Source of the DNA: a virus
Taxonomy: Duplodnaviria > Caudoviricetes
Direction: 5' to 3' (one strand)
IMG/VR virus record: IMGVR_UViG_3300036820_000468
Span: 1-52,508 of that record
DNA length: 52,508 nt
Shown: one piece after another, positions 1 to 52,508 of the stretch
Layout: each line of letters opens with the position of its first letter
Numbering within the stretch: position 1 is the first letter of the stretch
Translations under genes and position numbers: made by a program
The notes under the pieces: model-generated
Database searches by the model: none
What the model was told of the DNA's origin: nothing
What the model saw: only the letters and a program-made list of their open reading frames with translations

Positions 1-15
1 AGCAGCCACGGTCAT
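1..15 (-). CDS. 5' end of the adaptor gene (MTVAA), continuing at 52508
   Basis: ATG ACC GTG GCT GCT joins CTC GGC AAA AAC GGC GGC CGG TTG TTG CTC AAT in frame. Confidence 0.7.
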
Positions 16-188
16 CCATCATTGGGGCGACGCGACTCCAAAATCGTTGCTTTAAAGTTAGCCTCGTCGGGCGGCAATCACGGCAATGCCGCAGACCGAC
101 ATTAATCCGTGTTCGGCATTTCTCACAAAAACCTGTATAGCGTTTCGGCACATCCTCAGTATAACCGATACAGTAAATTCCGGCCACA

Positions 189-2120
189 TTAGTAGCCGAT
201 CCACGTAAACGTCATGCCCGCCGAGGAACCAAACGCGATGACGTCCCACGGCGATGCAAGGTAGTACGATCCAAACGCATTTGCCGGAAGCGTAAACGCC
301 TGGCCGTTGATGGTGAGCGTATTGCTCGAACCACCGTTGGTGAACGTAATGATCGACGGGCCGTAGTAGCCCTGCCCCGCAGCGTGTTCGTTGCTCGTCG
401 GAGCCGAAGCGTTGACGACCGTCTGTTGGTCGTTGTAGCCGGGACAGTTCGTGATATAGAGACAGCCTGCGTTAATCGTCGCACTGCCGTTAACGCTCAC
501 CGGGTTTCCGACGAAGTTGGTCATGTCGCAGTTGTGGATTTGAACCGGGGCCCCCGTAAGGGACGCCGTAGCTTTTATCAACAGCGCATACTGCGATGTA
601 CCCGCGCCGGTTGAACCGCCGCCAGCGTTAGCGTAGCCAGGGCGAAGGTCGACGCCTTCAACGATGACGCCTTGGGGGCTTCCACTAATGCAGATGTTCG
701 CCGACCCGTCGGAGCCGAGGTTGGCGTTGTTGCCGAAGTTGCTGATCCTGCCGCCGATAATACGGATAGAATCGGCCGTGCCAATCTGTATGCCGTACTG
801 ATTATTTTGCGCCGTCCCGCCAGTACTCCCGTTACCTTGGACATTCGATGCGATGAGATTCCCGATGAAGTCTACGGAGGAAATATCTTGCACGTCGCCC
901 GTATCGGTGTCGAGTAAAATCAGCGGCGAGCCGTCTGTGGAATTCTGCGACTTCAGCATCGTGTTGCCGATGATCTTGGCGCCGAAAATCTTCCCGGTAT
1001 CAGAGAACGTCTTCATGTTAATGCACATGGCCCAGCACTGTATCTCGTTAGCAAGAATGCTCGTATGCTCACACCCGCTGCCGATGCCGACGTTATTCGT
1101 ATCGCCGAAGTCGATTCCGATATTCCAGTCAGAGATATGGCAACCGGAAACGACTTGATGCTCTGCACCCATCGATCCGCCGCCGATTGCTATGCAAGTG
1201 CAGCCTGATGGGCCGCCACTGCTGAATCCCGTCTGCCGTAGTTCACTTGGGCCGACGATCTGGCACTGCTCGCCCGCCAGGATGAAAGCGGTCGCATTGT
1301 TCGGGCCGTTCAGATAATCGACGTGGCACTTCTCAGCGATACTCGTCAGCCCGTTTCCGGTCGTCGAAAGCCCCGCAAAACTGATGGCCGTCGGGCAGTT
1401 GGTGAACGTACAAGACTTGAATATCGTTCCGAGTACGCCTACATAAAAGACTTGATCACCGGCAGCTCCACCACCGCCGGGGTAGTTCGCGCCGGGCCAC
1501 TGGAAAGAGAGATTACGGAACTCAACGCCGCCCGTACTATGCGGGCCACCGGTGGTAAGGAACGTCGAGGCCGCCCCGCCTGTATCGCCGATAATAAAAT
1601 GATACGCCGGTACGCCGCTTGAGCTGGTGCCGCCACCTCCAAGGCCCTGCATAATCGTTTGGTCGGGAACCTGATTACCTGAAGGCGTCCCGTTAACGGC
1701 AAACTCGAACTGCGGAATCCAAGCGAGCCCACCACCCATAGCCGGCGGGTTGCCTGTCCCAACGGACATCGCAGCGAACATTGCGTTGAGCGCGGCCGTG
1801 TTTGCCGCCGCACTGAGCCCTGTCTGGCCAACGAAGTTACCGTAGTTATACATGGTGATCGCCGAAAAATCGGTGGTAAACAGAATCGTCGGCGTGCCGC
1901 CGCCCTCACCAATAAGCTCACCAAGCTGCTGAAGTGTTATGCCAAGCGTGTCGTTCGATGCCTGATGCCAAACAGGGACAACATCTTGCAGCCCCGGAGT
2001 TCCTGGCGGCAATTGATCGATCGTATTGTCCATGCGCGGTTGCAGCGAAGCAAGACGCTTCGCACCGGCAAGAGCCACTGCGTCGATTGGACTGACGTAG
2101 ACGTTATCGAAGACGCGCAC
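189..2120 (-). CDS. Tail spike / receptor-binding protein with right-handed beta-helix (pectin-lyase-like)
   Basis: Gly/Asn/Ile-rich periodic strands (IIGNT, FIGNL, IIGGRISN, IHNCD, ITNCPGYN); N-terminal TIDQLP; in structural operon. Confidence 0.75.
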   Translation of the reverse strand: MRVFDNVYVSPIDAVALAGAKRLASLQPRMDNTIDQLPPGTPGLQDVVPVWHQASNDTLGITLQQLGELIGEGGGTPTILFTTDFSAITMYNYGNFVGQTGLSAAANTAALNAMFAAMSVGTGNPPAMGGGLAWIPQFEFAVNGTPSGNQVPDQTIMQGLGGGGTSSSGVPAYHFIIGDTGGAASTFLTTGGPHSTGGVEFRNLSFQWPGANYPGGGGAAGDQVFYVGVLGTIFKSCTFTNCPTAISFAGLSTTGNGLTSIAEKCHVDYLNGPNNATAFILAGEQCQIVGPSELRQTGFSSGGPSGCTCIAIGGGSMGAEHQVVSGCHISDWNIGIDFGDTNNVGIGSGCEHTSILANEIQCWAMCINMKTFSDTGKIFGAKIIGNTMLKSQNSTDGSPLILLDTDTGDVQDISSVDFIGNLIASNVQGNGSTGGTAQNNQYGIQIGTADSIRIIGGRISNFGNNANLGSDGSANICISGSPQGVIVEGVDLRPGYANAGGGSTGAGTSQYALLIKATASLTGAPVQIHNCDMTNFVGNPVSVNGSATINAGCLYITNCPGYNDQQTVVNASAPTSNEHAAGQGYYGPSIITFTNGGSSNTLTINGQAFTLPANAFGSYYLASPWDVIAFGSSAGMTFTWIGY

Positions 2121-2122
2121 GG

Positions 2123-2323
2123 CTACTCGCGATTACGCGGACGGATGTTTTCTAACGACTCCTTTGTGAAGACGCCTCCGTTGGTGCGGGCTTGCCGCTT
2201 CATCATGCCGCTATAAATATCGTCTTCGGGGTCAATCGAGCGATCGAGTCCTTCACGATCCAAACGAATCGGATAGGTCATCCGTTTCGCCTGCTCTTCT
2301 TTTTTGAAATCTGGTCCGGGCAT
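2123..2323 (-). CDS. Hypothetical protein
   Basis: Tightly packed in operon, AAGGAG RBS. Confidence 0.7.
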   Translation of the reverse strand: MPGPDFKKEEQAKRMTYPIRLDREGLDRSIDPEDDIYSGMMKRQARTNGGVFTKESLENIRPRNRE

Positions 2324-2333
2324 CGAGCGCTCC

Positions 2334-2534
2334 TTATCCGCCGTTTGAAATCATACGGCGAGCGGGGTGTTCATCCACGACTTTCTGACATTTCTTTTTG
2401 TCATCGTCTTGGTAAACCATCCGCTCGCCGTTATATCCTCTTTGTAAGACAACGAACTTTTTCGTCGCCGGTCCCCGCTTCTTATCGAGCAGCTCCGCTA
2501 ACGCGTTGCCAATCGTTTCTGCGGTGTCGGCCAT
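2334..2534 (-). CDS. Hypothetical protein
   Basis: TAATG coupling with upstream gene. Confidence 0.7.
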   Translation of the reverse strand: MADTAETIGNALAELLDKKRGPATKKFVVLQRGYNGERMVYQDDDKKKCQKVVDEHPARRMISNGG

Positions 2535-3226
2535 TACAGTGCGCTTGGCGCCGTCTCCGTAGCCTTGACCGGCTTGTTCTTGGCTCCGGCGGCGATCGTC
2601 TCGGCGCGGCCGACGACAAGACCCTTGAGTTCGGCGAGTTCCCGGCGCATCGCTTCGACTTCCTTGTCCTTTTCGCGCAGCCGCGCGTCCATGCGCTTAC
2701 GGATCTCACCTTCGGTTTCGTGGTGCGCCCACGTGTCCTTGAGATCGTCGAAGTCGCCGATACCGTAGATCTCGTAGAGGCTGATCGGATCGGGATCTTT
2801 GCCATCCTCGCTCAAGATCGTGATGTCGATGTCGGGCGAACGGTGCGGCCCGATCGGATTCATGTCAGGATGGAAGCCCTTCTGACCGCGGGGATAGTCG
2901 TAACGCATCAGATAGCGCGCCGATTCGATCGCGATGTGATCGCGCAGAACTTCGAGTATCGCTTCGTCGGTACACTGCTCGTACTCCTCGAAGCGGTCGA
3001 ATGGACCGAACCACGCCCGTGCCTTTTCAACCGGCTGGACGACCGAGTCGCCTGGGCGCAGCACGATGATCGTGTTCTTGAAGCCGCGGCCCTTGCACCA
3101 GTTGAGTTCGAGTGGCCGCTGCGAGTCGTGAGCGAGATGGATCCGCGCCATCTTCTCGATGACGGTGATCTCGCGGGACTGCTTGAGCTGACGCTCCTTG
3201 TCAATCTTTGTGAGAATCGTTCCCAT
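2534..3226 (-). CDS. Hypothetical protein with C-terminal coiled coil (head module)
   Basis: 230 aa, translationally coupled at both ends. Confidence 0.8.
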   Translation of the reverse strand: MGTILTKIDKERQLKQSREITVIEKMARIHLAHDSQRPLELNWCKGRGFKNTIIVLRPGDSVVQPVEKARAWFGPFDRFEEYEQCTDEAILEVLRDHIAIESARYLMRYDYPRGQKGFHPDMNPIGPHRSPDIDITILSEDGKDPDPISLYEIYGIGDFDDLKDTWAHHETEGEIRKRMDARLREKDKEVEAMRRELAELKGLVVGRAETIAAGAKNKPVKATETAPSAL

Positions 3227-4245
3227 TAAAACTCTCCGTTGACCAAGATCGGGATTTTACCGGTGAACCCAGTTCCGCCCGTGAAGGTCGAGCCCGTCGC
3301 GACGAAGGTCGTGCCACCCGCGCCCGTCACGTTCGACGCCGTCGTGAGCGAGTTGGCGACCATGCCGCTGATGTGCGTGAAGAACCGGCCGGTTTCGCCC
3401 AGCGTGCCGTTGGCAGCCGTCGCTCCGAAGGTCACCAGGAACGGCGTGCTCAGAGCGTTGACCGTTACGGTGATCGCGCCAGCCGCGTTGGCCGCCGTGA
3501 AATATTGACTGAAGTTCGGCTGCAAGTTGAGGTACGCGACCATCGCCGCTGCGGCCGTGGTAGCGCTCGCCGCAGTCGTCGGGGTGAGCGCAAGGCTCCA
3601 CGTCGCCGTCTGCAACGTACCCGGAGCCGTGTCGAGGTACGGCGACTGGATGATGAGATTGAGCACGTCGCCCGCAGCCGGAGTAGCAACGGTGAAGACC
3701 TGCGCGGCCTGGGCGAGTGCCGCAGCCGTCAAGGACGAACCGATCCCCGACGCCGGCAAGTTCGCGACACCGACGAGTGCGCCCGACACAGCCGTCGCAA
3801 CGGCGACGCCTTGGCCGTAGCCCGCCGTGTTACGCGAACTGACGATCGGGAGTCCATCGACGATCGTTACCGCACCCGAGCCGGCCTGATCGACGTAGGC
3901 GTACGCAATGCCTTTGATCGTGGCGTTGACGAACTGCGTGCCACGGATGCTGGTCTGCGCGGACGACACGTACGTTGGCACGCCGCCGGCATTGATCGAT
4001 CCGCTGAAGCCCGGCCAGTCCGCTGCGACGACGCCTGCGATCTTGCCTTTGGTCGTGCCGGCCGGTAACGGCTGCACGGTCTGAAAATCCGGGTAAGTCT
4101 GATTGTCGATCGAGACAAGCGCGAGAATGATGCCCGGAGCGTAGTTCGCCGGTACGTTATACGGCCGGTATGCTTGGGCGCCTTGCCCACCGTAGTTCGG
4201 CTCGTTGTTGGTGGTCAGATCGCCGGTCGTAGTCCACTTCGGCAT
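3226..4245 (-). CDS. Putative capsid decoration / minor structural protein
   Basis: Ala/Thr/Gly-rich, downstream of MCP, strong TAAGGAG RBS. Confidence 0.65.
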   Translation of the reverse strand: MPKWTTTGDLTTNNEPNYGGQGAQAYRPYNVPANYAPGIILALVSIDNQTYPDFQTVQPLPAGTTKGKIAGVVAADWPGFSGSINAGGVPTYVSSAQTSIRGTQFVNATIKGIAYAYVDQAGSGAVTIVDGLPIVSSRNTAGYGQGVAVATAVSGALVGVANLPASGIGSSLTAAALAQAAQVFTVATPAAGDVLNLIIQSPYLDTAPGTLQTATWSLALTPTTAASATTAAAAMVAYLNLQPNFSQYFTAANAAGAITVTVNALSTPFLVTFGATAANGTLGETGRFFTHISGMVANSLTTASNVTGAGGTTFVATGSTFTGGTGFTGKIPILVNGEF

Positions 4246-4288
4246 GAGTTATCGACTCCTTACGTTACTGCTAAAAGGTTCGTGCGAA

Positions 4289-4474
4289 CTACCGGCGACC
4301 GTCGGGCTGCGACATATGAAGCGCGCCTTCGGGGGTCGGATAGCCCCGCTCGTAGCTCTTGGGTTCCATCGTCGACTTGGCAGCCGTGATGATTCCGCCC
4401 TCGAGTTCGACGCTTTCGCTCGGCACATTGCTGCCGTCGCCTGCACCCTTACCGCCGTGTTTGTTTCGTGCCAT
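4289..4474 (-). CDS. Small hypothetical protein
   Basis: TAAGGAG RBS, follows MCP. Confidence 0.65.
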   Translation of the reverse strand: MARNKHGGKGAGDGSNVPSESVELEGGIITAAKSTMEPKSYERGYPTPEGALHMSQPDGRR

Positions 4475-4515
4475 ATCGTTACGTTGACTCCTTAACCGTT
4501 TGAGATGTTGCTAAT

Positions 4516-5475
4516 CTATCCATTGGCTATGTTGCGATAGACCCCGCACGCTGCGGGTTTCCGAACTTCGAAGTTGCCCATCGCAAGAACCTGGCCCGCT
4601 TCGGTGTCCTGGTTGTAGGGGCGCTGGAAACCCTGGAACTCGAACTGCCGATCCTTGTGCAGGATGAGCCGTTCGTGATCGAGGTTGTGGAAGTTCATCG
4701 TGCCCGAGGGCTGACCGAAATCGTCGACGAGCGCGCAACCCTGAAATGCGATGTTATCGAATCCGAGGTTGCCGACCGAACTGTCGCGGAAAATCTCTTG
4801 GGGCGTGAGCAACGACCAGTACGATGCGTACCCGGTCTTAGTAGCCGAGATAAGCTGGACGCGCTCTTCGTCAGTTTTGCACTGCATGTACAGCGTCATC
4901 ATCGACGAAGTCGCAAGCGCAGTCGGCGTACCCGGGTCGAAGACCTGGGCCTGCCACCACGGGTTCGCGCTGCGATCGATGCCGTTGTAAACCGCGAAGC
5001 CTTGGGCGTTGTTGACTCCGGCTCCGAGGCCGTCCCAATCCTTGCCGCCGTTGCCATTGCCGTTGCCGTACACGAAGCTGGCCACCTTATCGAAGGCGGC
5101 CATGAACGCCGACTCGGTCTTGATCTTGACCAAGTTGAGCGTTGCGGTGCGGCCGGTGCAGCGGAGCTTGTCGGTCCCGTTGACGGTAGCCGATGCGTAC
5201 GCGGCGCACCACCGGATCTCGACGTTGGTGAACTCTTCCTGCGCGTCGGCATTGAGCAGGTCGGCGCCGAAGTACGACGAGGCCGTTTGATTCGGCTGCG
5301 CGAGAATCGGCTGGGCGATAATCGAACCGCCGTCGATACGCACGACGCGTCCAACGGCGTTGAGAACACCCATCACGGCCCGCGACATATACCGCTGGTC
5401 GATGACGTTTGGCCGGACGTACCGGTTTGCGACGGTGTTGATTTCGTTTGTGCTGACGTACGGAAGCCCGTTCAC
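4516..5475 (-). CDS. Major capsid protein
   Basis: 319 aa; motifs DGGSII, S-Y-G-D-L, YGNG-G--GK--DGL, YNGIDRS-NPWW, LGFDNIAF-G typical of HK97-fold podoviral MCPs; follows scaffold; GAGGA RBS. Confidence 0.88.
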   Translation of the reverse strand: MNGLPYVSTNEINTVANRYVRPNVIDQRYMSRAVMGVLNAVGRVVRIDGGSIIAQPILAQPNQTASSYFGADLLNADAQEEFTNVEIRWCAAYASATVNGTDKLRCTGRTATLNLVKIKTESAFMAAFDKVASFVYGNGNGNGGKDWDGLGAGVNNAQGFAVYNGIDRSANPWWQAQVFDPGTPTALATSSMMTLYMQCKTDEERVQLISATKTGYASYWSLLTPQEIFRDSSVGNLGFDNIAFQGCALVDDFGQPSGTMNFHNLDHERLILHKDRQFEFQGFQRPYNQDTEAGQVLAMGNFEVRKPAACGVYRNIANG

Positions 5476-5492
5476 GCTTTAATCCTCACTTG

Positions 5493-6797
5493 TTACTGTG
5501 GGTGATCCTTGATAAACGCGGCTACCGCGTCGTCAGGGTTGCCGCGCCACTCTTTATTGGGGTCGACGGGAGCGCGCGAACCGGTAATCGATGGTCCGCT
5601 ACTAGGAAGAACTGCAACCGCGGGTGCGGGCGTATTGGGCGCGGGGGTAGGCGGCGGTGCAGTCGCACGCGATGCGGCGTTAGCCACAGCGCCTTGCGCC
5701 TCAAGAAAAACTCGGAGTTGTTTAACCGCGTCGGGAAGTCCGCGCGCCTTGAGTTCGTCGATGCCGTTAGCCGTATCGGCTGCCCATAACTGAAGCGCTG
5801 CATCACGCAATGCCGTTTTGATCGCGACATTATCGCGAACGTACGGGTACTGCGCGAAGACCGTCTCCCACTCGCTCTTCGCCCGTTCCTTAACAACGAA
5901 CTCGCGCATCGCGTCCATCGTTTGCCGGTCTTTGTCCGGAGGCTGCAGGGTCCACGGCATCGCGAGAGCTGCACGCTCGGACGGCGGAGCTTGCGCGGGT
6001 AGACCGCGTTGCTCACGGCCCTCCGGTGAGTTGAAGAAGCTGATGCAAATCCGAGCGTAATCGAGCGTCGCTTCGTCCATCGTAAGGATCGACTCGAGCA
6101 TCTTCGTGCGCTCGGGCTCGCGGCGCATAATGTCGAGGATCGGTGTCCACTCGCGTTCGGCGGTCACAGCGTCCTGACCAAAAACTTTTCGAAACTGCGT
6201 GGCCTCTTGTACGGCCGGGAGCATCTGATCGCGCTCTTGCAGTCCGGCAACGATCTGCGCACGCGTCCACGGCTCAACACCGGCAGCGAGGTGAATCGGT
6301 TCGTCGGGGGCGTAACTCGGTGCGCCCGGTGCGGCGGCAGCGGGAGCCGCGGCGGCGGGCGCAGCGGGAGCTACAGGAGCCGCAGGCTCGGGCGTTCCGG
6401 CTTTCGGAGCGGCGGCGGCTGGCTCTCCAGACGGCGTGCCTTCAGACGCTGTCGCAGCCGGCGCCGCTCCAGCCTCAGGTGTAACAGCCGGTTCAGCCGT
6501 CGGCTGATCGCCGGTGGCCGCAAATGCGTCGAGCGCAGCTTGGCGCTTGACCGCAATCGAATCGGGGGTCTCACCCTCAGGCAGCGGGCCATCGTCAACG
6601 AACGTGCCGCCGCCTTCGCGGGCGACAACTTCAGGTTCGTCGGGCAGCGTGCCGGCGGGGAAATCTTTCATGAACTTGCTGACAGGATCGCCGCCCACAA
6701 CCGCTTTGGATTTGGGCGTGAACGGATCGGCACCCGGCAATCGATTAGTGATTGCGGCCTGGGGAGACGGGCGCTCGGGTAGTTTGTTATCTGCCAT
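5493..6797 (-). CDS. Putative scaffolding protein
   Basis: Pro/Ala-rich acidic N-half with helical C-half, directly upstream of MCP. Confidence 0.7.
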   Translation of the reverse strand: MADNKLPERPSPQAAITNRLPGADPFTPKSKAVVGGDPVSKFMKDFPAGTLPDEPEVVAREGGGTFVDDGPLPEGETPDSIAVKRQAALDAFAATGDQPTAEPAVTPEAGAAPAATASEGTPSGEPAAAAPKAGTPEPAAPVAPAAPAAAAPAAAAPGAPSYAPDEPIHLAAGVEPWTRAQIVAGLQERDQMLPAVQEATQFRKVFGQDAVTAEREWTPILDIMRREPERTKMLESILTMDEATLDYARICISFFNSPEGREQRGLPAQAPPSERAALAMPWTLQPPDKDRQTMDAMREFVVKERAKSEWETVFAQYPYVRDNVAIKTALRDAALQLWAADTANGIDELKARGLPDAVKQLRVFLEAQGAVANAASRATAPPPTPAPNTPAPAVAVLPSSGPSITGSRAPVDPNKEWRGNPDDAVAAFIKDHPQ

Positions 6798-6862
6798 AAG
6801 CTCTTTTCGAAATCACGGTAGCATGGAGCCGGAACGAACCGGCCCCACGCTACAGATGCGTG

Positions 6863-7024
6863 TTAGCGCCGACCCCGGCGTTTTCCGCGCCGCGATTTGC
6901 GGCCGGCCTTGCGGCCGTGCTTGCGGCCCATGTGTTCCATGCCGAGGGATTTTCCGGCACGGTGACGTCGGCTTGCCGAGCGTGAATGCTTGCGGCTACC
7001 GCGTTTGCTGTGGCGTTTGGCCAT
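6863..7024 (-). CDS. 53-aa protamine-like Arg/Lys/His-rich protein (not in ORF track)
   Basis: Manual translation MAKRHSKRGSRKHSRSASRRHRAGKSLGMEHMGRKHGRKAGRKSRRGKRRGRR; GGAAGGAGG RBS. Confidence 0.8.
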   Translation of the reverse strand: MAKRHSKRGSRKHSRSASRRHRAGKSLGMEHMGRKHGRKAGRKSRRGKRRGRR

Positions 7025-7088
7025 GTTCGTTCCTCCTTCCAAAAGATTTACAGAAGGCAGCGTAACGAGCGTTGGCTACGGTAGTCGG

Positions 7089-7108
7089 TCCAGAATCCTG
7101 GAGAACAG
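7089..7108. promoter_or_regulatory. Palindromic box, copy 1 (TCCAGAATCCTGGAGAACAG)
   Basis: Identical 20-mer at 11317-11336; 7084-7107 matches 48764-48787 at 22/24. Confidence 0.75.
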
Positions 7109-7109
7109 C

Positions 7110-7472
7110 TTACATGGAGCCTGGCGAGCCCGAATCCATAAGCTGCGAACCATCCAGTTGCAACGTTCCGGGGACACCAGGCTGCCCGGCAGCAGGGCCG
7201 GGATCATCACCTTGTTTTGGTACGGTGGCTTGTTTGATTTGATTGATCCACTCGTTGATCTGATTGAGCATCTCCGGCACGAAGCCCTGAAGATTTCGTA
7301 AGCCGGAAATCGCTTCACCGCCAGCCGCGATCTTCGTCTTGCCCGGGGCGCCCGTTGGAATCGCGCCTTTCCCGGTCGGAGGCGGCGGTGCGCCGGGCAT
7401 GTTCGGCGGCGTACCCACGCCAATCGAAGCGGGATTGGGGCCCATAGCACTGGTCAGTGCGTCTCCGTACAT
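7110..7472 (-). CDS. Pro/Gly-rich hypothetical protein (head module)
   Basis: GAGGT RBS; N-terminus resembles 10072..10395. Confidence 0.75.
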   Translation of the reverse strand: MYGDALTSAMGPNPASIGVGTPPNMPGAPPPPTGKGAIPTGAPGKTKIAAGGEAISGLRNLQGFVPEMLNQINEWINQIKQATVPKQGDDPGPAAGQPGVPGTLQLDGSQLMDSGSPGSM

Positions 7473-7474
7473 TG

Positions 7475-8005
7475 TTACCTCACCATCCTAACAGACGGAT
7501 GAATGTTACGTCCTTGTTTTGCGTTGCAAGACCGGCACTGGCCGACGATGTTTAAGATCTCGTTTGTGCCACCACGGCAGAGGGGGACTAGATGGCCGAT
7601 TGTAAGCTTCGTCTCTACCGCACAATCGAAACATCGCCCGAACTGTCCGGCTTTGATTGCCTTCCAGTCTACTGCGTCGAGCTTGCCCGAAACCGTAGCC
7701 CGTCTTCGGTTTTGCTGCGTTACAACAAGGTCGGAGTTACGACGGCGCCAGGCTGACTGGTAGACTCGTTTACCTACGGCGCGGCGCTCGTTGTATCGCC
7801 GTTGGTATGCAAGGAAGCCCTCGCGGTTTTCCGCTTTCCACGCAGCGTGGGCAACGCGGGCTTCCTCACGGTGTGTCTCGCGATATCTTTTCAAATACGC
7901 TAAGTACTCGTCTCGTTTGTTATTACGGCGCACCTTACTACGAGTACGGGCCTTATCGCGATGTTCCAGGTAGTACGTTTGAGCGTACTGTTGTTTAGTC
8001 GTCAT
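7475..8005 (-). CDS. Free-standing HNH endonuclease
   Basis: CFDC...TIGHLVPLCRGGTN...NIVGQCRSCNAKQG; basic helical N-terminal repeats; ATGA overlap with portal stop. Confidence 0.9.
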   Translation of the reverse strand: MTTKQQYAQTYYLEHRDKARTRSKVRRNNKRDEYLAYLKRYRETHREEARVAHAAWKAENREGFLAYQRRYNERRAVGKRVYQSAWRRRNSDLVVTQQNRRRATVSGKLDAVDWKAIKAGQFGRCFDCAVETKLTIGHLVPLCRGGTNEILNIVGQCRSCNAKQGRNIHPSVRMVR

Positions 8006-10068
8006 CGCATTGCAGCGTTATCTCGGCGTGATGGTAGATTCGAAGGTGGCGGCATTCGTTTTCGATGCGCATCACGTGCGGAGTTTTTCGGCGTAGGGCC
8101 GGGCTTACCTGATTGCTTCGCCATTGCCTGTAGTTTAGCGTCTTGCTCTTCTTGCTTCAACATTCGTGGTAGCTCAGTTTTCCAACCCTCTAACTTGAAC
8201 TTCTTCATCCACCACGTTCTATCGATCAAATGCTTATCGACCAGCGTCATCCAACGATTCCACACACCCGAGGGGGACGTCGACAGCGAGCTGATCGGAA
8301 CGATTTTGAACTCGACCTGTCCACGCAGGTCCTCGTTTTTGTATCGGCGGAACGATACGGCGACTTCGTTTGCCGGACGCACGATCCCAGGGTCCTCACT
8401 CGAAACGCGCAATGGTTTGTTGCCCTGATCGAACTGCTGCAGCAACTCAATCGTGAGCCGTCCCAACCGCGTAAGCCCACTTTCAAAGTTACGGACCTTC
8501 TGGCGAATCGGCGCAGCGCCGCTCTCCTGCAGTTGATCGACGGCAGCATAGCTCGCGTTGTCGGCCTTCATCGCACCGGTCACCGCAGGGTTCACACCCG
8601 ACACCTCGCCCATACCCGCCGAGATCACCTCAAAGAGCTTGAAGAACTCGGGGGGAATCGGCGGCTTGTCGAGCGGTTGAACGTCGGCAACGTTTTCCAT
8701 CGGAATGACGTAGCCGGGTTTGTTCTTGATCGTCGCGAGATTGACGCCGCCTTTTTTGACCTTCCAGCTCGGGTTGCCGGTCTTCTCGAGTATTTCGAAA
8801 ACCTGCGAAGCGATTTTGTTTACCGCGATCGCCATCGACTGCAACTGCAGCGGCTCACCCTGGCCGTAAATCGAACCAATGTCTTGGTCTTTCCACATCG
8901 CAAACGGGAAGCCGGTCGTCTGATACGGGTTGGGAATATCGCGCAGCAGTACCTGGCCGCCAGCGATCGTAACGAGGCGGCCGTTGGGAAACTTATACCG
9001 CCACGCCGACTCCATCACCGGCTTCATTTTCGGCGCGTACTTCGGCACTGTAATCATCGTGCCGTCGATTTCGTTTGGCACTTGCCGCGTACCGACGACT
9101 TCCATCCGAACTTCGCCGTTCTCGATTACCGGCTCGAATACGCCTTGGTCGTTCTCGACCTTCTGGCGCTGGTACTCAACACGCGTTTGGTCCTTCAACC
9201 AATACTCGGCGACTTCGACGGTTTCGTGATCGTCGTCTTGGTAGTTGGGATGCGACATCGGCGACTGCGGGGAGACGATGTTGCCGTTGATTTGCATCGC
9301 TGAAAGAATCCGCCCGCCGGTCGCCGAGCCTTCATGTATGAAGTCGCGGTTACGAATCTGATCGGAGTTGTCTTCACGCTGCACACCCCGCAGCCGAGAC
9401 ACGATCTCGGCCTCGTTCGGGAAATTCTCCCGAATCCAGCTCATCGTCATGTCTTCTACATGGATGATGTACTCGGCGTCCTCGACGCACGTCGCCGTTT
9501 TGTTTGTATAAATCCGGTACGGCGGAATCACCGTCGCGATCAGTTTGCCCCGGCCATTGTTAGCAAACGGGTCGTACACGCGCTTGATAAACGAGTAACC
9601 CCAAATCAATCCGTAAAGCGTCCAGACGGCAATCGCCGACTGCAAATCGTTGTCGTCCCACTCGCGATCGACCAGCTTGCGCAGAAGCTCGGCGGTGTCT
9701 TCGGTGCCCTCGACTTCGGGCTCGACGGCATAGCGGGGCTTCGTGTCATTCATGATCGCTTGCATGAACAGAATGAAAGCCCGGATTTTGTTGATGGTGA
9801 TCGAAGCGCGCCAGTTCGGACGGCGCTCGTTCCACATCTCCCCCGAGAACAGCGCCCAAGCTCGGTCAAACGTTTCGAACGGTTTACGCTCGCGCTGCGC
9901 TCGATTAAAGAGCTGGGAGCAGTACCGTAAGATCTCGAGTTCTTGGCGTTCCTCGAGCGTCAGTTCGACTTCGACGGGTGCAGGTTTGCGCTGACGCGCC
10001 TCGTCGTACTTACGCGAGTCGTATTCGTCTTTGCGCTGGTGCCCGGGAAACTGCGCGGTTAGCGCCAC
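8002..10068 (-). CDS. Portal protein (P22-like)
   Basis: 688 aa; W...TINKIR...P.Y.VEP...D..TAELL motif; EVSGV; between TerL and scaffold. Confidence 0.88.
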   Translation of the reverse strand: MALTAQFPGHQRKDEYDSRKYDEARQRKPAPVEVELTLEERQELEILRYCSQLFNRAQRERKPFETFDRAWALFSGEMWNERRPNWRASITINKIRAFILFMQAIMNDTKPRYAVEPEVEGTEDTAELLRKLVDREWDDNDLQSAIAVWTLYGLIWGYSFIKRVYDPFANNGRGKLIATVIPPYRIYTNKTATCVEDAEYIIHVEDMTMSWIRENFPNEAEIVSRLRGVQREDNSDQIRNRDFIHEGSATGGRILSAMQINGNIVSPQSPMSHPNYQDDDHETVEVAEYWLKDQTRVEYQRQKVENDQGVFEPVIENGEVRMEVVGTRQVPNEIDGTMITVPKYAPKMKPVMESAWRYKFPNGRLVTIAGGQVLLRDIPNPYQTTGFPFAMWKDQDIGSIYGQGEPLQLQSMAIAVNKIASQVFEILEKTGNPSWKVKKGGVNLATIKNKPGYVIPMENVADVQPLDKPPIPPEFFKLFEVISAGMGEVSGVNPAVTGAMKADNASYAAVDQLQESGAAPIRQKVRNFESGLTRLGRLTIELLQQFDQGNKPLRVSSEDPGIVRPANEVAVSFRRYKNEDLRGQVEFKIVPISSLSTSPSGVWNRWMTLVDKHLIDRTWWMKKFKLEGWKTELPRMLKQEEQDAKLQAMAKQSGKPGPTPKNSARDAHRKRMPPPSNLPSRRDNAAMR

Positions 10069-10071
10069 AGG

Positions 10072-10395
10072 CTAGATGCCGGTGATCGGTGCGGTGGGCC
10101 CTGCGGGCATTGGAGCGGCCGCCTGAGGCATCGGTGCTGCGCCGCCGGGCGGCTGCCCCATACCGCCGGCTTTGCCTTTGGCAAGGCGCTCGAGCAGCAT
10201 CTGCCGCTCTTCGGGCGAGAGCCCGTTGAGAAAGTTTCGTAACGGATGATCGTCGGGCGCAACGATGCCCTGCCATGCTGGGTCCTTCGCGACGTCGTAG
10301 GGCGGTGCGCCGATATGCGGTTGCAGCTCGGGTACCGATGGCGGGGCTCCGATGCCACCGCCGCCCCCCATGGCGGTGAGTGCTTTTGCGTACAT
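10072..10395 (-). CDS. Pro/Gly-rich hypothetical protein
   Basis: TAATG coupling to upstream gene. Confidence 0.7.
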   Translation of the reverse strand: MYAKALTAMGGGGGIGAPPSVPELQPHIGAPPYDVAKDPAWQGIVAPDDHPLRNFLNGLSPEERQMLLERLAKGKAGGMGQPPGGAAPMPQAAAPMPAGPTAPITGI

Positions 10396-10748
10396 TACGG
10401 TCCTGTTACCACCTGGAACGCCTTTGCGACGTAGACGGGTTCGTTGCTATTGGCTGCCGACACCGTATAGGCTTGCGCGATCGCTGCCGATTTCGGCAAA
10501 TATGTGGTCACCGATTTCGCCTGAACGATCCACACGGCCGGCCCCGGAACGCCGGGGACCAAGTCGTACCGGGTGGGCGCCGTCGCTTGTCCATCGACGC
10601 GCGCAACGTAGTACGGTGCCGATGCCGCACCCGCCGATGCCGTGATGGCAGCAGCTTGGGCAAGCAGGTAGGTCGCGTAGACCGTAAAGCTCGAGGCCGC
10701 GCCGACGATGTACTGACGATCGGCCGGAACGAGTGCGACAGTTGCCAT
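10395..10748 (-). CDS. Hypothetical protein with internal duplication
   Basis: GAGGAG RBS; two similar halves (A..A...SA....PYYVARV / A..A...SA....PVYVAKA). Confidence 0.75.
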   Translation of the reverse strand: MATVALVPADRQYIVGAASSFTVYATYLLAQAAAITASAGAASAPYYVARVDGQATAPTRYDLVPGVPGPAVWIVQAKSVTTYLPKSAAIAQAYTVSAANSNEPVYVAKAFQVVTGP

Positions 10749-10755
10749 TAGCTCC

Positions 10756-11277
10756 TCACCGTGGTAGCGCCCGTTTTTGCGTATCGAGCGGCGTTAGATT
10801 TGCTTCTTTGGCCCGTTCTTTGAGCCGACGTGCCGAGGTTACTTCATTGTGCGCGACGGGCCGAAGTTTCCGGCGGGTCTGCCCATACGCGTCCTTACCG
10901 ATGATAGCGCCTTCGACCGGGGGCAAAGCGACATTGAATTCCGCGGTCTTATCGGCGACGCGGCGTGGGTCGGTCGAATCCTCGCCCGTCGCATCGACGC
11001 TCATCTGGACGGCTTTAGCAGCGTAGGGATTAGCGGCGTGCGCGCAATCGAAGCACTTCGGGTTGGGCGCGTCTTCGTAGTCGCGAGTGATTGCGCCGCA
11101 CGGCCCACACACGCGTTCGATAAACCCGGCAGCAGTGGAAACATCGGCGACGACCATCGTCGACACAGGGGCGCCCGGCCGTACGCGACTACGAGCGGTC
11201 TGACGGGCTTTATATTCCGCGCTGCGCGCAACGTAGTTCGTCTTCGAGTAGGCGCTGCTATTGACGTGGGTGGACAT
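10756..11277 (-). CDS. Zinc-ribbon (CxxC...CxxC) protein
   Basis: CGPC...CFDC; AAGGAG upstream. Confidence 0.7.
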   Translation of the reverse strand: MSTHVNSSAYSKTNYVARSAEYKARQTARSRVRPGAPVSTMVVADVSTAAGFIERVCGPCGAITRDYEDAPNPKCFDCAHAANPYAAKAVQMSVDATGEDSTDPRRVADKTAEFNVALPPVEGAIIGKDAYGQTRRKLRPVAHNEVTSARRLKERAKEANLTPLDTQKRALPR

Positions 11278-11316
11278 CGTTTCGTCTATGCTCCTTGCGC
11301 CCTGCGGGCGAAAATC

Positions 11317-11336
11317 TCCAGAATCCTGGAGAACAG
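11317..11336. promoter_or_regulatory. Palindromic box, copy 2
   Basis: TCTCCAG-AATC-CTGGAGA directly after the TerL stop. Confidence 0.75.
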
Positions 11337-11337
11337 G

Positions 11338-14300
11338 CTACCAGCTTGCATTTGCTTCCTCGTCATCGTCATCGATTCCGTACTCGCCCAGATCGTCAAC
11401 CGCAACAGCGTCGAGTTCATCGAACGAACCGAGGTTGGGATCGTATCCGTAATCGTCGTCGGGGTCGATCTGCCGGGCTTCGAGATCGGAGCTGCCTGGA
11501 ATGATCCCCATCTCCAAGCGCATCACCGCGTGCATAATCTGGAAGCTCGAAACGAAATCGTCGTGACGACCGGCGGCACCGCCGTAGCTGCGTTCGTCGC
11601 CGAAGGGGTCGTGCTGCCGATAGCTGCTCATCTCGGTGACGACCTCTTCGGAGGGGACGGCGATCATATTGTTCTCGATCGTCCGGCACATCCACGCGAC
11701 CGCGGTCGGCTTGGTCTTCGCGTTACTTTCCCAGCCGATGTGTTTAGAGAACGGCATATCCGCGACGCCGGGCATCCGGTAGTGGTAGATCTGATAGAGC
11801 CGCTTCTGATCGATGTACGTGCATGTTGCCGTTCCTGGGCCCGTCCACTCCGGTACGAGTTTGGGCGAGACGACCTTATCCCCAACGCGCTGCTGACAGA
11901 GCCATCCAATCGCTGCGCAGACTTCACCAAAAGCAATCGGGTTGATGCGCCCACGCCAGGTCATGATTAGTTCGTCGCGCTCGAGTTCGTTGAGCACGCC
12001 GACGCAGATGGTCGAAAAGTCGCCGTCCTTGGTCAACGGGTTCCCTGCACCGACATCGGCGCCGATGATAATGCGATCGCCTCTGCGCGGCCACCGCCAG
12101 ACGCGCAGGTTGTCAAGGGTCTTGTCGTAGACATCGTGAGAGCCAAAGCCCTGCGTCTCGGCTTCACCGGGCGAAAGCGGACGCGGCCGGCGGATCGTAT
12201 CGTAGATCGAAGCGTACTTATTGGCCTGATCATTTTCGCCCCAATAAATATCGCCTTCCCACTCCGGCTCGCGGACGTTCTCCATCAGCGTCTTGATCGC
12301 ACCCATCGAAAAAACATTGGTACCCGAGAGCAAGAACGCCGTCGCGAGATCCGAGTTATGAACGAGGATGCCACCAGCGTCGAAAACATTGGTTTGAGCG
12401 ATATGTAGGTCATAGACTCTTCGAGTCCCAATCGGATCGACAGAAATAACCTGGTCGACATACCCGGCAATACGCTCTGGCCGTCCACGGTTAGATGCAG
12501 GTTTCTCCCTGGCTCGCTTTCTCGCAGAAACGAATCCTATCTCGTAGCAAAATATTTTTGCGTCGTACGATAACAAGGCAAGCTCAAAGCCTGCGTATTG
12601 CGTCCCCTTTTTTATCACACGCCGTCGGGAGCTACGAATATGGAGTGATAGCAGCAAGTGCTGAACGTCCCGGGAAAACCTCTCTTTATTGGTAAACAGT
12701 TTAACGCTGTTCTTTGTAGCGGAAACCCAACCGTCTGCCTCAAATAATGCGCGCAGGAATTCGCGGACGACTGAACCAGGGCTCCTACGAATACACTCGG
12801 GAACGCAAACCTTTCTGCGAGCCAAATGATCTCGCATCTCTCCACAACCTAAACGCAACAAAAACTCTTTTACGGCCCTACTGCTCGAGCGAAGCCTACG
12901 GCAGCCTTTATTCGGGCCAGTTAACGATTCCTCAAAACTTATTCTAAAAAGTTTTTCCCCCAAACGCTTAATGTCGCTCGACACTTCTTCATCCCGAGCA
13001 TCACAAGCGAAGTCCAAAGCATTTCCGTATAGGCTTCCGTCACCCATGAAGTACCCAAGGAAACGCGCAAGCTCCGTCGTTATCTCAACCGAGGATTCTA
13101 CTGTAGGTAATACATTCCATCGGGCAACAAACGGTTTCTTCGCCAGCATCGGGGCCTGTAGAAGAACTTGTTCCCCCAAAGCATCCCCCGCAAATACGAA
13201 CTCGCCGTCTGCTTTTTTGATGGGGTGCGTCAGGGTACACTCGATGGTATAGCCCGTAGCAGTAGAAACACGGACGCACTCCTGGTCGCCGTTATCGGCC
13301 CAGCCTAAAACTTTCCCACTTGAAGTTTCCGCTCCGCGTTCTATCTCCGATATTGGACGAATCCCTGAATCTGTACCAACCAACGTGTCACCTACCAGAC
13401 ACGGGTATTCTTGGTCGAAGAGGTTCGGATCACGGTTGAACGGCGGAACCGCCAATCTCGCACGGCGCCATTTGAGCTGCTCGAGCGTCACGTGGGGGAA
13501 GCGCTTCATAATATCGCGCTCTTCGGATTTGATCGTTCGTTCGAATCGCGCACGCTGCGACATATCTTCAAACGGAATCTGAAACGACTTAATCATTTCG
13601 TGCCACGGTATAAAGACCAGCCGCGTCTCTCCGTACTGCGTGCGCTTACGTTCCTTAGCATCCATGCACTGCTCGTAGAAGAACTCACCGCGACCGGTCT
13701 GACCATTGGGCGTCGATTCCATATACTGCGAGGATTGCTTATCATCCGATAGCGTCGGGCTCAGAGCGCGAAAAAGATCGTCGCCATTATCGTAATAGCC
13801 GACTTCGGTAGCGTGCAGGTTCTGAAAACCGTGGCCGAGGTACGCATCGATAGACTTGGCCGATGCGCTAAAGATGCGAGAGTTCAGTGGCGGGGCGAAC
13901 TCGAGTCGGTCAGTCGGCGGGTTATTGTTATATTTCGCGAGCAACTCAGGACGAACATCGAAGACCTGCGCCTCGCCCCCAACGTTAAACGTGACGCTCT
14001 TGGGTAGATAGTTCCAGAACGTCGTACACATTCCAAGCACGTTCTCCGACGGCTTGGCTTGATTGCCGACGATTAAAGAGTCGGTGTTCGGAGTCGTCGT
14101 CGTATCGTCGAAGATCAGCGACTCGGCACCGGTCGATAGCCCCGCTCGCCGCGATTTGCAGATGATAATGCGCACCGGCATCCGGTGGTCGCGAAACCAC
14201 TTATGCGTATCGTACAAACGGATCTGCGCTTCGTTGTAGCGCAGGCGTATGATCTTTCGAGTCTGCGCTAACTTAATCCAGTACAGGTTCTCGATCCGAA

Positions 14301-14367
14301 AGCGCGGGTCAGTTTGAAACTGTTGCAGCCGTTCCCGAATGACCTGATCGGAGACGGCTAACTTCGA
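11338..14367 (-). CDS. terL: Terminase large subunit with intein (start uncertain; frame open to 14367, first canonical start TTG 14217)
   Basis: Walker A KSRRAGLST, Walker B LHATEV, MESTPNG coupling motif, QEYP, RNase H-like IGADVG...DFS, HDD. Confidence 0.92.
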   Translation of the reverse strand, partial: SKLAVSDQVIRERLQQFQTDPRFRIENLYWIKLAQTRKIIRLRYNEAQIRLYDTHKWFRDHRMPVRIIICKSRRAGLSTGAESLIFDDTTTTPNTDSLIVGNQAKPSENVLGMCTTFWNYLPKSVTFNVGGEAQVFDVRPELLAKYNNNPPTDRLEFAPPLNSRIFSASAKSIDAYLGHGFQNLHATEVGYYDNGDDLFRALSPTLSDDKQSSQYMESTPNGQTGRGEFFYEQCMDAKERKRTQYGETRLVFIPWHEMIKSFQIPFEDMSQRARFERTIKSEERDIMKRFPHVTLEQLKWRRARLAVPPFNRDPNLFDQEYPCLVGDTLVGTDSGIRPISEIERGAETSSGKVLGWADNGDQECVRVSTATGYTIECTLTHPIKKADGEFVFAGDALGEQVLLQAPMLAKKPFVARWNVLPTVESSVEITTELARFLGYFMGDGSLYGNALDFACDARDEEVSSDIKRLGEKLFRISFEESLTGPNKGCRRLRSSSRAVKEFLLRLGCGEMRDHLARRKVCVPECIRRSPGSVVREFLRALFEADGWVSATKNSVKLFTNKERFSRDVQHLLLSLHIRSSRRRVIKKGTQYAGFELALLSYDAKIFCYEIGFVSARKRAREKPASNRGRPERIAGYVDQVISVDPIGTRRVYDLHIAQTNVFDAGGILVHNSDLATAFLLSGTNVFSMGAIKTLMENVREPEWEGDIYWGENDQANKYASIYDTIRRPRPLSPGEAETQGFGSHDVYDKTLDNLRVWRWPRRGDRIIIGADVGAGNPLTKDGDFSTICVGVLNELERDELIMTWRGRINPIAFGEVCAAIGWLCQQRVGDKVVSPKLVPEWTGPGTATCTYIDQKRLYQIYHYRMPGVADMPFSKHIGWESNAKTKPTAVAWMCRTIENNMIAVPSEEVVTEMSSYRQHDPFGDERSYGGAAGRHDDFVSSFQIMHAVMRLEMGIIPGSSDLEARQIDPDDDYGYDPNLGSFDELDAVAVDDLGEYGIDDDDEEANASW
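12355..13401 (-). mobile_element. 349-aa intein with LAGLIDADG homing endonuclease in TerL
   Basis: EYP|CLVGDT start, CTLTHP block B, LGYFMGDGS and LRALFEADG motifs, VYDL...VHN|S end; lower GC than exteins. Confidence 0.95.
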
Positions 14368-14559
14368 CTAGAGATACCCACGTTTCACGGCCTCTTCCCG
14401 GTACTTATCGAGCGCACCGTACGACCACGCGGGGTTCATAATCGCTGGCGGATTGAGCGAGATGCCTTGCAGGAACTGCGCGAACGTCATGCCGTCGGGA
14501 AGAATGATACACGGCCCGCCCCCTTTTAGTTGCGCTTCTAAGAACTCATACATGAACAT
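14368..14559 (-). CDS. Hypothetical protein, in frame with TerL across a TAG
   Basis: TAATG coupling to upstream gene. Confidence 0.7.
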   Translation of the reverse strand: MFMYEFLEAQLKGGGPCIILPDGMTFAQFLQGISLNPPAIMNPAWSYGALDKYREEAVKRGYL

Positions 14560-14768
14560 TACTTCCCGTCGTCGACGGCTTCGTACTCGAAATCGTTACC
14601 GCAGGCTTCGGCCAAGTGCGACAGCGCTTCAATTCGCTCGGGGTTCCACGACTCGCCGCCGTCGAGTATCTCTTCGGCTTTCTCCATCGTCTTCTTGAAG
14701 ACGCGCCGTGCAATCTCGTTGCACTCCTTACCGCTAACCGTGGGCTTGGGATCGGTTATGTTGATCAC
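14559..14768 (-). CDS. Hypothetical protein
   Basis: AAAGGTG RBS, coupled to downstream gene. Confidence 0.7.
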   Translation of the reverse strand: MINITDPKPTVSGKECNEIARRVFKKTMEKAEEILDGGESWNPERIEALSHLAEACGNDFEYEAVDDGK

Positions 14769-15144
14769 TTATGCACCTTTCTGTAAGGGGTGGGACGAAC
14801 TCGTTTGGGCTGACCAATCCCAAAGATATGGCAATGGCCACCAGATGTGCGGAGTTAAGCGCATCGAAAGTAGTACGCAGGGTATAGGCATAAGTATTCA
14901 CCGATTCCGGGCTCAAGCCCACGTGCTCGGCAATCTCGAGCGTAGTATATCCAAGCGCGATCTCGCGCAGAACCGCTAACATCTTCTTCGGCAAACGCAG
15001 TTGCGACGCAGTCGCACTCGTATGATACCCGTCGCACTCGCCGCAGCGACGAACGCGTACGCCTAGCCGGTAGTTGCGCAAATAAGCCTTGCGCGCCAGC
15101 CGAGCGGTTTCGATGTTGACGTATCGCGCCATCGTACAGTTCAC
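14734..15144 (-). CDS. LuxR/GerE-type HTH transcriptional regulator with N-terminal CxxC...H zinc motif
   Basis: VLREIALGYTTLEIAEHVGLSPESVNTY...L...NSAHLVAIA matches the LuxR C-terminal pattern; CGECDGYH. Confidence 0.85.
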   Translation of the reverse strand: MNCTMARYVNIETARLARKAYLRNYRLGVRVRRCGECDGYHTSATASQLRLPKKMLAVLREIALGYTTLEIAEHVGLSPESVNTYAYTLRTTFDALNSAHLVAIAISLGLVSPNEFVPPLTERCISDQHNRSQAHG

Positions 15145-15839
15145 GGCACCAGCGCGCCGCGGGGAGCATCCTCATCGATGACCGCCGTCGCGGCACCGGG
15201 AGTATGCGCTAGGAAATCTTGAGCATCGATCGTTTCATTGGGGTCGGGGGTCGTGCGCTGTTCGACCGTCGTATCCACATCGGTCCGTACACCCAGAGCG
15301 ATCAGAATGTTCGTAATGGGCGGAGTGTTCTTCGCCTCTCCTGGGGCGGGTACGCCCCAACCGCGGATGCGAGCTACCGTCGCCCCAGCGCGGGTCGACT
15401 CGGCATCCTCGCCGTGAATCGCCGTTTGGCCCAAGCGTTTAAGAATAGCCTCACGTTGAGAGTCCATCGCCGCAAAATCGCGATTCATAATCTCCGCGAC
15501 GCCGGGTGTGTTGAAAACGAGTTCGGCTGCAGCGAGGTAGCTCGGGTCGGTCTTGCCCCCATCAAATGAAAAACCGAGTCGCAAAAGCGCTCGGAACGGA
15601 TTGAGCTTTTCGTTTATCAGCGCATCGGCGGCCATCTTGTCGCGCCATTCCTGCGGCGCGAATGTCCCCCACTCTTGCAACGTCGTCGGGACATCGATGT
15701 GCAGCGCCGCGCGTAACCGCTGATTTTCGGCGGTAAGCTGGCGGTTTCGCTCACTACCGCCCCGTATGCGCTTGGGGTCGAGCACCGTCGGCTCAAGTGC
15801 CGGTAACTTTGACGGACCAAAATCAAAAACGTCGCCCAT
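15141..15839 (-). CDS. Hypothetical protein, candidate terminase small subunit
   Basis: Helical 232 aa a few genes upstream of TerL; the TerS call rests on position only. Confidence 0.45.
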   Translation of the reverse strand: MGDVFDFGPSKLPALEPTVLDPKRIRGGSERNRQLTAENQRLRAALHIDVPTTLQEWGTFAPQEWRDKMAADALINEKLNPFRALLRLGFSFDGGKTDPSYLAAAELVFNTPGVAEIMNRDFAAMDSQREAILKRLGQTAIHGEDAESTRAGATVARIRGWGVPAPGEAKNTPPITNILIALGVRTDVDTTVEQRTTPDPNETIDAQDFLAHTPGAATAVIDEDAPRGALVP

Positions 15840-15841
15840 GC

Positions 15842-16327
15842 TTAGAGGACGCTTTCACCGGGCGGGGCGTACAAATGATCCTTCGGAATCAGCGGCACGT
15901 CGTTCTCGTTGGGCCTGCGGGCCTCATTATCCTCGGTCGTGTACTCCCGGTAGTCGTCGCTCGACTCGAACTCACCGCCGTTGGCACTGCCGTTTTGGGC
16001 AGCGGTTCGGCGGCGATCGAGCCGGTCGGTAAAGGCGTTCTGCTGGCGTTTGGCCAGGATCACGGCTGCCAGTTCGTCGTCGGTGGCTACTTGGTGCTCC
16101 CCCGGCAAATCGAGTTCGTTGCGTCGCTCCTCGATCTCGGATAGCGCCCGATTACTGACGCGGTTGATTTCTTGCTGCTCGAAGGCCGAGAGGTGATGAG
16201 CGTGCGCACGGGCGACTTCGGCGATGGCGCGGGACCAGACCCAAGCGCCGATACCGAGCAGTATGAAAACCACACAAACGGTAACGGCGAGTACGACGAA
16301 AGCCAGTGCGTCGGAGCCGATGTTCAC
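15842..16327 (-). CDS. Membrane-anchored hypothetical protein
   Basis: N-terminal hydrophobic helix; GTGA overlap. Confidence 0.7.
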   Translation of the reverse strand: MNIGSDALAFVVLAVTVCVVFILLGIGAWVWSRAIAEVARAHAHHLSAFEQQEINRVSNRALSEIEERRNELDLPGEHQVATDDELAAVILAKRQQNAFTDRLDRRRTAAQNGSANGGEFESSDDYREYTTEDNEARRPNENDVPLIPKDHLYAPPGESVL

Positions 16328-16527
16328 CGGTGCGCCGGCCGGATGTCACGCAGCGGGATCCACGCTTCATCGATTTCGTTTGCAATCTTGATGCCAAAGC
16401 GCACGCGAACTTCATGCGACTGGCTCTCGACGATTTTCCCGCAGTAGCCGTGCAGACGCGAATCGGCGTGCGAACTCTTTACACACACGTCGTCCTTGCG
16501 CAGATGGTGCCGCTCGGAATCGCTCAT
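16324..16527 (-). CDS. Small SH3/KOW-like hypothetical protein
   Basis: MSDSERH...GKIV...VRVRF...W pattern; ATGA coupling. Confidence 0.55.
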   Translation of the reverse strand: MSDSERHHLRKDDVCVKSSHADSRLHGYCGKIVESQSHEVRVRFGIKIANEIDEAWIPLRDIRPAHR

Positions 16528-16697
16528 ACCATTTTGGACTCGACCACGGCGCCGGTTTCGGCCTGCGCCAACGCGGCGTTGTACTCGTCGACGCGTAGGT
16601 TTCCACCAACCGAAGCGCCGCGCAGCGTATGGCGCATCCATTGCTCGGTCACTGCGGCGCGGGCTTCGAGCACCGCGAGCCGCAGCGTGCTAGTCAT
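16524..16697 (-). CDS. Hypothetical protein
   Basis: MTSTLRLAV..., overlaps both neighbours. Confidence 0.55.
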   Translation of the reverse strand: MTSTLRLAVLEARAAVTEQWMRHTLRGASVGGNLRVDEYNAALAQAETGAVVESKMV

Positions 16698-17013
16698 GCG
16701 GATATTCGACCGGCGCCGCATCTTCATCGGGTTCAGCGCTGGGCTCGAGGTCGGCGAGCATCGCTTTGCCCTTGACAAAGAACTCGGTGAGAAACGCACT
16801 TGCCGTGTCGCCCAACCGCGGATTGTTGGCCAGGTCCCGCGCCGGCACGTTGACCAGCACGGCGATCGCGGCGTTTGCAGTATTGACCGCGACGCCCGAA
16901 GCGCTTTGCACCGTCGCCTGCAGGGACCGCTCGAACTCAGTGAGCGCGCGGAGTTGCTCGGCGGTGGGCATATCGGACTGCAGCCGTCGTAAAGCTCGAG
17001 ACTCTTTACTCAT
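16690..17013 (-). CDS. Hypothetical protein
   Basis: GGAAAGG RBS, ATGA coupling. Confidence 0.65.
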   Translation of the reverse strand: MSKESRALRRLQSDMPTAEQLRALTEFERSLQATVQSASGVAVNTANAAIAVLVNVPARDLANNPRLGDTASAFLTEFFVKGKAMLADLEPSAEPDEDAAPVEYPHD

Positions 17014-17234
17014 GTTTGTGCCTTTCCATCAGTGGCCGTTGTAAGAATGCGGGTCAGTCCGCGCGCATCGAGTTCGTCGCGAACGATCTGTTGGATCAGG
17101 TTTCCAAGCGCGGCGATCGCCATATCGGAGAACAGGTGCAGCATCACGTACGGAAACCGGGTCTGGCTGCCGTCGGGGTTCTCGACGATGTAAAAGAGCG
17201 GCTGTGGGACTCCGACGATCGGAACTTCGCTCAT
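17010..17234 (-). CDS. Hypothetical protein
   Basis: MSEVPIVG..., coupled. Confidence 0.6.
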   Translation of the reverse strand: MSEVPIVGVPQPLFYIVENPDGSQTRFPYVMLHLFSDMAIAALGNLIQQIVRDELDARGLTRILTTATDGKAQT

Positions 17235-17335
17235 CGAACCCGACGCCCGGCCCGGTACTGCTTCCACGCGTCGAAGCCCCAAATGAGCGTACAGAGCACG
17301 ACATAGGCTCCGAGCGCGTCCCAGCGATAATCCAT
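17231..17335 (-). CDS. 34-aa membrane peptide, probable first gene of a leftward operon
   Basis: MDYRWDALGAYVVLCTLIWGFDAWKQYRAGRRVR; ATG 7 nt after a TAGACT -10. Confidence 0.55.
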   Translation of the reverse strand: MDYRWDALGAYVVLCTLIWGFDAWKQYRAGRRVR

Positions 17336-17342
17336 AGCCGTC

Positions 17343-17371
17343 AGTCTAGCGGCACTACGGGTTTTCTACAA
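17343..17371 (-). promoter_or_regulatory. Sigma70-type promoter, leaderless
   Basis: TTGTAG-17-TAGACT-7-ATG. Confidence 0.55.
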
Positions 17372-17428
17372 GTCGGGCGAGCGGCCGATAGTACGTTTGG
17401 CCCTGGCCGAACGGGTAGAATCAGGAGT

Positions 17429-17533
17429 ATGCTGCCGAACACAATGCGAGAGCTTTATCTCTCGGCGGCCTCGTTTCTGATCGGCACGTGCGCGGGGTTT
17501 GCCATCCACACGCTGCTGTACCACCTGCACTAA
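17429..17533 (+). CDS. Small hydrophobic peptide
   Basis: TAGAAT then AGGAG before ATG; MLPNTMRELYLSAASFLIGTCAGFAIHTLLYHLH. Confidence 0.45.
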   Translation: MLPNTMRELYLSAASFLIGTCAGFAIHTLLYHLH

Positions 17534-17703
17534 GACTCATCGAGCAGCGCGTCGTGCTGCCGGTTACGCATCCGGCGCAGTTCTCGGGCGACCAATCGGT
17601 CACCCACGGCTTCGTGCGGATCGGGTACGACCCGGCGCGCGTTGCTGCCGTCGGAGCGATCCTGCACGCGGCTGGCCATAATGTTTGACAGCGGCGAGGG
17701 CAT

Positions 17704-17967
17704 TTACGCGGGGAGGGGCACGTCGAACCAAAACGGCTCGATCGTTCTGTCGCCCCGGTCGAAAGCGGCAATCCAATCGATCGCCTTTTTCGGCAACGGT
17801 AGGCCGCGTCCGTCGATCTGCACGTGTTCGATACAGACGTAGGCCACGATCCCCCGGCGCCCAAAGGCCACACCCACGGGGCAGTAGCGCTCCCGGTAGT
17901 TGCTGGGAGCGCCAGCAACATTGTAGCGGCCTGCCGCTATATCGGACTTCGTAACCGTGATTCTCAT
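17704..17967 (-). CDS. Hypothetical phage protein
   Basis: AGAAAGG RBS; MRITVTKSDI...CPV...LP..A..WI..FD. Confidence 0.7.
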   Translation of the reverse strand: MRITVTKSDIAAGRYNVAGAPSNYRERYCPVGVAFGRRGIVAYVCIEHVQIDGRGLPLPKKAIDWIAAFDRGDRTIEPFWFDVPLPA

Positions 17968-18008
17968 CGTTGCTGCCTTTCTAGCGGTGACTGGAGAGCC
18001 GCTGCGCA

Positions 18009-18024
18009 CGTTTCACGTGGAACA
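18009..18024. promoter_or_regulatory. parS: parS-like site
   Basis: CGTTTCACGTGGAACA, 15/16 match to canonical TGTTTCACGTGGAACA; between confidently called genes. Confidence 0.75.
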
Positions 18025-18121
18025 GCGATTGGGCGGGTACGACCGGCCGCTGACGCCGCCCTCGCCTGCATGTCCAGACCTGAGCTGGTCCCGGTCGTCG
18101 TTTCCGTAGCATCGGCGATTT

Positions 18122-18391
18122 TTAGATTTTTTTCAAGGGGGCTACTGACGGCTCCGGTTCTCCGGGGGGCGTCGTCACGGGCCCGAGTTCGTACTTGGCG
18201 ATCGTCTTGCCCATCTCGTTCATAACGAAAATCCGGCCGGTCTCAAAATAGCCGGGAACGTCGTTTTCGCTGACCGCGGTCATGGTCGTTTTGCTCGGGC
18301 CAGTGGTGCTGTGTGCGGTGCTCACCTCGACCGATTTAGCGAGGAAGACCTGCCCGGACCCGTCGTCTTGTATCTGGCGGATTGCTAACAT
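18122..18391 (-). CDS. Hypothetical protein
   Basis: AGGAG RBS before MLAIRQ; the longer ORF start is unlikely. Confidence 0.7.
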   Translation of the reverse strand: MLAIRQIQDDGSGQVFLAKSVEVSTAHSTTGPSKTTMTAVSENDVPGYFETGRIFVMNEMGKTIAKYELGPVTTPPGEPEPSVAPLKKI

Positions 18392-18576
18392 CTGCGTGCT
18401 CCTGTCTACTGCTTTTGAAAATCGGCTCTCGCCGTTGGCTGTAGCATAACAGAAAATTTTTTTAGGGCCCAGGCTAGCGTGGGGGTGAGTCGCGGCGGAT
18501 CGCGGGCCGCAGGGGGGGAACGGGTTGCGCCGGCGGCGATCGCGCTCGGGCGTGCCAGAAAAGTGGCACTCGATGT

Positions 18577-18616
18577 CGATATGATACATCGTACCTATGA
18601 TAGTTTTATCATATCG
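18577..18616. repeat. 10-bp inverted repeat in divergent control region
   Basis: CGATATGATA-20nt-TATCATATCG. Confidence 0.6.
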
Positions 18617-18726
18617 CGCGCCGGCGTCTCTTATGGTAGCCGGGCTGTGCGCGGGGTGACTCACCCTCGGTAGGCTCGCTAGCACCGAAAAGCACAACGA
18701 TAGCCCGCGATAACCGGCGATAGCGC

Positions 18727-18756
18727 TTGAATGTATGCAACCTGGCATGGTATGAT
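18727..18756 (+). promoter_or_regulatory. Early sigma70-type promoter
   Basis: TTGAAT-18-(TGG)TATGAT. Confidence 0.6.
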
Positions 18757-18828
18757 TCGAAGGCCGTAGGCAGGGTCTACGGTGCGACGGCCGGCGCCTG
18801 CCGGTCCTTATGGAAGGATGCAACCACA

Positions 18829-19043
<215 letters not shown>

Positions 19044-19047
<4 letters not shown>

Positions 19048-19550
19048 CCCGCGATGAAGGGATCAGTATAAACTGCGGCTGTTCGACGGCCGGAGCCTGC
19101 GTCGAACACAAGGCGCGCAATACGCTCGTTTCCGAAGTTGCCGACGTTATGAGCGAAGCCGACGAAGTTGCGCTGGCGAAGGCTATCGAACGCCTCGGCG
19201 CGGTCGAAGTTGCTGTTGGATATTATGCGTACCGCTTCGAGAAATCCCCAGGCTGGTACGTTGCGCCGTCGTCGGCGCTCGAAATACTCACCCGCGCCCT
19301 TGCCGGACAAGCGCAGAAAACCCGTAAGGCAAAGGCGCTTGGTATTTGGGCGGCCGGCAACTACACCGTCGCAATGCCCCTTTGGTGGTCGCCGGAGCAG
19401 CGGTTTGCGTGGCGCAGCGTTGATGCCGAGGGCAACGCGAGCGAAGCTTCCACAGATAAAACCTACGCGCAGCATATAACGCACCTTGGTGGCGGGCGCG
19501 TAGAGCGCATCACGGCCGACCTCGCCACAGGGGAGGAGGTGCCATGTTAG
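19044..19550 (+). CDS. Hypothetical protein
   Basis: ATGA coupling. Confidence 0.7.
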
Positions 19551-19999
19551 CGACCTCAGTAAAAGATGGCCGGGGGCGCTTTAGTAAGCGCCTTGCCCCG
19601 TATCAGCGATTCTACCTGCAGGTTGAAAAATCCAATGACGGATGCTGGAGATGGAAGGGGCATTTAACCCGCGCTGGTTACGGAAACTTTTTCCTTAATG
19701 GGCACTCAGTCGTAGCATCGCGCGCTTCTTGGATACTCCATTTTGGTGATCCCGGAGAGCTTCAGGTCTGCCACACCTGCGATAACCCGTCGTGTGTCAA
19801 GCCAGATCATTTATTCCTCGGAACGCAAACCGATAACCTTCGCGATATGGCGGACAAGAAACGTGGAAACGCAGGACTCAAAGCCTGCAAGAACGGCCAC
19901 CCTTTCGACGCCGCTAACACCTACAAGCACAGGCGCAGGCGAAACTGCCGAGCTTGCAATAGCGTCGCGCAAAAACGCAGAAAGACGGTAGAAGCATGA
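19544..19999 (+). CDS. HNH homing endonuclease (HNH_3 / zinc-binding loop type)
   Basis: CWRWKG...GYG...VCHTCDNPSCVKPDHLFLGTQTDN; C-terminal CKNGH...CRAC; GGAGG RBS. Confidence 0.92.
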   Translation: MLATSVKDGRGRFSKRLAPYQRFYLQVEKSNDGCWRWKGHLTRAGYGNFFLNGHSVVASRASWILHFGDPGELQVCHTCDNPSCVKPDHLFLGTQTDNLRDMADKKRGNAGLKACKNGHPFDAANTYKHRRRRNCRACNSVAQKRRKTVEA

Positions 20000-20121
20000 T
20001 CCGCGGATATATCGCCGAGCTGCTCGTTGCCGGAGTTCTCTTTGCGTTGCTGCTCGTTGCTGCCGGCCAAGTCGTCAACGGGTGGGAACACATCGCGGCC
20101 ACGATCGGCAACGCGCTATGA
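19996..20121 (+). CDS. 41-aa membrane protein
   Basis: MIRGYIAELLVAGVLFALLLVAAG..., coupled at both ends. Confidence 0.6.
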   Translation: MIRGYIAELLVAGVLFALLLVAAGQVVNGWEHIAATIGNAL

Positions 20122-20231
20122 AGAAAGAACGTCCTTGGACCTGTCCAAAATGCGGGATCGGACTATCCTACGTTTCGACGACGCACGCCCGCGAACATAT
20201 CCGAAAATGCAAAGGGATTCGCCCTGCCTAA
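20118..20231 (+). CDS. 37-aa C2HC zinc-finger peptide
   Basis: MKKERPWTCPKCG...EHIRKC. Confidence 0.55.
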   Translation: MKKERPWTCPKCGIGLSYVSTTHAREHIRKCKGIRPA

Positions 20232-20361
20232 AAAGGCCGGATTGTACCCGGCCGAAACGTCCGCCCGTTCGCGGACGTCGCAGGAAGCAAAATGCCCCTG
20301 TCCGCTGCGCACGACTACGCCTACACACAAGCGAACGTCGTCGCGAAAGGAGTCTGACGTT

Positions 20362-20607
20362 TTGAGCGTTTTTCTTACCAAGACGAACGCGATCCACGAA
20401 GAATCCGGGCGTCGCGTTAGGACACCTTACGGGATCGCCACCGTCGTCGCAAACTGCGGCACCGTGCTCGGCCGGACCGGCCTGACGTTCGCACTGCGGC
20501 CCGAGCAGTTCCCAAAAAACGCGCGCTGGTGCATACTTTGCTGCGCCAGCTACTATCACAAGCCAAACCTTACGAAGGAGTCTATCGACGAATGCAAACT
20601 ACCATAG
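20362..20607 (+). CDS. Cys-containing hypothetical protein
   Basis: AAGGAG RBS before TTG. Confidence 0.55.
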   Translation: MSVFLTKTNAIHEESGRRVRTPYGIATVVANCGTVLGRTGLTFALRPEQFPKNARWCILCCASYYHKPNLTKESIDECKLP

Positions 20608-21449
20608 CCCCTCTGACGTTCGACCAAATGACCGTCGAAGTCGCCCACGATGACCGGCGCATCGCTTCATTGCTGCACGAACAATCCGAGGATACGACGA
20701 ACCCGCAGCTAGCTGCGCACGTGCAAGAGATCATCGACCTGTACCGCCAGGGCGTTCGGCAGTCCGACGAATCCGAAGCCATCGCTGCTAAAGCCCGCAT
20801 AGCGGTCCTGCCCCTTTACCTTGCCTGGCGCTATCAGTTCGCCGAAGCCGTCGGGCCGATCGCACTGCAGCTAGGGCATCCAGCCCCGGCGCCGGTCGCC
20901 GATGGGCCGGTTCTCGGGATGGCTCCCGTGGCGGTCAAAGCTGCCGACCTGTTCGCCAAGCATCCGCCGGCCTCGGCCGAAGGACCCGTCGCGCCGCCGG
21001 CCCCCGGCGCCGATTCTGAGGCCCTGGAGGCGTCTGACGCTACCGAGACGACCTCAGAGCCGCAAACCCCGTCCGCAACGCAGCCAGCGGCAAGCAATGG
21101 TGGCAAGAGGGCCCGGCGCAGTTGGGCACAATCCGACGTCGTCGCCCTGACCCGGCTCTTCATGACCGCCATCGAGGGGTCCGATCCGATGGTGCTATCC
21201 CAACAGTTTGCCGAAACCTACCGAGAAGACTTAGGGGCCCAGGAGGTCTTCAGCAAGGCGGTCGAACTCGAGCTGACGCCCGCGCCGCCGGCCGCACCGA
21301 AGTACGAGATGAGCGCAACGGACAAACGCGTGATCGAAAAGCGCGTTTGCGAACAGCTCGTGCTCGTCGACAATCCTGAGATCAAGCTGACACAACTGCG
21401 CTACGCGGCCGGGGTCCTACGCGAACTCATCAAATCACTCGCGGGCTAA
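20592..21449 (+). CDS. Hypothetical protein with Pro/Ala linker
   Basis: AAGGAG RBS before MQTT; ends before terminator. Confidence 0.75.
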   Translation: MQTTIAPLTFDQMTVEVAHDDRRIASLLHEQSEDTTNPQLAAHVQEIIDLYRQGVRQSDESEAIAAKARIAVLPLYLAWRYQFAEAVGPIALQLGHPAPAPVADGPVLGMAPVAVKAADLFAKHPPASAEGPVAPPAPGADSEALEASDATETTSEPQTPSATQPAASNGGKRARRSWAQSDVVALTRLFMTAIEGSDPMVLSQQFAETYREDLGAQEVFSKAVELELTPAPPAAPKYEMSATDKRVIEKRVCEQLVLVDNPEIKLTQLRYAAGVLRELIKSLAG

Positions 21450-21471
21450 AAACCGGTCGGTCAGAAAAAGC

Positions 21472-21501
21472 AAAACCGCCGGTCGTCTCACCGGCGGTTT
21501 T
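21472..21501. terminator. Bidirectional intrinsic terminator
   Basis: AAAACCGCCGGT-cgtctc-ACCGGCGGTTTT between convergent genes. Confidence 0.85.
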
Positions 21502-21575
21502 CTTGTATCCTCACATACGCCTGCGTTGCGGTGCAACCCTACAACGGTTCCTCGAACGTTTGCGGGGCCACCGTA

Positions 21576-22094
21576 TCACAGAACCGAGGGGGGCGTCAAC
21601 GGCGCGGGGGGCATCGGCCGAGCCGCATCTTCAACCTGGCGCACTGCGTTTTGTTCGTGCAAATCCGCAAAGGCCAAGAGTTGCTGTTCGCTCTCGTCCC
21701 GCGGTCCGCGCTGGCGGATAACCGCAATGTCTTCGGGCAAGATCGCACTGCCGTACCGGTCGATCGAGACGAGCTTGAGCATTAGGTAGTCCGTGCAGGC
21801 GTTCTCGATGCCCTGACCGATCGGGATGCTCTCTTGGGCTTTAAGCCCCCGTAACCGGGTCATCAATGTCGGGATGGCTGCCTCAGGACACCGGCCTTCG
21901 GGCCAGAGCAGCGTGATGTCAAGTTCTGGAACAAACCGCATCAAACAGATCCGTAACACAAGATCGGGTATGGAATGTCCCGTTCTTACATGGAGGGCGT
22001 TGAGGCCTTGCACGATGCCTTTGTGCTTACGTAATCGGCGGTATGCAGCTTGAAATGGTCCAGAAGGAGTTTCTTTCTGATACGTGAGCGTCAT
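21576..22094 (-). CDS. Hypothetical protein
   Basis: GGAG RBS, 172 aa. Confidence 0.65.
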   Translation of the reverse strand: MTLTYQKETPSGPFQAAYRRLRKHKGIVQGLNALHVRTGHSIPDLVLRICLMRFVPELDITLLWPEGRCPEAAIPTLMTRLRGLKAQESIPIGQGIENACTDYLMLKLVSIDRYGSAILPEDIAVIRQRGPRDESEQQLLAFADLHEQNAVRQVEDAARPMPPAPLTPPSVL

Positions 22095-22117
22095 GCGGTT
22101 TTTATCTCCGTGTTGTA

Positions 22118-22246
22118 AAGTAAGTTTCTGGATTTGTAAGTGTATGCGACCCTACACACACAGTATAGGATACTCCCGGACCCTCTCTTAGTCAATTCGT
22201 GTGTGTGTATAGGGTCGCACTTACTTTTTATCTCAGAAACTTACTT
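22118..22246. repeat. ~130-bp AT-rich nested inverted repeat, candidate replication origin
   Basis: AAGTAAGTTTCTG/CAGAAACTTACTT outer arms; TGCGACCCTA/TAGGGTCGCA and CACACAC/GTGTGTG inner arms. Confidence 0.6.
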
Positions 22247-23975
22247 ACCGTACAATCTGGAGCTTTTTGCTCGTTTTGCCCGGCTTTTCTTCTGTAGGCG
22301 GATCGGGGAGAGCTATCTCCCACAGCAGACTACCCTTGCGCCGCTCAATATCGAAGAAGCCGTCTTCGACCTCACGCCCTTTCATAGTCAAACGAGCCCG
22401 TGCTTTGCGTTCGTCCTTAGCCATCATAATCGTCGTATCGACGCACGCCTGTCCTCCTAAGGTCCCCGCACCAGCATCGAAAGGATCGGTAGATCCCCAT
22501 TTTCCCTTACCCTTGGAAGCGTGATCAAGCATTAAAATGGGCACTTTATAACGGCGCGAAAGGTCCCAAATCGGTTGAAAAACACGGTACTCAGCCCGGA
22601 AGGCGCTCCCTTTTGTGCTCACCTGGCCAAAGAATGCAGCGACCGTATCGATGCAGATAAGCCGCGGGCGCTTGCTTTGTTTGACCCACTGTTCGATCTC
22701 TTCAAGGCCGCCTTGACCCGAGATCGGCCACTCGATTGCCATGCGCAGCGCGTCAGGGACATCACCCGCGCCCCAGAGCGCTCGGACGCGCTCCTGCAGC
22801 CGACGCGGGGAATCCTCGAGCGCCAGGTACAGCACGTCGCCCTGCTGCGAATCAAAACTCTGCGGATGGTCGGCGTAGGCGTACATCGAAATCGAGGACG
22901 GGAAGAGTGGCTTGCCCGCAGCGACGGCCAACGCGCACTGCAACGTGAGAAACGACTTCCCGGTCTTTGGCTTACCAAACAACTGCGTGGTGCCGTCGAC
23001 GATGAAGCCTCTGATCGCGTATCCAAGCGTTCCAAGATCTGCACGCATGAGTTCGGGGGCTGAAAAGGTCGTGATTGGCCCCGGCTCTTGTGTCGGCGAA
23101 CTCGTCGAGCTAGCGTACCCGCTAGAACGCCCTGCTTGTTGATTTTTTGTAATCGAGAGCCAAATCTTCTGCACCTGGGCCATATCCATCGGCGGGGTAT
23201 TACACGCGTTCCAGTTGACGAACTGACGCCAGCACTCGTTCCACTCCGTTTCGTCCGGGTGAGCAAAGAGCAAGCGACCGAGATACTTGGTCGCCATATC
23301 GTCGCGTTCACCCTCAACAACGCCCCCGAGGGCATCCTCCCAGGGCCGCGATGCCGGCGACGCAAGTTCCCCGACGGTCGTACCCCCGCCTCGCACTGCG
23401 GCGATCCGCTCGAGCACGAAGTCGGGCAGCGGGGCGATGCCCTCTTCGGGCTCCCGCTCCCAGACATAGCTCACGCCGTCGGGATGCGGCGAGGGCGGCG
23501 CGAGCACGTAGTTACCCTCACCGCGCAGCTCGACGAGGTCCCCGAAGAGCTTGACGCCGGGCAGCGCAGCGGGTTTGCCGTCAGTTCCAAGCGGCGGCCG
23601 AAAATAAAAATGACGGCCCTTTTTTGCCCGGGCCGTCGCTGTTGGAATGTTTCGGAGCGCTTCAATGAAGGCGTCGGCTTGCGGTGAACTCAGTTTCCCG
23701 ATACGATCGTCGTCGATAACGACCGCGTTGGAGATGCGCCCACAGACGATGGCTATACCACCGGTTGGGGCTTGAGCCGCCCACTGCTCCAATATATCGT
23801 CTCCGACACGTTGTTCTTGAAGGGCTTTCCAGGAATCGAGCGCCGGTCGTTTCCAATCTTTTCGAGGAGCGGTCGTGCCGGCGAGCACGGGCATCGTAGA
23901 AAAACCAAGCGAAGCATAGCGTAAATAATGCGCTGCGATACGATTCACGAACGACTCGTCATAGGTTGGTTGCAC
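22245..23975 (-). CDS. Bifunctional primase-polymerase + PriCT + AAA_25 (RecA-like) helicase
   Basis: AVVIDDD, GRHFYF, RGEGNYVLAPPSPHPDG; EGERDD; Walker A GKPKTGKS, YLALED, Walker B LICIDT; likely GTG start at 23975. Confidence 0.9.
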   Translation of the reverse strand: MQPTYDESFVNRIAAHYLRYASLGFSTMPVLAGTTAPRKDWKRPALDSWKALQEQRVGDDILEQWAAQAPTGGIAIVCGRISNAVVIDDDRIGKLSSPQADAFIEALRNIPTATARAKKGRHFYFRPPLGTDGKPAALPGVKLFGDLVELRGEGNYVLAPPSPHPDGVSYVWEREPEEGIAPLPDFVLERIAAVRGGGTTVGELASPASRPWEDALGGVVEGERDDMATKYLGRLLFAHPDETEWNECWRQFVNWNACNTPPMDMAQVQKIWLSITKNQQAGRSSGYASSTSSPTQEPGPITTFSAPELMRADLGTLGYAIRGFIVDGTTQLFGKPKTGKSFLTLQCALAVAAGKPLFPSSISMYAYADHPQSFDSQQGDVLYLALEDSPRRLQERVRALWGAGDVPDALRMAIEWPISGQGGLEEIEQWVKQSKRPRLICIDTVAAFFGQVSTKGSAFRAEYRVFQPIWDLSRRYKVPILMLDHASKGKGKWGSTDPFDAGAGTLGGQACVDTTIMMAKDERKARARLTMKGREVEDGFFDIERRKGSLLWEIALPDPPTEEKPGKTSKKLQIVR

Positions 23976-24018
23976 ACTTTCTTGAGGGCGCGGGCGCGTT
24001 TGGGGTGTTCGGGGCACA

Positions 24019-24067
24019 AGTATAAGTCGGCAGGGTCTTGACCGCAAGACCGGCGTAACGCTACAAT
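24019..24067. promoter_or_regulatory. Back-to-back promoters with a palindromic operator over both -35 boxes
   Basis: Plus: TTGACC-18-TACAAT; minus: TTGCGG-17-TATACT; GGTCTTG-ACCG-CAAGACC at 24034-24051. Confidence 0.7.
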
Positions 24068-24102
24068 CCCGGGTGCAACCCTGCTATTAGGAGGCTCACG
24101 TT

Positions 24103-24225
24103 ATGAAGAAAGCAACTCTGCTCCGGCTACGCGAGTTCGTGCTCGTCCTTATCGTGGCGAGTGTTTTTGGTGTGATCTGCGCGCTCGTTTATAACAGCGC
24201 CGCGCCGCAGTCGTTCCCGCACTAA
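24103..24225 (+). CDS. 40-aa membrane protein
   Basis: AGGAGG RBS; MKKATLLRLREFVLVLIVASVFGVICALVY. Confidence 0.65.
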   Translation: MKKATLLRLREFVLVLIVASVFGVICALVYNSAAPQSFPH

Positions 24226-24347
24226 TGGGAACAAACGCACCGATCGTACGTGAATACGAGGTACCCGAACCGAAAGACAATCCGCTGCCGCAGTCGTTGC
24301 CCGCAATGCCGAGCAAGCCGCCGGTGGAAGATCCGGTACCCGCATGA
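24225..24347 (+). CDS. 40-aa Pro-rich peptide
   Basis: TAATG and ATGA coupling on both sides. Confidence 0.55.
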   Translation: MGTNAPIVREYEVPEPKDNPLPQSLPAMPSKPPVEDPVPA

Positions 24348-25114
24348 GTCACGAACCTTTAAGCGACGCGTACAAAAAAGCGTACGACGCAGTAATGAAA
24401 GATTTGCGTGCCTTCGAGTTCGCGCCGATGCCGTTTCCGTTTTACGAGGGTATCCCACCGAAGCCGACCGGTTTTAGCGTCGCCGAACTGCTTGGGCTAT
24501 ACGTTCCAAAGGACGACGATCCGTACGTTTTAGATAAAGACACACAGCTTTTTCTTCCGCGCGATTACGATCGTTACGCTTATTACCCTTCCAGTTCTAG
24601 TTTCCTGAATGCGCTAATGCCGCCGCCGCCTTCGCCGTGCTGCTATCCGCGCTCGTGGCCGAACTATATGCCGTGGTCGTGGCTTATTGACGACGAGCCG
24701 AAAACGGTAGTACCGCCGAAACCGGAAAAGGTAAAGCAAGATACGTGCGTCGTCGGGTACCGCAACTGGCTTTTGCTATTCGTCGGCGAGCAGCAAGTGC
24801 TACTGCGATCAACGGCCGTTCGTCACTACGTTTGGCCGCCGGGCGAAGCCGCAAAAGGTGAGTCGCCAACCGGTAACGGGCTGTACGCGTATACAACTTT
24901 GAAGCGGGCACGGGCCAATGCGTACGGTACCGACGTACTTGGTCATGTCAAACTTTGGGGCACGGTTTACGAACATTCCGACGGTGTCTTTCGTGGCGGG
25001 CGCGGGTATCCCACAAAACTTTTAGTTCACAAAGACGTAAAGAACGCGAAGAACGTCGCGCAGATGCTCGCACGGGCTTACGGATGCGACGTCGTTGTCG
25101 GCTACGACGACTGA
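24344..25114 (+). CDS. Hypothetical phage protein
   Basis: C-terminal GYR.W...L.S...WP...GLYA...G.V.LWG.V.EH..G.R pattern. Confidence 0.75.
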   Translation: MSHEPLSDAYKKAYDAVMKDLRAFEFAPMPFPFYEGIPPKPTGFSVAELLGLYVPKDDDPYVLDKDTQLFLPRDYDRYAYYPSSSSFLNALMPPPPSPCCYPRSWPNYMPWSWLIDDEPKTVVPPKPEKVKQDTCVVGYRNWLLLFVGEQQVLLRSTAVRHYVWPPGEAAKGESPTGNGLYAYTTLKRARANAYGTDVLGHVKLWGTVYEHSDGVFRGGRGYPTKLLVHKDVKNAKNVAQMLARAYGCDVVVGYDD

Positions 25115-27434
25115 GTATTGGGCGCACCAGCTCGCTGACGCCCAACAGTATGCAGCAGTTCCCGGACACTTTCGCTTCTGGGATCCACGAACCGGGAAAA
25201 CGCGCGGCACTGTATTAGAGATCGCGATCTGGATTCAGCAGTTCGGAATCAAAAAGATTCTGATCGTTGCGCCTGTTGACGGCTGCAGCGTTTGGCTCAA
25301 AGAGGACGAGCTTGGACGCTTTGACGCTAGCAAGGTTTGCATCGTCGATCTTTCGACCGACGATCCGATTCGCGAACGCAGCCTCGTTTTGGGGTCGCTC
25401 AAGCAGGTGCGACCAACGATCGTCGTCGTCAACCGCGACGTCATTTTCCGCAAGCGCATCGTTACGAAGACCAAAGAAGTTCCCGACGTCTTCGCCGGCA
25501 CGACGGAGATCAGCAGCACGAAGCATTACGCCGGGCTGCTTGACGCATTGCTCAAATGGGGGCCCGAAGCGGTCGTGCTTGACGAGTGTGTGCCTGCTGG
25601 GACGCTAGTATCAACGCCTTATGGCGACATCCCCATTGAAGCATTAACCGTAGGAGCCGTGGTTTGGGGTTTTGACGAAGCGGCGGGAACACGTATCCCT
25701 GCTATTGTGACACAGACGTTTGCGCAACGATCGACAGCGCCTCTCGTTAAAATAAATGATGTTACGATGACCGCAAATCATCCAGTCTGGATCGGTACTG
25801 AATATATTGCAGCGGGTCGCTTGCAGGATAATGCTTTAGTGTACTACACTACTACAAATGATCCTAGCCAAAAAATGCGCCCGGTGCGCGCGTCGGTTCG
25901 AGTACATCAAGACAACCCGAACACGCAAGTTCTGCTCCAATCGTTGCAGCAATGCTGCAACATTAGAAGGCAAGAACTTTCGGGGTTACATCACTTCGAA
26001 ACGCAACCCGTTTCGAACCCGAGAAGTACAGATAAAGGCTTTAGCTGCGAGCAAAGCTCACGGCTACGCGCATCTAACGGGGGGGAATGGCACGGGGATA
26101 ACTCACCCTCAAGCCTTGCTGCTGGAGCAACTGACCGACTGGGTTCCATCGTTTTGGATTCGTTTAGAAGGGACACTTTACGAGATCGATATAGCGCATC
26201 CAGCGCTACAGATCGCAATAGAGGTAGATGGACAGAGTCACAACGCCAAAACGGTTCGTGCTCGCGACGCTCGCAAGGACAAGCGCTTACGGATGGCGGG
26301 ATGGGTGGTAGTCCGGATTTGGAACAAAGAGATTTTGCGGGACCTTCCCAAAGTTCTCAAGCGATTACAGTCTATAACATTGAAACGTCAACGGGTAACT
26401 ACTTCGCGGGAGGTTTAGCCGTACATAACTGCCACGATTATCGCCGGATCTCCAGCAAACGCGGACAGGCTGCCGAAGCGCTGGCCAAGCGGGCGCGTTT
26501 CCGACGCGGGCTCTCCGGTACGCCCGATCCGCGCGATTACCTGGACTTTTACGGGCAGTATAAGATCGTCGCACCACACGTCTTTGGAACCCGTAAATCC
26601 GATTTCCAAGACCGATACTGCAAAATGTCGTATCATTTTCCGAACAAGGTAGATGGCTACCGGAACGTGGAGGAGCTTCGTGCCAAACTTTTTTCCGTGG
26701 CGTCACGCGTCCGACAAGAAGACTGCTTCGATATGCCCGAAATCCTACCCGACATCTTCGTTGACGTTCCACTCTCACGACTTGCTCGGGAGCTTTATTC
26801 CGAGCTTACCGCTAATTACGTTGCTGAGTTCCTCGGGATCGAACTCGACGCGACCCACCAGCTCTCGCGGCTGACCATCCTGCACCAGCTCGCCCAGGGC
26901 TTCGTACGCGACGAGCAAGGTAACCCCGAATGGGTCTTTGACGGTAAGATCAAAGCCGCGCACGATTACATCGAAGAGATGCTGCGCGCCGATAAGCGTG
27001 TGGTCGTCTACCATCACTATACGCCCGAAGGCGAACGGCTCTTTAACGAGTGCGTCAAAGAGTACGGCGCAAAGCGGGTCGGGCGTTTGAGCGGCGGCGT
27101 CACGCGGCTCGACCGCTCGCCACACCCGTTTGCCGACCGTCCGCAGATGCGCGTCTTCGTTGCCCAAGAGAGCACCGCGCAGTTGGCCATCAGTCTGCGC
27201 GAAGCCGATCACGTGCTCTGGTACTCCTGGGGCCCGGCCGCCGATGTGAACTATCAGGCCCGCCAGCGAATCTTCGATGAGCGCTCCAAGAAGCCGCACG
27301 GGCTCTCATATACGTTCTTACGCAGCGTCAACACAGCGGACGCGTTCATGACCAACACGATCGCGCGCAAGCGCACGGCCTCACAAATGCTACTGGACTT
27401 TGGCTTTGCAAAAGCCGCTAAGGGAGAAGCGTAA
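25095..27434 (+). CDS. SNF2-like SF2 helicase with intein
   Basis: DPRTGKT, ILIVAP, VLDE|CH split by intein, LSGTP, ISL..A, QARQRI. Confidence 0.9.
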   Translation: MSATTTEYWAHQLADAQQYAAVPGHFRFWDPRTGKTRGTVLEIAIWIQQFGIKKILIVAPVDGCSVWLKEDELGRFDASKVCIVDLSTDDPIRERSLVLGSLKQVRPTIVVVNRDVIFRKRIVTKTKEVPDVFAGTTEISSTKHYAGLLDALLKWGPEAVVLDECVPAGTLVSTPYGDIPIEALTVGAVVWGFDEAAGTRIPAIVTQTFAQRSTAPLVKINDVTMTANHPVWIGTEYIAAGRLQDNALVYYTTTNDPSQKMRPVRASVRVHQDNPNTQVLLQSLQQCCNIRRQELSGLHHFETQPVSNPRSTDKGFSCEQSSRLRASNGGEWHGDNSPSSLAAGATDRLGSIVLDSFRRDTLRDRYSASSATDRNRGRWTESQRQNGSCSRRSQGQALTDGGMGGSPDLEQRDFAGPSQSSQAITVYNIETSTGNYFAGGLAVHNCHDYRRISSKRGQAAEALAKRARFRRGLSGTPDPRDYLDFYGQYKIVAPHVFGTRKSDFQDRYCKMSYHFPNKVDGYRNVEELRAKLFSVASRVRQEDCFDMPEILPDIFVDVPLSRLARELYSELTANYVAEFLGIELDATHQLSRLTILHQLAQGFVRDEQGNPEWVFDGKIKAAHDYIEEMLRADKRVVVYHHYTPEGERLFNECVKEYGAKRVGRLSGGVTRLDRSPHPFADRPQMRVFVAQESTAQLAISLREADHVLWYSWGPAADVNYQARQRIFDERSKKPHGLSYTFLRSVNTADAFMTNTIARKRTASQMLLDFGFAKAAKGEA
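25821..25850 (+). promoter_or_regulatory. Intein-internal promoter for the nested endonuclease, leaderless
   Basis: TTGCAG-18-TACACT-7-ATG(25858). Confidence 0.5.
25858..26418 (+). CDS. Vsr/DUF559-type endonuclease nested in the +1 frame of the intein
   Basis: CARC...FCSNRC zinc finger; YEIDIA...IAIEVDGQSH...DARKDKRL...GW.VVRIWN. Confidence 0.85.
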   Translation: MILAKKCARCARRFEYIKTTRTRKFCSNRCSNAATLEGKNFRGYITSKRNPFRTREVQIKALAASKAHGYAHLTGGNGTGITHPQALLLEQLTDWVPSFWIRLEGTLYEIDIAHPALQIAIEVDGQSHNAKTVRARDARKDKRLRMAGWVVVRIWNKEILRDLPKVLKRLQSITLKRQRVTTSREV

Positions 27435-29837
27435 ATGCCCCGCACCCACCGTGAAATGGACAGAGTCTTCGCCGAGGTTTTTAATGAGTTGCTCCGTCAG
27501 AACCGGTTGCGCGATTGCAGGGCGCTGATGATCGTCGGGGAAGCGCCTGGTGCCGAGGAAGATCACTACGGCCGCCCGTTCATCGGTAAGGCCGGACAGA
27601 TACTCGCAACGCTCCTAACCGAGAACGGATTCAAACGTGAAGAAATCTATATCACCAACGCGGCCAAATGCCGCCCGCCGAAAAACCGCGACCCCAAAGC
27701 CGCCGAAATCAAAGCGTGCCGCCAGTACCTCAAAGCCGAGATCGAAGCCGTGCAGCCACGCCTTATCGTTTCGCTTGGTAATAACGCCCTCAAAAGTCTC
27801 ACTGGCGAGACAGGGATCTCCAAGCACCGAGGCAGTGTGCTCCCATTGCTTCCGCACTTTGAAGCAAGCGATTGCGGTGTTTTTGTTGCAACTCACCCTG
27901 CGGCAGCGCTTCACTACCCCCATTTCATTGAACAGATCCGAGATGACTTAGGGCTGCTGCGCAAGACGTTCTACGGCGAGTTTGTCACGATCGAGACGCC
28001 GTGGTCGCCCGACCCATGGCCCGATGGCGTACCCAACGGTTATGATGGCTCGCAGATGTGGTCGTTCGACCTTGAAACCAACGCCAGTGAAACACGCGAT
28101 CCGTTCGCAAAGGTCTACCTCTGCGGAATCGACGACGGCCGCAGCATCAAAATGCGTGACGACGCCTTCGGAACGGCAGTTCTCCTTAGGGGCCATACAC
28201 AGCGACTCGTCGGCCACAACAGCTCGCGCTTCGACCGTCTGCATCTGCGTAAGGCAACCGGCATCGACATCAAGTGCGACGACACGATGCTGATGGGCTG
28301 GCTCCTCCACGAAGAATGGGGACCGGCAAAGCGGCTCAACCTCGAATCGCTGTGCGTCGGCGAACTCGGTGTCGAACCGTGGAAGCGCGACGTTACCTGG
28401 GACTGGCGCAAGCCGACGACGATCCCCTGGGACGAGGCCAAGGCCTACTGCGCGCACGACACGCGGCTTACGCGAATGCTCGCCCAGCGCCTGATTCCGC
28501 AACTGCAGGAACAGGAGCTTTATACGTTTTATGATCGGCTGTTGTTGCCGGCGTCGCGCGCACTGGCTGACATGGAAGAGCGCGGCCTGGTCGTCATCGA
28601 CGTAAACGTACGCGCCGCTCGAGCCTTCTACGAAGAGAAAACCGCACGATTTCTCAACGAGGTCAAGCAAGTCGCTGCCAACTACGGACTCGAATCGTTC
28701 AATCCGGGCAGCACGAAGCAAGTCGGTCAACTGCTCTTCGATAAGCTAGGCTACTTCGCCGAAGAGTTCACGCCCACAGGTGCTGCGTCGACTAACGTCG
28801 GCGTCATCAAGACGCTACGCGAGAACCTCGGCGACGAGGCCAGCCCCGTGCTCGACGCGACGCTGCGTTACCGCAAGTGCCGCAACAAAATGCTGGGTAC
28901 CTATATCGCTCACTACGAAAACGAGCGCGACTACTTCGGCCGCTGGTACCCGTGGTATTCACTCACGCAGACCGCCACAGGCCGCACATCGGGGAGCGCG
29001 CAGCAGATTCCGCGTGGCGACACCGAACTGGTTGATCCAGGCGAGCATCCGATGATCCGGCGCTGCGTGGGCGGCGAGCCGGGTGAAGTCATCCTCGACA
29101 TCGATTTTGCGCAGCTCGAGATGCGGGTCGCCGCATCGAGGTACGTCTTTGACGAGCCCAACCTGCGCGCGGCCTTCGAACAGAACCTCGACGTGCATCT
29201 GCTGCTTGCATCGACGATCACAGGCAAACCGCTCGAGCATGTCACCAAAACCGAACGCCAAAACGCCAAGCCGCCAAACTTTCTGTTCCTATACGGCGGC
29301 GAGGAGGATATGTACCGGCGCACGCTGCTCGAAGACCAGGACATCGTCAAGAGCTGGGCGCAGGCCAACCACGAACGCAACGCGTTCTTTGCGCGCTGGT
29401 CGGGACTGCCCGCCGGGCACGTGCGCGTGATCGCCGAGCTGCAGGCCGCTGGCCGAGTGCGAACGCTCTTCGGAACGCTGCGCCGGCTGCCCAACGTCTA
29501 TTCCGAGGAGCGCAAGGTCCGGGTCGAATCGTTCCGCCAGGCCGTCAACGCCAAGGTCCAGACGCCCGCCTGCCACATGGCGCTCATCGGATTGGTCCTG
29601 CTGACCGCTGCGGGCTTCAAGGTGCGTTCGTTTCAGCACGACGCATACTTAGTCGGGATCGAGGACTCCGAGGCCGTCGTGCGCCGCGCAGCGGCCCAAA
29701 TCAAGGAGCTTTTGGAACGGGGCGTGCCTGAGGTCATGGCCTCGACCTTTGGGATCGACTGGGACGTGCCGCTCAAGGTCGACATGAAATGCGGAACGGC
29801 CTGGACGGAAAATGACCGTGGTCACTGGTTGACATAA
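27435..29837 (+). CDS. Family A DNA polymerase with N-terminal family-4 uracil-DNA glycosylase domain
   Basis: UDG: IVGEAPG, PFIGKAG, KCRPP.NR.P, HPAA; exonuclease: FDLET, GHNSSRFD, YCAHD; polymerase: TATGR, DFAQLEMR, RQNAK..NF..LYG, HD. Confidence 0.93.
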   Translation: MPRTHREMDRVFAEVFNELLRQNRLRDCRALMIVGEAPGAEEDHYGRPFIGKAGQILATLLTENGFKREEIYITNAAKCRPPKNRDPKAAEIKACRQYLKAEIEAVQPRLIVSLGNNALKSLTGETGISKHRGSVLPLLPHFEASDCGVFVATHPAAALHYPHFIEQIRDDLGLLRKTFYGEFVTIETPWSPDPWPDGVPNGYDGSQMWSFDLETNASETRDPFAKVYLCGIDDGRSIKMRDDAFGTAVLLRGHTQRLVGHNSSRFDRLHLRKATGIDIKCDDTMLMGWLLHEEWGPAKRLNLESLCVGELGVEPWKRDVTWDWRKPTTIPWDEAKAYCAHDTRLTRMLAQRLIPQLQEQELYTFYDRLLLPASRALADMEERGLVVIDVNVRAARAFYEEKTARFLNEVKQVAANYGLESFNPGSTKQVGQLLFDKLGYFAEEFTPTGAASTNVGVIKTLRENLGDEASPVLDATLRYRKCRNKMLGTYIAHYENERDYFGRWYPWYSLTQTATGRTSGSAQQIPRGDTELVDPGEHPMIRRCVGGEPGEVILDIDFAQLEMRVAASRYVFDEPNLRAAFEQNLDVHLLLASTITGKPLEHVTKTERQNAKPPNFLFLYGGEEDMYRRTLLEDQDIVKSWAQANHERNAFFARWSGLPAGHVRVIAELQAAGRVRTLFGTLRRLPNVYSEERKVRVESFRQAVNAKVQTPACHMALIGLVLLTAAGFKVRSFQHDAYLVGIEDSEAVVRRAAAQIKELLERGVPEVMASTFGIDWDVPLKVDMKCGTAWTENDRGHWLT

Positions 29838-29857
29838 ATCCGGCAATAGTCTACGAT
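29829..29857 (+). promoter_or_regulatory. Sigma70-type promoter
   Basis: TTGACA-17-TACGAT. Confidence 0.7.
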
Positions 29858-29924
29858 TCCCGACGATGCAACCCTCACCTGTTTCCGACGACGTCCTCCG
29901 CTATTGCGGGGGCACTCCGCTTTT

Positions 29925-30929
29925 ATGAGCGACCGCATGATCGAGCCTATCGCGGTCCACCCGCTCCTCGACACTTCGATGACCAAGCTCGACACGTGGT
30001 CGCGTTGCGATCGCCGCTTTTACTATCGGTACGTGCTCGGGCTCAAACCAATCGCCGTCGATTGGAAGATGCAATGGGGCTCGCTCTGGCATCGCGTCGC
30101 ACAGGTTTTTTACGGAAGACTCAAAGAGGGCGCGCACGTCGATACCGACGCGGCGTTCTTTAGCGCGCAGACCGAAGCCGAGCAGTGCGAATTGATTGAG
30201 AATCAGTTCCATGGCAATAGCGAGATCACGCTCACCGATCAGCAACGTGAAGAACTCTGGCAGACGTTCCTGTACTATATGGATCAGACCGGGCGCCACG
30301 ACGCGTGGGACGAAATAGTCGCCGTCGAGCAGCCCGTCTATTTAACCGTCAACTACGCCGGCACGCCGATTCTGCGCATCCGCTCTACGCTCGATATGCT
30401 CGTTTGGGGGATGCATGAAGGCAAACGCCGTTTGATCCCCGTCGATCACAAGACGACCGGCAACGTGCAGCAGAACCTGCTCTTTTTGGGGCTCGATCTG
30501 CAGGTGCGGATCTACTCGATGAGCGTGGCGGCGATCTACGGCGAGGACCCGCTCATGTGTTACAACATGATCGCCCGTGAGGTCCCGCCGGGCTTCAGGA
30601 CTCGGCCACTCGAGACGGCTTCGGGCAAGAAGCGCAACGCTGCGACGCTTGAATCGATGCAGAACCCACAGCGTTACCTGCGCCGTGCGTGGCTCTCTTA
30701 CACGCCCGAACAGTACGCGAGTTTTCAACGCACGCTCATCCAAGACGCGACGATCTTACAGAAGGAAGCCGCAAGCGGCGTGTGGCCACGGCGCGTCGTT
30801 AAGATGGGGCCGCTTGCGTGCGACGGCTGTCCATACTTCTCGATCTGTACCGCAGAGCTGGGCGGGCGCACGTTTAACGCCGACTCCGCGCTGCTTACCA
30901 TGAGTTTTACAAAGGACCCGCTTGTATGA
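29925..30929 (+). CDS. PD-(D/E)XK Cas4/AddB-like exonuclease
   Basis: C.RRFYYRYV, GSLWH, VE, LD, VDHKT, Q...Y; C-terminal CxxC...C Fe-S ligands. Confidence 0.88.
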   Translation: MSDRMIEPIAVHPLLDTSMTKLDTWSRCDRRFYYRYVLGLKPIAVDWKMQWGSLWHRVAQVFYGRLKEGAHVDTDAAFFSAQTEAEQCELIENQFHGNSEITLTDQQREELWQTFLYYMDQTGRHDAWDEIVAVEQPVYLTVNYAGTPILRIRSTLDMLVWGMHEGKRRLIPVDHKTTGNVQQNLLFLGLDLQVRIYSMSVAAIYGEDPLMCYNMIAREVPPGFRTRPLETASGKKRNAATLESMQNPQRYLRRAWLSYTPEQYASFQRTLIQDATILQKEAASGVWPRRVVKMGPLACDGCPYFSICTAELGGRTFNADSALLTMSFTKDPLV

Positions 30930-31129
30930 ACGATCAAGAAGCCTTAAATGGAATCACCGTAAACATTACCTCCGCCGGGATTCGGGTTGAGTGTGTACAT
31001 AGACTTCGTCCATGGGCGCTCTCCTGGCTCATTAAAATCCTTACTGTGTCGTTGCATATCTTCCGTTACCTCAACATGACTGGGACGGCACTCGCTATCC
31101 CTAGTACGGAACAGGAGAAGCCTCTGTGA
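30926..31129 (+). CDS. Hypothetical protein
   Basis: Coupled at both ends; lower GC. Confidence 0.5.
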   Translation: MNDQEALNGITVNITSAGIRVECVHRLRPWALSWLIKILTVSLHIFRYLNMTGTALAIPSTEQEKPL

Positions 31130-31890
31130 TCGTTTGTCACCTTGATGTCGACGGCGGCGCCGGGTCGATTATCGACCTCGTTCGTGCCGGTCGCGTTGTC
31201 AGCTACGACGCCAACACCTTTGAGAAGGCCGAAAAGATCTATTGGGCACTCGCCAACGGCTCGATTAAGGCCGACCTCGTTGTCGTCGACGCGCTCTCGA
31301 CGTTGCTCACCGCGACGATCCAAGCCATCACGCTCGACGAGATCGGCAAGATCAATCCGGGGGCGGGCCAGACCGTATGGTCGATGCGCAAGAAGTCGCG
31401 TACGCATCAGGATATGTGGAACGTCATCAACTTCAACATGCAGTGGCTCATCACGGTCATCCGCAATCTGCCGATTCCCTCGATCTTTACGGTACACGAA
31501 GCGGAGCGCACGGACCCGACGGCACAGGAAGGCTCGGTCAATGAGGAACGGAATATGCCCAAGCTCACGCCCAAGGTACTCCTGCATCTCATGGCTCTCT
31601 CGGATCTGGTTATGCGAATCTACAAAGCGCCGTTACCGACGACGATCAACGGGCAGACCTACGTACCCGACGTTCCAATCCTGCAACTCGACAACACCGC
31701 CAGTGCGTATACGGGTTTGCGGCTGACACCCGACGCGATGGATACGACCCCACCGTACATCGCACTGCCGAAAGGGACGTGCGGCCTCGGGCTGCTCCAT
31801 CAGGCGCTGGGCCATTTACCCAAAGCGATGACCGTCTACGGCTTTCCAAAGGTCGGCAAGACCGTCTTTAGCACAACGCTTCCTACATAG
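31126..31890 (+). CDS. Sak4/AAA_24-like ATPase, circularly permuted
   Basis: LDVDGG at N-terminus, Walker B LVVVDAL, FTVHE, SDLV; Walker A YGFPKVGKT at the C-terminus; AGGAG RBS. Confidence 0.8.
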   Translation: MIVCHLDVDGGAGSIIDLVRAGRVVSYDANTFEKAEKIYWALANGSIKADLVVVDALSTLLTATIQAITLDEIGKINPGAGQTVWSMRKKSRTHQDMWNVINFNMQWLITVIRNLPIPSIFTVHEAERTDPTAQEGSVNEERNMPKLTPKVLLHLMALSDLVMRIYKAPLPTTINGQTYVPDVPILQLDNTASAYTGLRLTPDAMDTTPPYIALPKGTCGLGLLHQALGHLPKAMTVYGFPKVGKTVFSTTLPT

Positions 31891-31903
31891 AGGTTACTGG
31901 TAT

Positions 31904-32251
31904 ATGGTACCGTTCGTAGAACTCACTTTCACGGCGTTCCAAGAACGCCTTACCGAACTATCATTGCCGCTTTGGAAAGTCGCGCGGCTCTACCAATGGT
32001 ACAAAGTTGATGTTTGCGCGGGGGCGCATAACGCTCGTATAACGCTTAACGATACGCTCTTCCGTGCCGATCAGCGTTGTGAACAGCTTGAGGCGGAGAT
32101 AACGCAGTTACAAGGCGACCTTAGTGAAATACGTGCTGCGGTTCAGGGTTACGACCCGGTGAAAGCGTTCGAGCGTGACAACCCGCCGGTCAAACCTCGA
32201 GTTCGTAAAACCCCCGTACGCAAGGTGCAGAAAAGGAAGCGCAAACGATGA
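31904..32251 (+). CDS. Coiled-coil hypothetical protein
   Basis: GAGG RBS. Confidence 0.6.
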   Translation: MVPFVELTFTAFQERLTELSLPLWKVARLYQWYKVDVCAGAHNARITLNDTLFRADQRCEQLEAEITQLQGDLSEIRAAVQGYDPVKAFERDNPPVKPRVRKTPVRKVQKRKRKR

Positions 32252-32499
32252 ACGATTCCACCGGCCTGGGGCCGAAGATCAAAAGCTACGATGCGGCACG
32301 GCTCGAGGGCGATCAGCAGCCCGACCTGATCGTTCAAGAGATGCCGTTTGGCGACAACACACTTGAGTTCATTCAAGAAGACGAGTCGGTCGGCGAGAAC
32401 GATCCACCCCGTTACATACGCATCTACATCGATGGGCGCAATGTCGCGCAACTCATCGAAATCTTAAACCACTTCAGTAACCGTTACAAGGATAGGTAA
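32248..32499 (+). CDS. Hypothetical protein
   Basis: ATGA coupling. Confidence 0.65.
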   Translation: MNDSTGLGPKIKSYDAARLEGDQQPDLIVQEMPFGDNTLEFIQEDESVGENDPPRYIRIYIDGRNVAQLIEILNHFSNRYKDR

Positions 32500-32500
32500 T

Positions 32501-33112
32501 ATGTATCAGCAACCCAACGAGAGCTGGCGCCTTAGTTCGCTCGCTCGCGGTACGACCCCCGAAGGCGACTACGTCGGCGTCATCAAGTCTATGGAACCCG
32601 GTTCCACGAAAAACGGCGATCCGCAAATCAAGTTCACCGTGGCGCTGCTCGGCCCGTCAACGGGCAAGACGCACACGTGGTGGGTCACCTGCACCCGCGA
32701 AGCGTGCTTCCGATTCTTCGACGATCTCATAAACTTAGGGATCGATCCGGACTTCGATCCGGGACCGCCCGTCGACTCAGCGGGGCAAAACCGCTGGATC
32801 GGGCTCTTCACCCCTGGTCTGCTCAACAAGGCCGTGGGCCTCACGATCACCAAGCGCGGCGATTTCTCGAACACCTCGATGACCAGCTTTGTGCCGCTAG
32901 GCCCTGACGGCCAGCCCGTCGCGATGCCCGGAGCCGTGACTCCTCCGCCGGCACCCGCTACGTCGCCGTTCCTGGCCCCTAGTGCCCCGGCAGCGGCACC
33001 GGTGGTCGCTGCGGCACCCTTCCCGGCTGCGGCCGCTCCTTTGCCTACGCAAGCCGCCCCAGCGGCTGCCGTGAACGTCGGCGCCGCGACCGACCTGTTC
33101 GCACAGGGATAG
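32501..33112 (+). CDS. Putative ssDNA-binding protein (DUF669-like)
   Basis: PEGDY.G.I......TKNGDP.I pattern, flexible Pro/Ala tail ending DLF; follows Sak4-like gene. Confidence 0.6.
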   Translation: MYQQPNESWRLSSLARGTTPEGDYVGVIKSMEPGSTKNGDPQIKFTVALLGPSTGKTHTWWVTCTREACFRFFDDLINLGIDPDFDPGPPVDSAGQNRWIGLFTPGLLNKAVGLTITKRGDFSNTSMTSFVPLGPDGQPVAMPGAVTPPPAPATSPFLAPSAPAAAPVVAAAPFPAAAAPLPTQAAPAAAVNVGAATDLFAQG

Positions 33113-33113
33113 C

Positions 33114-33449
33114 GTGCCCGAGTCGCGCCTTCAGCGCCAAGCGCAAGTCTACGGCGAAGGGCGCGGCGCGTATGCTCTCAATCAGTGGGGGACAGCGCTT
33201 TCGGGCAGCGGTGTCCCCGACAACCTCTGGTGTTACCGTGGGCGGTTTATCGCCTTTGAGTTCAAGCACCAGGGCAAAGACCTCCATGTGATTCCGACCA
33301 TCGACGACGATCGGTTCGTCGAGCGGGCGCAAGCAATGCACCTGCGCCGCGTTCGTAAGGCGGGGGGGATCGCGTATGCTGTCAATACCTTGGGTGCCGT
33401 TATGTGGATACTCAATCTCATCGACCGGGAGATCGACCGTGCCAAGTAA
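33114..33449 (+). CDS. VRR-NUC domain nuclease
   Basis: ES.LQ, GVPD...C.RGRF.AFEFK, Q......AGG.A. Confidence 0.88.
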   Translation: MPESRLQRQAQVYGEGRGAYALNQWGTALSGSGVPDNLWCYRGRFIAFEFKHQGKDLHVIPTIDDDRFVERAQAMHLRRVRKAGGIAYAVNTLGAVMWILNLIDREIDRAK

Positions 33450-33603
33450 GCTACTCTCAGCAAAAGATATGGCCGACCGCCTTGGCATCAACATCGACAC
33501 GCTCTCGCGGCTTCGCAAGGCCGGTCGGATCCGGGGTTATCGTCTTCAGCGCAAGTACCGGTACGATCCCGATGAAGTGCGCGCACAACTCGCCCGAAAG
33601 TAG
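33439..33603 (+). CDS. MerR/excisionase-like HTH DNA-binding protein
   Basis: LLSAKDMADRLGI...L...G.I.GYR..RKYRY. Confidence 0.8.
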   Translation: MPSKLLSAKDMADRLGINIDTLSRLRKAGRIRGYRLQRKYRYDPDEVRAQLARK

Positions 33604-33609
33604 GATCTC

Positions 33610-34992
33610 ATGAACAAGATCGTTTTGCTCGCCGTCGTGCTGCTCACGTTAGGCTCGAGCTGTAACCCGCAGAACCCGCCTCCGACTCCATCGCCTTCGC
33701 CGACGCCTTCCCCTAGCGCGCGGCCGTCGGATGGATCGACGCCGATCCAACACGTCGTCATTATCATCCAGGAGAACCGTAGCATCGATAACCTGTTCCA
33801 GCAGATGCCGGGAATCGACGTCGCCTCAAGCGGTACAAACTCCACTGGCGGCACCGTCGCGTTGGCATCCGTTCCACTCACCGGTCCGTACGACATGAGC
33901 CACAAGCACACGGCGTGGCTGGCCGATTACAGTAAAGGCGCAATGAACGGCTGGGACACCGCAGCGTCGTCGTGTTCGGCCGTCGGCAAGTGCCCGTCAA
34001 AGAACGTGCGCGCCTATGCCTACGTGCCGCAGAGCGAAGTGCAGCCCTATTACACGATGGCCCAGACGTACACGTTTGCCGATAAGATGTTCCAGACGAA
34101 CGAAGGCCCGAGCTTCCCGGCGCATCAGTACCTCGTCAGCGGGACCTCTGCCATCAAGGACGGCGCGAGCCGTTACGCTTCAGAGAATCCAAACGGCGGC
34201 GGCAACCTCGGCCGACAATCAGGCGGCTGCGATTCGCCTGCGAAAGCTACCGTACCGACGATTAACATAACGACCGGCGTCGAGAAGGGTGCCGTATTCC
34301 CGTGCTTCGACCGGCAATCGATTTTCACGCTGCTCGATTCGGCGAGCATCGGCTGGCGCTATTATCAGGCGCAGCAGGGGGCTGGATTATGGAATACGCC
34401 CGATTCTCTCTCGCCGCTCTGTCCGACCACGCCGTGCAACGGCAACCCGGATTTTGCGGCTACGGTTATCTCGCCGCCTGCGCAGTTCCTCACTGACATC
34501 GGGAACGGAACGCTAGCAAGCGTGACGTACATAACGCCGACCGCAGCCGCCTCGGACCACGCCGGCTCGACCGATGGCAGCGGTCCTGCTTGGGTAGCCA
34601 GCGTGGTCGACGCGATCGGGCAATCGCCGTATTGGAACTCGACGGCGATCTTCGTTATCTGGGACGATTGGGGCGGTTGGTTTGACCATGTGAAGCCCCC
34701 GGTTCGAAACGGGTACGAACTTGGCTTTCGCGTTCCGCTCATCGTGATCTCGCCATACGCGCGACTTGGTTACGTCTCGCATACGCAACATGAGTTTGGC
34801 AGCATCCTTCATTTCACTGAGGAGACGTTTGGGTTGCCGTCGCTCGGCACGACGGACTCGCTCGCCGACGATCTGAGCGATTGCTTCGATTACACGCAAT
34901 CGCCGACGCCGTTCGTACCGATCGCGGGAAGCGAACCGATAGCGAAGTGGCGCGCGCAATCGGCTACCGAACCGGTAGATGACGACCGATGA
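33610..34992 (+). CDS. Phosphoesterase (phospholipase C / acid phosphatase family), predicted lipoprotein
   Basis: [49 protein letters not shown]; signal peptide ending GSSC; PT linker. Confidence 0.9.
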
Positions 34993-35114
34993 AGGCCATA
35001 CTCGCGATCACCCTGCTGATAGGATTCCTCGAAGGGGGCTGTCAGACACTTCCGCAGGCTTGCGTCACGACGATGGTCGGCTGTAACACCGCGCCTCCGC
35101 CGGTGATCAAGTGA
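34989..35114 (+). CDS. 41-aa putative lipoprotein
   Basis: [22 protein letters not shown]..., coupled at both ends. Confidence 0.55.
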
Positions 35115-35725
35115 CCGAGTTTGACTTGCAGTTGTTCCGAGGAGCGCCTTGCGAAGCCCGAGAGAAAAGTGCGGGGAATAGCGTTCCAATCACCGCAAAA
35201 GATGCGGCGAATGGCTGGGGCGCACTAGGTGCTCGGGAACTCCAGGAGATTGAGGAGCGCGCTGCAGGAGCGACGGTTGGGCCGTGGGTTGCCGAGATTT
35301 CGCCGGATGGAACCGTAGCGATGGTGGACCACGCCACGTTGCGCTCAGACGAGGCCGACGAGCCTCTAATGATTGCCTCGTGTGACGTTGCTGGGAATCT
35401 CGATAACGATGCAGCTTTCATCGCGGCGGCGGTTCGTACGAAGCCGGACCCACGCAACAGGAGGCTACGAAGGATGAGTGACCTTAAGCCGGAGGCAGCA
35501 CCGCGAGCCGTTGAGGATGTACGGTCTGACCTGTGCTACTTGCCGACTAAGGTAAAGCCAGATGGGGCTCCGTTGTGGGAAGTGCTTTGGCGACCAGAGT
35601 GTATCGCCCCGCTTCTCCTCGAAGCTGAAGCGATTATCAACGCCGACCGTCAGCATATTGCAACGACGTTGGAGCCCCTTATCGCAGTTGGAGTCCCGTA
35701 TCGCAGCGGTCGAGAAGTTGTGTAA
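35111..35725 (+). CDS. Hypothetical protein with Ead/Ea22-like motif, possibly chimeric
   Basis: LQEIEERAAGATVGPW...DAAFIAAA; the 3' part may be frameshifted against 35562..35831. Confidence 0.5.
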   Translation: MTEFDLQLFRGAPCEAREKSAGNSVPITAKDAANGWGALGARELQEIEERAAGATVGPWVAEISPDGTVAMVDHATLRSDEADEPLMIASCDVAGNLDNDAAFIAAAVRTKPDPRNRRLRRMSDLKPEAAPRAVEDVRSDLCYLPTKVKPDGAPLWEVLWRPECIAPLLLEAEAIINADRQHIATTLEPLIAVGVPYRSGREVV

Positions 35726-35827
35726 AGAGCGGGAAACCTACGTTGTGCAGATGTTCGACCCAAAGGGGCCACCGCTGCTAACCGTTGACGAAGTACGCGC
35801 AGCCCTTCTCCGCGAGGGCGATGGAGC

Positions 35828-35992
35828 ATGAAACGATTACTGTGCAGGCTTGTCGGACACAGTTGGGCGTGGGCGGATAGCGTCTACTTTTGGGTTGAGT
35901 GCCGCCGATGCAAAGACTTTCAACGCTATACCGGCCAGCAAAGTGTAACCATCAGCAAGCGCGAGGGCGATGGAAAGGGAGGAACGATATGA
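35828..35992 (+). CDS. DUF1660-like zinc-binding phage protein
   Basis: MKRLLCRLVGHSW...CRRC. Confidence 0.65.
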   Translation: MKRLLCRLVGHSWAWADSVYFWVECRRCKDFQRYTGQQSVTISKREGDGKGGTI

Positions 35993-36153
35993 ATGACGAG
36001 CGATTCCAGAAGGTTCGTTACGCACTGCAGGAGGCTGCGATAGTTGCCGAACAGCACATCACGTACGGTCAGCCGGACAGGCCGAGTTATAAACTAGCAC
36101 GCCTAGTTCTCGACGCATGGAAGTGCTGGCCCACACAGGATGCTCCGCAATGA
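35989..36153 (+). CDS. Hypothetical protein
   Basis: GGAGG RBS before MNDERF. Confidence 0.6.
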   Translation: MNDERFQKVRYALQEAAIVAEQHITYGQPDRPSYKLARLVLDAWKCWPTQDAPQ

Positions 36154-36473
36154 GCGGCGATAACGCTATCGACTCGCTGGAGGAGCGCGCCTTAAAGTTC
36201 GCTCGCGGCTTTGAGTACATCGGCGGCGAGGTACAGCTTGCGATGCAGGCGGCAGGGATGCGGTGCTACATCGAAGGCTACCGTGACCACGAACGAGAGC
36301 AAGAGGCAGGCATTCCGTGTAGCTCTAACGAGGGAGAGTTGCAGAGGCTCCGAGCGATGGAGGGGCGAGCGAAAGCGGCGAGAGCGCTGTACCCTGACGG
36401 CGGTTGTTGCGCCTACGATCTCGACTGCATTCTCAACGGCCCCACCCCCGAAGCGCGTGAGGTGAAGCCGTGA
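36150..36473 (+). CDS. Hypothetical protein
   Basis: ATGA coupling, MSGDNA. Confidence 0.6.
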   Translation: MSGDNAIDSLEERALKFARGFEYIGGEVQLAMQAAGMRCYIEGYRDHEREQEAGIPCSSNEGELQRLRAMEGRAKAARALYPDGGCCAYDLDCILNGPTPEAREVKP

Positions 36474-36610
36474 AGGGTGATACAGACGTAACGGTTTACC
36501 CCAACATGCGGCGCGACCCGCACAACCTTAAGCCGTGGCCGTCGCTTTGGCGCGAACTGCGTTGGCAAGAGCGGTGGGCATGGCGCACAGAAATGGACAA
36601 ACCGGAATGA
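36470..36610 (+). CDS. Small Trp-rich hypothetical protein
   Basis: GAGGTG RBS, GTGA overlap. Confidence 0.45.
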   Translation: MKGDTDVTVYPNMRRDPHNLKPWPSLWRELRWQERWAWRTEMDKPE

Positions 36611-36816
36611 TAAACTACGCTCTGGCTTTTGTGCTGGCGTCTTCTCAGCCGGTGCGGCCGTTAGACGACGTTTTCAGACTGGAAGACTGGAGGCACGACC
36701 CGCCCGTATGCGTCGAGTATTTCCGCCCGTGGCCGCTAAATACGATTCAGGGCCGAAAGGTCGAATGTCACCCTTCAATGCGTATTTACGTCGGCCCCGA
36801 CGATTGGCATGACTAA
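36607..36816 (+). CDS. Hypothetical protein
   Basis: ATGA coupling, MINYALAFVL. Confidence 0.5.
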   Translation: MINYALAFVLASSQPVRPLDDVFRLEDWRHDPPVCVEYFRPWPLNTIQGRKVECHPSMRIYVGPDDWHD

Positions 36817-37061
36817 CGACGAGCAGCAGATCGACGCGCTCGTCGACGTCGCGACTGCCGCGTACGAGAACTGCCCGAGCGGCGGGCATGATTTCGTTTG
36901 CGAAGTTGGGATGAATGCCGCCGTCCGTGCCGTTTTGAACGCTTTGCCTTCCGTTTACGTTTCGGAAGATGCTTCTGATCCGTGATCTTGGCCCAGTCTT
37001 TCGCAAACGGTTGATGGGTACTAAACGCCCACCTCTCCTGAGCTTTTGAAACGAATGGCAT
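36813..37061 (-). CDS. Basic protein with protamine-like Arg-rich tail
   Basis: MPFVSKAQERWAF...LPKRKRK...RRRRARR; the MPF.S.AQ.RW N-terminus is familiar from small phage proteins. Confidence 0.75.
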   Translation of the reverse strand: MPFVSKAQERWAFSTHQPFAKDWAKITDQKHLPKRKRKAKRSKRHGRRHSSQLRKRNHARRSGSSRTRQSRRRRARRSAARR

Positions 37062-37443
37062 ACTGCTCTACGTACTCCGCGGCCTTACGCATAAGGGCTG
37101 CATTGTCCCTAAACGCGCCGAGGCCGCGATTACAATGGATACAAAGAAGCGCGCGGAAGGCCCGCGTCTCATGGTCATGGTCGATGTGCAGCCCCGTTGA
37201 ATCGGGCTCCATGCCACAAAGGGCACAGAGTCCTTTTTGCGCCAGAATGAACTCAACGTATTTTTTGCCGTCAACTCCGTATGAACGTATCTTGTTGCGT
37301 TTATTATTCTGCCGTGAATCGCACGGCATGCAAGTAGTGCGGCGGTAGCCATTGCTTACCCGGAATGGTCCAGTACTGCCGCACTTAGTGCATGGCGGTT
37401 CGCCAAAAGCTCGAGCGCTATCTTTTTTGCTACTTTTAGGCAT
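37021..37443 (-). CDS. Endonuclease VII-family (recombination endonuclease) homing-type nuclease
   Basis: Q.G.CALC, LHIDHDH.T...RALLC..CNRGLG.FRDN; TGnTATAAT 5 nt before ATG. Confidence 0.9.
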   Translation of the reverse strand: MPKSSKKDSARAFGEPPCTKCGSTGPFRVSNGYRRTTCMPCDSRQNNKRNKIRSYGVDGKKYVEFILAQKGLCALCGMEPDSTGLHIDHDHETRAFRALLCIHCNRGLGAFRDNAALMRKAAEYVEQYAIRFKSSGEVGV

Positions 37444-37457
37444 AGCCCATTATAGCA

Positions 37458-37508
37458 TTGCCCCGTAGCAAAGGCCCATTTTTCTTGTGCACGGCTTACA
37501 AACGGCAT
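37458..37508 (-). pseudogene. Orphaned duplicate 5' end of the 36813..37061 gene
   Basis: MPFVSRAQEKWAFATGQ vs MPFVSKAQERWAFSTHQ, 13/17 identical; TAATG-coupled to the upstream gene. Confidence 0.8.
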
Positions 37509-37738
37509 TAGCGTTTACTGCGGCGGCTGTTCCGGCGTTTACGTCGTGAAGAAAGCCGTTTCATATTGAGCGCGAACTGCGCTTTCTTCGCCAGCTTGCC
37601 GCCCTTACGGATGTTCTTACGGTCCTGGGCCTCTGTGTGATGCCCGTAGGATCCGATCGTGCCCCGGCGTTTCATTGACGCCCGTGCCCGCTTGAGCGAA
37701 CGATTGACCTTGCGTTTTTTCTGCGCTACCGAAGCCAC
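37508..37738 (-). CDS. Highly basic protamine-like protein
   Basis: 76 aa, Lys/Arg-rich; GKLAKKAQFALN core. Confidence 0.75.
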   Translation of the reverse strand: MASVAQKKRKVNRSLKRARASMKRRGTIGSYGHHTEAQDRKNIRKGGKLAKKAQFALNMKRLSSRRKRRNSRRSKR

Positions 37739-37740
37739 GA

Positions 37741-37995
37741 TTATAGCCCTAAGCTCGCTGCAGCCGGACCACCGTTCTTCACGACGACGATCGTACCCGG
37801 ATCGTTCTCGTAGGAAAGCGTGCCGACAACGACGGCCTGGCCTGCCAGGTAGTTTGCTTCGTCTTGCTCGGTCGTTTCGATGTTTTGCAGCGCGACGGTG
37901 CCGATGCTGCCGATATTGACCCCGCTGCCTTTAAGCCCGGCAAGGATGCTACCCAAACCGGCCAGCGCGGCGGCGATGATTGCGGTGATTCCCAT
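37741..37995 (-). CDS. Hypothetical protein with hydrophobic N-terminus
   Basis: In lysis cluster. Confidence 0.7.
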   Translation of the reverse strand: MGITAIIAAALAGLGSILAGLKGSGVNIGSIGTVALQNIETTEQDEANYLAGQAVVVGTLSYENDPGTIVVVKNGGPAAASLGL

Positions 37996-37998
37996 TCT

Positions 37999-38304
37999 CT
38001 AAGGTCCTTTCTTTGCCAGTACGTCAGACGTCGAAACGACGTTGGTCGCGACGGTCGTGCCGGCGGCGTTGACGATCGGAAGGTTCGGCGCGAGCGGCCC
38101 CGCCTGGACGCCGGTCTGCACCGCGCCCTTGGTCTGCTTGGAGATCGCGTTGATGATCTGACCCAAGGCCAGAACGCCGACGGCGATGAGCAACGAGAGC
38201 TGGGTGCCGTGCCCCGGCCACAGCGCGTCGAGCTGCGCGCCGGTCAACGAGGTGAGGAAGGCCACGACCGCCGTCAAGATCGTGACCCACGTCGAAGCCT
38301 CCAT
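37999..38304 (-). CDS. Holin-like protein with two TM helices
   Basis: MEASTWVTILTAVVAFL...LLIAVGVLALGQII; near endolysin. Confidence 0.6.
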   Translation of the reverse strand: MEASTWVTILTAVVAFLTSLTGAQLDALWPGHGTQLSLLIAVGVLALGQIINAISKQTKGAVQTGVQAGPLAPNLPIVNAAGTTVATNVVSTSDVLAKKGP

Positions 38305-38305
38305 G

Positions 38306-38722
38306 CTAGGAGAGGCCTGAAGTATCGGCGGCGCCCGTCTTGGGATCGACGGGAACGGCAGTCGGCACGCCGGTCGTCGGATGCGAAACGACGGTTTGCC
38401 CCGGGCCCGGAGTGACATCGGACGGAGCGCCACCGGCGCCCTGCGCGGCGGTGTCGAGGCTCTGGAGGCTCGTCTGAAGCGCGGTAAGGTTCGTGCCGAG
38501 CGCCTGCGCGGCGGCCAGCGCGTTCGGATCGCCGTTTTGAATCAGCGTGATAAGGTTGTCCACGTCGGTCGTGAGCTGCGTGGCAACGCCCTGCACCGCC
38601 GCCAACGTGGCGGTGTCGGCTGCGAGAACCTGGTCGATTTCTGACATGATGTTTTTTAGCTTCTCCTCTATGCTAGCGAGCGTTCTAGGAATATCTAGGA
38701 AGGCTTTGAGCCATTTCCACAT
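38306..38722 (-). CDS. Coiled-coil hypothetical protein
   Basis: TGG-TAGAAT-6-ATG; heptad pattern. Confidence 0.7.
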   Translation of the reverse strand: MWKWLKAFLDIPRTLASIEEKLKNIMSEIDQVLAADTATLAAVQGVATQLTTDVDNLITLIQNGDPNALAAAQALGTNLTALQTSLQSLDTAAQGAGGAPSDVTPGPGQTVVSHPTTGVPTAVPVDPKTGAADTSGLS

Positions 38723-38741
38723 AGCCCGATTCTACCAGAGC

Positions 38742-38900
38742 TTAGTGAGGGATGCGCAATACGGCGTAGCCCAGGATGCCGATCAGCACCAGCGGCAGAA
38801 TCCAGCCCAGATTCCAACGGGTATTCGGCGCCGCCGGCTGGCCGAAATACGCAGCGACGAGCCACGCGCCGATGTAGAGTGCCCAGAAAATGAAGTTCAT
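38742..38900 (-). CDS. 52-aa two-TM membrane protein (holin candidate)
   Basis: AGGAGG RBS; MNFIFWALYIGAWLVAAYFG...WILPLVLIGILGYAVL. Confidence 0.7.
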   Translation of the reverse strand: MNFIFWALYIGAWLVAAYFGQPAAPNTRWNLGWILPLVLIGILGYAVLRIPH

Positions 38901-38909
38901 GTTTTCCTC

Positions 38910-39332
38910 CTAGTAACCCACGACTTGAATGTGCAAGTGGTCTGAGTCGTTGTCCACAAAGAGCTTACTCTGTGGATTGTACCCGCCGCACTGCGCAGCG
39001 TAATCCTGGAACGGGCCGCCCAAGCCGATCCCGAGCGCGAGATCGTTGTTCTGGGCGTCCTCGATAAGGTGCAAGCGCGCACTGTTCCAGAGGTCGATCG
39101 CATTGCCGCCCTCATGACCGTTCGGACCATCGGGTGTCGGATGGTCAGAGCGAACGGCCGTGACCGTAAGCTGGTTCTGCCACACGCCGTCGCGGATATG
39201 CAACTGCGCGTCGAGCATTGCGATAAGCGTGTCGGTTGTTAGATTTGGATCGAGCAGATCCGACTTCTGCGTGTCGTCAGTAAAGAGTAAGTGATCGACG
39301 ACCCACTGGCGCTCTTGTTGTGTCACGGCCAT
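38910..39332 (-). CDS. Putative endolysin, M15-like Zn peptidase
   Basis: R...GHEGGNAID...DHLHI (H-x6-D, HxH zinc motif); flanked by membrane genes. Confidence 0.75.
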   Translation of the reverse strand: MAVTQQERQWVVDHLLFTDDTQKSDLLDPNLTTDTLIAMLDAQLHIRDGVWQNQLTVTAVRSDHPTPDGPNGHEGGNAIDLWNSARLHLIEDAQNNDLALGIGLGGPFQDYAAQCGGYNPQSKLFVDNDSDHLHIQVVGY

Positions 39333-39336
39333 GTTT

Positions 39337-39555
39337 TTACCGGACCCCCGTTTCAGTGATAGTCATAAAGTGCGTAACGATGACGGTGAGAACCACGCTA
39401 AAACCGGACACAATAACCGACACTAGGATTCTTGTGATGTTCGCGGCGATCTGGTCGTACCGTTTTTCCATGACATCGACCTTTCGTTCTACCGCAGCCA
39501 AACGAAACTCGTACACGTTTTTGGCGTCGGCATGGATCTCACTCCAATCGGTCAT
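39337..39555 (-). CDS. Coiled-coil plus C-terminal TM protein (XhlA/holin-like)
   Basis: RLAAVERKVD then a hydrophobic segment. Confidence 0.6.
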   Translation of the reverse strand: MTDWSEIHADAKNVYEFRLAAVERKVDVMEKRYDQIAANITRILVSVIVSGFSVVLTVIVTHFMTITETGVR

Positions 39556-39597
39556 CGCTCGACCGGCTTTAGGACTGCCTTGCCGTTACCCACGACA

Positions 39598-41781
39598 TTA
39601 CGGCCCTACGCACGGCTTGCCGCTTGTGCAGCGGTGCAGAATATCGAAGTCGCTGCTCGCACCGCCGAACGTGAGTGAGGCTAGGAAGGTTCCCACCGCC
39701 GAGTCGATGTTATCGTTGCCTGAGGGATCGAGCCCAAGGAATAACTCGAAGCTCCCGCCGCTGTGTGAGTCGCCAACGTACCACGGGTACTTCTTCGCCG
39801 CAATGCACAAAGCGTTCGCCTGAGCATCGATGGGGCAAGAGAACCCCGGCTTCAATCGCAGCGCGTCGCCAAGTTCTAAACAGTTCGCGACGTTCGTCCC
39901 GCAGCTACCGGCTGCGTTGCCGTTACCGGGTGAGATGTTCACGCCATTGGTGCCGTTGAGCAACACGCTCGTCGGCACGGATAAGAACCCGGGATGGGCC
40001 AGCGGCGTTCCCGCTGCAGCATCTACGAACTCGTCGCTGTAATACACGAACGCCAGGCCGCCGAATCCGCCGACGCCCCAGTTGTCGAACTTGTTTACGA
40101 AGTTCCGAACGTAGGTTGTGTCGAGCAAGTCGATGAGGCCGTTGTAGCTGACGAATCCGGTACCGTTCCACTTACCGCCGCCGCCTTCGTAAAGCGTGCA
40201 GGTTTCGGTGTTGAGCGTCGTCCAGTGGCAATCGCCCGAGCAGGTCGTACCCTTATTCGTTCCCTCGAGCGCGAATGATCCGCCGACCCACGGAACCTTT
40301 GCGTTTGCGCCGCCGGTTCCGGTTGTCGAGTTCGCGCTTATCGGCGGGTTGTGTCCACCATTGGTACCGACTGTATAGAGCGTAGTCGGATTAGTCGCGA
40401 GGTTGACGATCTCCAGAAGCGCCAGCGCGTGCGTCGAACTCTCAAACGATTGCGCGCCGAGGTTTGATTGAATCGACCCGCTATTCGAATCGACGGTGAA
40501 CGAGGAGGTATCGAGATTGATAATCGAGTCAGGCGTACCCGCGTTACCGTAGACTTGGCAACCTTGATAGGTGAAGATTCCCGGAACAGGCGTCGGTGTG
40601 GGCGCCGGTGTCGGAGTAGGTGTGGGCGTAGGGCTCGGCGTCGGTGTCGGGCTGGGGGTAGGCGAGGGCGTCGGGGTTGAAACCGTTACTGTTAGCGTTG
40701 CGGTATTCGCGCCGAAGCCCGTCACGGTAATCGTGCACGTTCCATTCGCAACCGACGCAATCTGTAACAGCGCTGCAGGGCCGGTTCCAGACGCGGGCGA
40801 GAGCGACGCGATCGGCGCAGGTGTCGCACAACCGGACCAGTTGAATGTACCGGTCCAACGCGGCTCGCTGACCGTTACAAGACGCGATTGCCCAAACGCG
40901 CCATTGAAGCCGGGAAGCGGCGAAGGCGACGTTGTAATCGCACCGGGTGTAGCTGTCGGCGTCGGTGTCGGTGTCGGCGTCGGGCTGGGTGTCGGTGTGG
41001 GAGAAGGCGTCGGTGATGGCGTCGGCCCGACACCGCTAAGAGCGATGGCAAGCGTCGTCGTCTCGCGCGTCGTTCCGGTGAACGTCCAACTAATGTTCTG
41101 CGACCCAGACGATCGGCTTGCGGCGTACACCGCGCCCGCTGCGTTGATGCCGGGTGCGCCGCATAGGACCGCGCTCAAGCAAGTAAGATCGACGGTATAA
41201 CCCGAAGGCGCCGTAACCCCTGACGTGCCGGTCGCTGATTGAAAACTCCCTGAGACGATGAGATCGAGCGTGTGGGTCGGAGAGATCGCGACTGTTTGCG
41301 TCCCCGTACCGCCCTCGGCTCCGGCGTGGGTGTCAATCGCTAAAGACGTACCGGTCAGTTCCCACACGAATACGACGTGATCGGTGGCCGTCCCGGTAAA
41401 CGGGGTAACGGTCGCAGTGTCACCGGAGACGACGCGATAGCAGTCGAGGCCATCGACGTAACTCGCCGAGACAAGCTGAATCAATGTCCAACCGGTATTG
41501 CACGATGGTGTATTAATTTCATCGCCGACCATTGCGAGCATGACGTTGCTCGTCGTGGGCACAGCGCCGAACGTACACGAGTTACTCGCCCCCGAATGGC
41601 AGAACTGGACGAACTGCGGGCCGCTAGGCGTTGGGGTAGCAGTCGGCGTTGGAAGGGTTGAGCAACAATACGGCTGCGCGGTGACAGCCACTAAAACTTG
41701 AGCGCGCGCGGGAACGAAACCCGCGTACGTGCTAAGAAGCACGGCGGTAACGAACAGCGCGACGGCGATAAGGCGCTTCAA
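39598..41781 (-). CDS. Large multi-domain beta-rich protein with Sec signal peptide and PT linkers
   Basis: TTG start MKRLIAVALFVTAVLL...ARA|Q; three Pro-Thr repeat linkers; many Cys. Confidence 0.8.
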   Translation of the reverse strand: MKRLIAVALFVTAVLLSTYAGFVPARAQVLVAVTAQPYCCSTLPTPTATPTPSGPQFVQFCHSGASNSCTFGAVPTTSNVMLAMVGDEINTPSCNTGWTLIQLVSASYVDGLDCYRVVSGDTATVTPFTGTATDHVVFVWELTGTSLAIDTHAGAEGGTGTQTVAISPTHTLDLIVSGSFQSATGTSGVTAPSGYTVDLTCLSAVLCGAPGINAAGAVYAASRSSGSQNISWTFTGTTRETTTLAIALSGVGPTPSPTPSPTPTPSPTPTPTPTPTATPGAITTSPSPLPGFNGAFGQSRLVTVSEPRWTGTFNWSGCATPAPIASLSPASGTGPAALLQIASVANGTCTITVTGFGANTATLTVTVSTPTPSPTPSPTPTPSPTPTPTPTPAPTPTPVPGIFTYQGCQVYGNAGTPDSIINLDTSSFTVDSNSGSIQSNLGAQSFESSTHALALLEIVNLATNPTTLYTVGTNGGHNPPISANSTTGTGGANAKVPWVGGSFALEGTNKGTTCSGDCHWTTLNTETCTLYEGGGGKWNGTGFVSYNGLIDLLDTTYVRNFVNKFDNWGVGGFGGLAFVYYSDEFVDAAAGTPLAHPGFLSVPTSVLLNGTNGVNISPGNGNAAGSCGTNVANCLELGDALRLKPGFSCPIDAQANALCIAAKKYPWYVGDSHSGGSFELFLGLDPSGNDNIDSAVGTFLASLTFGGASSDFDILHRCTSGKPCVGP

Positions 41782-41782
41782 G

Positions 41783-43552
41783 CTACGGAAATCCTGCCGC
41801 GATAGCGTGGGTGCAAATATCCGCATTCGATAGCGCTGATGAATAGAGCGCCACTTTCCCGACGGTTACGAGGCCGACCCCGCCACCATCGGTCTGTGCT
41901 GGCCCAGTTCCTACCGCTCCACTTTCCGCCTGTGTAGCAAAGAGCATACAGTTTTGGTAGAACCGGAAGTTGGTTCCATCGTAGGTAAGGTCGAAAAGCA
42001 TTGGTGTCCCTTGCTGTAAAACAAAGGAAGGAGACAAGAAAAAGCTATTCTGGCTACTTCCGCTGCCCCAAAAGATTTTGAAATTGCTTGAGTTTGAAAT
42101 CCACTGAACGCCTGTTATTCCCGTGGAGGGAAGGCCGTTACTACAAAAAGACTGATTCCCGTTTACGGCCGCATAATTAACGGCGAGGCATTCAATCGTG
42201 AAGTTTCCAGTGAGCGTTGAACTTAAGGTGGCTATCGCGCTTGCGCTTGCTGGGTAGTTCACTCCATGCAAACTATTGCCAAGCGACCCGCCAAAAACAG
42301 GCGACCCGGAGTAAGTCCCGTTATTTGAACCCTTTACGTCGGTCCACGTTGTTCCCGACGTTTCTTCGCTGGGATAGTATGCCACTAGCGTGGACTCCGC
42401 TTCGATCACCGCATCGTAGGAGGCATCCGAAATCCCACCGCCACCGCTTGCGCTAAAGATGTACGGCCACGAACCGGTGATTGTGACATTTGTTCCTGCA
42501 GTTGGGGAAGGCGTCGCCTGCGGCCCAGCCGAGGGGCAAGAAGATGCGTTGCTAGAAGCGTCTGTGCAAACGGCCTGCGACGGCGAGATGTCCCCGCTCT
42601 GCAAATGAATATGACTTGAACCGCCCGAGAGATTGAGCGGGGCACCTTCGAGGTTGAACGCTGCGCCAGACCCCGATTCGAAATCGACTTCGCCGGTACT
42701 CCCGTTCATAAAGAGGTCCGCACCGGCGCTCCCGGCCGATACGGCAACGCTTCCGGTGCCAGCGCTCGCAACGCTAAAGCCTTGATTACTAGCCCCCAGC
42801 CACGAGAACGGCCCACCGCTAAACGCCTGCGCTCCGGTCTGATTGAGACTGCCGATTTGCGATACGTCGACGCTTCCGCCGTCGTCCCCAAAGATATAGT
42901 TCCCGCACAACGCGGATTCGACGACGGCATTGGGACAGACGCTGATGCTATTCGAGTTTGAGTTCAGTCCGCCGGTCCATGCCCACAACGTGTCAACGGC
43001 CGCCGAGCCGACTTGCTCGCTGGGCGGGTTCGCGCTCTGCAGACAAACGACCGACGAACTCGAGAGCGGCGTCGGGCAGGCCGCTGTGCCGCCACCTCCC
43101 CCGCTGGCGCTACGCGCAATCGACGTCGAGCAGATCGCCCAGGCGACCAGCGTTCCGCCGTTACTCGCCCAGGTGAAATACAGCCCGGTCGGCAGATTCG
43201 CGACGTTGCCGGGCGAAACGGCCAGTGCCGCTCCCGACACCGAGATCACGCCGCTGGTGCCAAAGTTGGAGTTGACAATCGGCGAGGCCCCTGGGCCGCT
43301 CCCCTGCGCGTTGCCGTATACCGTAATCGAGGCCGTCGACGTGTCGCCTGCGATGATCGAGCAGTTGTTGAAACGACCATCGAGCGCTAGGACGCCGCTC
43401 TGCCCTGAGGCGGCGGTCGTACTGATGATAGGGGTTATGATAGGCGCGCTGACGTTCTGAGCCCTCGAAACAGTCGGGGGCCATGATCCGGCTATCAGCG
43501 CCAACAGAAGCGCGAGAGCGCCCAGGAATGCCCCTAAGCGGGTGCTTTTCAT
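41783..43552 (-). CDS. Signal-peptide-bearing protein with C-terminal LamG/concanavalin-like domain
   Basis: MKSTRLGAFLGALALLLALIAG...SRA|Q; LVAYYP..ETSGT...D..G.N.GTY, FTIE, LTYDGT, VALYSSALS; GAGGAGG RBS. Confidence 0.82.
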   Translation of the reverse strand: MKSTRLGAFLGALALLLALIAGSWPPTVSRAQNVSAPIITPIISTTAASGQSGVLALDGRFNNCSIIAGDTSTASITVYGNAQGSGPGASPIVNSNFGTSGVISVSGAALAVSPGNVANLPTGLYFTWASNGGTLVAWAICSTSIARSASGGGGGTAACPTPLSSSSVVCLQSANPPSEQVGSAAVDTLWAWTGGLNSNSNSISVCPNAVVESALCGNYIFGDDGGSVDVSQIGSLNQTGAQAFSGGPFSWLGASNQGFSVASAGTGSVAVSAGSAGADLFMNGSTGEVDFESGSGAAFNLEGAPLNLSGGSSHIHLQSGDISPSQAVCTDASSNASSCPSAGPQATPSPTAGTNVTITGSWPYIFSASGGGGISDASYDAVIEAESTLVAYYPSEETSGTTWTDVKGSNNGTYSGSPVFGGSLGNSLHGVNYPASASAIATLSSTLTGNFTIECLAVNYAAVNGNQSFCSNGLPSTGITGVQWISNSSNFKIFWGSGSSQNSFFLSPSFVLQQGTPMLFDLTYDGTNFRFYQNCMLFATQAESGAVGTGPAQTDGGGVGLVTVGKVALYSSALSNADICTHAIAAGFP

Positions 43553-43595
43553 TGCAGACCTCCTCTGCGGCTATTGTATCAAGGGGGGAGAACGA

Positions 43596-46487
43596 CTAGG
43601 GCCGCGGCCGAAGCGCGTTCCAATCGATGCCGCCCGAAGGCGGCGCCGAAGCGGGAGTCGCCGGAAGCGCAAGCGGCAGCGCGGCAGTCGGAGCGGTCGG
43701 CGACACGTACTGCGTTCGCGTGAACTGCCGCTGGAGTTCCTGGAGGATACCCTTCCATTGGAAACGGCCTATCCCGTTGGCCTCCAAGATCTGTTCTGCT
43801 TCGGGGACGCCCGCAATCGCCGATGAAAAAAGGTAGCCGAGGTCGAGGTGCCCGTTGGGCAGTCTGCGCGGCAACCACCCCTGGCCGTAGGTCGCCCAGT
43901 GCTTAGGGGCGGAACTCGGCGCAAGGACGTCTTGCGCGGCGTTGATACCCGCGGCGATCGGCGCACCGAGGCTCCCTCGCACGAAATCTCCGGGACCCGA
44001 TTCCGTAAAGCGCTCGCCGGGAACGAAGTTCGCGAGGCGCCCAACTTCGGCCGTCGGTGTAAATGCTTCCCAGCCGCCTTGGCCCGGCTGCGGCTTATCG
44101 CCGTACATCACCCCCCCGGTGGCGCGGTTGAGAAACCCCGCGCGCAAGGGACTGCGGGCGACACCGCCGGCAACCGCGCCGGGTATGCCGCCGCGATACG
44201 TCCCGAACGGCGCGATATGCCGAGCGAGATTTTGTAACGGCGTTCGGTACTGATAATCAACGAGCCGTTTCTCCGCCATGCCGCCTGCTTGCAACGGCGT
44301 CTTGGCCTCACCGCTCGCGAGAAGACGCTCCGCGTACGTCTGCCGGATCCCCTCGGAAACGGACCATACGAGGTTGTTCATGTTCTTGGTCCACCACCGC
44401 AAGCCAGGAACCTTTTGAAAGAACGGCTTGCGTTCGGCGAAGTTACCGACGCCCGCGCCCAACCGTCGCCCGGGAGCGGTAAGGCGATAGTATTCCTTCT
44501 CGTTGCCGCTCGTCTGCGCCGCGAATATCTTTTTGGCAAGCGTCATCGCCTTTGCGAAAAACTGCGGCTGCTCGGCGAGCGGAACGGTATTCATCGCCAT
44601 GTCGATTTCGTTCCAAGCATGACCCGGTGTGATTCCAATAAGCGATGCACGTGGCCAGCCGATGATGGCTCGAATGTATTTCTTGGTCTTGCCCCAGTCG
44701 TCGAGCTTATTTCCTGTAGCAGCTATTTCTTCTTTAAAGAGGCCGGAAATGGCGGGGTCGTCCAACAGAGAGCCGAGATTATCGTTGAGAGCTTTCGTGC
44801 GGACTTGGCGCCCAAGGTTGTCGGCCATCGCCTCAAAGCCTTGCTCAAGTTGCTTGGGGCTTTTTACTTTTAAATCATTACGCTGCACGTTACGCGGGTC
44901 AAAGTGTTCGGCCGGGTTGACGGTGAACGCCTCACGCCCTTCTCCCTCGTCTGCGTAATGCGCGAACGGCATATAGTGCTTGCGGTAGCGCATAAGGCCG
45001 CCTTCGTCGGACTTCGACACAAGGCCGAGAACGTGTGTATACGCCTTGCGAACCTTCGCCATGTGCTCGATCTCCGCAGCATTGGTCGGCAACAGTTTAT
45101 AGCGTGGGCGTGGCTGAAGCGGCGTCACACTTTCGGGGACACCACGAAGTTGCTGGTTCATCGCGGTCTTGATCTCTTCGACGCGGTATTGCAACTCAGG
45201 CGGCAACTTTGCGAACGCTTGACTATCGGTCAACGCTTTGGAGAACCCAACTTTTTCTGCATGACTCATTGTCGCGACCGTCTGGTCATACAGCGACTTG
45301 TAATCAGGCGGAGAGTTCGGGTGAGCCGCACGCTGCCGGGGAATCGGAGGGCCGTACGGCTTCTTGATCCGCGGCATCGCGGGCTCGGGAACGATGGGCG
45401 GTTGGCCCGAGCGGAAATGCCCGGCAACTTCGTCGCGCAACGCCTTATCTTTAATCGACGAGCGCAACGCAATCGAAAGTCCTGTCGCCTGCCGCGTTTT
45501 CCAATCCAGCGCCGTGAGGGTGCGGAGTTGGCGATACGCGGCCTGCTCGCGCGGCGTTAACGGCGCTAACTTCGGCTCCTCGCCCTCGGCGTACTGCCCT
45601 TCGGTTCCAGTATGTTCCTCACCGTTCAACTCTTGCGCGACGCGCTTCTTCTCCGCGTCGGTGAGCGCAGCTCCCGGTACTTTCTTTCTGGTCGTGGGAT
45701 TCACGCCATTCACGATTTGATCGGTACGCCGTTTAACGTGCGCGGCCCAGCGATCACCCTCCGACGTCGCCTGGTGCCCTGCACCCTGCACGCCTTCGAT
45801 CTCCTCGATTGCGGGGAGCATCCGCCCACCGTGTGTCGTCGCTGCGCGCTTTATCGCAGCAGCGCCGCCCCAGTTGAGCGCCTTGAAGGCTGCGCGACCA
45901 GCCATCGTTCCATTGAGCGAACGCGCCGCAGCGGCACGCGCCGCTATCCCGATAGGCGTTTTCATTAACGCGCCAGCGCCCAGCGTTTCATATGTCAACG
46001 GGTCGATTGGAATGTTTATCGCTGCGTCGATGACATTCTGGAGAATCCCGTTTCCGAAATCTTGAATCCTATCCAGCGGCTGATCGATCGCCGGAACGCC
46101 GAAGTCCGTATGCGGATTGTATTCGTAGAACGATTCGAGCCCGGGGATCTTCTCACGGATTGCTTTCATTTGCTCGGGGTAATCGTTCGGGTGCCCAACC
46201 ATTGCACGGCGTACCTTTTCGGCCTGGTAGTCGAGCGCGTTGCTAACGCCTGTCACAACGCGCTTCGTGTTCTCTATGGCCTTTTTTTCGTCGAACGGCG
46301 GCGTTACGCCAGGCGGAGCGCCAATGCGTCCCGAGTAGATAACGGGATTCTTTGCGGGCGGTGTTTGCGGCGCCGGAGCAGCGCCGCGCTTGACGGCCCC
46401 CCAGTTGATTCCGCTACTCGACGGCTGTGGCTGAGTCGTGGGCGGAGATGAACCGCCCTGCCGTACCTTGTTCCAATCGATACTCAC
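43596..46487 (-). CDS. Large internal virion / DNA ejection protein
   Basis: 963 aa, helical, DPLTY motif; last of the ejection-like cluster. Confidence 0.7.
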   Translation of the reverse strand: MSIDWNKVRQGGSSPPTTQPQPSSSGINWGAVKRGAAPAPQTPPAKNPVIYSGRIGAPPGVTPPFDEKKAIENTKRVVTGVSNALDYQAEKVRRAMVGHPNDYPEQMKAIREKIPGLESFYEYNPHTDFGVPAIDQPLDRIQDFGNGILQNVIDAAINIPIDPLTYETLGAGALMKTPIGIAARAAAARSLNGTMAGRAAFKALNWGGAAAIKRAATTHGGRMLPAIEEIEGVQGAGHQATSEGDRWAAHVKRRTDQIVNGVNPTTRKKVPGAALTDAEKKRVAQELNGEEHTGTEGQYAEGEEPKLAPLTPREQAAYRQLRTLTALDWKTRQATGLSIALRSSIKDKALRDEVAGHFRSGQPPIVPEPAMPRIKKPYGPPIPRQRAAHPNSPPDYKSLYDQTVATMSHAEKVGFSKALTDSQAFAKLPPELQYRVEEIKTAMNQQLRGVPESVTPLQPRPRYKLLPTNAAEIEHMAKVRKAYTHVLGLVSKSDEGGLMRYRKHYMPFAHYADEGEGREAFTVNPAEHFDPRNVQRNDLKVKSPKQLEQGFEAMADNLGRQVRTKALNDNLGSLLDDPAISGLFKEEIAATGNKLDDWGKTKKYIRAIIGWPRASLIGITPGHAWNEIDMAMNTVPLAEQPQFFAKAMTLAKKIFAAQTSGNEKEYYRLTAPGRRLGAGVGNFAERKPFFQKVPGLRWWTKNMNNLVWSVSEGIRQTYAERLLASGEAKTPLQAGGMAEKRLVDYQYRTPLQNLARHIAPFGTYRGGIPGAVAGGVARSPLRAGFLNRATGGVMYGDKPQPGQGGWEAFTPTAEVGRLANFVPGERFTESGPGDFVRGSLGAPIAAGINAAQDVLAPSSAPKHWATYGQGWLPRRLPNGHLDLGYLFSSAIAGVPEAEQILEANGIGRFQWKGILQELQRQFTRTQYVSPTAPTAALPLALPATPASAPPSGGIDWNALRPRP

Positions 46488-47524
46488 GGCTTACCAAAGC
46501 CGCCACCGGGGAACAGGGCCGCGTTCACCTGGGCCTGCGAATACCCGGCCTGAATCAACTGACTTGCGATTACGTTACGATCTGTGATACCCGCTCTGTG
46601 CGCCTCGGCGATCTCTTGCGCGATAGGCACGCGCCGCGGCGGTGGCGGGGGCGGAGGTAGCCTAGGGGCTGTAACAGTTTTGACTTGCCCCGTACGCGGG
46701 TCAACAATATTGATCGTGACCGGCGTCGAGTTCCCCGCTTGCGGAATAACGATTGGCGCCATTGTCGGCGGCGCTGAAAGTTGTCCTCCGGTTCTTGCCG
46801 CGGATTGGTTCTGCTCTTTCCACACCGCAAGGTTTTGTGCGTCTGAGCGATTCGCCTCATCGACAGCCGCACGATACGCTTGGTCCTCGTTATGGTATGT
46901 CGCAAGGTTCAATGCGGTCTGCATGGCAATCGCCTCGCGCTCATCGTCGCTGCGCCCGGCAATATCGGTACGAGTCTTTGCTGAGAGATACGCGCGTTGC
47001 ATCAGTCCCGCTTGTGCGGCCCCAGCCTCCGCCTCACGAGCCTTCAACGCGGCCATTACCTCGCCGTGCCGCTGCTTCCACCATCCAGCTTGCGCTTCCG
47101 TTAGATCCGTCTTGGGCCCAGCGGTGTACTCCGCATTTGTTATCTGCGAGAACCCGCCGGGCAGTTGTTTCGCCGCAGGCCCCCAAGTTGCTATTCCTTG
47201 AGCGTCCTGCTGATTTATAGCCGCAACGTAGTTACGCTGTGCGATTTCTGCGAGTTGCTGGGGCGTGGCGTTGGGCGGGACCTTCTCGTACTTACCCGTG
47301 AGAGGCAGAGGCTTGAGCGTCCCATAATCGTAGCCCTGTTCGGCGGCGTCAAGCTGCGCTTTCTTAGTTTCCGCCGCCGTTTGCGCTTTCTCTTCATCGA
47401 TCTGCGCTTGATTGTAGGCAGTATCAGATGCGAGCCGCTGCTGGTCTTCCTGATTCTGGAAGCGCTGTTGACGGCCTTGTCCGTAACCGCCTGCCGCGCC
47501 GAGAAGCGCTGTAAGAAAGCTCAT
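46484..47524 (-). CDS. Putative ejection protein
   Basis: MSFLTALLGAAGGYGQG, Gln/Ala helical. Confidence 0.65.
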   Translation of the reverse strand: MSFLTALLGAAGGYGQGRQQRFQNQEDQQRLASDTAYNQAQIDEEKAQTAAETKKAQLDAAEQGYDYGTLKPLPLTGKYEKVPPNATPQQLAEIAQRNYVAAINQQDAQGIATWGPAAKQLPGGFSQITNAEYTAGPKTDLTEAQAGWWKQRHGEVMAALKAREAEAGAAQAGLMQRAYLSAKTRTDIAGRSDDEREAIAMQTALNLATYHNEDQAYRAAVDEANRSDAQNLAVWKEQNQSAARTGGQLSAPPTMAPIVIPQAGNSTPVTINIVDPRTGQVKTVTAPRLPPPPPPPRRVPIAQEIAEAHRAGITDRNVIASQLIQAGYSQAQVNAALFPGGGFGKP

Positions 47525-48072
47525 GCAATGTACGGCGTATTCGATGTGCCGCCAGGGTCGCCGGGCGCGTAGTATCCCGTACCGCCACTCCCATAGCCGG
47601 CACCCGCAGTCGCACCGCCGCCTCCGCCACCGGCGCTCGGCAATCCAAATGCTGCACCGGCCATCGACGAGCCTTCCCGCAATGCCTTATAGAACTGCGA
47701 GATCGCGTCGTTGTAGGCGCTCTCCTGCGCACCGGGCTCTTGAGCGTTGATCGTGCCGTACTGATTGAGCGCGGACTGATAGAGCGGTGCGTCAGCGCTA
47801 GCGATCGCTGCCGACTGCCCGACGCCTAAGTTAGAGAAATCGGAGCGGCCCGAGCCGCTGTTGGTAATACCCTTGGACGCAAGATACGACGTGAGGTTCG
47901 CATCCTCGGCGTTGAACTGCGGCTGCAGCGCGCGGTTCTGCGTTGCGATAAACGCATTGGCAGCCGGCGACGTCGTCGAGTTGACCTCACGGTCCAGCGC
48001 CTGCTGGTAATAGTTTCCCGCGTTATTCGCTGCACCACCGGCACCAGCTAGACCCGGAATAATTCCACTCAT
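47521..48072 (-). CDS. Putative ejection/pilot protein
   Basis: LASKGITNSG motif, Gly-rich ends. Confidence 0.65.
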   Translation of the reverse strand: MSGIIPGLAGAGGAANNAGNYYQQALDREVNSTTSPAANAFIATQNRALQPQFNAEDANLTSYLASKGITNSGSGRSDFSNLGVGQSAAIASADAPLYQSALNQYGTINAQEPGAQESAYNDAISQFYKALREGSSMAGAAFGLPSAGGGGGGATAGAGYGSGGTGYYAPGDPGGTSNTPYIA

Positions 48073-48269
48073 TGCGATGTCCCGTACGGGTTGTTCGTCG
48101 CCGTGGTTCCACCACCCGACGCGACCGGAATGTTCGCATACGGATTCATCGGCCCAGGCGAATAGAGATTGCTCTTATCCTGAAAGCCCGAAAGCAAACG
48201 CTGCAACGCCGTCACTTGCGTCGGGTTCCCCGGCGTACCGCCCTGCAACCCGGCAATCAATCCAGACAT
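48069..48269 (-). CDS. Small putative virion protein
   Basis: GGAG RBS, MSGLIAGLQGG. Confidence 0.6.
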   Translation of the reverse strand: MSGLIAGLQGGTPGNPTQVTALQRLLSGFQDKSNLYSPGPMNPYANIPVASGGGTTATNNPYGTSQ

Positions 48270-48733
48270 CCGTACTCCCATCGCAGCATTCGAGTCATCC
48301 GGCCGCCAAGCCGCCCCATCATTCGTTTCATTCCGTCGTTGTCGAGTTCGAACGAACCGATCAATCGGCGACCGAGTTCTGAGGCCTGCGCCTCGAGCGT
48401 GCGCATAAGCTCGACGACGGCGCGGGGTGTACCAGTAATGTAAACGACGTCGCGCACATCCGATGCGGTATGGAAATCGTAGATGTCGCGGTACGCAGCT
48501 AGGCCCATCACTGGATTGAACGACCCATTAGCCGCGAGGTGCTTTCCTCCCCACGTTGCCGCCCAGACTACCGATTCCATTTCGGGCAACATCGGCGATC
48601 GAAATCCAAAATGCTGCCCCGTCGGAGGCGTTGGGACGCCGGGGAGCTTCCCCATATCTTTGAGCATCATAACCAAAAGCGCCGGAACGACCTCGACGAT
48701 ACGATGTCGTTTCCGTAGTCCGGGCGCGAGCAT
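48257..48733 (-). CDS. Hypothetical protein, possibly GNAT-like fold
   Basis: Sits between nozzle and ejection genes; N..M.RMMGRLGG end; start inferred from promoter geometry. Confidence 0.5.
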   Translation of the reverse strand: MLAPGLRKRHRIVEVVPALLVMMLKDMGKLPGVPTPPTGQHFGFRSPMLPEMESVVWAATWGGKHLAANGSFNPVMGLAAYRDIYDFHTASDVRDVVYITGTPRAVVELMRTLEAQASELGRRLIGSFELDNDGMKRMMGRLGGRMTRMLRWEYGCLD

Positions 48734-48763
48734 GGCCTCATTCTCGGGCGCAGAGCCTGCTCG

Positions 48764-48787
48764 GTCGGTCCAGGATTCTGGAGAACA
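48764..48787. promoter_or_regulatory. Palindromic box, copy 3
   Basis: GTCGGTCCAGGATTCTGGAGAACA; centred 42.5 nt upstream of ATG 48733. Confidence 0.7.
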
Positions 48788-48798
48788 CGAAAGGTCCA

Positions 48799-49230
48799 TT
48801 AATCGGTTGCCTCAACGGCCTGTACATAGACGAGGCGTGTATCGTTTGGGTCCGAACTGCGGATGATAATCGAGGCCGTCGTTCCAGTGCCTTGCGGTGT
48901 GATCTCCGAGGGGCCGTTCGGGTTAATCACCACGGCAGTCGCGGTAACGTTCGGAGGTTTACCGAACTTTGTTTTGTACGACCATACGCCAACTGCCCCG
49001 CCGGTTTGCGGCGTAAGCGGGATATACGCTGAGTCCGTCGGCGCGGCATTTGCGTTATTGGTTGCGGTAAGCGCAACGTTCCGGTTACCCGTCGCGCCGC
49101 GAATCGAACCCGGCGGCGGCAGCATCGAAACCGGCGCAAAGTACCGGCGCAGGCGATTGGCCGTACGGTGATCCTCACCCGGTTTACTGAGCCGCTCCTT
49201 ACGCTCTTGTAACGATCGAATCAACGCCAT
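48799..49230 (-). CDS. Putative tail protein with H-type-lectin-like C-terminus
   Basis: F..PPNVTAT...VYVQAV pattern; TAATG coupled. Confidence 0.55.
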   Translation of the reverse strand: MALIRSLQERKERLSKPGEDHRTANRLRRYFAPVSMLPPPGSIRGATGNRNVALTATNNANAAPTDSAYIPLTPQTGGAVGVWSYKTKFGKPPNVTATAVVINPNGPSEITPQGTGTTASIIIRSSDPNDTRLVYVQAVEATD

Positions 49231-51395
49231 TAGGGCGCAAACGCCTCCTGCGGATTAATATCGAAGCCCCACGACAGAACCTCGAAATCGACCATGCTCG
49301 TTCCGTCTTCGGCGAGCTGCACGATAACGCTCTTGGCTTGCATCGCCGGTTCGAAGTACTTCTCAAGCTCGTTATAGGCCTCACCGTTTTGCGGCGCGAG
49401 CGTCGGATTGAACGTGAGCGTCACCACCGCTGTGCTATACGGCAGTATTTGACCGGAGTTAGGAATGATTCGTCCAGGCGAAATCTGCGCGGTGAAGTTC
49501 GCGCCAGCGTTGGCCTCAGCGTTGACCATAAAGCGATGGCAGTTCTTGAGCACCTCAGGGGTATCGAATGCGACGTACCCGGTCTGCACCATCCACGGAA
49601 TCGGATTTGTCCAATCGTCAGCCGCGTTGCCCCCGACAAGATGAATGTACGAACCGTGCGAGTTGACGAACCATACGATCGGCGGATCGGTGTTCATGCC
49701 GCTCGGGGTCGGCCCGACGCCGTACTGAATCCAGCAGCCGACTTCCCAACCAGTCCAGCGTGACCACGCGTACTGCCCGATCGCTGTCGTCGCATCGTCG
49801 TCGTAGACCACGATCGTATCGGGGTTACCTGTACCAAGGTCCATCGCCCAAAGCGCTATCGAGTTGTACATAATCGTTTCATCGACACTACCGCTGTCCA
49901 GCCCGAACTTCTGATTGAGCAATGTCAGCACTTGAAGGTCGCCCGCGACGCAACGGACGACTTGCTGATCGCCCTTCGAAGCGAGTCCCTCGGTGTACTT
50001 GATCGGCATACCGATATGCTCGGGGACGTACGATCCGGTGGCCAGACGCAGGAACTTCTTCCCCGACCACCAGACGATCTCGTTCTCGAGAACGGCACCG
50101 CAGTACGGCGATGGCATTCCATATCCAACAATCTGCGGCGTAAGCGAGAACTGATATTCGCCTTGCTGAAAATCGTAGCCCTCAATCATGTAGATGTTAT
50201 TGGTCTTAAAAAGATAGAGCGCGTTGCCCAACGGAATACACGTCTGCACGCCGGGATCGCCGTCGCCGGGGCCTGCGCTATAACCGCCGTTCGTGCCGTC
50301 GTTGGATCCGCTTGCGTCCATGCCGCCGTTTTGGATCATAAACGTAAAGGCTTCGGGTTGATCAATGTCGCACGCGAACGCCGTGTCGGGGTTATTCGGA
50401 TCGCCCCAGAACCACGCGTGGTTGTGCCAAGTGCAGCAGCCGGTAAAGGCGTTAGGGGCCATATACGAGAGCGCGATGACTCGGTTAAGCCCAAGGTCGT
50501 AACGACAAGGCCCATGCCACGATACGCCGCCGCCGGTCATGTTCGTCGGCGTACCCGATGCGGGACTGACGGCGAGCGTACTGCCCGGATCGGTACCCGC
50601 CGTAAACGTAATCGTGTATGTGATATTGTTTCCCGCGCCACCGCCGATCGCTGCGCCCATGTGAATGACCGCTTTGGGGACTGGGGGGTTACCCGATGAC
50701 TGTACCGGGTTCGGCGCGGTGATGTACGACTCGCCCAAAAACGGCGGATAGGGATTGTTGTTGTTGATATACGCCTGCGTCTGATTGAGCAGCGTGACGA
50801 GTTGCTGGGCTATCGACGATGCGTTGTCCGATCCTAAGATAATATAGTCCGATGTCGTTATCTCAGGTTCGGCGCCGTTCTGCACCGTGATACTCATCTT
50901 AGTAGTCCCGCCCGGTGCCGTTCCGGGGGCTCCGGTGATAATGATCTCGCCATTTGCCGGCGACCCGCCTGCGAGTTCGATGCCGCAGATAATAAGAATA
51001 TCGGCGCCGTTGCCGTTAGCCGCTTGGGGATCTCGCATCGTACAGAACGAAGGCGCGTTACCCGGAACGGAAAGATCGAAACTCCCTAAGTCTGCAAGGC
51101 TCAACGGTCCATTTCCGATATACAAATGGTTCCGCGCGTACACGACCAGGTTGGTAACCGGTGTCGGAAATGCCCGGTACCAGCGATAGCCCGATACGGG
51201 CGTCAGTTTGCCGCCCGAGGGCAAAACGTCGCGATGCACACCCGTGCGTTTGCCCCAGGCGCCTTGACGCTTATAGACGAGATTATCAACTGCGGTCAGT
51301 CCGCTTCCGCCAACCAGCGGCGGCGACGTCGACTCAAAGAGTACGCCCGTAGCGGGGAACGAACCGTAGCGGGACTGCGGAGCAGCAGCGGGCAT
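49230..51395 (-). CDS. Tail nozzle / head-closure beta-propeller protein (P22 gp10 / T7 gp12-like)
   Basis: DN....GAWGKRTG N-terminus, WHNHAWF, LYLFKTNNIY, WSRW, F..PE..K; follows adaptor. Confidence 0.75.
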   Translation of the reverse strand: MPAAAPQSRYGSFPATGVLFESTSPPLVGGSGLTAVDNLVYKRQGAWGKRTGVHRDVLPSGGKLTPVSGYRWYRAFPTPVTNLVVYARNHLYIGNGPLSLADLGSFDLSVPGNAPSFCTMRDPQAANGNGADILIICGIELAGGSPANGEIIITGAPGTAPGGTTKMSITVQNGAEPEITTSDYIILGSDNASSIAQQLVTLLNQTQAYINNNNPYPPFLGESYITAPNPVQSSGNPPVPKAVIHMGAAIGGGAGNNITYTITFTAGTDPGSTLAVSPASGTPTNMTGGGVSWHGPCRYDLGLNRVIALSYMAPNAFTGCCTWHNHAWFWGDPNNPDTAFACDIDQPEAFTFMIQNGGMDASGSNDGTNGGYSAGPGDGDPGVQTCIPLGNALYLFKTNNIYMIEGYDFQQGEYQFSLTPQIVGYGMPSPYCGAVLENEIVWWSGKKFLRLATGSYVPEHIGMPIKYTEGLASKGDQQVVRCVAGDLQVLTLLNQKFGLDSGSVDETIMYNSIALWAMDLGTGNPDTIVVYDDDATTAIGQYAWSRWTGWEVGCWIQYGVGPTPSGMNTDPPIVWFVNSHGSYIHLVGGNAADDWTNPIPWMVQTGYVAFDTPEVLKNCHRFMVNAEANAGANFTAQISPGRIIPNSGQILPYSTAVVTLTFNPTLAPQNGEAYNELEKYFEPAMQAKSVIVQLAEDGTSMVDFEVLSWGFDINPQEAFAP

Positions 51396-52508
51396 CTAGT
51401 ACGATGACCATCCGTAGTCGAGGTCGCTATCGTAATACCCGCCCAACGTCGGCTGCACGTCGCGCTTGGCGTCCCACTCAAGCCCCTTAGCCACTTCAAC
51501 GGCGGCGAGATAGCGCTTGAGGTAATAAGCGGCGTTACCAGTCGGGTCTTGCTTACGATTCCAATAGTCCGAGAGCACGCCGTACACTAGAACCATGTGA
51601 AACTGCGAGGGAATACCCGGCGTGTCGTTTGCAAAGAGCATGAAGTTACCGGTGCTCGAGTAGTAAAAGTTCATCGTGTCGCCGTTGGGGGTCAGATTTG
51701 CCTGCCCATTCGGCGTTACGGTAATCGTCGCACCCGTACTGATGTTGACCTGGTAGGTAATGTTCGTGCCGGGCGGGTTGAGCCCGGTGAGCGTCACTTG
51801 GTTCGCGGCCGTGCCCGACGGCTGCAGGAACGGTGTCGGGCCGATACACGCGTTGCTGTTGTTGATGAGCGTCGAGATCGATTGCGCGATCGACTCGAGC
51901 GTATCGCCCGCCTGCACGATGTAGGTCGGAACGATCACCGGCGTGTTAGGGACGTTAGCGAGAACGACCTGAATCGCATTGCCCGCAGTAATCGTGCCGT
52001 TGAACGTAAACTCTCCGGTGCCCGGACCAAGCGCGTTACCGGGACCGGGTTGCGGAAAAAGCCGAATGTAACCCGCGAACATCTCACGGTAAACGTACGG
52101 CTGCCCCGTGCTTAAAGTATCGTCGGCCCAGTACGCATCGAACTCGTTGAAGCTCTTGCTCTCCAACGTGTAGGTTTGCTGCCCCGCGGGCGTGTACTCG
52201 ACGCGTGTAAGCGACTGCGTGTCGGGTGGCACGGGATAGTCTAAGACTGGAAACACCGGAACGGTTACGAACTTGTCGGAAATCATCGGCGCAAGGCCCG
52301 TGTCGCCGACGAACTGCCCGAGCATGATGTTGAGATCTTGTGCAACGGTGTCCTGGGCGTAATCGCCGGTTACGGGAATCGGATCACCGGTCAAGGGCCC
52401 CGGCTCACGAAGCAGATGCCAGATGCGATTCTGCATCGTTTGAAACGTCAGTTGTCCGGGGATTTGTGCCGGCGGATTGAGCAACAACCGGCCGCCGTTT
52501 TTGCCGAG
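51396..52508 (-). CDS. Head-tail adaptor protein (continues at 1..15)
   Basis: TF..MQNRI..LL.E, GQPYVY, IRLFPQP, DTP.IPSQFH..LVYG. Confidence 0.78.
   Translation of the reverse strand, partial: LGKNGGRLLLNPPAQIPGQLTFQTMQNRIWHLLREPGPLTGDPIPVTGDYAQDTVAQDLNIMLGQFVGDTGLAPMISDKFVTVPVFPVLDYPVPPDTQSLTRVEYTPAGQQTYTLESKSFNEFDAYWADDTLSTGQPYVYREMFAGYIRLFPQPGPGNALGPGTGEFTFNGTITAGNAIQVVLANVPNTPVIVPTYIVQAGDTLESIAQSISTLINNSNACIGPTPFLQPSGTAANQVTLTGLNPPGTNITYQVNISTGATITVTPNGQANLTPNGDTMNFYYSSTGNFMLFANDTPGIPSQFHMVLVYGVLSDYWNRKQDPTGNAAYYLKRYLAAVEVAKGLEWDAKRDVQPTLGGYYDSDLDYGWSSY

Follow-up and report, generated by a model that had tools for sequence, protein, structure and literature searches.

The window, i.e., the whole stretch of DNA that was analysed, is a metagenome-derived virus record of 52,508 nt (IMG/VR IMGVR_UViG_3300036820_000468). 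On its plus strand, a stop-free open reading frame (ORF) of 779 amino acids (25095..27434) encodes a helicase, which is interrupted in frame by a putative intein; a second ORF, which is shifted by +1 and codes for a putative nuclease, is located within the intein (Table 1). A helicase intein with a nuclease in the +1 frame had been reported by the initial annotation of this DNA, and its ORFs, junctions and coordinates were found to be as described there.

Table 1. Features of the intein-containing helicase gene in the window.
Feature	Position	Strand	Evidence
N-extein, SNF2-related SF2 helicase	25095..25586	+	ORF; alignment; homologues with PF00176; phrog_62 DNA helicase
Putative class-1 intein, helicase frame, 281 aa	25587..26429	+	Junction residues, alignment, Hint fold
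N-terminal splicing (Hint) lobe, intein residues 1-105	25587..25901	+	AlphaFold pLDDT 82-97 (blocks 1-100), beta-strands E7-E106
Promoter-like hexamers TTGCAG-18-TACACT	25821..25850	+	Sequence; weak match, no promoter evidence
Low-structure, AT-rich stretch around the nested ATG	25828..25887	+	Folding energy; local GC 35%
Nested gene, +1 frame, 186-aa putative homing endonuclease	25858..26418	+	ORF, Pfam, alignment, PDB profile, AlphaFold, Foldseek
Nuclease zinc ribbon C7, C10 ... C26, C30	25876..25947	+	Conservation; weak YacG/eL24-type zinc-ribbon matches
Host-frame filler, intein residues ~106-257	25902..26357	+	pLDDT 35-56 (residues ~110-255), dN/dS in relatives, stop avoidance
Nuclease catalytic core, residues ~96-171	26143..26370	+	Pfam stretch 108-171, conserved columns, PDB profile, TM scores
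C-terminal splicing blocks F and G, residues 258-281	26358..26429	+	AlphaFold pLDDT 93-98, strands E260-280
C-extein, starts CHDYRRISSKR	26430..27434	+	ORF; homologue search; alignment

The N-extein ends within helicase motif II (...VVLDE), the residues D163 and E164 of which are invariant in an alignment with six intein-less homologues, and the intein is inserted exactly between DE and CH of this motif. Cys1 is encoded by TGT at 25587-89, the terminal His-Asn by 26424-29 and the +1 Cys by 26430-32. Block B reads T-A-N-H (residues 62-65), and blocks F and G read VYNIETSTGNYFAGGLAVHN, followed by the +1 Cys; the C-terminal junction VHN/C lies at 26421-26432. Among 87 aligned inteins, N281 is invariant, V279 and H280 are nearly so, and H65 is at least 90% conserved; Cys1 is also invariant, which is partly by construction because the rows of the alignment were picked for a DEC junction. 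A search with the C-extein yielded 16 proteins, all of which comprise 464-505 amino acids compared to 779 in the window, and the 15 close homologues among them (50-78% identity) all lack the intein. The six homologues that were aligned are contiguous across E164/C446, leaving a gap of exactly the 281 residues, and their junction, ...LDE/(C/V/S)H(D/E)Y..., is unbroken. A nucleotide search with the helicase against 50,697 phage records produced no match. The intein is sporadic among close helicase homologues and can also be found in unrelated exteins.

The AlphaFold model of the host frame resembles a mini-intein with a disordered loop: both splicing lobes are modelled with confidence (pLDDT 82-98), and the filler between them, which is rich in Ser, Arg, Gln and Gly, is predicted to be disordered. 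A Foldseek comparison of this model with the PDB gave 36 matches at E <= 0.001 (best E 1.8e-6), the top ones being BIL, NpuDnaB and Ssp DnaB mini-inteins. Pfam detected only Hint_2, below threshold and confined to the first 46 residues, and no nuclease domain in the host-frame intein. With Cys1, a TxxH block B, HN/C at the C-terminal junction, a Hint fold and an in-frame insertion, the element is, judged by its sequence, a class-1 intein and is predicted to splice. A group I or group II intron was rejected as an explanation because of the open host frame and the Hint fold. The strand preceding block F has no confident AlphaFold model in the window's intein. In most family members, this strand reads RVDSVEV; it is unrecognisable in the SNF2 subfamily to which the window belongs. 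In relatives, the bases that encode the RVDSVEV strand also encode, in the other frame, the nuclease motif LGWTVLRF, and a comparison of the C-terminal overlaps of 12 loci revealed that this double overlap is absent in the window's SNF2 subfamily.

The nested gene starts with ATG, and its stop codon TAG (26416-18) falls inside intein block G. Its product is a putative nuclease consisting of a zinc ribbon and a DUF559/Vsr-like (EDxHD-type) domain. Pfam assigns it to MTES_1575 (PF18741; 1.5e-10, 41.5 bits with a cut-off of 38.2) and DUF559 (PF04480; 2.5e-10, 40.6 bits with a cut-off of 20.6); a YacG-like zinc ribbon was recognised below threshold (0.0072). The core contains Y108, D111, E122-x-D124-G-x-x-H128, D137, K140, GW148-149, R153 and N156. 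Across 96 nuclease sequences, C7, C10, D111, D124, H128 and D137 are invariant, and C26, C30, E122 and K140 are at least 90% conserved; M1 is invariant by construction, as the sequences were cut at start codons. The acidic and His residues, which are presumed to be catalytic, line up with the block E-x-D-G-x-x-H in 3hrl and in 3r3p, the latter being I-Bth0305I. PDB sequence profiles gave E-values of 1.3e-13 for 3hrl and 0.0036 for I-Bth0305I. The AlphaFold model (pLDDT 91.3) has 3hrl (TM 0.74) and 3r3p (TM 0.72, both target-normalised) as its top Foldseek matches, with E-values of only 2e-3 and none as low as 0.001; Vsr (1vsr) ranks 11th with a TM score of 0.44. All NCBIfam matches are far below their cut-offs, and the nuclease is not a Vsr orthologue, since it scores 18.2 bits with TIGR00632 (vsr), the cut-off of which is 97.85. 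Profile and structure searches of both frames had been recommended as a check by the initial annotation and agree with its reading: the +1 frame encodes a DUF559/MTES_1575 nuclease and the host frame a mini-intein fold.

Of 164 loci with a relative of the nuclease, 126 carry it within a longer open ORF and in the +1 frame of the latter, none in the +2 frame and none in frame. When the best 80 matches of each collection are considered, 80/80 loci from IMG/VR and 42/80 from genomes are nested (122/160 together). The nested +1 loci include phages of Pseudomonas, Corynebacterium and Vibrio, and all three GenBank phages that were inspected, MR14, phi673 and K391, possess the same architecture. Relatives of the nuclease at E <= 1e-30 fall into more than 1,000 clusters at 50% identity, and the +1-nested family is spread across phages and prophages of many bacterial phyla. 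These counts show that the +1 two-frame design is common and stable over deep divergence. The initial annotation had regarded a +1 ORF that matches no nuclease and is not conserved as a refutation of its reading; instead, Pfam scores above the cut-offs and nesting in 126 of the 164 loci were found. Its expectation that the nested gene would be missed by standard annotation held in part: all three GenBank phage records annotate the helicase CDS only and there are 0 PHROGs families for the nuclease, but metagenome gene callers called hundreds of such ORFs.

The position of the element is conserved as well. In 85 loci, the median start of the nested gene is at intein residue 87, and its end precedes that of the intein by a median of 6 residues. 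The motif II junction DE/C is present in at least 90 of 111 unique loci, a lower bound because the crude junction regexes picked a wrong N-junction at some loci, the window among them; (V/A)(H/S)N precedes C or S in 103 of 111 unique relatives. Further DUF559 inteins, whose nuclease is in frame, reside in UvrD-type helicases (P0137-P0142). A split intein of the fractured-gene type (Dassa 2009) was rejected because the host ORF is unbroken both in the window and in 126/164 loci.

Between 25857 and 26418, no stop codon interrupts the host frame, and the only one in the +1 frame is the terminator of the nested gene, compared to 16 stops in the third frame and 5-9 in the three antisense frames. 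When the nuclease gene was resampled 20,000 times with synonymous codons according to the window's codon usage, the host frame stayed open in 0.145% of the cases (mean 6.0 stops), and both frames were open in 0/20,000 mononucleotide shuffles. For the relatives, synonymous resampling predicts around 11 stops per locus in the host frame; the 101 nested loci analysed contain none. The middle of the host frame is unconstrained filler, which is kept stop-free; it arises when the DNA of the nuclease gene is read one base earlier.

As the window was derived from a metagenome, an ordinary in-frame nuclease domain could in principle have been shifted out of frame by two compensating indels, which is, however, hardly conceivable. 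Contigs of two soil-metagenome runs, which were assembled independently (Logan), contain the stretch 25300-26700 without a single substitution or indel, one of them at a depth of 71.6; taken alone, this agreement lends weak support because both runs may be the source of the window itself. Both are DNA runs, and no RNA run was listed as containing the stretch. The same +1 phase combined with an open host frame is nevertheless found in 126/164 independent loci, including isolate phages of three host genera, and the avoidance of stops would not exist if the host frame were never read. A sequencing or assembly artefact is therefore already effectively refuted.

If the nuclease is a separate product and the loop is functionless, selection should target the amino acid sequence in the +1 frame, and in the host frame it should do no more than eliminate stops. 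In 16 independent pairs of relatives, dN/dS amounts to 0.09-0.38 in the nuclease frame and to 0.64-1.80 in the host frame, with the former below the latter in 16/16 pairs, and the differences at nuclease codon positions 1/2/3 add up to 620/544/1102 (chi-square p = 2e-53). The comparison of dN/dS per frame, which had also been suggested by the initial annotation, therefore came out as it had anticipated, with a constrained nuclease frame and a relaxed host frame. The nuclease frame is under purifying selection and the filler is not; this applies to the relatives rather than to the window's own lineage, the nearest relative of which is only ~40% identical. A plain mini-intein with a chance ORF was rejected on the basis of the dN/dS result and the conservation.

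The initial annotation had also credited the nested gene with its own promoter, formed by TTGCAG (25821-26) and TACACT (25845-50), which are separated by 18 nt and end 7 nt ahead of the nested ATG. This part of its reading was not borne out: the hexamers match the consensus at 3/6 and 4/6 positions, 7/12 in total, and are not among the sites of a promoter scan requiring >=9/12 matches. The scan detected 3 sites in 4 kb compared to 1.7 +/- 1.4 expected, i.e., chance level. The folding energy at the nested ATG is -6.8 kcal/mol, compared to -14.3 +/- 4.3 in 60-nt windows across the helicase gene, of which 2.8% are as weakly structured. Among the relatives, the proximal start is ATG in 70/101 loci, and a Shine-Dalgarno motif precedes 27/101 proximal starts, compared to 8.8% of control triplets (p = 1.2e-7). 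Internal translation initiation at the nested ATG on the helicase mRNA is more likely than transcription from an own promoter.

It was also considered that a programmed +1 ribosomal frameshift in the helicase mRNA could produce a fusion of N-extein, Hint-N and nuclease, in which case the nested gene would have no start of its own. No Shine-Dalgarno motif is found before the window's nested ATG, and in the relatives the +1 frame is often open far upstream of the zinc ribbon, with the upstream stop more than 20 codons away in 46/102 loci. In the window, however, the +1 frame is closed by TAG (25837-39) only 6 codons upstream of the ATG, and in the relatives an in-frame stop is located at a median of 16.5 codons upstream of the first zinc Cys and no more than 20 codons from it in 56/102 loci. 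Furthermore, a start codon precedes the zinc ribbon in 101/102 loci, and the enrichment of Shine-Dalgarno motifs at the proximal starts speaks for initiation, which makes a frameshift very improbable.

The region is, with high probability, a mobile intein composed of two overlapping genes, of which the +1-frame nuclease acts as the homing endonuclease. The whole helicase precursor would be translated, and the intein would splice itself out, thereby restoring a complete SNF2-type helicase whose DECH motif II is uninterrupted. The two splicing lobes (residues 1-105 and 258-281) would be joined by a disordered, compositionally odd loop of ~150 residues, which would have no function of its own and occupies the same DNA as the 186-aa +1 gene. 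The nuclease would be made separately, most likely by internal initiation at its ATG on the helicase mRNA, and would cut intein-less helicase alleles of co-infecting phages near the DE/CH codons; repair of the cut allele would then copy intein and nuclease into the intein-less helicase. We infer splicing, the activity and target of the nuclease, homing and the mode of expression, and homing in particular from the resemblance within the family and the sporadic distribution of the intein. The two-frame selfish element proposed by the initial annotation is strongly supported by a phase conserved in 126/164 loci, frame-specific selection, predicted folds for both products and an exact intein-less DE/CH junction.

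The nested gene might have been inactivated recently in the window's phage, so that the intein persists only for splicing and homing is lost. The distance of the nearest relative (~40% identity) is too large for a lineage-specific test of selection, the Shine-Dalgarno motif is missing, and the intein, with 281 aa, is shorter than those of most relatives (~300-320 aa). Yet the nested ORF is intact, whereas stops would be expected to accrue quickly in a relic in a non-host frame, as the 16 in the third frame illustrate; the model reaches a pLDDT of 91, and all residues that are invariant or nearly so across the 96 aligned sequences have been retained, i.e., C7, C10, C26, C30, G75-G78, D111, E122, D124, G125, H128, D137, K140, W149, R153 and N156. 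Such a relic is thus quite improbable.

The nuclease could also be functional and serve a role other than homing, such as phage exclusion or replication and repair, for which the intein would merely be a safe harbour. DUF559-type domains also occur in anti-phage proteins, and weak NCBIfam matches were obtained to ProA and Hhe nuclease domains; in addition, the free-standing homologue L106 lies directly upstream of an intein-less helicase gene, beside it and not inside it. We nonetheless consider this role unlikely, as the nuclease is tied to inteins at the same motif II site (DE/C in at least 90/111 loci) and follows the intein into other hosts, namely TerL (L019) and UvrD. Moreover, the nuclease and the extein have diverged in parallel (rho 0.56, Mantel p = 0.001), a pattern to be expected if the enzyme recognises the extein gene. 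Marker exclusion and homing could also go together.

The initial annotation had doubted whether an architecture of this kind had been published. In general terms it has: two-frame inteins are described in two preprints of 2025-26 from the Gogarten laboratory (Gosselin, Arsenault and Gogarten, bioRxiv 10.1101/2025.01.02.630785; Phillips et al., bioRxiv 10.64898/2026.09.14.751524), which both cite Gorbalenya 1998 for such an architecture and call these inteins rare. As in the family presented here, the host frame encodes the splicing domain and has a structureless middle, and the homing endonuclease (HEN) is encoded by an overlapping ORF; the dnaX analysis likewise found purifying selection on the HEN frame and a raised host-frame dN/dS. 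Invasion of a mini-intein by a free-standing HEN is proposed as the origin. The cases presented there comprise antisense LAGLIDADG, antisense VSR-like and same-strand frame-3 endonuclease VII-like enzymes as well as a '+2ORF' LAGLIDADG in dnaX, and the hosts are DNA polymerase, minor capsid, TerL, ThyX and DnaX. In contrast, the present HEN is a same-strand +1 zinc-ribbon and DUF559/Vsr-like enzyme at motif II of SF2 helicases, and it occurs in phages and prophages of many bacterial phyla rather than of one host group. In the literature accessible to us, the supplementary tables of the preprints aside, we found no same-strand +1 family of Vsr-like HENs in SF2 helicases.

Fractured genes (Dassa et al. 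2009, PMC2677866) also carry a same-strand Vsr-like HEN between the N and C parts of an intein. They are mainly found in phage and in DNA-metabolism genes, including a helicase gene; the free-standing HEN, which is flanked by the parts of a split intein, is Vsr-like or GIY-YIG, and 6-69 bp at its 3' end are shared with the downstream part of the intein. These genes have two host ORFs and rely on trans-splicing, whereas the window has an overlap of ~560 nt and a contiguous intein for which cis-splicing is predicted. The ShiLan-type HNH insertions, which Arsenault et al. (2025, PMC11855218) described in methylase genes of phages, likewise contain an out-of-frame nuclease ORF and remain open in the host frame; they are predicted to loop out, and the nuclease is missed by annotation. 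They lack a splicing domain, so the insertion stays in the protein, whereas a complete intein is predicted to remove the insert here.

The catalytic fold of the nested nuclease resembles that of I-Bth0305I (3r3p; rmsd 2.8 A), and both are associated with a mobile element in a phage DNA-metabolism gene. The EDxHD homing endonuclease family and I-Bth0305I were reportedly described by Taylor et al. in 2011, the latter in a group I intron in recA. I-Bth0305I has a different N-terminal DNA-binding region; the present family possesses one to three CxxC...CxxxC zinc ribbons and resides in an intein, and the nested nuclease is closer in sequence to DUF559 (3hrl). Canonical inteins such as PI-SceI (1vde) and the in-frame UvrD inteins also place the HEN between blocks B and F, and they share the site after the Asp-Glu of Walker-B/motif II and the Cys1...His-Asn/Cys chemistry. 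Their nuclease is, however, part of the intein polypeptide, whereas in the window it is a separate polypeptide in another frame. The in-frame UvrD versions match only 45-60% of the window's nuclease, and no zinc-ribbon CxxC is visible in the one sequence inspected (P0137).

Inteins are textbook single-polypeptide elements, and how they acquired their endonucleases has long been debated, with 'splicing first' and Dassa's fractured-gene model as models. Two-frame inteins have been recognised only recently, and the +1 family looks unusually widespread. With slightly less than even probability, it may be the largest and oldest two-frame intein family yet known, one that would have arisen by a single capture, frozen its phase, spread and slipped into frame in UvrD. 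A free-standing zinc-ribbon/Vsr-like endonuclease targeting a helicase may have been captured once by a helicase mini-intein, and L106 may preserve the free-standing state that preceded this capture. The +1 phase would have been frozen because parts of both genes are doubly constrained, for which the LGWTVLRF motif on the bases of RVDSVEV and a nuclease Shine-Dalgarno motif within the Hint Gly-Asp codons may be responsible. The unit may then have spread through phages of more than 20 bacterial lineages and jumped between the Walker-B sites of SNF2, DEAD/ResIII, UvrD and TerL genes, and in UvrD it may have slipped into frame to form a conventional bifunctional intein. If true, the family would represent a living series of the intermediates postulated for the acquisition of endonucleases by inteins. 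As three states of the nuclease exist, namely free-standing, out-of-frame (nested) and in-frame, phylogeny can test in which direction this evolution went.

Phage annotation pipelines label such genes 'helicase' and thereby miss a nuclease gene, and intein surveys will misclassify two-frame inteins as mini-inteins or decaying inteins. Disordered loops of ~150 residues that are tolerated in a working intein are of interest to intein engineering. Culturable members for experiments are Corynebacterium phage phi673, Vibrio lentus phages and Pseudomonas phage MR14.

Motif II of the helicase encoded in the window reads VVLDE, followed by a 281-aa insert and CHDY; the insert has Cys1, T-x-x-H and a terminal His-Asn, and the +1 Cys follows it. 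A search with the C-extein, the helicase part downstream of the insert, retrieved 16 proteins, every one of which is 464-505 aa long compared with 779 aa in the window; identity is 50-78% for 15 of them, among which 14 contain an SNF2 domain. Alignment with six homologues revealed that the 281 residues are exactly the additional segment of the window protein, the homologues being gapless across the junction (...LDE, (C/V/S)H(D/E)Y...). In the helicase (host) frame of the insert, Pfam recognized only a sub-threshold Hint_2 match within the first 46 residues and no nuclease domain. The AlphaFold model, which was built from an alignment of 87 homologous inteins, has pLDDT values of 82-98 at residues 1-105 and 258-281 and of 35-56 across residues of about 110-255, and in the PDB it is most similar to mini-inteins and BIL domains (E down to 1.8e-6). 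Sequence and model thus identify the 281-residue segment as a predicted intein inserted in the helicase. The window record is a complete 52.5-kb IMG/VR virus, and positions 25300-26700 are identical, with zero differences, in Logan contigs from two soil-metagenome runs; this agreement carries little weight alone, because both runs may be the source of the record. Next to the helicase, the 600-aa product encoded on the opposite strand looks like a primase/AAA-type replication protein.

Coordinates of the helicase, its intein, the nested nuclease and further features of the window
Feature	Position	Strand	Remarks
Helicase ORF	25095-27434	+	779 aa, no interruption
Intein start Cys	codon 165, TGT 25587-89	+	opens CVPAGTLV...
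Intein end His-Asn	codons 444-445, CAT AAC 26424-29	+	then TGC CAC
Nested +1 ORF	ATG 25858 to TAG 26416-18	+	186 aa
ORF of unknown function, flanks helicase	24344-25114	+	256 aa
ORF flanking helicase, opposite strand	22245-24047	-	600 aa
ORF with in-frame LAGLIDADG_3 at residues 482-554	11338-14217	-	959 aa, no further Pfam match
Portal gene adjoining the LAGLIDADG_3 ORF	8002-10068	-	

The initial annotation had described a nuclease gene nested in the +1 frame of this intein, and profile and structure searches of both frames bear this out: the nuclease is encoded in +1, while Hint lobes and a low-confidence middle are encoded in the host frame. The +1 product matches DUF559 and MTES_1575 over the curated Pfam cut-offs, and its N-terminus has a sub-threshold match to a YacG-type zinc ribbon. 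Across the overlap, the host frame contains no stop and the +1 frame only its own terminator; the third frame contains 16 stops and the antisense frames 5-9. When the nuclease was recoded synonymously using the codon usage of the window, the host frame acquired 6 stops per trial on average and stayed open in just 0.145% of 20,000 trials. The nested arrangement is far beyond chance. In an alignment of 96 nested homologues with the window as first row, C7, C10, G76, G78, D111, D124, G125, H128, D137, W149 and N156 are invariant, and for C26, C30, N50, P51, G75, N77, E122, K140, R153 and others, conservation is 90% or higher. Searched against PDB sequences, the nuclease profile matched 3hrl, a DUF559 structure (1.3e-13), and 3r3p, the homing endonuclease I-Bth0305I (0.0036). 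Both also take the top ranks in a Foldseek search with the AlphaFold model of the +1 product (mean pLDDT 91.3; target-normalised TM 0.74 and 0.72, respectively), in which E. coli Vsr is at rank 11 and none of the matches reached E <= 0.001. Judged by sequence and model, the nested gene encodes a genuine and conserved nuclease, whose activity is predicted. Tandem zinc ribbons (CxxC...CxxxC), two or three per protein, take the place of a single one in many nested nucleases (L003, L045, L027, L076, L108 and others); the DNA-binding module differs in copy number, and the catalytic core stays the same.

Among 1.84 billion 50%-identity representatives, a profile search recovered 1,064 proteins at E <= 1e-30, and at the looser E <= 1e-10 the number is 5,112. 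These are protein matches without genomic context; the best 150 are 158-496 aa long and aligned near full length. A word-indexed search yielded 579 proteins at E <= 1e-10, many of them on contigs of around 1 kb and a few named 'very-short-patch-repair endonuclease' or 'endonuclease domain-containing protein', and PHROGs returned zero families for the nested nuclease. Using tblastn, the +1 product matched 28 of 50,697 phage records, always under a CDS labelled helicase, P-loop NTPase or 'coil containing protein'. In the three records inspected (Pseudomonas phage MR14, Corynebacterium phage phi673 and Vibrio phage K391), the nuclease lies unannotated in the +1 frame of an uninterrupted helicase CDS with the junctions ...DEC(F)PAGT...VHN, then CHH.

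For a broader survey, 164 loci were classified, comprising the best 80 of 130 IMG/VR relatives and the best 80 of 220 relatives in GTDB genomes from pattern scans seeded with four nucleases, the three GenBank phages and the window. A nuclease was regarded as nested if an ORF spanned it and continued for 100 aa or more on its upstream side and 60 aa or more on its downstream side. This applies to 126/164 loci, all in the +1 frame and none in the +2 frame or in frame, and by collection to 80/80 of the best IMG/VR and 42/80 of the best genome relatives. The 38 free loci all derive from the genome collection, where they are mostly weak matches (<85 bits), covering the catalytic domain only, of ordinary chromosomal DUF559 proteins, many in rhizobial records. 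Among the 111 distinct nuclease ORFs of the nested loci, the N-junction reads DE then C in at least 90, and the C-junction (V/A)(H/S)N then C or S in 103 (CH in 73). The two-frame arrangement is a family trait, and its phase is always +1 among nested loci. By record title, nested genome loci include Acidobacteriota, Chloroflexota, Planctomycetota, Patescibacteria, Elusimicrobia, Verrucomicrobiota, Bacteroides, Clostridia, Bacilli, Actinomycetes, Myxococcota, Campylobacterota and one Woesearchaeota bin. In a Pfam sample of 10 loci, seven host proteins are SNF2, ResIII/DEAD or Helicase_C helicases, Hint/intein domains are the only ones recognized in two (L095, L033), and one (L019) is a Terminase_3 large terminase. 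In L019 (2235-4313, +) and L020 (+), the intein and its nested +1 nuclease are located within a large terminase (Terminase_3/Terminase_3C) with the junction ...VHN, CEE, which is a switch of the host gene from helicase to TerL.

A comparison of dN/dS in both frames, which had been proposed as a check, agrees with the two-frame reading. The 111 ORFs were aligned by codon, and 16 phylogenetically independent pairs were drawn from the alignment, each locus being used once (nucleotide divergence 5-36%). Differences at nuclease codon positions 1/2/3 amount to 620/544/1102 (chi-square p = 2e-53), and dN/dS by the Nei-Gojobori method ranges over 0.09-0.38 for the nuclease frame versus 0.64-1.80 for the host frame of the identical bases, where it exceeds 1 in 11/16 pairs. 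All 16 pairs show greater amino-acid identity when read in the nuclease frame. Synonymous resampling of 101 loci predicts around 11 host-frame stops per locus, and none was observed; because these loci were chosen for their open host frame, the informative figure is the 126/164 loci with an open spanning frame. From the frame-wise dN/dS and the lack of host-frame stops, it follows that the central part of the intein is under constraint as a +1 nuclease gene, and in the host frame only against stops. Since the window has no close relative (the nearest nuclease is 41% identical), this result holds for the family and not for the window's own lineage.

How the nested gene is expressed was addressed across the 102 loci with a recognisable zinc ribbon, in 101 of which a start codon precedes the ribbon (proximal start ATG in 70, TTG in 16 and GTG in 15). 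Counted back from the first zinc Cys, the upstream in-frame stop is at a median distance of 16.5 codons, and in 56/102 loci it is no more than 20 codons away; in the window, an in-frame TAG lies just six codons 5' of the nested ATG. A Shine-Dalgarno motif is present 3-11 nt ahead of the proximal start in 27/101 loci, compared with a control rate of 8.8% for 12,883 start-like triplets of the same host ORFs (binomial p = 1.2e-7). Because starts, nearby upstream stops and Shine-Dalgarno enrichment recur across loci, the sequences favour separate internal initiation over a frameshift fusion. In 15 of the 27 Shine-Dalgarno loci, the host frame reads Gly-Asp or Gly-Glu at most 10 residues before the start (e.g., ...LKKGDFLY), and in L057, L060, L103, L121, L004, L068 and others, AAGGAG or AGGAGA is located shortly 5' of the nested start and Gly-Asp is encoded in the same ten-residue span. 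As these residues are encoded just before the start, the motif may be written in Gly-Asp/Gly-Glu codons of the Hint lobe, so that one DNA stretch would serve as codons and as ribosome-binding site. No Shine-Dalgarno motif precedes the window's nested ATG; the 60-nt stretch containing it has a predicted dG of -6.8 kcal/mol versus -14.3 +/- 4.3 gene-wide, equally weak structure is found in only 2.8% of the 60-nt segments across the gene, and the surrounding GC content is 35%. The core of the proposed mechanism is right, but the nuclease's own promoter (TTGCAG-18-TACACT) is wrong or unproven: it agrees with the consensus at 7/12 positions and failed a promoter scan, in which sites were no more numerous than chance.

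The nuclease also occurs in other states. In an Oscillospiraceae bin (L106), a free-standing 213-aa homologue (2902-3543, +) lies directly 5' of, and slightly overlaps, an intein-less helicase with the motif DESH (3518-4831, +), the layout that is typical of a free-standing homing endonuclease next to its target gene. A free copy on a Polaromonas chromosome (L132:2944-3621, +) is located among IS elements and transposase genes, and what was once the host frame has a short ORF there that still contains ...VEGVEVLERG..., which resembles a remnant shadow of an intein strand since lost. Among longer proteins, the nuclease search found six UvrD-type SF1 helicases (787-983 aa; P0137-P0142) with matches spanning 45-60% of the window's nuclease. 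DUF559 is in frame in all three scanned with Pfam and lies within an Intein_splicing match in two (P0137, P0140); P0137 has the junctions VAVDE, CLPY...LVHN, CQD, and no CxxC motif is visible in its intein. In-frame Vsr-like intein endonucleases were termed unreported outside split inteins in a preprint (bioRxiv 10.1101/2025.01.02.630785).

In 107 loci, LGWTVLRF of the nuclease and the conserved Hint strand RVDSVEV share the same bases. The window's SNF2 subfamily (window, L004, L005, L084-86) lacks this host-frame strand and keeps only the C-terminal splicing blocks F and G, and the splicing efficiency of the window's copy is subject to caution for this reason. Nuclease distances correlate with those of Hint-N (rho 0.31) and the C-extein (rho 0.56; both 80 loci, Mantel p = 0.001). 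The exteins of the window's nearest nuclease/Hint relatives are just 24-31% identical to its own, and its closest exteins are intein-less, a pattern that fits horizontal acquisition or repeated loss.

The initial annotation had left open whether such an architecture is published, and the general two-frame idea is indeed already in print. One preprint describes non-canonical inteins with antisense LAGLIDADG, antisense VSR-like and frame-3 endonuclease VII-like homing endonucleases (HENs) in DNA polymerase, minor capsid, TerL and ThyX of actinophages, and predicts them to be commoner than thought (bioRxiv 10.1101/2025.01.02.630785). Phillips et al. report out-of-frame LAGLIDADG in cyanobacterial dnaX inteins, using the same kind of two-frame selection analysis as here, and state that broadly distributed examples are few (bioRxiv 10.64898/2026.09.14.751524); both preprints cite Gorbalenya 1998. 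Dassa et al. 2009 described free-standing Vsr-like HEN genes between split-intein parts, where the host frame is not continuous, whereas it is continuous in the window helicase (PMC2677866). A same-strand +1 DUF559/Vsr-like HEN in SF2-helicase inteins was not found in the main-text passages of these papers that the search covered. As far as the literature was searched, the following are new: the helicase-intein/+1 nuclease family itself, the constancy of its +1 phase, its wide occurrence in phages and prophages, and the fact that one nuclease family occurs free-standing, nested and in frame.

In the window, the LAGLIDADG_3 ORF is probably the large terminase gene for which a canonical in-frame intein had been noted. 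In L039 (1260-4895, +), one helicase carries two inteins: the one near the N-terminus is canonical with an in-frame LAGLIDADG (Hom_end_hint, Hom_end), and the second, further along, is of the two-frame type with a nested +1 nuclease.
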